DNA of 37,517 bases from Tricharina praecox (GCF_024521635.1 NW_026250438.1:248001-285517); one strand, 5' to 3'; positions 1-37,517 are shown, counted from the stretch's first letter. Program-made: numbers and translations. Notes: generated by a model from the letters alone, not told the origin.

Positions 1-2476
1 GCAATTAGAGAACGAGTCGCACACTGCTGTCGAGTTCCTAATGAAGCAGAGCTCCATCTATGTTTCCATAATATCCGAGCAGTTGAAGAGGTATCGGGCA
101 AAGGAGCTTGCCAAGGGGGGGGAGCCGCAGACCTCGACCTCGACCTCGACGGCTGCTACCACCACCAACGGAAAGGGAAATAAGAAGACCAAGGGTAAGG
201 GTAAGGCCAAGGCCAAGAAGGGAGGAGCGAAGAATGCTACCATCGATTCGTTTTTCGGGAATACAGCTGGGCCTGTCGGCGCGGCCGCCACATCGGCGGC
301 GCTGGCGGCTGCGGCATCAGATAACGACGGTGAGAAGTTGGGACAACATAAGGAGTTGAGGTCCGCTCGGCAGCCGAAGTTGATCACTGGCGGGATCATG
401 AAGGACTATCAGCTTGAAGGTCTGGAGTGGCTGATCACTTTGTACGAGAACGGTCTCAACGGTATCCTTGCGGACGAGATGGGCCTCGGAAAAACGCTCC
501 AGACAATCAGCTTCCTCGCGTTCCTGAGGGAAAAGGGGATCAAGGGTCCATTTCTGGTGGTCGGACCGGTTAGCGTTCTTTCCTCCTGGGTCGACGAGAT
601 CGCTAGATGGGCGCCGGACATGCCAGCTGTGAGTACTCCCTCTTCGTTAACTCAATTCCGCGTTGGTGGTGGAGGCTGATTGTGAGATTTCTAGCTGCTC
701 TACCATGGCAACCCGAAGGAACGTGCGGAGCTTCGCCGCACCCATATGAGCAAGAACCTGATCGCCTCCGGAGAGTTCCCGATCATCTGTACGAATTATG
801 AGATGATCATCCGTGACAAACCCGTCCTCAGCCAGTACCAGTGGAAGTACGTCATTATCGACGAGGGGCACAGACTCAAGAACATGAACTGCAAGCTCGT
901 GAAGGAGCTCAAGACGTATACATCCTCGAACCGTCTTCTCCTAACGGGTACACCTCTACAGAATAACCTCTTAGAGCTCTGGTCCTTGCTCAATTTTCTC
1001 ATCCCCGAAATCTTTGATGATTTCTCTCACTTCGAGAATTACTTTGATTTTAGCAAAATCCAAGATAAGGACAAAGCCGCGCATGCGGCGTTCATGAAGG
1101 AAAACGAAGAGACGAACCTAGTTGGCTCGTTACATGCGCTTCTCAAGCCCTTTCTCCTGAGGAGGGTGAAAACGGATGTGGAAACGGATCTGCCGCCGAA
1201 GAAGGAGTACATCTTGTACGCGCCGCTGTCTCCGTTGCAGAAGGGCCTCTACGGAGCGTTGTTGGAGCATAGAGCCGTCGAATTTTTGACGGACCTAATC
1301 CTCAACAAGGACAAAGTCACCTACGACTCGTCTACCAAGAAGCGCAAACTTGTCGAAGGCCAAAACGGATCTACCCCCAAGAAGACCAAGACGGAGTCCT
1401 CGGTCCTTGTGGAGGGAAAGCGTACGCGCAAGGCCGTTTGTTATCGAGAGGACGTACCGTTCAGCGAATGGTATACCGCATTCGAGAAAGAGGGTAATGC
1501 TTCTACTGAAGAGGATGAAGTGGTTCCGGAGATGTCTGAGCATCAGAAGGCCGTTATGACTTCCCGTAAGTGATCCCCTTCTCACCCTTATTTCTAGGTC
1601 TTCCCATCTGACGATCGAGTAGTCCGCGAGGTTGGGAATAAGAAGTTGCAGAACATGATCATGCAGCTTCGTTTGGTGTGCAACACGCCCCACCACTTCT
1701 TCTGGCCCTTCCATGATAAGCCAGTCCCGGACAAAACCTTGGTCACTTCCAGCGGGAAGATGATGCTCCTGGAGCGTCTGGTTCCCGCTCTCATTGAGCG
1801 CGGGCATAAGATCCTCATATTCAGCCAATTCAAGGCCATGCTCGATATCATTCATGATTGGGCTGAGCTTTTACATGGTTGGGAAGTGTGTCGTCTCGAT
1901 GGTGCGGTTGCGCAGGTGGACCGCCGTGCCGCCATTAAACGCTTCAATACTGCAGAATCAGCCAAGTTGTTCCTGTTGACGACCCGTGCCGGTGGTCTCG
2001 GTATCAATGTATGCACTCCTCTCCTTCATGCCTCATGCCGGTTCACATACTGATGCATATTGTAGCTTACGAGTTCGGACACGGTCATCCTTTTTGACAG
2101 TGACTGGAATCCCCAGATGGACTTACAGGCTCAGGACCGCGCCCACCGCATCGGCCAGACGAAGCCCGTCGTCATCTACCGGTTTGCGACCGCGAATACC
2201 GTCGAGCAGACTCTTCTGGACAAGGCTGATGGCAAGCGTCGCCTCGAGAAGCTAATCATCCAGAAGGGCAAATTCAAGAGCTTTTCCAAGGACGCTTCTA
2301 AAGACGACGCCGAGGCTTTGGATTCGCTTATTCTGAAAGAGGATTTCGAAAAGGTCACAGTGGTCGAAGAGGGAGATCAGATACTCTCGGACGCGGAACT
2401 CGAAGCGTTGCTCGATCGTTCCCCGGAGGCTTTTGCTAAGGATGCTGTCGAGAGCAAGGCCCTCAAGGTTGTCTAG
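1..2476 (+). CDS. IRC5: SNF2-family chromatin-remodelling ATPase, HELLS/LSH/DDM1/IRC5 subfamily (5' end lies outside the window). Exons about <1-628, 695-1565, 1623-2008, 2066-2476
   Basis: Motifs [57 protein letters not shown] and [25 protein letters not shown]. The frame is open upstream of the ATG at 41. Introns 629-694, 1566-1622 and 2009-2065 (GT..AG with branch sites) join the ORF pieces in frame. Confidence 0.88.
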
Positions 2477-4550
2477 ATGCACGCATCCCCTTCCTATGCC
2501 TACATGTTGCTTTGAATGAATCATGAAGGGTGTACTACACAATAGAGGTTTCGTTTTCCCCCGTTTCTTTCTTTCTTTTTTGTGTGTTTCTGGCTTCCTT
2601 CTCGTTTCATTTCTACGTAACTAGCACTGGGTGGTCGGGTCGGGTTCATAAGGCGTACATCATCTTTTACATGGCGGCGATTGCGATTGCTTTTTTTCAT
2701 TTTCCCCTTCCTGTTTTTCACGATGGGACTCGTTTCTTCGTATGTAAGGTTGCTGGCCATTGTTTGCATCATGTACTTGTGCATCCTCTTGCTATGTACT
2801 CTTGCTATGTACTCTATCTACCCCACTGCGTTATTGTTCCTTCCGTAGAAAAAGAGACCTTAATACTCTATTGCGTTTTTTGGTTGCACGATATTGGCTA
2901 TTATGTTTTTTTGGGTGCGTATGTTTTTGTTGATAGTATTTGGCCATGTTAAGGATTGGGGCGGGGTGGAAATTTGTGGCTTTGTTTATTGCGGATTTTG
3001 CGGATTTTGGCCTCTTCTTATAGACGATTGAGCTGTTATTTGTCGACCGTAACGATCATCTGTGCTATTTACTCAAGTAGATACCGATTGATGCGGAAAA
3101 AAGACTGCATTATCAAATCACATGGTAACTCGAGATGAGAAAGCACATGCTGCCCACGGCGTGGGCCGGACCCCGGCCGGCCGGTATTACTGCCGTTCTT
3201 CCATCCATTCTTCCAACCTTCCTCCCGGGTGGTCGACGATTCTCACCGAGAGTATCTTCACATTTTTAAACGACATAAGTTGCAGGGGAACGCGAGGGAG
3301 TAGCCGCGGAGCACATGTGAATTTCTTCCAACCATCAGGATTCATAGGGCATCACCACGCCATACACCGGGGATTGCTATGTACAATAAAGTCTAGACTT
3401 CAATTCTGGGAATCGACTGGATTGACTGAACCGACTGGCTTACTGGACCGACTTACTGACAGGACCACCGGGATCCAACCAGCTGCCAGCATCGCCGAGC
3501 ATATTCCGGGTTGTCGTGAAGGTTATGGGTTGGACAGCATTTTATTTTACTGACGATGGTTGGGCGGGTGGGTGCTAGGTGGGTGCCAGGTGGGCCGGGC
3601 CGGGCCGTAACTACACGTGCACTCCCTGGGGCGATCCCATCGCCCGCGAGATATGGACATCTGATCCGGCTCCCTGTTTATATGTACATGTCTTCACCGA
3701 GGATGTTGTGCCGGCAGAGGGGTGTAGGTGAGGTGGTTGTGTGGGCACTGGGCTTGGGACTCTGGTGATTGGAATCTACGGCGGTGGTTGTTGATCCACG
3801 GTACCTAGCTTCCAAATCACTCGAGATCACTATGTGGCACTGGGTTAACCACCACCTGGTACGATTGCTATGGTTGGAAAGGAGTGTGACAGTTCACCAT
3901 AGTCTAGATAGGCTGCATGCGAAATAAATTGAAGATCTCTCTGTTACGATTGCTATGGTGGATCCGCGGGCTCTCCATTCGAATTGTGAGAAAGAGCTCA
4001 CAACAAGAGGAGCGGTGGCGGCGAGTTTTGATACTGATCGAAAGCTGGCCCGGCTTCAGCGAAGCGGACCGTCAAAAAGTGACCAACATGGTCGGTATAG
4101 GACAGTCCAAAGGGCTTGCCACCATTGTCTGTGATGCATAGGTGAATCTCATGATGAAAGGTGACTTTGCTCTATATTCTTCAATAACAAGTCGAGATCA
4201 CTCGGTGTGGTTGAAAAGCCACTAGATTAATAGGCTGGAACCCATGGAGGTGAATGCGCCAAGGGATCCCTGGAAATCAGCCTCCCTTTCTTGGCCATCC
4301 GCGGCCCTATCGTCCTCCACGCTAGCTGTAGCAACGACTCCATCCATTCATCCATCCACTTGAACTGGACTTTCTCGACACATGTGCTGAAACTCCCATA
4401 ATTTCCCCCTCTCGCTCTCTCTCCTTTTCTCAAGAAACTCTCGATATAAACTTCTCCTCTGCCCGTCTGTTATTCATTCTTCAAAGTTTCGTTTTGTTCT
4501 CCCCCAACGTCATCGGAGCCTAACCACCGGTCGAGGCGCTCCTTACCACA

Positions 4551-6982
4551 ATGTCGGGTCCGAAAGATTTTGCGCCTATGGTGCCTTGGAGCTACGACCT
4601 CATTATCTGGTCGTTCTCGCGTTAGTGTCCCTCACGAGTGAGAGAGAAGGGAAGTGAAGCTTTGAGGGAGCGAGTGGGCTGATAGACAACAGTTCTGGTG
4701 GACCTGTTCTTCCGTGAAGTTCACCCCCGAGGCGCATTCAGGATTCCCAGACGGGGCGCTGTTATCTTCGTTGCTGCCCCGCATGCAAACCAGGTGGGTA
4801 ATTTTCCACTGGACAACCAGAGGTGGTGCGAGTAGTAGGCAAACTTCTTGTCCCCTCTCTCTGCCTTCCCCGCGATAAGGATATGCAGACGGATACAGGT
4901 GGGCTGACTTGACTTTGGTACCGTAGTTTGTCGACCCGCTCATTCTCATGCGCGCCGTGCGGCTCGAAGCGCGCCGTCGCCTCGCCATTCTTGTCGCCGA
5001 GAAATCCATGCGCCGCAAGTTCATCGGATGGCTGTCGCGCCGCGTCGGAGCGGTGCCCGTGGCCCGCGCACAGGACATGACGTCGCCCGGAACGGGGCGC
5101 ATCTACTTGCTGAACCGTGAGGATCTCTTGACCATCCGCGGTGTCGGTACCAAGTTCACCGAAGAGTGTATGGTTGGCGGACTGTTGGTCCTGCCGTCGG
5201 TGGGTGGGCGGAGTGCCGCCAGCTCTGAGATTGCCGAGATTCTGAACGATGAGGAGATCGTCCTGAAGAAGGAGTTTAAGGCGTCGAGTGCCATGGCACA
5301 GTTGACGGCGAAAACGAAGGAGGGATTGGGCACTAAGTTCAAGAAGGCGCCCAAGGTGGATCAGACCATGGTTTACGATGCGGTGTTTGAGAGGTTGAAC
5401 TCGGGCGGATGTGTCGGTATCTTTCCCGAGGGGGGTAGTCACGACAGAACGGAGCTGCTGCCTTTGAAGGCTGGTGTCGCTATCATGGCGCTTGGAGCCC
5501 TCGCCGCGAACCCGGATTGCGACCTGAAGATTGTCCCTGCGGGCATGAACTACTTCCATGCGCACAAGTTCCGGTCGAGGGCTGTGATTGAGTTCGGCAA
5601 TCCGATTGAAGTCCCGAAGGAGCTGGTGGAGATGTACCGGGGTGGTGAAAAGAGGGAAGCTGTTAGAGCCTTGCTTGAGCTCATCTACAATGGATTGCTT
5701 GCCGTCACCGTTACTTCTCCCGATTATGACACCTTGATGGTATGATACCAGTACTCGCCGGGAATGACTGGGGAGTAAGCGCTCACACTTTTGACAGGTT
5801 ATCCAAGCTGCACGCAGGCTATACAAGCCGACACAGAAGAAGCTCCCGCTTCCGGCAGTGGTGGAGCTGAACCGTCGCCTAGTAAACGGATACGTACACT
5901 ACAAGGACGACCTCCGGGTGGTGAACTTGCGCAAATCCGTCTCGGAATACAACCGTCAACTGCGCCTGCTCGGCCTTAGGGATCACCAAGTGGAGTACGC
6001 CAAATTCTCCATCGTCAAGGTTATCTGGACCCTGGTGTACCGCGTCTTCAAACTTGTCATCCTCGGCATTGGGGCGCTGCCTGGATTCATACTTTTCCTC
6101 CCGGTCTTCATTGCCACAAAGATCATCTCGATCCAAAAGGCTAAGGAGGCGCTTAAGGGATCCACCGTGAAGATCCAGGGACGAGATGTGATGGCTACGT
6201 GGAAGCTGCTGGTGTCTCTGGCATTCGCGCCCCTCTGCTATAACTTTTACGTCGTTCTCTTTTGCTGGTGGACAGCCAAGCACCGGTTCTACGGACTGAT
6301 GCCGGACTGGGTTCCCACCATTGGCGTTGCCATCGTCGGATGGATTCTGTTCCCCACTATCACCTTTGCCGCTTTGCGGTTCGGCGAGATCGGAATGGAC
6401 ATCGCCAAGTCACTACGTCCCCTCATCCTGTCGTTGAACCCCACCAGCGCCAACACCCTCGTCAAGCTACGCGAGAAGCGCGCGCAGCTTTCCGCGGACG
6501 TGACGGATCTCATCAACTCCCTCGGACCCGAGTTGTACCCCGATTTCGAGTCCGGCCGTGTTGTCGCAGATCCCTTCGCTCGCAATCCCACTGACGGTTT
6601 GCCGTCGATCACATTCCAGCGTCGGGATTCCGATGTTTCCTCCGACGGCGGCCATGGCGATGGTCCGGTCAAGCACAACATTCCGCGGAGCGAGTCGTTT
6701 GCGAACCTTGGAAACATTGGCTTGTTCGCCAGTCGGCCGGCCTCGCGCGCTAGATCGAGGACGAACAGTGGTGGGTTCTCGATCAAGGCGCTCAGTGGTA
6801 TGGAAGGAATCTCCACCCAGGCCGGCTTCGAAACTGTCTCCAAGAGGATTGCGGATGCGATGAAGGAGCGCAGACGGAGACGGCTCTCGGAGGAGGGCAA
6901 GGACTGGGAGGAGGAAGCGGTCGAGGCTGAGGACGACACCGAAATTTGTGACGATGACGACGAGGATAAAAAGCGCATTTGA
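4551..6982 (+). CDS. SCT1: Glycerol-3-phosphate/DHAP sn-1 O-acyltransferase (Sct1/Gpt2 family). Exons 4551-4620, 4693-4793, 4927-5739, 5798-6982
   Basis: After splicing the protein reads VDLFFREVHPRG...APHANQFVDP (acyltransferase HxxxxD motif), GIFPEGGSHDRTELLPLKAG and HKFRSRAVIEFG, followed by hydrophobic segments and an acidic tail. Introns 4621-4692, 4794-4926 and 5740-5797 keep the frame. Confidence 0.92.
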
Positions 6983-7591
6983 TCTCGCTCTTTTCTGATG
7001 GGTTCAATTAGGGCTTCTTTTTTTTTCTTTTTATCTTCTGGGGAATATTATTTTGTACTCCACTTCTCCCCCTTAATGCTCTCTAAAAACCCACTGGTTG
7101 GATGGATACTGACATTTGGTTTTTACTCCCCTTTTTTACTTTCTTTGTTTTCATAATGCCTTTGTCTTCATTTTTCCTGATCATCTGCACCTTGCGGAGG
7201 AGTTGATGGGTGGGATCAGGTGGTAGGGCGGTGTGGGCGGTGTTTACGGGCTGAAACTGGAAATAAAAACTTGGGGTCGGGTTATGTATAATTTACTGTA
7301 TATGAGCTCATCTACGTGAAGGAAGACACTGAGAAGGTAGGCCACGAATATGGCCTGCTGGAGGTGAGTCTTTGCGAAGAGCCATTAGGAACCCATAACT
7401 TATGACCGTACTTATTATGACGATATCGTGAGCACCGTGATCCGCCGGGTAAAACCCTAGCTGTATCTCGTAACGCGAGCAACCACACCAAGTACACGAC
7501 AACAAAACATCGCGACTCCACTACGGTAGCTCACCGCTCACCTTCATAATACCGCATATTCACCAATTTCCTTTCCCAGCACGGCAAAATC

Positions 7592-9060
7592 ATGGCACAG
7601 CGCCCGCAGTCCCTAACGGCGGAACTCGAGAAGATTGAGCAGAAGATTACGTTGACGCTTCAAGGTACGTGTCTGAGCGCTGGGGAGAGAGGTGGGGTGG
7701 GGAAGGGAGCAGAACTCTGATGAGATGGTTCAGAAATCGACCACAATTTCGCCCGTGCCCACCGAATCGTTACTTCCTCGATCCTGCCGATTGTCGAGCG
7801 CTACGGCCAGGAGTCGGAGGCGGTGTGGGAGGGGTCCAAGGTCGGGCCCTCTCTGGTTGGTTGGGTGCTGTTGTTGGTGCGGTGCTGACACCCCCGAAGT
7901 TTTGGAAGCAGTTCTTTGAGGCCAGTGCGAACGTTGCCATCTCGAATTACCAGGAGGATGTAACGTACGACGACGAAGAGGAGACCGATGTCCAGCAGGA
8001 GGAGACAACGTACGCGGAGGATGCAACGTCCATGGCCGCGTCTTCGCCGGGACACTACAGTGGTACCCATAGAGTCCATGCGCACGGGGATTATACGCGG
8101 GATGAGGATGCTACACAACAGACGATGGGCGGTGAGGAGGGGCCGGAGGAGGACGAAGGGGAGACCGAGTTGGATCTGGACGATTCCATGCTGGATTCGC
8201 TGAACCTCACGTCTGCGCAGCTGCCCATGCAGAGCACGCCCAAATCCGGCCGTAGCACGGGGAGCCAGGGCTGGGCCGATATCGAGTCGCCATTCGAAAC
8301 ACTGGCGAAGGAGCTGACCATGAAATACGGGAGTCCGGAGCGGGCGCCACGGCAGCAGCTGAACCGCTTCCGGCAACCCACCTCAGCCGCCGCACTGGAA
8401 GCCGACTCCTCGACGCTCCCGCCGCCGCCCACAACACCACGCACCACCCGCCGCTACGCCGGCTCCCCCGACTCCTCGCCCTTCCGCCCCCCCGCGCGCA
8501 CCCCCGGCGTCGACCAGGACGCAATCATGCACCGAGTCCTCGACAAGAACTGGCGGCTGCAAGCGACACCACTCAAGCCCGCGCCGTCACGGTACCGTCC
8601 CGCGGCCGCCGCGACGCCCAAACCCAAGTTTGGCCGCGAATTTGACAGCTCGCCGATCTCGTCGCCGCCCGCGCCCCAACTCCGCACGCAAATCTTCACT
8701 CCGCGCGCACTCCGCACTCCCGGCGCAGCGCGCTTCGAGGCCGCCGCTGCCCTCGCCGGCCAACAGTCCGTCAAGGGAATGGGAAAGGCCTCCGCCATCG
8801 GGAAGTACGACTACATGTACGACGACGATAGCGACGACGATATCCTCCTGCCGGCGGGCCTGAGTCCGCCAAAGACTATGCGGTTTGACCTGCCGCCGTC
8901 GAAGCTGATTGCTACGCCGGCGAAGGCCGCGAGTAGACGCATCGTGAGGGATATTTTGCAGACGGCCGGCGAGGGTGATGACACCATGACCACTGATGCG
9001 AGTAGTCCGCCCAGGGGCGGCCGGGGCCGGATGATGGACGACGACGACGATCCGTTTTAG
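7592..9060 (+). CDS. ASK1: DASH/Dam1 kinetochore complex subunit Ask1. Exons 7592-7664, 7734-7840, 7900-9060
   Basis: The spliced N-terminus LTAELEKIEQKITLTLQEIDHNFARAHRIVTSSILPIVERY...VWEGSKFWKQFFEASANV matches the DASH_Ask1 domain. The disordered S/T-P-rich tail contains HRVLDKNWRLQATP and SPPKTM. Confidence 0.93.
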
Positions 9061-9333
9061 AGTTTGTGCTGAAGATTGAGTGGGGATAGATGGGAATAGG
9101 GGTCTGGGCGTATTGTTTGTTTTTCACGGGGATACTTGCTTAGTTGCCTACTTCACGATTTGATTGGGGGCCCTCCGTTTATATTCATCAATTCGTCTTG
9201 TGATCGTAATTGCAGGAAAAACAAAGGTAACAAAAAGACAAATCAGCTGCTCTCATGCGGTTATCTGACATCAAATAATACTGTACAAAAAAACATTTCA
9301 CCCGGTGTATCCATCCCTCTCCCGTAACTCACA

Positions 9334-10506
9334 CTACCTCTGCTGCGGAGACTGCGGGGGATCCGGTGCGTGCTGTTCCGGCAACCAGAAGATCTATGCA
9401 CCCGGCCATTGTCAGTGCCCACACTCCCAATCGTCAGGTAAAGAAAGAAAATTCACCACTTCCTTGTTTGCGCTTGCAAAAAGATTGGTCTTCGGATTGA
9501 AGGCCACACACGCAGCCATACTCCTGCCATTCTCTGCCAGATCTACAACTGGCTTGAGAGTCTTCTTCTCATCGGCGGGCATCGCCGTGTCCCAGACGCT
9601 CACGCCGCGATCTCCATGGCCGCCGACAATGTAGCGGCCGTCGGGCGTGAAACATACGTCTCCACCGGTTTCGGTGACGTTGGGGTTGGTGGGTCCGCGG
9701 GGGCGGTGGACGCGGTACAAGAACTTTGCGGTGTTCTCGGCGAAGGAGTCGATGATGTAGTGGGCGTGCCCGCGGGTGCCGAGGAGCATGTGTTTCCCGT
9801 CGTTGCTGAACTCGAGTTTACTCCAGGCGGGCATGCGGGGCGGGTACGAGAAGCTGCTCAGGAAGCTGTCGTCGGTAACGGTGAAGGTGGTGAACGGCTG
9901 CTTGTCGTAGTTGCGGAGGTCGTAGAGCATTATGCTCTGTGCGGTGTGCGAGGCGACGGCGAAGATGATGCCACTGGGATCGAAGGCCGCGATGGAGGGC
10001 GAGGAGATGTTCAGAATTCCGTGACAGTTTGGGCTGCGAAGATCCCATAGCCGCACGGTGTCGTCGTACGATGAGGAAATGAATTGGTCGTCGACAGGGG
10101 ACACCTCGAGGCTGTTGACGATGCGCCGGTGCCCGCGGAAGTACCGGATGTAGCTATTGTCGTGGAGGGAGAGGTATCGGATCGTGTCGTCGCCCTTGGT
10201 GGAGGCGTAGACTACGTTGGTGGAGGTGTGCGTGAACTTCGCGAGGTGGCAGCCGTATTTCTTGCTGAAGAGCGTCTTTTGGTGTCGCCCGCTCCCGCAG
10301 TCGTACACCTGAAGCGTCTCATCGGTGCTAGAGGCGACGCAGAGCTCGCCTTTGTCATCGAAATCCAGGGATGTGATTTCGCTGCCTTGACTGATGTTCT
10401 GGAAGGCTTTGGAGGGGCGGAAGCGGTGGATCGTCTCCAAGAGCTTGACGGTTTCGCCGGAGTGGAGCGAGGCACTGGCGGCAGTGGGGATTGAGGGAAC
10501 TGGCAT
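9334..10506 (-). CDS. SWD2: WD40 protein Swd2/WDR82 (COMPASS and cleavage/polyadenylation factor subunit). Exons 10506-9457 and 9393-9334
   Basis: Motifs LFSKKYGCHLAKFTH, DDTIRYLSLHDNSYIRYFRGH and DDTVRLWDLRSP. Intron 9456-9394 restores the conserved C-terminal IFWLP. Confidence 0.93.
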
Positions 10507-12520
10507 TGTGCGAAGAGTGTGATGTGGGATTGGAATTGAGGAGGATCTTGTGATGCAGACGTGCGATCGCTGTGTGCCCCCGCTGGTGGTAAATGGATGG
10601 TAGAGAGAGTCGTGACGGTCGTGACGGTGGTTGGCAGTTGCGGCCCAGAAAGCAGCGAACGGGTTCGAGGTCAGTCGCGTTGTATTACATGGAAGGTGAA
10701 GGGAAGACGCGTTTTGTCTAATTTCTCGTTTAAGGCGGCTCAAACCACTGGCCTAACGTCAGGGTCCGTGGTTACTGATGTAGATACTCCAATTTTTCAA
10801 CACATCTGCTGGCCATGGATATGGATGGCGCTCAGGTGTGATTCTATCAGAGGCTCTTCAGAGAGCATCAATCGTACGTGCAGCCAATCCCCATTTACGC
10901 TTGCCCGTCGTCACCAACTCCATCATGAAGACTTGAGACTTGACGCCGTGGAAATGGGATTCACACGGACTGTTTAACTGTCCGAAGCAGAGGAAACGCA
11001 CAATTACATACGCCCCTCGAGTTACTAGCCAACTCTACGTACTCGTCAGAAGAACCAAAATTAGCCAAAGTTGTCCCAGGTCGGGCCGAAGCTTCTTGTG
11101 CAGAGGTTCTGGATCTCGGGCCGTCTCCAGACTCCAACTGGATATTTTCTGGGGTGGAATCCAGTACATACATGAGAATCCTGTCCTAAAGGAATCCGAG
11201 GATTCCACCTACACCGGAAACATAGGACAGCTTCATGGGAGCAATCTCGTCCCACATGATCTCAAGTGGATGCCATTGCGGGCATGGCAATACCCCTCTC
11301 GTGATAGGCCATAAGTTCAGGCAGAACTCTGAATCAAAGACCTGGTAAAGGGCACTACAACTCGCTGGCATCCGCTTCAACCAGTAAATATGGTATCTCG
11401 CAATCCGACGGCAGCAATTTCTGTGCTTGGAGAACTTCTTCGAAAAGCAGAAGATGCCTTGATATTCCCCGCTAGGAACGCTAAACCAATTAGCTTCCTT
11501 ACCGTGTTTCAGACGTTCGGCGACATCAACCTTTCGCTGCGGGCTCGCAAGCCCTTACTTTTTTTATTTCGTTTCATCATCCTGCGACAGTTCAAAACAC
11601 ATACACCGTTTCCTGGCCCCACCAGTCACAGAGGTGCCCGGGCAAGCCCTTAAATACATGCGAGGATATTTTCCGAGCTGGCTCAGTAGTGGTCCAGTAG
11701 TAGAGTGATAGCCTATGAATCGACCGACACGCTTGCAGCGGCGTTAGAGCGATAAGAGGATCCCTTAAATCCGTCCTCATCATGCAGCATAGGCCGATAT
11801 GATTGTATATATGAGTGATGTGCATATGTATGTAAATTACTTTCCAGCCTCTCCTCCCTCCTGGCGGCCGTTGATCAAGGCCATGAGCATCGCCTCTTCG
11901 CATTGATTGGAGGCGGGGAATTGCCTAGCCGTTTTGCCGACGGGTCGAGCAGGAGTGATGAGGAATGATGTCAAACTCGGTCACACCATCCGCAGCGCAA
12001 GATGCCCTAAATAGTTGCAGGCTCGCCAGAGCTTCAGCCGTTTCTCGCCTCGGTGTCCCCACGAAGCGCTCGATTGCTGGCTATGAGCCTTCGGATAGAC
12101 AGGCGATGACCTCGCCGTGAGCGGGTGTTTCGTTGACAGTTGTGCTGCATTGCTCCGTGCTGTCGACTCACTCTTGCTCGTCAAGACTGGAAGGTGAGGG
12201 GTGATTATCGTCCCACCATACTTTGGCTTGCCTGCGGAGCCGCCCCACTCCGCAGTCACACACAAAATCTGCGATTGGTAATCTGCAAGTCCCCCCGGCT
12301 GAGACTAGCGTGCTTGGCGTTCGAGCCTTTTAGCCCCTCCTCTTCCCCGCTCAAGAGAACTTCCCTTCACTCTCTCCCACGATCTCCTCCCTCCCAATTT
12401 GCTTCGCCATTTCCCAGCGAGCAATCTCTAGAGTCTCGTGGTCCTCTTCCTTCGAAAGAGCAGAGACAACTTTTCACCTTCAATTGTTTCCCCAGTAAAA
12501 GTTTCAAAACAACCGCAAAG

Positions 12521-15327
12521 ATGGTCAAGTAAGTGATGCCTTTCCCCGCTTTTCGTCAATTTTTGCTTCCGCTGCTCCGCTTCGAAAAAACGAGAAGAGC
12601 ATTCAATTGACGATGTTGGTCTTACAGCTTCACCGTCGCGGAGATCCGTGAACTCATGGACCGGACGACAAACGTCCGTAACATGTCCGTTATTGCTCAC
12701 GGTAAGTCTTTCCGTCGATGCTGAACGAACCGTCGACGGAGGACACATCTCTGACGTTCCCATCCCATAGTCGATCACGGAAAGTCTACCCTCACCGACT
12801 CGCTGGTCCAGCGTGCTGGTATTATCTCTGCCGCCAAGGCTGGAGAGGCCCGATTCACCGACACTCGGCAGGACGAGCAGGACCGGTGTATCACTATCAA
12901 GTCCACTGCCATTTCTTTGTACGCCGAGCTCCTCGAGGAGGACGTCAAGGACATCAAGCAGAAAACCGACGGCAACTCTTTCTTGATCAACTTGATCGAC
13001 TCCCCCGGTCACGTTGATTTCTCGTCTGAGGTTACCGCTGCCCTCCGTGTCACTGATGGTGCTCTGGTTGTCGTCGACTGTGTCTCCGGTGTGTGTGTCC
13101 AGACCGAGACTGTGCTGCGTCAGGCTCTTGGTGAGCGTATCAAGCCCGTCTGCATCATCAACAAGGTCGACCGTGCCCTGTTGGAGCTCCAGGTTTCCAA
13201 GGAGGACTTGTACCAGTCTTTCGCCCGTACCGTCGAGTCCGTGAACGTCATTATCGCCACCTACTACGACAAGACCCTCGGTGACGTCCAGGTCTACCCC
13301 GACCAGGGCACCATTGCTTTCGGTTCCGGTCTCCATGGATGGGCTTTCACCGTCCGTCAGTTCGCTGGCCGTTACGCCAAGAAGTTTGGTGTTGACAAGG
13401 AGAAGATGATGGAGCGTCTTTGGGTATGTTGAGGCCTTTCCTCTATGTTTTCTGGACCGAGACTGACAAATCGAATAGGGCGACTCTTTCTTCAACCCCA
13501 AGACCAAGAAGTGGACCAAGGTTGAGCAGTACGAGGGCAAGGCTCTCGAGCGTGCCTTCAACCAGTTCATCTTAGACCCCATCTTCAGGATCTTCGCTGC
13601 CATCATGAACTTCAAGAAGGATGACACCACCAACCTTCTGGCCAAGTTGGAGATCGTCCTCAAGGGTGAGGAGAAGGACCTCGAGGGCAAGGCTCTCCTG
13701 AAGATTGTGATGAAGAAGTTCCTTCCCGCCGCCGATGCGCTGTTGGAGATGATCTGTCTTCACCTTCCTTCCCCCGTCACCGCCCAGAAGTACCGTGCCG
13801 AGACTCTGTACGAGGGACCCATCGATGACGAGTGTGGTGTCGGTATCCGCGATTGTAACCCCAATGGACCCCTTATGCTTTACGTCTCCAAGATGGTGCC
13901 CACCTCCGACAAGGGTCGTTTCTACGCTTTCGGACGTGTCTTCTCTGGAACCGTCAAGTCCGGTCTTAAGGTCCGCATCCAGGGACCCAACTACCTTCCC
14001 GGAAAGAAGGAGGACCTTTTCGTCAAGGCCATCCAGCGTACCATTCTCATGATGGGTCGTTACATTGAGCCCATCGATGATGTCCCCGCCGGTAACATTT
14101 GTGGTCTGGTCGGTGTTGACCAGTTCTTGTTGAAGTCTGGTACCCTTACCACTTCCGAGACCGCCCACAACCTGAAGGTCATGAAGTTCTCCGTCTCTCC
14201 CGTCGTGCAGGTCGCCGTCGAGGTCAAGAACGCCAACGATCTCCCCAAGTTGGTCGAGGGTCTTAAGCGTCTGTCCAAGTCCGACCCTTGTGTCTTGACT
14301 TTCATCTCGGAGTCCGGTGAGCACATCGTCGCCGGTGCCGGTGAGTTGCACTTGGAGATTTGCTTGAAGGATCTTGAGGAGGACCACGCCGGCGTTCCTC
14401 TCCGTGTCTCACCCCCGGTGGTCTCTTACCGTGAGACCGTTTCCGGTACTTCCAGCATCACCGCTCTATCCAAGTCGCCCAACAAGCACAACCGTCTTTA
14501 CGTCACTGCTCAGCCTCTTGACGAGGATGTCTCCAAAGACATTGAGAACGGAAAGATCTCTCCCCGTGACGATTTCAAGGCCCGCGCTCGTATCCTTGCT
14601 GACGAGCACGGATGGGATGTCACTGATGCCCGTAAGATTTGGTGCTTCGGTCCCGACGCCAACGGTGCCAACTTGCTCGTTGACCAGACCAAGGCTGTTC
14701 AGTACCTGAACGAAATCAAGGACTCCGTCGTCTCCGGTTTCCAGTGGGCCACCCGTGAGGGTCCCATTGCTGAGGAGCCCATGCGCAGCGTCCGCTTCAA
14801 CATCCTCGATGTTACCCTTCACGCCGATGCCATCCACCGTGGAGGTGGACAGATCATCCCCACCGCGCGTCGTGTGCTCTACGCCGCCACCCTGCTCGCC
14901 GACCCCGCTCTCCTCGAGCCCGTGTACTTGGTCGAGATCCAGGTCCCCGAGTCCGCCATGGGAGGTATCTACGGTGTTCTTACCCGACGAAGAGGTCACG
15001 TCTTCTCGGAGGAGCAGCGCCCCGGAACTCCTCTGTTCAACGTCAAGGCTTACCTTCCCGTCAACGAGTCGTTCGGTTTCACCGCCGATCTCCGTTCCAA
15101 CACCGGAGGACAAGCTTTCCCCCAGTCGGTCTTCGACCACTGGCAGGTTCTGCCCGGTGGATCTCCCATTGACGCCACCACCAAGTCCGGACAGATTGTG
15201 CAGGAGATGAGGAAGCGAAAGGGTATCAAGGAGGTCGTGCCCGATGTCAACAACTACTACGACGTAAGTTATCCCATCATCCGGTTTCGATGTTTTCCAA
15301 CACTGACTTATCTTCCAGAAATTGTAA
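12521..15327 (+). CDS. EFT2: Translation elongation factor 2 (eEF2). Exons 12521-12528, 12628-12701, 12771-13423, 13479-15263, 15319-15327
   Basis: MVNFTV...[44 protein letters not shown], the diphthamide loop [16 protein letters not shown], and the C-terminus YYDKL. Four canonical introns and strong codon bias. Confidence 0.98.
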
Positions 15328-15938
15328 ACGGGTCTACGGGTCGGGTGTTTTGCTTGGTTGGTTTCTTTAGGTCGGGAAAATACTTTTCTTTTTGCTGGGG
15401 TTCTTTAAGGTTGAATTCAGTTGTTCTTCACCTCGTGACCCTATGAAGTGATTTAGTGATGATGTCCAAACCAAATCTTAAACGCGTGCCATCTATTCGC
15501 CGAACCAACATACGGTAGGTTGGAATGTTGTAGTCCAATCACCGGAAGGAGGGACCAAGTAGATACTATGTTGAAGGAAGACCGGTTGACTTGCGAGTCC
15601 ATGGATTCTGTCAGTGGCCGTCTGCTTTTCGGTCATTTCATACCGTTGGTCTCGTTCTTAATGCTTGTCGCTACAGCCACCGGTTCTTATCGCGTGTCTG
15701 GCATTCCTACCTGATATCTAGAAGTCGTGGCGATACTGCTTTTGGATGTTTCCATGACACTTGCACTCCGATTTTCTACACAAATGTTTCTTCACATCTT
15801 CACTCTTCACATCTTCGCGTCCTCACGATCTCTCCAAAGAATGCACGGCATGATAATTTTATTGCCTTCCTGCCACCATTCCCATCTCCCTTATCCACTC
15901 CTCACCGTCCCCCACGAACATCGAACATCGACTCGAGT

Positions 15939-16302
15939 CTATTCCCCACCCTTCATATTAGCTTTCTATCCCGACCACATCTCTCTCTCCTCCATCTCCG
16001 TCGTACGTAGTCGGTGGGTGGGGGGTATGTAAACGGGAAAATCAGATCAAGTGTAGATTTAAGTTAATCCACATATCCGTCCCAAGTCCTCCGCAAGACT
16101 GCAGGATCCCACACCTATCCCGGCCGAGACCGGAGGGGGGATGATGGAGCCTGCGGAGAACGAAGGGACATCGTTCGGAATTGCAGAACTCTAAGTGCTC
16201 ATCATTTTGGCGGACACGTGGTGTGTCCGTTTGTTTGGGGGAAGGGTAAGAGGAGGGGGAGCGTGGAGGGGGGAAGAGAGCGGGGAGGGGAGGGAGTCGT
16301 AC
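15939..16302 (-). other. Predicted spliceosomal intron (364 nt) of a non-coding or 3'-UTR host transcript, containing the C/D RNA
   Basis: Minus-strand donor G|GTACGA at 16302, the same hexamer as the donor of MKT1 intron 20607. Branch site GCTAAT at 15962-15957 and acceptor AATAG ending at 15939. The flanking exons have no credible ORF. An AATAAA lies downstream near 15863-15858. Confidence 0.62.
16038..16209 (-). ncRNA. Box C/D guide RNA (snoRNA/scaRNA-like) with two guides: U2 snRNA (human Am30-equivalent) and 5.8S rRNA (human Gm75-equivalent)
   Basis: On the minus strand: box C ATGATGA (16205-16199) and box D CTGA (16045-16042), closed by an A/T terminal stem. CTACACTTGAT (16056-16046) lies directly before D and is complementary to U2 AUCAAGUGUAG. 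GAGTTCTGCAATT (16191-16179) lies directly before a D'-like CCGA (16178-16175) and is complementary to 5.8S AAUUGCAGAAUUC with one G:U pair. A long hairpin lies between them. Confidence 0.85.
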
Positions 16303-16447
16303 CGTTTGTTGTGCGTGGTTGTGGAGGGAGGGAGAGGTGGGATGGGATGGAGGTTTTTTTATGCTGGTTGTGTTTACTAGGGTCTTGGCGTATGGAATGG
16401 CACTCGTTTATTAAGGAATGGATGTAGTTATGCGCTAGCTACTCTAG

Positions 16448-17522
16448 CTAGCTGTTCCACCCATAAGTCGCGGCAAGCCGACTCTTCAGATGTCTCGCGG
16501 CGGTGAGCACCTCCTCGTCCTCGATATTCGCGCCCCTCTCTCCACGCTTCCTTACAATCTCGCTCGGAATCCCGCCGAGCGGCGTGCTATCGACCGGATG
16601 GCAGAAATACGCCATCGAGTACCGCTCCCCCGCCTGGTCCCCCGGCGCGACCACTCTGTGCACAGTGCTCCGCAGCAGGCCCGCGGTCCAATAGCTCAGC
16701 AGATCCCCGATATTGACGCATATCGCCTCCGACACGACGGGGACGGGACTCCACCCGCCGCCGGGGGAGAGTATTTCGAGGCCGCTCGCGCCGTCGTGCT
16801 GGAACAGTAGCGTGAGGGAGCCGTAGTCACTGTGCGCGCCCGCGCGGATGTCGCTCGATGGGTCGTAGTCGCCGCTGGAGATGGGGGGGTAGTAGAGCAG
16901 CCGTAGTATGGAACCCGACGGGCCGTTCGTGGACGTGTGCGAGGCGGTGAAGTATTCTGCGCCGCCGGCGGAGGCGGAGATGGATAGTGCTTGCGCGAAT
17001 AGTCGGAGGAGCCGCCGAGAGACGTTGGCGCAGAGCGTCGAGAAGTGCGCGATCGTGGGAAGGTGTGGCGACAGCGTGGGTGTGATCGGTTGTTGCGGTT
17101 CGCCGGATTGCGTGAATTCGCCGAAGTTCATGGCTCTGGCATATGTCAGCTTCCCCGCGGATGTGCCGGGGAGGGGAGCGCTCTACTGTTTGAAGTCCCC
17201 GCGCTTCTGGTTCGGTGGATCCAGGGTTTCCGAGAGCATTCCGGACCAGCCCTTGTTGTTTGCGGATATGACGCAGCTTGCTTTTTCGGATTCCGGGGAG
17301 GCAAAGAATTGCTTTGACTTTCGGGGTGTCAGCCAAAGCTCGTTAGAGAGTTAGATGGCATACAATTTTGAACATCTCATCTACCGCCTCGGGAGTAATC
17401 TCGGTGCCAGCCATCGTGATGTAGACGAACCCCAGTGTCTTTGCAGCTTCGAGTAGCTGTGCAGCACACTCAGGCGTGTCGGTGAGCGTTATTATGTCGA
17501 GGGAGGCGGCGAGTTTGGGCAT
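16448..17522 (-). CDS. 2-oxoglutarate/Fe(II)-dependent dioxygenase (IPNS/DIOX_N plus 2OG-FeII_Oxy type). Exons about 17522-17364, 17317-17187, 17135-16448
   Basis: DIOX_N-like LLEAAKTLGFVYI, then LRLLYYP, the HxD motif in RAGAHSDYGSLTLLFQ, VNIGDLLSYWTAG, the distal His in STVHRV and RYS (2OG-binding RxS). Introns 17363-17318 and 17186-17136 join the pieces in frame. Confidence 0.92.
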
Positions 17523-18436
17523 CTTGGAATCGATCTTGTAGCAGTTGAATAGGAAGAGGAGGGTGAATGGAGGTGTCACGAGTATGGGTAAAGAACTGCC
17601 AGCAGTTGCAATTCAAGGGACGGGGCGACGGTATACAGTCATCACTACTTACCAACCGCAACGGTGATCGAGTGGAGCTCACTTCTCCGCGTAGTGGGGT
17701 GATAAGATAAGGCGGAGAATGCCGTCCCATTCCGCAGAAGCCCCCAAAGCGAAGCTCCTGTGGAGGCTGAAGCCCGGAGTACCGTATGTATGTGCTGTAT
17801 ACAGCTGAACCGTCGCATCTGCCCCCCTCCCCAACGACAGCTTACATGCTCTGGCTATGGTCCGAATGCATTTAGCCAACGTATGGATCCCTATTCGCGG
17901 ATGTCTGGAGAGACCCGGTGTACTCTACACTGAGGAATTAGGATACCGATATCTCCTAGCGATTTACAACGCCGTGTCGGGTTCGCATGAACTCCCGGGT
18001 TGTTAGCATGTGCCTGAGCGTGCACTACCAGGGTGCGGAAAGTATCGAAACTCTGTTAGTGGGGAACTTCCGCTCAGTTGGCCCCGCGGACGTCACAAAT
18101 TCCTGGCCCCAAAATTGACCGGGCTGTGACGATTCGCCCAAGTGGTGTCCGCCCTTAAACCACGACAGCTCGGCGCCTGTCCTCCTATTCCTCCGCGTAA
18201 ATCCTTCTTCCACCCCGTCCCTTATCCTTCTTCCCCTCCCTCCACTGCGCCCTCCATCCATTCATCTCTTCAGCTTTCCCCTCATTTTTGAGTTGTAGGT
18301 GTCCATACGATTCCTTCTCGTCTCCAGCGAGCGCATTTACCCGGCCGGCCGCTCCTTTCGTTCACTTCGCTTCCCTTCCCTTTTTCGGACCATCGTGCAC
18401 AGAAGCTACGGCACTAATCTCCCCGCCAAACTTACC

Positions 18437-21023
18437 ATGACTGTCGCAATGCCTGGTTTGAGTCCTCATCCTGCCTCCTGCACCGACAGTATGATTGTCA
18501 CCTCCGCCGCTCGTGCTGATAGCTCGCCAGTGCCCAGCGCCCGCCCGGGAACCTTCGATGTCTGGTCGCAAGCGAACGGCAGAGCCCAGATGCTCCCCAT
18601 CTCGGTGCTCAAGGACACGGCCATAGGAATTGAAGCCCATTACTACCTCCAGAAGGCTCTCGCGTTGCAGCTTAAGGAGCCGCTCGTCTCGGCCCTGGGG
18701 GGATTTCCTTTCGGTCTGAAGCAGATGATTCAGAACGACATCCGCGAGTTGCGCGAGAACAGCATCAAGCCCGTGTTCGTCTTCAGCGGACTCCAGATGG
18801 TGCCGACGGAGAAGCCGTTCTCGGTTCCTGATGACTCGGCGAAGCTTCGGACCCGTGCGTGGGAGCTCTATGACAAAGGACAGGCGGTGGAGGCGGTGGA
18901 TATGTTTGGTCAGGCAGGCGTCATCACCGTTGTGGAGCTCTTCCGAATCGTCATGAGGATTCTGAGGGATGAGAAAGTTGATTTTCAGGTTTCTCCCTAT
19001 GCCTCATGGCCCCAGGTAAGGTTTCGTCCGTGCAAGCTTCGGAGTGGGCTCCCCGTGCTGACTCGAAGCGAAATAGCTGGCGTACCTCGAGAAGACCGGC
19101 TACGTTGACTCGATTTATGGAGGGTCGGATCTGTTCCTCTTCGATGTCGAGAAAGTCATCGTTAACTTTAACCTTGGCACCGGCCACTTCTATTGGGTAA
19201 ACAAGGCGAGGCTCCGGTCCGATCTGTTGCTCACGAACGACCACTTCGTCGATGCGATCCTTCTGTCTGGCTGCTCGTTCTGTCGCCCGTTCCCCCCACT
19301 CGAGAACTCGCAGCAACAGTTCTCGGACGCTGTCGCTTTGATCAAAAGGAACAGGTCCGTTGGAAACGCCATCAACTCCCATCCCGACCAAACCGAGTAT
19401 CTCGACAAGTTCAGGAAAGCGCGTGCGGCCATCAAGCACCATCCGGTCATGACGGAAGATGGCAAGGTCGAGCAGATGAACTTCCACGAGTCGCCCGCCG
19501 ATGTGCAGGACTTCATTGGTTTGCGCCTGCCGGAGGAGCTTTACTTCTATCTGTCCCGCGGAATGATCGGCTCCCAGGTCATGGATATGATCACCACTGG
19601 AGAATACATCCAATCGCCGCCACTGGACGGAAACGAGTCGGACGAGTACAAGAAGTTCCTCAACGAGCTGAACGTTATGAGGACTGAGTCGCTTTCTCTC
19701 CTCTCCAAGTCGATTCACAGGTACTATTTGAATCGCGAGGTCAAGGTTTACAACTGGTTTGACCCGGCGCAACCCAAGACTCTGGTTCACAAGGACATTG
19801 CCCACCCATCGGAGGTTGCACAGAAGTGGAATGTGCGGGAGGATGTGTGGGGACCAGTGATGGACAAGCAGAAGGTAGGGCCCAGGTGTCCAAGTTTTGC
19901 ACGCAGGGCTAACCAAGAGACAGCAATGGGGGGAGTTCGCCTTCTGCATCACGTCACTGGAGGATGAGTCTTTTGCCGCTCAAACCGTCACTCCTAAAAT
20001 CCCAGAAAAGGTATCCCGTCCAGTTTGGCGATCATGATTCGGTGAACTTTACTAAAATTACACACAAAGCTACTGGACTCGGAAGATGAGATTAGGGTCA
20101 ACGCCCTGTGGCGCATGTTCCAGATGCGCGGATTCGTTGCTGGGGAATCTCACAGGCTCACGTCGTGGGGTAAAGCGTTGGTTGCCGCCATCAAGAATCT
20201 GGACACAGAGGACGAGTCTCTGCTCATACCTCTTTACATCGCCCTCGAATTGTTCCGCATGAAGGCATTGAAGCCGGACAACTTCGTCCCGACATTTTCT
20301 GGTGCCCCATCGCGCGGCTCAGGTGATTTCTCAGTCTGGTCATTCTATGGGCGCCACTGATAAGTGTTTAGATGAGGACAAGGCAAACACCATGCTGGTG
20401 TCCCGCGTCTGCTCATTGGTCAACATGGATCATAAGAACATTGGGTACACTGGTCCTCTGAGCCGGAATATGCTGGCTTTCAACGGCTTCAGCCGTTCAC
20501 TTACCAGGGAACTACGGAACTTTGTTGAGATGACGCTGGTCAACATGTTGATGGCGGGCGATGTGGACAGAGAGAGCAGGGACGACTGGGCGGAACTGGG
20601 TCTGAAGTACGAAATCCTGGGCAACTCTACCTCACTATTTGACCACAGCTGACACACCCTGCCTCTAGGCTGCCATTCATCGACGAAGTAAACTCGTGTC
20701 TCGGGATCGCCGCCAAGACGTATCTCGACGAGCTCTGTAACGAAGCGGAACCCACCTCCGATGACCACAAGAGCAAGCACATGGGCAAGTTGAGGGAGAT
20801 GATTCCGCAGGCCGTCGATATCGTCGGCGACCTTGAACTCGGATTCAGGGTTTGGGATGGAGTAAGTCTTACCATTTGTTCCTTCCTTCCCCGTGTGTGT
20901 GATGCACGTACTGACCAAACCCAGGTTGTGGCCGGCATCAAGGTTCTCGTGCAGGAAGCGACCATGGAGACCGAGGCCAAGCCGTTCCTTGCTGCCGACA
21001 AGTGGCTGCAGGGCAGGAGATGA
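18437..21023 (+). CDS. MKT1: Mkt1 homolog (XPG/PIN-like N-terminus plus MKT1_N and MKT1_C domains). Probable introns 18456-18530 (uncertain), 19016-19076, 19875-19923, 20011-20069, 20323-20371, 20607-20668, 20862-20924
   Basis: IGIEAHYYL, EPLVSALGGFPFGL, IKPVFVFSGL, FQVSPYASWPQLAYLE, PADVQDFIGLRLPEELYFYLSRG and GYTGPLSRNMLAF are typical of fungal Mkt1. The predicted splice junctions give one continuous frame. The start codon (18437 or 18449) is uncertain. Confidence 0.88.
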
Positions 21024-21027
21024 TTTA

Positions 21028-21047
21028 GTGTGTGTGTGTGTGTGTGT
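21028..21047. repeat. (GT)n microsatellite just after the MKT1 stop codon
   Basis: A run of gtgtgtgtgtgtgtgtgtgt is read directly from the sequence. Confidence 0.9.
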
Positions 21048-21488
21048 TGTGCAATATGAATACCTAACTTTGCTTTCAGCTAATGTAATGTCATTCGATT
21101 CACATGTGGACGACAGAGAGGGAGAGTGATTCATTCATTCACTCTCCTTTTTCAGGGTTGTACTACGGGGTGCGGTGGATATGGACGGGTGATCTGTTTT
21201 GAGACTAGGAAATGAATATCTTTCTAGTTCTTGACTTGTTTTTTTCTTTCAGACTGGGGCGTGCGTGACATCGGGGATGATGGTTTTGACCTTTTCTGTT
21301 GATCTGCCACTGTTGGGTAGACGGAACATTCCCCACCAAACAGGCCAGATGAGCGGTATGCCATGCATTGGAGCCCTGCGCCTAAGGGATATGGAATATG
21401 ACCAGTGCTCGAGCTCACTGCATTCGTGTGCGCGGGCTGCGTGAATCCTTCGATAAAGCTCTGCCTCCTGCGCACCCACTGCCGCCCG

Positions 21489-21787
21489 AATATCAAGCCC
21501 AATGGCCCAGCGAGGGCGAGGCGAGGGCGAGGCTTTCGACCACAGGCTTGGAATATCTGGGATCTGGCAAGAAGGTGCTATTCAATGTCGCTGAGCCATA
21601 GAAGTTGAAGGTGCTATTCACTGTTGCTGAGTTACAGAAGGTTAACTAAGGTGCTGTTCACTGTCGCCGAGCCACAAAATACCAAGCCCAATAGCGAGGC
21701 GAGGCGAGGCGAGGCGGGGCTTCCAATTACAGCCTTTGAATATCTAGAATTCGGCTGGAAGGTGCTATTCAATGTCATTGAGCTACA
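21489..21787 (+). repeat. Degenerate nested direct repeats: a ~110-bp duplication (21489-21598 vs 21678-21787) plus four copies of a ~27-bp core
   Basis: A core resembling AAGGTGCTATTCAATGTCGCTGAG starts at 21572, 21608, 21648 and 21759. AAT(AT/AC)CAAGCCCAAT followed by GCGAG repeats occurs at 21489 and 21678. Confidence 0.85.
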
Positions 21788-21814
21788 GGCTAACAATTAT
21801 CTTTTTTTTGTGTT

Positions 21815-23660
21815 CACTTTGGGTGTTACGCCTGGGTGAAGTTACATCGAGTGATATCAAAAGCAAGCAGACCACCGCATACGCGGTTTCGCAGCCGTGA
21901 GCGCTCCTACCCAGCAACTTCCCCAACGACTTCCGCACCTCCGTCGTGCCACTTCACCCTTCACCCAATAGCTCTCCCCCCCAGGTCCACAAGATCCACA
22001 CAGTGCTTCATACAGCAGGTTGACATGAAATACACTCATCCCCACCACGTCCACTTTGGACCTTGCCTTTCCGGCCAGTCAATCACCTACCTGCCTAGGT
22101 AGTCTTTTCAAATCTATATCTGCACACAACACAAGCACGCCTTCTCGCCATTGTGACTAGCTTATGACTCCCGCCGCTACCACTACCACTACCACTGGCA
22201 TACGCCACTGCTGCCTGTGCGCGTTCCCGCGTAAAATCTTGGGACTTTCTGGTAAATATGGTAAATACTGTGGGGATATACGGCAGCGTGCGTTCTGTGG
22301 CTTCGAAGACCTGGCGGACAGCAGCAGCAGCAGAAGAAGAAGCAGCAGCAGCGTTGGTACTGGTTGTTCGCGGTTGGCGGCGTAGCTGGAGTGTGACATC
22401 GTTCCACGGATGGACTGTTGTAAGAAATCGGAGCACAGTGCTATTCTCCCAGCGGATACAAAGGACATCGGCCGTAGATCCCTGTTCAACTTCAGATGGC
22501 TTCACCACCAGCCCACCAAGGCTATTCCAAGCCTCCTTCAAGTCCGACTTCATCTCAACCGGCAGCTCTGCAGAATCAAGACGGATAGTGCCACATGCAC
22601 CAATTTGGTAGCTGCGTAGCACTCGCAGCAAGGGGACCGTAGTGAAAGTGTCGTCCATATAGACGATTTAACGATGGTCCTCGGGATATTCAAGGGAACG
22701 GCACAGCTAAAAGATCGCCAAGCCAGGGGGTGTCGACTCTGTGACCTACTGCTAGAGACCGTCAATCGAGTGGTGGATGCGAGATGCGTATATCCAGTCG
22801 AGGGTGTAGCCGGCATCACAGATAGCGAGGATCTTGTAGCCACCAGATATCGGTTTGCGGGGCATACGAACGGTAGTGTTAGCGCTGCTGCTTCCTTTGA
22901 ACCGTACAATCATCTCGTCCGCCGCTACGTGTGTGCCGGGGAAATACAACTTCTGGGATCGCCGACGGAGGTGGGAGGAGAGAGGCTCGCGTTCCGCCGT
23001 CCAACTTGGCTGCCCCGGCGGTAACGCATTGAACTCGTCCGGTGGCAGGGAGATGTAAAGATACCGCCTGATTTGCTGACATCTATGGAGCGAAAGCGAG
23101 CTCTTTGGCAGATTGACCAATCCTTTGTTTCAGTAGTCACCACGTCATGGTAGCTTGACTACACCCATCAAGATAGTTGCACCGAGAAACCGCTTCAGCT
23201 CGCCAATCGTCAACGGCTTCCATTTCCGCTGCAAGGGTTGGAGGCGCGATGGAGTTCGACTCCGCCTCGACTCGGCATAGAGGTTGGTAGCGATTACAAT
23301 CTCGTCGAGAATCCTTTCGCCCCAGTAGAGTGAGAAGATGGCCAATGGCGATAGCTCTGTGTCCTTAGGGACTCGCGGTTCACAAAGATGCTCGGGTTGC
23401 CGATGCGATAACGGCGTGAAAGTTTCCGCAGGCGCAGTGGCTCCTGACTCCTTGTTCTTGTTACGTCGGTTTCCGGAGGCTGAGGAGAGTGGGGATCGCG
23501 CACGTTTGGTAGGCATGGTGGTTGGCGGGTTTATAGAGGTCCCGCACAGCTCATGAGATGAGGTTCGATGCCGATATATGCTATACTGTTACTGGCCTGG
23601 CGCTCAATGCTACTATAATTCATAGCCTGCAAACCTCATCCAGGCGTAGCACCCAAAGGG
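21815..23660 (-). mobile_element. Defective piggyBac-like DNA transposon (~1.85 kb) with imperfect 29-bp terminal inverted repeats
   Basis: The left TIR CACTTTGGGTGTTACGCCTGGGTGAAGTT (21815-21843) matches the reverse complement of 23632-23660, CCCTTTGGGTGCTACGCCTGGATGAGGTT, at 25 of 29 positions. The TIRs enclose transposase fragments. Confidence 0.88.
22000..23516 (-). pseudogene. piggyBac (PGBD, DDE_Tnp_1_7-like) transposase pseudogene; the 3' end is approximate
   Basis: Fragments SPLAIFSLYW...IVIATNLYA...WKPLTIGELKRFLGATILMGVVKLP, AADEMIVRFKG...MPRKPISGGYKILAICDAGY, YMDDTFTTVPLL...IGACGTIR, and a Cys-rich tail beginning RRACVVC. These are broken by stops and frameshifts. Confidence 0.88.
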
Positions 23661-24196
23661 ATAGTTATGCGATAGGTAATCGGTGAAGTCCAGGTGCATC
23701 ATGGTATAGCACTCGGATCCGACCCCCTTGGAAGTTGGGGTAGAGTATTTCCTGATACCTGCATAGGAAACCCCGTCCCGATCCACAACTGATTCTGCCA
23801 GCTAGCTAGCCAGCCAATCTACTCTGCTGCTCAGTATGCCATAACGCAGCATATCACTCGTTTTGTCATATTTTGCGTGTAGTCGATGGTGATATCTGCT
23901 ACATACGAACGAACGAGCTCTTGCCAGGTTTCAAGTGCACGTGTGTGTGTACGGTTATTGGGAATCAAAAGCTTGCACCGTATTATTGAAATTTGAACGA
24001 TCCGGTCCAGTAGGTACAAAATAGAGTATTATGATACACGGCCGAAGCCAAAGCCAAAGCCAAACAAAACGCCCCCAACTCCGAAGACAAGAAAAGAAAA
24101 CAAAAGAAAAAGACCACAAAACAAAAGAAAGAAAGGCAGAAAGGCAGAAAGCCATCTAAGAGCGGCCGAGATTAACTATATACTAAGTAGGTACCA

Positions 24197-26261
24197 CTAC
24201 CACAACCTCCACCCCCTCGGACTCTTCGTCCTCTTCGCCTCCAGTCCACCCAATCCGGCGACCACAGAAGACTTCCTAATCTCCTCGATACTCCTAGCAG
24301 GGCTCGCCGAGCGCGAGGCGAGCCACGGGAGGGGACTCTCCCTCCTCCCCGTGCTAGTGCCGGTACCCGGTCTACTATTGGGGGTGGTAGACCTCGGCGG
24401 CAGCTGCGGAGGTATACCCTCGAGCTTTGCGAGGTCCAGCTTCATGGGCGGTGTTTCCGTCCACTCTTGACGCATCGCCTGGCGGGAGATCGTGAGTGGG
24501 TCGGTGGCGGCGCGGTTGGGGTGTGCGGGTGTACGGCGCGCCACGGGTTGGTGCGGCGAGCGCGAGGGGGTGGCCCGGATTTCAGTCGCGGAGCGGTCGG
24601 TGGAGCGCGAGGGCCGTCGGTCGTCGCTGGGAATGTACGCGGGAAAGTCGAGGTTGGCGATGGTGTTGATGCGGCAGGAGATTACGGGGGACATGATTTC
24701 GTTGCTGGTGTCTTTGGGGATTGTGGCGGTGGGTGGAGGGGGAGGGGCCGTTGTCGGCGGTGGTGGGGCGATGATTATCGTTGTGGGCGTGTCGCAGAAG
24801 TATTCGTCGTCGTTGTAGTCCTCCGTCCCATCGACGATGCTGATGCTAATGACACTCTCGTCGTCATCAATGACTGTTACGCCGTCCCAGTTGGTCGCCG
24901 TCTCGCAGGGAGATGTGGTGTCTTCGTCGTCGTCGATGCTGGTTTCCGTGCAAGACCGTGTGGTCTCCCAGTCGTCCTCTTCATTGTCTGCGGCGTAGCT
25001 TTCGTAGCCTGAACGGCCGTCCTGACGCTGGCCGTTGCGGATGGAGGACCACCGGGTTTCCTCCGTGAACGCATCGGTGATGCAGGACTGTGGGGATACC
25101 GCGGACAGCGGCTCGGAAGCGTCGCGGACTGCCAATCGCTGGATCGGTGCCCAGTCGATCGGGCTATCGTATAATGCCGAAGTTCCAGCTTTCCTCGGAC
25201 CTGAAGATATCATGTCAGCTTTTGTTTTGTGGTTCAGCAAGGAACGAGAAAATAACTTACCAGTCTGGAGCCCTCGCAACTGGCTCAATCTTGATGATAC
25301 CGGCACCTTACTGCCCCGTCTCACGCCACGCTGGCGTCTCGGCAGCACTCCTTGCCCTTGGATGTGATTGTATAGCACGTCGTCCAGCGCAAACGGTATT
25401 TCCCTGCTAGCCGTTGAAAGCGACCGGTCGAGGCCGTGGGATATTTCCTCCGGCGACTCATTCTTTTCCTCCTGGAGCACTGGTACCCTCCTCCTCCCTC
25501 TCCTCCTCCTCCACCTCCACCACCACCTCCTCCTTCGCGCAAAACCGCATCCTCACCACCTCCGGCTCCGCCATAATATCCAACCGAAAATTCTCCGCCG
25601 TAGCCGTGAGCGGCGTATAACCGTCCGAAGTCGGTGTCCCCGAACTGCCGCGCTCGATGACCCTGTTGAGGGCGTTGATCATGTCCTCGACGGACTCCTT
25701 CTGTTCGCCCCAGTACAGCTCTTGATTTTCCACCTTCACCTCGGGCCACTCTTGCTTTTCCACCCTGACCTCGGGCCACACCACCGGCACCTCCATCTTC
25801 TTCTCCTCCTTTGCCTCTTCCTTCCCAACATTGCTTCCCGGCGCCATCCCTAGCACTCTATCGAGGGCATAGATCATGTCCTCGACGGTCTCCTTCGTCT
25901 CCTCCCAGTACAGCTGCTTCTCATCCCAGTATAGCTGGTTCTCTTCCACTGTCGCCGCCTCGTAGCTCTCGGGCGCAGCTGTAAGCGGCGTGTAGATGTA
26001 CTGTCCGATGATCTGTGACACTATCGAGGAGCACGATAATGCCGAGAGCTCGTTGTTGTTATGGTAGGGCTGGAGAGTCGAGTTTCCTGGGGTTTTTAGG
26101 CGCGGAAGGCTCAGTCTCCCCGAGGATGATGAATGAGAGCTCATGCTGCTGACGGGACTGTAGAGGATCTGTGTTTCTGTGGAGCCAGGAGGGTCAGTCA
26201 TGAACATGAATTCCGACCTCGGCGAGATATCCTGTAGAATGGAGAACAAACCTGTGGCCAT
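24197..26261 (-). CDS. Hypothetical acidic, Ser/Pro-rich, largely disordered protein. It is interrupted by an apparent 1-nt frameshift at about 25486-25488 and has an in-frame 60-nt intron at 25260-25201
   Basis: Two overlapping long ORFs have consistent composition. The intron GTAAGT...GCTGAC...CAG is clear. There are internal peptide duplications. No recognisable domain. Confidence 0.6.
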
Positions 26262-27535
26262 GATGATGAATGTATAAATGAACGAACGGATGAACGAATG
26301 AATGAATGAAAATGTAGAATCTTCAGTCCAGACCGAATAGAAGCGACAGTAATGCAGCAGCTGCGGACGAGCAGGTAGGCAAATGGACAGACGGACGAGC
26401 AAGTAGATATCGATATTCCAAAACACAGGAGAAAACGGGATCCGACGGTTTATGTACGTACCGCCTTCAGGCCGTTTTACCATGGGCAGGCCACATTCCT
26501 GCCGCCTCGATCTCTGGCAGAGGCAAAACAACCAGGGATTCCCGCATCACCTGCTGAATCCCGAGCGCCACGGTGAATTGCTCACGATCCCGAAAAACAA
26601 AGCATGTAGCCGGGGGGGAGACCAAGCAGGCCCATTGGCTGCAACGAAGATTGTTAGAGAACAATCCCTGGTAAGCGCGCAGGACCAATGGACCCAGGAG
26701 GAAGGGACCTCACTAGGAGCAGTAGGCAGATTAGCGCACGTGGCGAAGCCAGGGCTGGTAGGTCAATATCTACTCCACATAGCGAAGTTGTTAGCCGGCT
26801 GCTCAGCTAGCCATAAGGCATGCGATTTTGATTTTCGCAGGCGAGGAACGCCTCCGTACCTACATCACACGACAAGGGCTCTATTTCCCGGGCTTCCCGG
26901 TAGCCATACGATGGACATTTGTGAATGATGAGCAATTATTCGTGTGATTTGGTCTTCAAGCAGCTGAATGTGGATCTGGATCTGGCTGTGGCTGTGTCTG
27001 TGGTGCGATCTCGTGATGTCCGTCGTCTCTGCGGAAATTGAATGCCCTTCCCACCGAGAACACCGAGAAGCGGAAAGAGGCATGATTTCGTTGAGTGACG
27101 CGTGTTGTTTTCCCCAAGCATGTGCCTCTTGCCGCCAGCCCAGCGTCGAGATTTCGCGTACATACCTGCCTACCTACCGAACCGCCCACAGGGGCCCGGG
27201 TTCCTGCGTCTGGGTATTGCAGTCATCAAAGTCAATGCCGGCGCCGTTGTGGTCTGCGGCTATTGTATCTCCCGCCTTTGAAGAGGAAAATGAAGCAGGA
27301 TACTTTGCGGATCGAGTCGTGTAGGAACTATGGGGAGGGACAGAGGTTGGTTGTGGGGCAGTGGCTGTGGCTGTGGCTGTTACTCTACCCTATGCCCCAA
27401 GTTTGTACGATATGTACTCCACATTCCTACCTATCATGGCAACCATTTCCACAGTCCACTCTCCTGCTCTAACTACTACTCGCACACCATCTACCTTCAC
27501 CGAATCATCTCAGTTGTACCCATCATCTCTTCCGT

Positions 27536-27710
27536 CTGGATCCGCAGTTGAACGAATCCGGCATTATTCCTCAGCCGAAGCCTCACGAAATCTCTTGACT
27601 AAATTCGCCATTGGACGAATCCCACATGATTCCCCAGCCACGAAATATCTCGACTGGATTCGCTGCTTGACAAATGTGGAATTCTTCTTCAGCCGAAATG
27701 TCACGAAAAT
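27536..27710 (+). repeat. Three degenerate tandem units with a 63-bp period (unit 2 has an 8-bp deletion)
   Basis: Units start at 27536, 27599 and 27654. Each contains CAGCC and CACGAAA. Confidence 0.8.
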
Positions 27711-28004
27711 ACCTACATACGTCTTCCTTCAGAGAACGCACATACATAAGTGCTTGGATATGGGTAACCCAGAGTCTCAGACGACTGCAGAGTGCATGTC
27801 GTGCATGCCGCACAGGTGGGGCGCCCGGCGGGGCGTGTAGGCGCTCCGAGGATCCCGCGTTGCAGCATTGCAGCTCTCCGTGGTTCCACGTATGTAGGAG
27901 TCCCGTTACTACCGTATGTAAAACGAACCACCGGAGTACTACCCTAGCCCCAGCGCTTAGAGTAGATATGTAGAGAGGACAGAGTTCTTCAGGAACACGC
28001 AGTA

Positions 28005-28057
28005 CGCATCACGCACCACGCATCACGCATCACGCATCACATCGCATCACATCACGC
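28005..28057. repeat. Short CACGCAT/CATCA simple repeat
   Basis: acgcatcacgcaccacgcatcacgcatcacgcatcacatcgcatcacatcacgc is read directly from the sequence. Confidence 0.8.
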
Positions 28058-30681
28058 CAAAACAGAAACAGAAACATCTTGAAGAATCGGGCAGAGTGTC
28101 GCGTGGCGACTCCTTTCTGCTACCTACTCAAGGTAGCCAGCCACTCTGGGTAGCTCACGGCGAGCTGTAACATGTAGTTGACTATCGGCGCCACGGACGG
28201 CAGGAGAAGGCAGGAGACGGCATGGCAGCGCAGGGCAGATTCTTGCATGTGGCCAATACCTACGGCAGGTACGGTATGATCTCGTCCTCACTGCTCAGGC
28301 GTCCTCGGTTTCTCCGGGCTTCGGGCTCTAGCCAACGAGCACGTACATATTCTACATATATCTCTAGATACAGATGGACAGCGCAGCAGCTCAGCAGCCG
28401 CATGCGAGTCTCGACAGGACCGGTGGCTTCTCGCTTTTCTTCATGTTGTTTGGACTCCGCAGCTGGTCTGGTCTGAAACGTGGGGTCGGGAATTTCCACT
28501 AGCATCATAGCATCGCCCCTTCCGCCCGGAACCGGGAGCCAATCCTTCGATATCTTAGGACGGACCTCCAACCAGCCTCCCCGCGAGAGCCAATCATTCA
28601 GGATTCAGGAGCCCATCATCCGTTTTCACGACGGTTTGCTGGCTCCTCCATCCTAGCTACGACTTTGGCAACCACTCACCCCGCATAAAAAAACTTCACC
28701 ATCTCGGCCCTCGGCGGCATGGTCGCAGGTCGCTTTGGCGTGTAGTTATTCTGATCAACAGGCACATACTTCATACATACTTTCGGTGATGTATAGACCC
28801 GGATGTGGGCGCACTCTCCGATTGGATATCTACATACCTACAAGTGCGCAGTGTGAATCGTGATGAGACTTGTCGGAGGGGCAAACTCCTCAAAATCACA
28901 GTGTAGATCGCGGGTTTTTTTCCTCAGCTTTGGAATTCATCCTGAATATCAGACACCTGCTCTTAAGGCATTTCGGCGGTCGGGTCATGCGAATATGAGG
29001 AGTAAGTAGAGCAGGATGTAGAGTATGTGCATACCGAAGAACCGACATTCAAGCATGATTTTCTCTCTCTTAGGGACAAATACCGGCATGTACCAATACA
29101 TACCGGTATGGTGGCTGAGATTCAAAAATCGCTAGTGGTGCAGGAAAGCGTTGAGTAACGAGCTGCAACAGTCTTGCGGCCTGAAGAATCCGCGAATAAT
29201 CAACAATGAAGTCGTGACTCGTTCTTTCCCATGACGCTAACGGTGACTGGTAGAGCGTGTGCCTGCATGTGTAACCGCCGCCCCTGGGTTTCAGAGTGCG
29301 GGCGGACCCCACTCCTCACGCTCGGAAGGGGAAGATCATACTCTACTCCGTGTCCTAGTAACAGCGATTCGTGGCAGTCAGCACCTTGTTCCACTGTTCA
29401 CTATTCCAGAGCTTCCGTAAAGAGGGGACGGCCGCTTTTGCAATATGCATTGCCTTTATGAGTGAGGCATACTAGGTAGCTGTAGCGCTACTGCCCCCGA
29501 CTCCCGCGTCCCGAGTCGCGACTGTGCGGCGCATGTTGCGGAATCCCTGTGATCTTCAGTATGTAGGCGTCGCCGCCGCACTTCTGCGCTGCGTGCGCGG
29601 CCAGAATGAAACCTACCTGTGTACGGTACGGCGGGCGGAGCGGCTTCGCCGCCGGCCTGCGTGGAGGATCAACATAGGTCCTACATAGTAGGACCGCGCC
29701 ATCAATGATGGATAATGATGGACTGCGGGGTTCTTGCGCCGAGTGATCGGTGGGTGATAAATGTATTGTACTACCTACTAGGTATACAGTACATCAGCCA
29801 CTCACCGGACCATGAATACATTGGGTAGGTAGTGAGCAGGTGCCAGCTGAAATCTTGAGGCGCCGTGCTCATGCTCATGCTCATGCTCGTGCTTGTTCTC
29901 TTATCCTGCTGCTGCTGCCTTGAGCTCGAAGGGGCCGTCGACACTTCTGACTGCAGAGATATCGTTCGACGGGGGACAGTCGGGTACAGCGCTCGCGCAG
30001 GTCGAGTGCACACCGCGAGTGATTCGCCAGTGGACGCAGGGCGAAGCGAAGCGTATGAGTAAGACCAACCGCCATATTATTGGGGTACAAGGGTGGTACT
30101 GTGGTATCAACAAACGCGAGCTTGGAAGTTTAGGCCGCGGGGCATCGTCGTCGCCGTGATGGACTGTGACGGACTGTGTGTGAGTTATCGATACCTATCA
30201 CTCGGACTGCCAGATTCACAAGATTTGAGAAAAAAAACCCATCCCCGAAAATAACTACTCTGCGCCGAGTCTCCGAAGCTGGTGGGAGATTTGCAACCCG
30301 CGAGAAATGAAGCCAGCCGGGTGACGCGTGATGAGTGGCCCAATCCCACGGCCCCAACTCCCGAATATGTACCTGTATTCTCGGAACAGCAATTACAACT
30401 TCAACCTGCGGTAAAAGTCCGACACCAGGCACGGATTATCAAGGGGTTGGATCGGGCCGGATGAACTCGGATGAACTCGGCTGCGGACACTCGAGTAGGT
30501 ACTGATGTAGGTAGGTAGAAATCAGTGGGCCCGAAAGTGCACGCAGTCCATCCGATATGATCTCCGTTATCAACCATATCATACACACTTCCCCCTCCCC
30601 CCCTCCCCCGCCCTCGCATCCCACCTACACCACCCCCACAACAAACCTTGCCGCATCCCCCGCATCCCTCTTATACTGCAG

Positions 30682-31377
30682 ATGCTCCCTCCTCACCACG
30701 CTCTGGCCCTCACAAACCAGATCCTCCTGTCTACACACAACCAGCTGCCTCTGCCCCAGCACGCCGGGGAAATCCCTGCAGGATACCTACCTCCACGTCA
30801 GTCCTCGTATGGATGTGTGTGTATGGCGGCAGCGGACTCACATCGGCAGCGTAGTCGTTGACGCCTTGTACGGCGACCTGCGCAGCCCCGCCCATTTCCT
30901 CGGCCAGCGCAGAGAAGAACGGTGGGCCGGCCGGCGATCGCGCCAACGTTCCCGGCCTCGCTGGTACCGCGTGCCGCGGGCGTAGATTACGGTTATGGAT
31001 ACGGTGCGCACACGCCGGCTTCGACGTCGTTGCGTGTGTTGCCGCCATTACCGCCGTCGCCGCCGTCGCCGCCACGGCCGAAGCCGAATTGCGGGGAGGG
31101 GGAGGATGGAGGGCAGGAGGAGGAGATGCGGGAGGATGACGATGCGGAAGTACATTCTCGGAAGAATGGAGATTATAAATTTGAATGGATTGCGCCAGGC
31201 AATGGATTAAACTCCGTGAAGGAAGCGAAGGGGAATGTAAAAGGTGCTGGAGATGCCGAAGGTGCTGATATCTGGGGAACAAATCGTTCCCTTTATCAGC
31301 GCCATCCAAACCTCAGGTCCTCGGCCGAAACGTTCACCAGAACCATCACCGAGGCGGACGCCAAACGTCAATCGTGA
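30682..31377 (+). other. Possible small orphan gene or pseudogene (Pro-rich, then acidic); exon structure unresolved
   Basis: A C/T-rich leader at 30590-30660 precedes an ATG at 30682. That ATG is in frame with ORF 30922-31377 but separated from it by one TGA (30859-30861). Splice-like signals are present (GTCAGT at 30797; GTGAGT at 31374 with GCTAAC at about 31432). No recognisable domain. Confidence 0.3.
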
Positions 31378-31970
31378 GTTTATATTCCAGTTGCAGTTCA
31401 CGAAGCGGCTCTAGGTACATTATACATATTGGCTAACAGTGAACGTTGGCATCGCCAAATCGAGGTGCAGCATGGATACGAGACCTCAGACACCCCGTAA
31501 CTACCACCTCGTCGATGGGCGGGGAAACCATCGGTTCCCTACAGCTGGAATGTCTGGAACGTTTCGATTCTATAGACGTAAAGGAAGGAAGCGAGGTTGA
31601 GATTGTACATATGTAGCCAGCGGTGGGGGATCCTCGCGGGGATCGCCAATACCCGCATCACTGCTCGGCACCAGAAGTCCGAGGCAGCTGAAATGTAGCG
31701 AGTATCCAGGCTCCAAATCCACCACCTTTGCGCTGGGCCCTATTCTCGCACTGGGTGACAAACACCACATGCAGGAGTGGCGACGCCCCCAGCATCAATA
31801 CCGCCCATCATGTCGGTCGAATGTGGACGTTCACCGAGTGCTGCACCATGACTCGCACGGCCTTATCCACAAAGGTTCTCTATATAGAGAGGTGACGTCG
31901 TGCACTCGCATTAATTAGTTAGCCCACCCACCCCCGCGGCCCGTCCCTTCCCCGCACCCATACCTCCACG

Positions 31971-32867
31971 ATGCAACTCCCATCCACGCGGCGCACGCAC
32001 ACCAGCACCAGCACCCCCCCATCAGCACACATGGAACGCCCTACTTCCACCGCCCCTCCCTCCGCCGCGCCCACGCGCGTCCCGCTCCTAATCCTCGGCG
32101 CGGGCTGGACCAGCACCTTCCTCGTCCCGCTCCTGGACTCTCGCGGGATCACCCACGCACGCACAACACGTAACGGCCGCGACGGCACGATCAGCTTCGT
32201 CTTCGACCCGTCTAGCACCGACAAGACCCCGTACACCGTGCTGCCGCCCGCGGACGCAGTGCTGATCACGTTTCCGATCACCGTGCCGGGGGCGACGCAG
32301 CGGCTGCTGGAGTTGTATGCCGCCACGCATGAGGGGACTGCGGCGCACTGGGTGCAGTTCGGGTCCACTGGGGTGTGGGAGGGCGAGGGGAGGATGGATA
32401 GACATGCACCCTGGAACGGGGCGAATGAGAGGGCGAGGGAGGAGCAGATGCTCCTCGAGACTGGGTGTGGCGCGGTTATCAATCTGGCGGGGCTGTGGGG
32501 CGGGGCGAGGGATCCGCGGAATTGGATTGCGAGGGTGGCGGGGACGAAGGAGAAGTTAAGGGAGAAGGGGAGTTTGCATTTGATTCATGGGGAGGATGTG
32601 GCTAGGGCTGTGCTGGAGGTCGTGATGAAGTGGGATTTGGCGGTCGGCGAGAGGTGGCTGTTGACTGATATGCGGAGCTATGATTGGTGGAACCTGGCGT
32701 TGGCCTGGGGGAGCGAAGAGTGTAAAGGGTGGGCGATGGAACTCATGCGGGAGGAGGATCAACGTGTGCTGCCGAGGGATGTGGGTAGGAGGGGCAAGAA
32801 CCTCGATTCGAGGGAGTTTTGGATGGTCTTCGGTTTGCACCCGAAGATGTCCTTGTTTACGCGGTAG
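31971..32867 (+). CDS. Conserved fungal NAD(P)-binding Rossmann-fold protein (atypical SDR-like); intronless, and the true start may be the ATG at 32031
   Basis: LLILGAGWTSTFL (glycine-rich dinucleotide-binding loop), WVQFGSTGVW, VINLAGLWGGARDP and SLHLIHGEDVARA. A TATA-like TATATAGA lies at about 31881. Confidence 0.85.
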   Translation: MQLPSTRRTHTSTSTPPSAHMERPTSTAPPSAAPTRVPLLILGAGWTSTFLVPLLDSRGITHARTTRNGRDGTISFVFDPSSTDKTPYTVLPPADAVLITFPITVPGATQRLLELYAATHEGTAAHWVQFGSTGVWEGEGRMDRHAPWNGANERAREEQMLLETGCGAVINLAGLWGGARDPRNWIARVAGTKEKLREKGSLHLIHGEDVARAVLEVVMKWDLAVGERWLLTDMRSYDWWNLALAWGSEECKGWAMELMREEDQRVLPRDVGRRGKNLDSREFWMVFGLHPKMSLFTR

Positions 32868-33209
32868 TCAGAAGAGCACGGAATGAGAAGACGCATGCTT
32901 GTACAAAAACATCATCATAAAGCTTGGGATCATCTAAAGCCCATCCCTCCTCTATGCTCACATTCACCCTACCAGGTACCAAACAACAGAAGAAGTGGAA
33001 TCTGAATGAATATACATCGCCAACCAACCCATAAACAAGAAAGCGACTGAAGGAGGAAGAAACCAAAAAAACCACCCTAGACAGACAGAATACGACGCTG
33101 TGCGGCCATATATAATTCCCAGACCATGCCAAAGAACGAAGAGAAAACGCATTCATGTCCAACGCCGAAGAAAATCCCACAAAAAGTCGTTACCGATCAT
33201 CTACCCCGT

Positions 33210-36184
33210 CTAGAAGAACCTTCCCCAGCGGCCCGCAGGACTGGGACCGACAGGGTCTTCGCCAGCGGGATGTTTTTTGCTCTTCTCGAGAGCCATCAGA
33301 CTCTCCATCTTCTCGAGCGCGAGTTCTAGCAGTTGCTTTCGCTGCTGCAGGTCAATATGCTTTCTGATCTTGGGGTCTTCTTTGGCAAACGCCTCAACCT
33401 GCTCAGGTGAGAGATGGCGGCCGAGTCTGTTGTCCAACTCTCGGGGAAACTATGGAGGGTTAGTTTGGATACCTAGGAGACGGTTGGCAACGGGAGAACA
33501 TACGTGGTAGTAAAACTCTGACAGCAACTCAACGTTGAGGAACAGCACCGCCGTCGACGTCAATTTCTCGGCCACGACGTCGAGGAAGACCTCGGGGCAA
33601 TAGTATTTGTTGGCCTTGTTGGCGCACTGCTTGCTCTTGAGAGCGTAAAGCCGCATCTTCAACAGCTCTGCGCGATCACGGAGGAACAGTGCTTCTCTGC
33701 CTTCGTTGGATGTTAGCAACCAGCCAAGTCAACTTATGGCAGAATCGGAAGACATACCCTTCTCCAACAAGCCCTGGCTGAAGCCAAAAGCCTCAGTCCC
33801 CTCCCTCATATCAACTTTCCCGCCATCGCGGACCCGATCGATGAACGCCATAGCCTGGGTCAACTTCTTCTTTCCAATGGTGACATTCATCGACTTCATA
33901 GCCTCCTCGCAAGCCTTGAGCTCGTCCTTCAGAAGCTTCTGCGCGTTGTCGCGGCTCTGCAACCATTCACGGTCTTCCATCTCGATCTCATATTTGTACG
34001 GCTTGATGCAATTTTCAACCTGGTCACTGGTTGAATAGAACCGCTCGTTGAGAATAGTGTTGGTAGCGTCCTGGATTGCCTTCTTTGCGAACGGATGCTC
34101 ACGGAACGTGGACTCGGTCACAAGCCGGTCCATGTGCTGTGCCAGCGCATTCGCAACAACGTTGGTGGCGAGTCTTCCGAATCCCATCTTCGTCAGCGAC
34201 GATGTGGAGGCATCAAGCTTGCGGTGCCAGTAGAGACTGTCGACATCGGCTTTGGGAAGCTCGGCGAGCGACTTCTCATCGAGTCTTACGCGGGTGAGGT
34301 CCTCAGGCAGAGGCTTGTTCCAGTATCGCTGGGCCAAGAAGTCGAGTACTTTCTGGTCGAGCTCGCCCTTCAGTAGCTCACGCACTTGAGGCCGTCCGAA
34401 CGACTCGGTGAAGCCCTTGAAGGAGTGCTTGAACCTATCGAGGGATTCGGCGAGATACGTTTCAGCCGTCAACGGCCGGTCATTATACTGCACTTTAAAC
34501 TCATAGGTAGCCTCTTCTAATTCCTGGTGGATAGCATCGCTGGTGCCCTGAAGGCTAGAAGCCATGGTTTGCTCCAACACGGTCATGAGCTTCTGGCGGA
34601 GGTTGATAGTGCCCACGGTGGTTCCGGCTTCCGGCGCGAACTCGGGGTGCGTGCTGAAGTACGCGTGCTCGTTCTTGCTAATGGCGCTGGTGATGTTTGC
34701 GTTCTTGCCAAAGAAGTAGCCAGTGCTGGGAGTCCGGCAAACGACACCGACATATCCGAGCCTCAGGGGGTAGTTCTTGTCCTTGAGGATCAACTGTCCC
34801 CGTTCCGGCTCGACGAGGTCCATCTTGGTGATGACACCGATAGTCCTCTCTCCGCGCGGATCGACCCGCCGGCTAGCCTTCAGAGCGGTGGAGTTGGCCA
34901 AGTCAACATCGGCAGCGGAAATGGCCAGGATGACGTTGGGCGCTTTGATGTATTTTTCACAGAGTTCGGCAATCTTGGTCTTCAGCTCAGGGGGCTGTCC
35001 TTCACCGGTTACCTGGATGTAGCCTGGCAGATCAATCAACGACAGATCTGGAACGTTCGGAGAGTAGATGTTGAGATGGATTGGATCATCCGAGACGCAG
35101 TCCGCTTCGGGCACCGCCAGGTTGAGGTCCGTGAGTGTCCTCTGGATACTGGAGAAGTCGGTCAATTTTCCGAGGCCCAGAGCAGGAAACTCGCCGTATT
35201 CCGTTGTGGAACTGGGGGTGTTCACGAGCGTCAACTCGATCGGACGGCGGGTAACCATGTTCGATCCCTTCGGCAGGAACTCGTGGCCGACAATCGCCTC
35301 CAACACCGAACTCTTTCCGGAGCTCTGCGATCCAATCACGACGATCGACGGGAGCTGCAGCGCCTGCGTCTGGCCGACCTGGGAGAGAATATTGCGAATC
35401 TCAATCATCTTCTTCGTGAGCACCATCATCTGGTCGTCCTTCGCCGCCTGCATCGGATTGCGCGTATCATCGTCTGCGCCGTAACCGAAGGCCGCAGCTG
35501 TGGCTGTGCCGGTAGCGGCCATGTACGGTTTCTTATCGCCATCGGGTCTCTTGCCATTCCCGCCTGCCCCAGCTCCACCGTTGTCGTTCTCCCCATTGCC
35601 GCCGCCCTTGTCGCCACCGAACTGCATGATCTTGTGCATCCACTCGGGCATCTCGGGCGCGCCGATGCCATCGACCCCGCTAGCGACGGTATCGTAGACT
35701 CCGCCGACCGTCTTCTTCGCGCCATCCCACGTAGTCGCGGCGATGTCGACGCCCTGATTCAGCACGCCCTTCGCATAGTTTCCAGCCTCTATCCGCACAG
35801 CATAATATCAGACAACCCTGCCGGTAGAAAGATAACCCAGAGAGATGGTAACTGACGCTCTGCTTTATACTGCACATATGCCAAACCCGCGATCGCGGCA
35901 CCGCCGAACGCCGCCGGAATCCGCGCGAACTTGAGCACCAGCTTCGGCAGAGACCTGGCAAAGCTCATCTGTCTGACCGCTAGGGCGCCAGAATTATGGT
36001 AGTAGATCTGGCCCGGCCATCTTTGACCTCTGGACTGGAGGACCGATCTGGAGCGTAGGAGACCGCCGGAAGTCGGCGGAATGGTCGAAGGAGAGGTGTA
36101 GAAGCGGCGGAGCGAAGAGATCGGGGGAGACCGTCGTGTAGTGGTCGCAAGAACGGAGCGGGACGAAAGAAGCCGTGCACTCAT
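33210..36184 (-). CDS. MGM1: Mitochondrial dynamin-like GTPase Mgm1/Msp1 (OPA1 counterpart). Exons 36184-35857, 35788-33758, 33700-33504, 33449-33210
   Basis: An Arg/Ser-rich mitochondrial presequence and hydrophobic segment are followed by the G1 motif in LPSIVVIGSQSSGKSSVLE, MVTRRPIELTL, DLPGYI, TKMD and the C-terminal FAKEDPKIRKHIDLQQRKQLLE. Introns 35856-35789, 33757-33701 and 33503-33450 keep the frame. Confidence 0.96.
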
Positions 36185-37517
36185 GGCTATGGTGTTGAGA
36201 ACTTGCACATCCACGAACGGTGATGAGTGCTTTGGTGGTGGGAGTCAAGGACTGGGTTTTGTTCGTTCAGTGAGGTGCGTTTTTGGTGAGTTGTTCCAGC
36301 TGCTGAACGTCTCTCGCCAAGCCCGAGCTATCGGTTGGGATATGGCGGGGTTATGTAAGGAATTGAAGCGGGGTGAAGTGTTTCCGTCTTCAATTTAGCA
36401 CGAGGATTTAGAGTAGGATGAACAGCTGCTGCTCAAGATATAATTGGAGCAGAGGAGGGGACGGTAATGAGGGGATGTTGCGTGTTCTACTCTGTATGGA
36501 CAACAGAGCACTCTACTGTGGATGCTCTGCTGTATGATTGCTAGCCGTGTGGGGGGAACCGTGCAGCGGGGGCATCACATCACAAGCCAGCATTCGCCGG
36601 CACAAATCACCGGCAGCTAATATCGTAGAGTACAGTAGGAATTCCACATGATACACGGTAGATGGGCGTCATCTCCAGCTTCTATGTATCCTCCAGATAC
36701 TCGTTCATCCGGACACGTCAAAAGCACCAGCCACACCATCATCACCAGCCACACTGGTCAAAAGCCACACCAAAACATGTGCCGTCGCAAAAACTGAAGA
36801 CTGTCCACACCACACATGAGTTGACGATTTTTATGCCCAGCACCCAAAATTACCCGTAATACTGCGTATCCCCACGGTTTGGTCTTATGTCGTATGCCCA
36901 TGAGCGTCGAGTGACGAACTTGAATCCTCGCTGGAATGCTGTTGATATCAACAAAGCAAATTCACCAGCAGCTTTTCCTCCTTGTTCTAGAGGTGCAGTA
37001 GCGTGAATAGGCAGTACGGCCGGTAACGGCTTGGATAAGTTGCGCCGTTTCCTGGGCGACGAATGGAGATAACCAAGTCCCCAAGTCCCTATTGGCCTAC
37101 AACCTTCCAAGTTCCAATAGAGACCAACGCTCCCTCCATAATTTCTCACTCGTATTTTGGAGTAAACCAAATAACGGCGAACACTTTGTCCTAACACTGC
37201 AGAAACCGGCTGATTCTCTTGAAATGGCATGGGATGTGCCCAGGCTCTGAGGGTGAATACGCCTAATGAAACATCATACATTGTACCAAACCCGAGTGAT
37301 ATCCGTAATCACTACGCACCAACACGCCTCGTCCACCAGTTAGAGGCCAGCGAGTAGAAAGCAAATAATAGCGTGCCCACTCACCTACACCTGTGAGTGA
37401 CGGCCATTTTGCGAAGCTCCTTCGGCACTCGTGGGGCTGGCATTCAAATTTCATGCAGGTTTTGTGTGCAGTCGTGCTGGAAGTCTGGTCACTGCCAACC
37501 CCTCATGGTTCGGTCAC

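Follow-up and report, generated by a model that had tools for sequence, protein, structure and literature searches.

A long box C/D snoRNA of the Afu-191 family is very probably encoded at 16210..16038 on the minus strand of the 37,517-base stretch of Tricharina praecox DNA that was analysed as a whole (hereafter the window), where it is hosted by an intron and is predicted to guide the methylation of both U2 snRNA and 5.8S rRNA. Judged by its sequence, the RNA is a long-form member of the known fungal double-guide family Afu-191 (RF01499, snoStrip CD_35), and the locus differs from the described family mainly by an enlarged internal hairpin and by its position in an intron. The arrangement of boxes and guides is not attributed to chance because of homology, namely an end-to-end alignment with the Rfam family Afu_191 and a match to an independent homolog model (R1).

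Architecture of the box C/D snoRNA

The whole snoRNA gene was placed at 16038..16210 on the minus strand from the sequence, the Rfam Afu_191 alignment and model R1. Read 5′ to 3′ on this strand, the flank AAA (16208..16206) is followed by the C box ATGATGA (16205..16199), a 7-nt spacer gcactta (16198..16192), the 13-nt D′ guide GAGTTCTGCAATT of the 5.8S G75 type (16191..16179) and the D′ box CCGA (16178..16175), a variant of CUGA. An expanded D′-C′ internal hairpin of about 91 nt (16169..16079), delimited by folding and by comparison with the environmental homolog L006, precedes the degenerate C′ box ATGTGGA (16074..16068), which was recognized from the sequence and from its position in homologs. 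An 11-nt spacer (16067..16057), the 11-nt D guide CTACACTTGAT of the U2 A30/31/32 type (16056..16046), the D box CTGA (16045..16042; also placed by the homolog alignment) and the flank TTTT (16041..16038) complete the RNA. Both guides were assigned from the sequence, the Afu_191 alignment and published targets. Measured from C box to D box, both boxes included, the RNA spans 164 nt (16205..16042), and a mature length of about 170 nt is predicted. The locus has the features of the box C/D class, with a C box ATGATGA near the 5′-end, a D box CTGA near the 3′-end and a short terminal stem, the AAA and TTTT flanks being able to form only three to four A-U pairs.

The C box is identical in all ten aligned sequences, and it is part of the pattern with which the homologs were retrieved. 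The D′ box reads CCGA in five of these sequences and CTGA in the other five. At the C′ position the homologs carry ATGTGGA, ATGCGGA, ATGGTGA, ATGTTGA, TTGTGGA or TTGTTGA, and TG..GA is kept throughout; the degenerate CCGA and ATGTGGA of the T. praecox RNA occupy sites at which 9/9 distinct homologs show a CYGA and a TG..GA motif, respectively. Each string composed of a guide and its box occurs a single time in the 37,517 bases of the window. With up to two mismatches, CTACACTTGATCTGA gave one match against 0.08 expected from 100 shuffles, and with up to three mismatches GAGTTCTGCAATTCCGA gave one match against 0.03 expected from shuffles.

Immediately outside the RNA, in the host intron, lies a palindromic hairpin of 17 nt, GGACAC-ACCAC-GTGTCC (core CACGTG; 16212-16228, minus strand), 3 nt upstream of the 5′ AAA. 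This palindrome could serve as an external stem, stop processing or be bound by a protein.

Guides and predicted targets

In box C/D RNPs, fibrillarin (Nop1) methylates the 2′-OH of the target nucleotide that pairs with the fifth base of the guide, counted upstream from the box. Both guides of the T. praecox RNA directly abut their boxes, CTGA and CCGA. The fifth base upstream of CTGA is T16050, so that the target of the D guide is an A, and the fifth base upstream of CCGA is C16183, so that the target of the D′ guide is a G. For the D guide the predicted target is an A in the 5′ region of U2 snRNA (Am30 in human, Am32 in Aspergillus fumigatus and Am31 in Neurospora crassa), while for the D′ guide it is a G at the Gm75 position of 5.8S rRNA; this assignment was derived from homology to the Afu-191 guides. 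The D guide together with the D box is identical to the Afu_191 consensus in Rfam, and the D′ guide differs from this consensus at 2 of 13 positions. The D′ guide ends in the seven bases TGCAATT, which form the reverse complement of AAUUGmCA, the oligonucleotide that contains human Gm75.

In human 5.8S rRNA, Gm75 was reported to be 92% methylated as measured on the AAUUGmCA fragment, and SNORD96A is described as “predicted to direct Gm75 (5.8S rRNA)”. For the U2-Am31 guide, the table of Liu et al. 2009 (PMC2780460) gives SCARNA9 as the counterpart in human. For filamentous fungi, 5.8S Gm75 is given as predicted, not mapped, as far as the published accounts examined go, and in A. fumigatus it is based on a snoscan prediction (Jöchl et al. 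2008, PMC2377427).

Several claims of the earlier note on this DNA were borne out at this level. Its coordinates (16038..16209) and its minus-strand layout of boxes and guides agree with the sequence, and its use of the fifth-base rule, by which an A in U2 and a G in 5.8S are targeted, is matched by T16050 and C16183. Its central proposal, one RNA with a D guide for the equivalent of U2 A30 and a D′ guide for the equivalent of 5.8S G75, is supported in the form already published for Afu-191.

Assignment to the Afu-191 family

The whole window gave no match to Rfam at gathering scores, and none at E-values up to 0.5. In a focused Rfam scan of 15700-16600 (901 bases) the best match was Afu_191 (RF01499) at 16040..16210 on the minus strand. 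The alignment takes in all 93 positions of the model (1-93), and both guides as well as the C, D′ and D boxes are in register. The score was 22.8 bits compared with a gathering cut-off of 60, and the E-value was 0.34 for the 901-base search. The score falls short of the cut-off because roughly 80 nt are inserted between D′ and C′. With respect to the defining properties of the family, both guides are present on one RNA in the order D′ for 5.8S G75 and then D for U2 A30/32; the gathering score of 60 bits is not reached, and the length of about 90 nt is exceeded, the RNA having 164 nt from C to D. Homology to Afu_191 is also established through a chain of intermediates, in which eight loci that match Afu_191 and the locus L006 gave a model that in turn matches the window. 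Among the points that count against the assignment to a functional long Afu-191-type dual guide are the low score with its E-value of 0.34, the degenerate C′ and D′ boxes and the empty whole-window Rfam scans.

The dual guide for U2 and 5.8S as a kind of RNA is already published (2008, 2009 and 2018) and present in Rfam. Jöchl et al. 2008 (PMC2377427; Table 1) give the putative targets of Afu-191 (accession AM921920) as “Gm75 in 5.8S and Am32 in U2 snRNA”. Canzler et al. 2018 (PMC5824354) name AM921920 (CD_35) among eight box C/D families with two conserved target regions and describe this double guide as “found in Pezizomycotina”.

The novelty implied by the earlier note therefore does not hold, since homologs are catalogued as RF01499 and as CD_35 (AM921920), with the related CD29 in N. 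crassa. Its description of the RNA as hidden is right insofar as the Rfam scan at gathering scores misses it, but the family itself had been described. The comparison with Rfam that the earlier note had proposed had a divided outcome, with Afu_191 aligned end to end in the focused scan but at a score under the cut-off; the proposed comparison with published Aspergillus and Neurospora snoRNAs succeeded, as Afu-191 has the same dual guide and CD29 is related.

Environmental homologs and an independent model

Homologs were retrieved by scanning metagenome contigs with a pattern that comprised the C box, the D′ guide and the D′ box only. The C′ region, the D guide and the D box were outside the pattern, and conservation of the C box and the D′ guide in the retrieved set is accordingly given by construction. 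The scan yielded 27 loci. A U2-type guide directly before CTGA was found in 13 of them, though it is absent from the pattern, and these 13 loci represent nine distinct RNAs (L004, L006=L014=L027, L007=L025, L009, L010, L012, L013=L023, L017 and L026). Eight further loci (L001, L002, L003, L005, L018, L020, L021 and L022) are snoRNA-like with another D guide. The remaining six (L008, L011, L015, L016, L019 and L024) lie within reading frames that are open across the whole locus and for this reason seem to be coding sequences that match the pattern by chance. In 12 of the 13 loci with a U2-type guide its 13-base core is exact, and in the other it has one substitution. Only two variants of the U2-type guide were seen, both of them C-to-T changes (L007/L025 and L010), which by the pairing rules should keep a G-U pair with a G of the target.

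The eight loci of the second group keep the C box and the 5.8S-type D′ guide, with a different D guide before CTGA, which suggests that the guide combined with the 5.8S guide varies among lineages. In L020 and L021 this D guide may be complementary to 18S rRNA.

The Rfam check of the homologs covered 19 of the 27 loci, eight duplicates being left out. L012, L026 and L017 passed the gathering score of Afu_191 (60) with 89.4, 84.1 and 80.7 bits, respectively, and sub-threshold matches to Afu_191 were obtained for L013, L010, L004, L007, L022, L001 and L009, the family being the best hit of L013, L010, L004, L007 and L009. L006, the other long form, had no match to Rfam at E-values up to 0.1. The identical 160-nt long form is present in L006, L014 and L027, on contigs of 356 kb, 69 kb and 137 kb with differing flanks. 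As L006 is without an Afu_191 match and its RNA is common to three contigs, the annotation gap covers a whole lineage. In L010, positions 396-481 weakly match the plant family snoZ221_snoR21b (RF00300) with 27.4 bits against a cut-off of 44.

A sequence-only model (R1) was built from the nine distinct homolog RNAs with the window left out. In the 37,517 bases of the window it gave a single match, at 16039..16209 on the minus strand, with 52.4 bits and an E-value of 6.5e-16, the E-values of the tool being rough. The earlier note had made its reading depend on boxes and guides being better conserved than their flanks, and this is what was found: a blastn comparison of 15800-16520 with all loci showed similarity only in 16209..16169 and 16075..16039, which are the box-and-guide blocks; the hairpin, the remaining intron sequence and the exons were without similarity. 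A tblastn search with the proteins of both neighbouring genes (a 2OG-Fe(II) oxygenase and EF-2) against the 27 loci with up to 400 bases on each side gave no match at an E-value of 1e-3, and no conserved host gene was found near the homologs within those flanks.

These data bear on the possibility that box-like and guide-like strings merely co-occur by chance in a pyrimidine-rich intron. The Rfam E-value of 0.34 in the 901-base search would fit such a coincidence, which nevertheless is extremely improbable: the family model built without the window has one match at 6.5e-16, the 15-17-nt strings of guide plus box are unique at expectations of 0.03-0.08 for two to three mismatches, the same architecture recurs in nine distinct environmental RNAs, and the Afu_191 scores of L012, L026 and L017 contradict an unrelated set of homologs. 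The earlier note had likewise held that the two guides are not a chance pair, and model R1 as well as the end-to-end alignment with Afu_191 confirm this.

Internal hairpin and RNA length

The segment 16174..16075 folds into one long irregular hairpin with −50.7 kcal/mol and a z-score of −3.32, and none of 200 shuffled sequences folds as well. A stem-loop after D′ and before C′ is present in every homolog, and its size sets the length from C to D, which is 77 nt in L010, 84 nt in L013, 90 nt in L007, 95 nt in L012, 96 nt in L017, 105 nt in L026, 107 nt in L009, 128 nt in L004, 160 nt in L006 and 164 nt in the window. According to Canzler et al. 2018, 90% of fungal box C/D snoRNAs have 80-135 nt with a median of 93, so that the T. 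praecox RNA is a long outlier relative to this range. The hairpin of L006 folds likewise (z −3.79) and is identical to that of the window in 53 of 106 aligned columns. Among the 22 consensus base pairs of the two hairpins, 11 are unchanged, five have changes on one side, six have changes on both sides and none is broken, these counts favouring structure in that the structure was derived from the same two sequences. A consensus fold of four long hairpins (window, L006, L004 and L009) contained no predicted pairs, the alignment being too divergent. Within the window, the hairpin was rejected as a candidate repeated or mobile element, since a blastn-short search against the window gave only chance words of 10-11 nt and the hairpin is single-copy in the window. 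A long D′-C′ hairpin is also present in L002 and L003, in which the U2 guide is absent, and a role of the hairpin tied to U2 targeting is therefore disfavoured. The ~91-nt hairpin is an enlarged form of the short stem-loop of the family and most likely just holds D′ and C′ together.

A length this far outside the range of fungal box C/D snoRNAs, together with the failure to reach the Rfam cut-off, could also be read as decay, the hairpin insertion having disabled the RNA while a canonical copy of about 90 nt elsewhere does the work. We consider this very improbable. The boxes and guides are intact, and the same long form recurs in L006=L014=L027 with six two-sided compensatory changes and 0/22 consensus pairs broken, so that the compensatory changes point to a maintained structure and not to decay. 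The position of the snoRNA in a spliced intron at the usual distance from the branch site, and a contig from an RNA library that covers just the snoRNA body (both described below), also speak against a non-functional copy.

More weight, although still unlikely, has the reading that the RNA is a real, expressed snoRNA with one working guide, in which the terminal C/D pair acts on U2 and the C′/D′ pair with its 91-nt insertion is inactive on 5.8S, or the reverse. It would be in line with the non-canonical C′ and D′ boxes (ATGTGGA and CCGA), with the statement of Liu et al. (PMC2780460), in their account of CD29, that the cognates they identified in other filamentous fungi carry the U2 guide only, and with the snoscan prediction as the source for A. 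fumigatus Gm75. Against it, the D′ guide abuts D′ exactly and places the fifth position on a G that is methylated in human 5.8S rRNA, and the family is classed as having two conserved target regions (PMC5824354). Furthermore, the base of the hairpin puts D′ and C′ within 4-5 nt of the stem, as in the short homologs, and the long form L006 keeps the same D′ guide with a hairpin that is just 50% identical, an argument that is weakened because the retrieval pattern required this guide. A dual guide with both box pairs at work is the reading that we prefer.

Host intron, host gene and transcripts

Contigs of four sequencing runs (X1, X2, X5 and X6) were compared with 15300-16900, uncovered parts being uninformative; the share of words was 0.25 for X5 and 0.21 for X6. 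The neighbouring genes encode EF-2 (plus strand) and a 2OG-Fe(II) oxygenase (minus strand). A contig of EF-2 occurs in 4/4 runs, exits the window sequence before 15319 and continues with the upstream exon. Because of this spliced contig all four runs must contain RNA of this organism, even though X1, X2 and X5 are not labelled as RNA. The last intron of EF-2 has 55 nt (GTAAGT..CAG, 15264..15318, plus strand) and splits off the last two codons and the stop (AAA TTG TAA, stop at 15325..15327), and in X2 a poly(A) run follows after 15430. The mechanical end of the EF-2 ORF at 15446 results from reading through this last intron.

In X2, a contig of 1592 nt (depth 129.6) extends from 16900 down to 16303 and resumes at 15938, skipping 364 bases whose ends are CT..AC on the plus strand and hence GT..AG on the minus strand. 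The host intron was placed by this junction at 15939..16302 (minus strand, 364 nt, GT-AG), with the 5′ splice site GTACGA at 16302..16297 (G|GTACGA), a branch-like CTAAT at 15961..15957 and the 3′ splice AG at 15940..15939. The 3′ terminus of this snoRNA lies about 80 nt upstream of the branch-like site. The last coding exon of the oxygenase was assigned to 16448..17131 on the minus strand from its ORF and a match to PF03171 (E 2.1e-23), and no interruption separates its stop TAG at 16450..16448 from the exon junction 145 nt farther downstream, so that the intron is located in the 3′ UTR. The 3′-terminal exon of the host transcript was delimited by contigs at 15846..15938 (minus strand) and contains AATAAA at 15863..15858; the host molecules end near 15846, where adapter letters adjoin this position in X1 and X2. 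Unspliced contigs were seen as well (15846..16311 in X1, 15910..16308 in X2 and 15903..16094 in X5). The metatranscriptome X6 has a contig of 151 nt that is confined to 16052..16194, inside the predicted RNA, and shows no differing letters. This contig hints at a stable small RNA, with the limits that contigs do not reveal ends, strand or level and that carry-over of DNA is possible.

On the preferred reading the snoRNA is transcribed within the 364-nt intron in the 3′ UTR of the oxygenase mRNA. Splicing and debranching, followed by exonucleases that trim the intron up to the C/D core, would probably set it free. By analogy with the rest of its class, assembly with Snu13, Nop56, Nop58 and fibrillarin may be expected, and fibrillarin at each box pair would methylate the nucleotide opposite the fifth guide base, the D guide selecting the A in U2 and the D′ guide the G at the Gm75 position of 5.8S rRNA.

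In EJC-dependent NMD, mRNAs with a 3′-UTR intron junction well past the stop are often targets of decay. A further reading is that the hairpin, instead of being a neutral expansion, is an extra functional module retained in one fungal lineage and that, in addition, the 3′-UTR intron ties the output of the guide to NMD of the host mRNA. Such a module might bind a protein or direct localisation, and so help a single RNP to meet both U2 and pre-rRNA, or a small RNA might be processed from it. This combination we regard as improbable, and an intron-hosted Afu-191-type guide with an enlarged stem-loop stays the preferred explanation.

Comparison with known systems

Afu-191 of A. fumigatus (AM921920) has the same box order and the same two guides in the same places as the T. 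praecox RNA. The D′ box is CuGA in the Rfam consensus, whereas it is CCGA in T. praecox. Afu-191 was represented by 11 cDNA clones, with a cDNA of 92 nt and a northern band of 90 nt, and is listed as intergenic (PMC2377427); the T. praecox RNA, in contrast, is predicted to have about 170 nt, carries some 80 nt between D′ and C′ that the model lacks, and is located in a 3′-UTR intron.

CD29 of N. crassa, compared by description, is like the T. praecox RNA an intronic box C/D snoRNA with a D guide for the same U2 adenosine and a D′ guide for 5.8S rRNA. It has 101 nt, its D guide is assigned to U2-Am31 and its D′ guide to 5.8S-Am42, both sites were mapped by primer extension, and human SCARNA9 is named as its homolog (Liu et al. 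2009, PMC2780460). The D′ target of CD29 is thus Am42, whereas C16183 in the T. praecox RNA specifies a G of the Gm75 type, as in Afu-191, which sets the locus apart from CD29 (snoStrip CD_29).

The same two target positions are served in human by SCARNA9 (U2 Am30) and SNORD96A (5.8S Gm75), again compared by description; there the two tasks are on two separate RNAs, one of them Cajal-body specific, whereas in T. praecox they are predicted to be combined on one RNA. In the consensus of plant snoR31 (RF01288), a CUGA box is immediately preceded by ACACUUGAUC, the core of the same U2-type guide. This match is weak and partial (17.1 bits compared with a cut-off of 44, E 9.8), the guide is at an internal box, and the 5.8S guide is absent from the aligned part. 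The likenesses to snoR31 and, in L010, to RF00300 possibly reflect deep relationships of both guides outside fungi.

Implications

The T. praecox locus leaves unchanged the picture that emerged from Jöchl 2008, Liu 2009 and Canzler 2018. What the locus adds concerns annotation and genomic context. A standard Rfam scan misses a conserved guide for the spliceosome and the ribosome in T. praecox and in at least one related lineage, because the expansion of the D′-C′ loop lowers the score under the family cut-off, and broadening the seed of RF01499 with long forms would close this annotation gap. In addition, the locus provides a clear case of a fungal snoRNA that is hosted by the 3′-UTR intron of a protein-coding mRNA.
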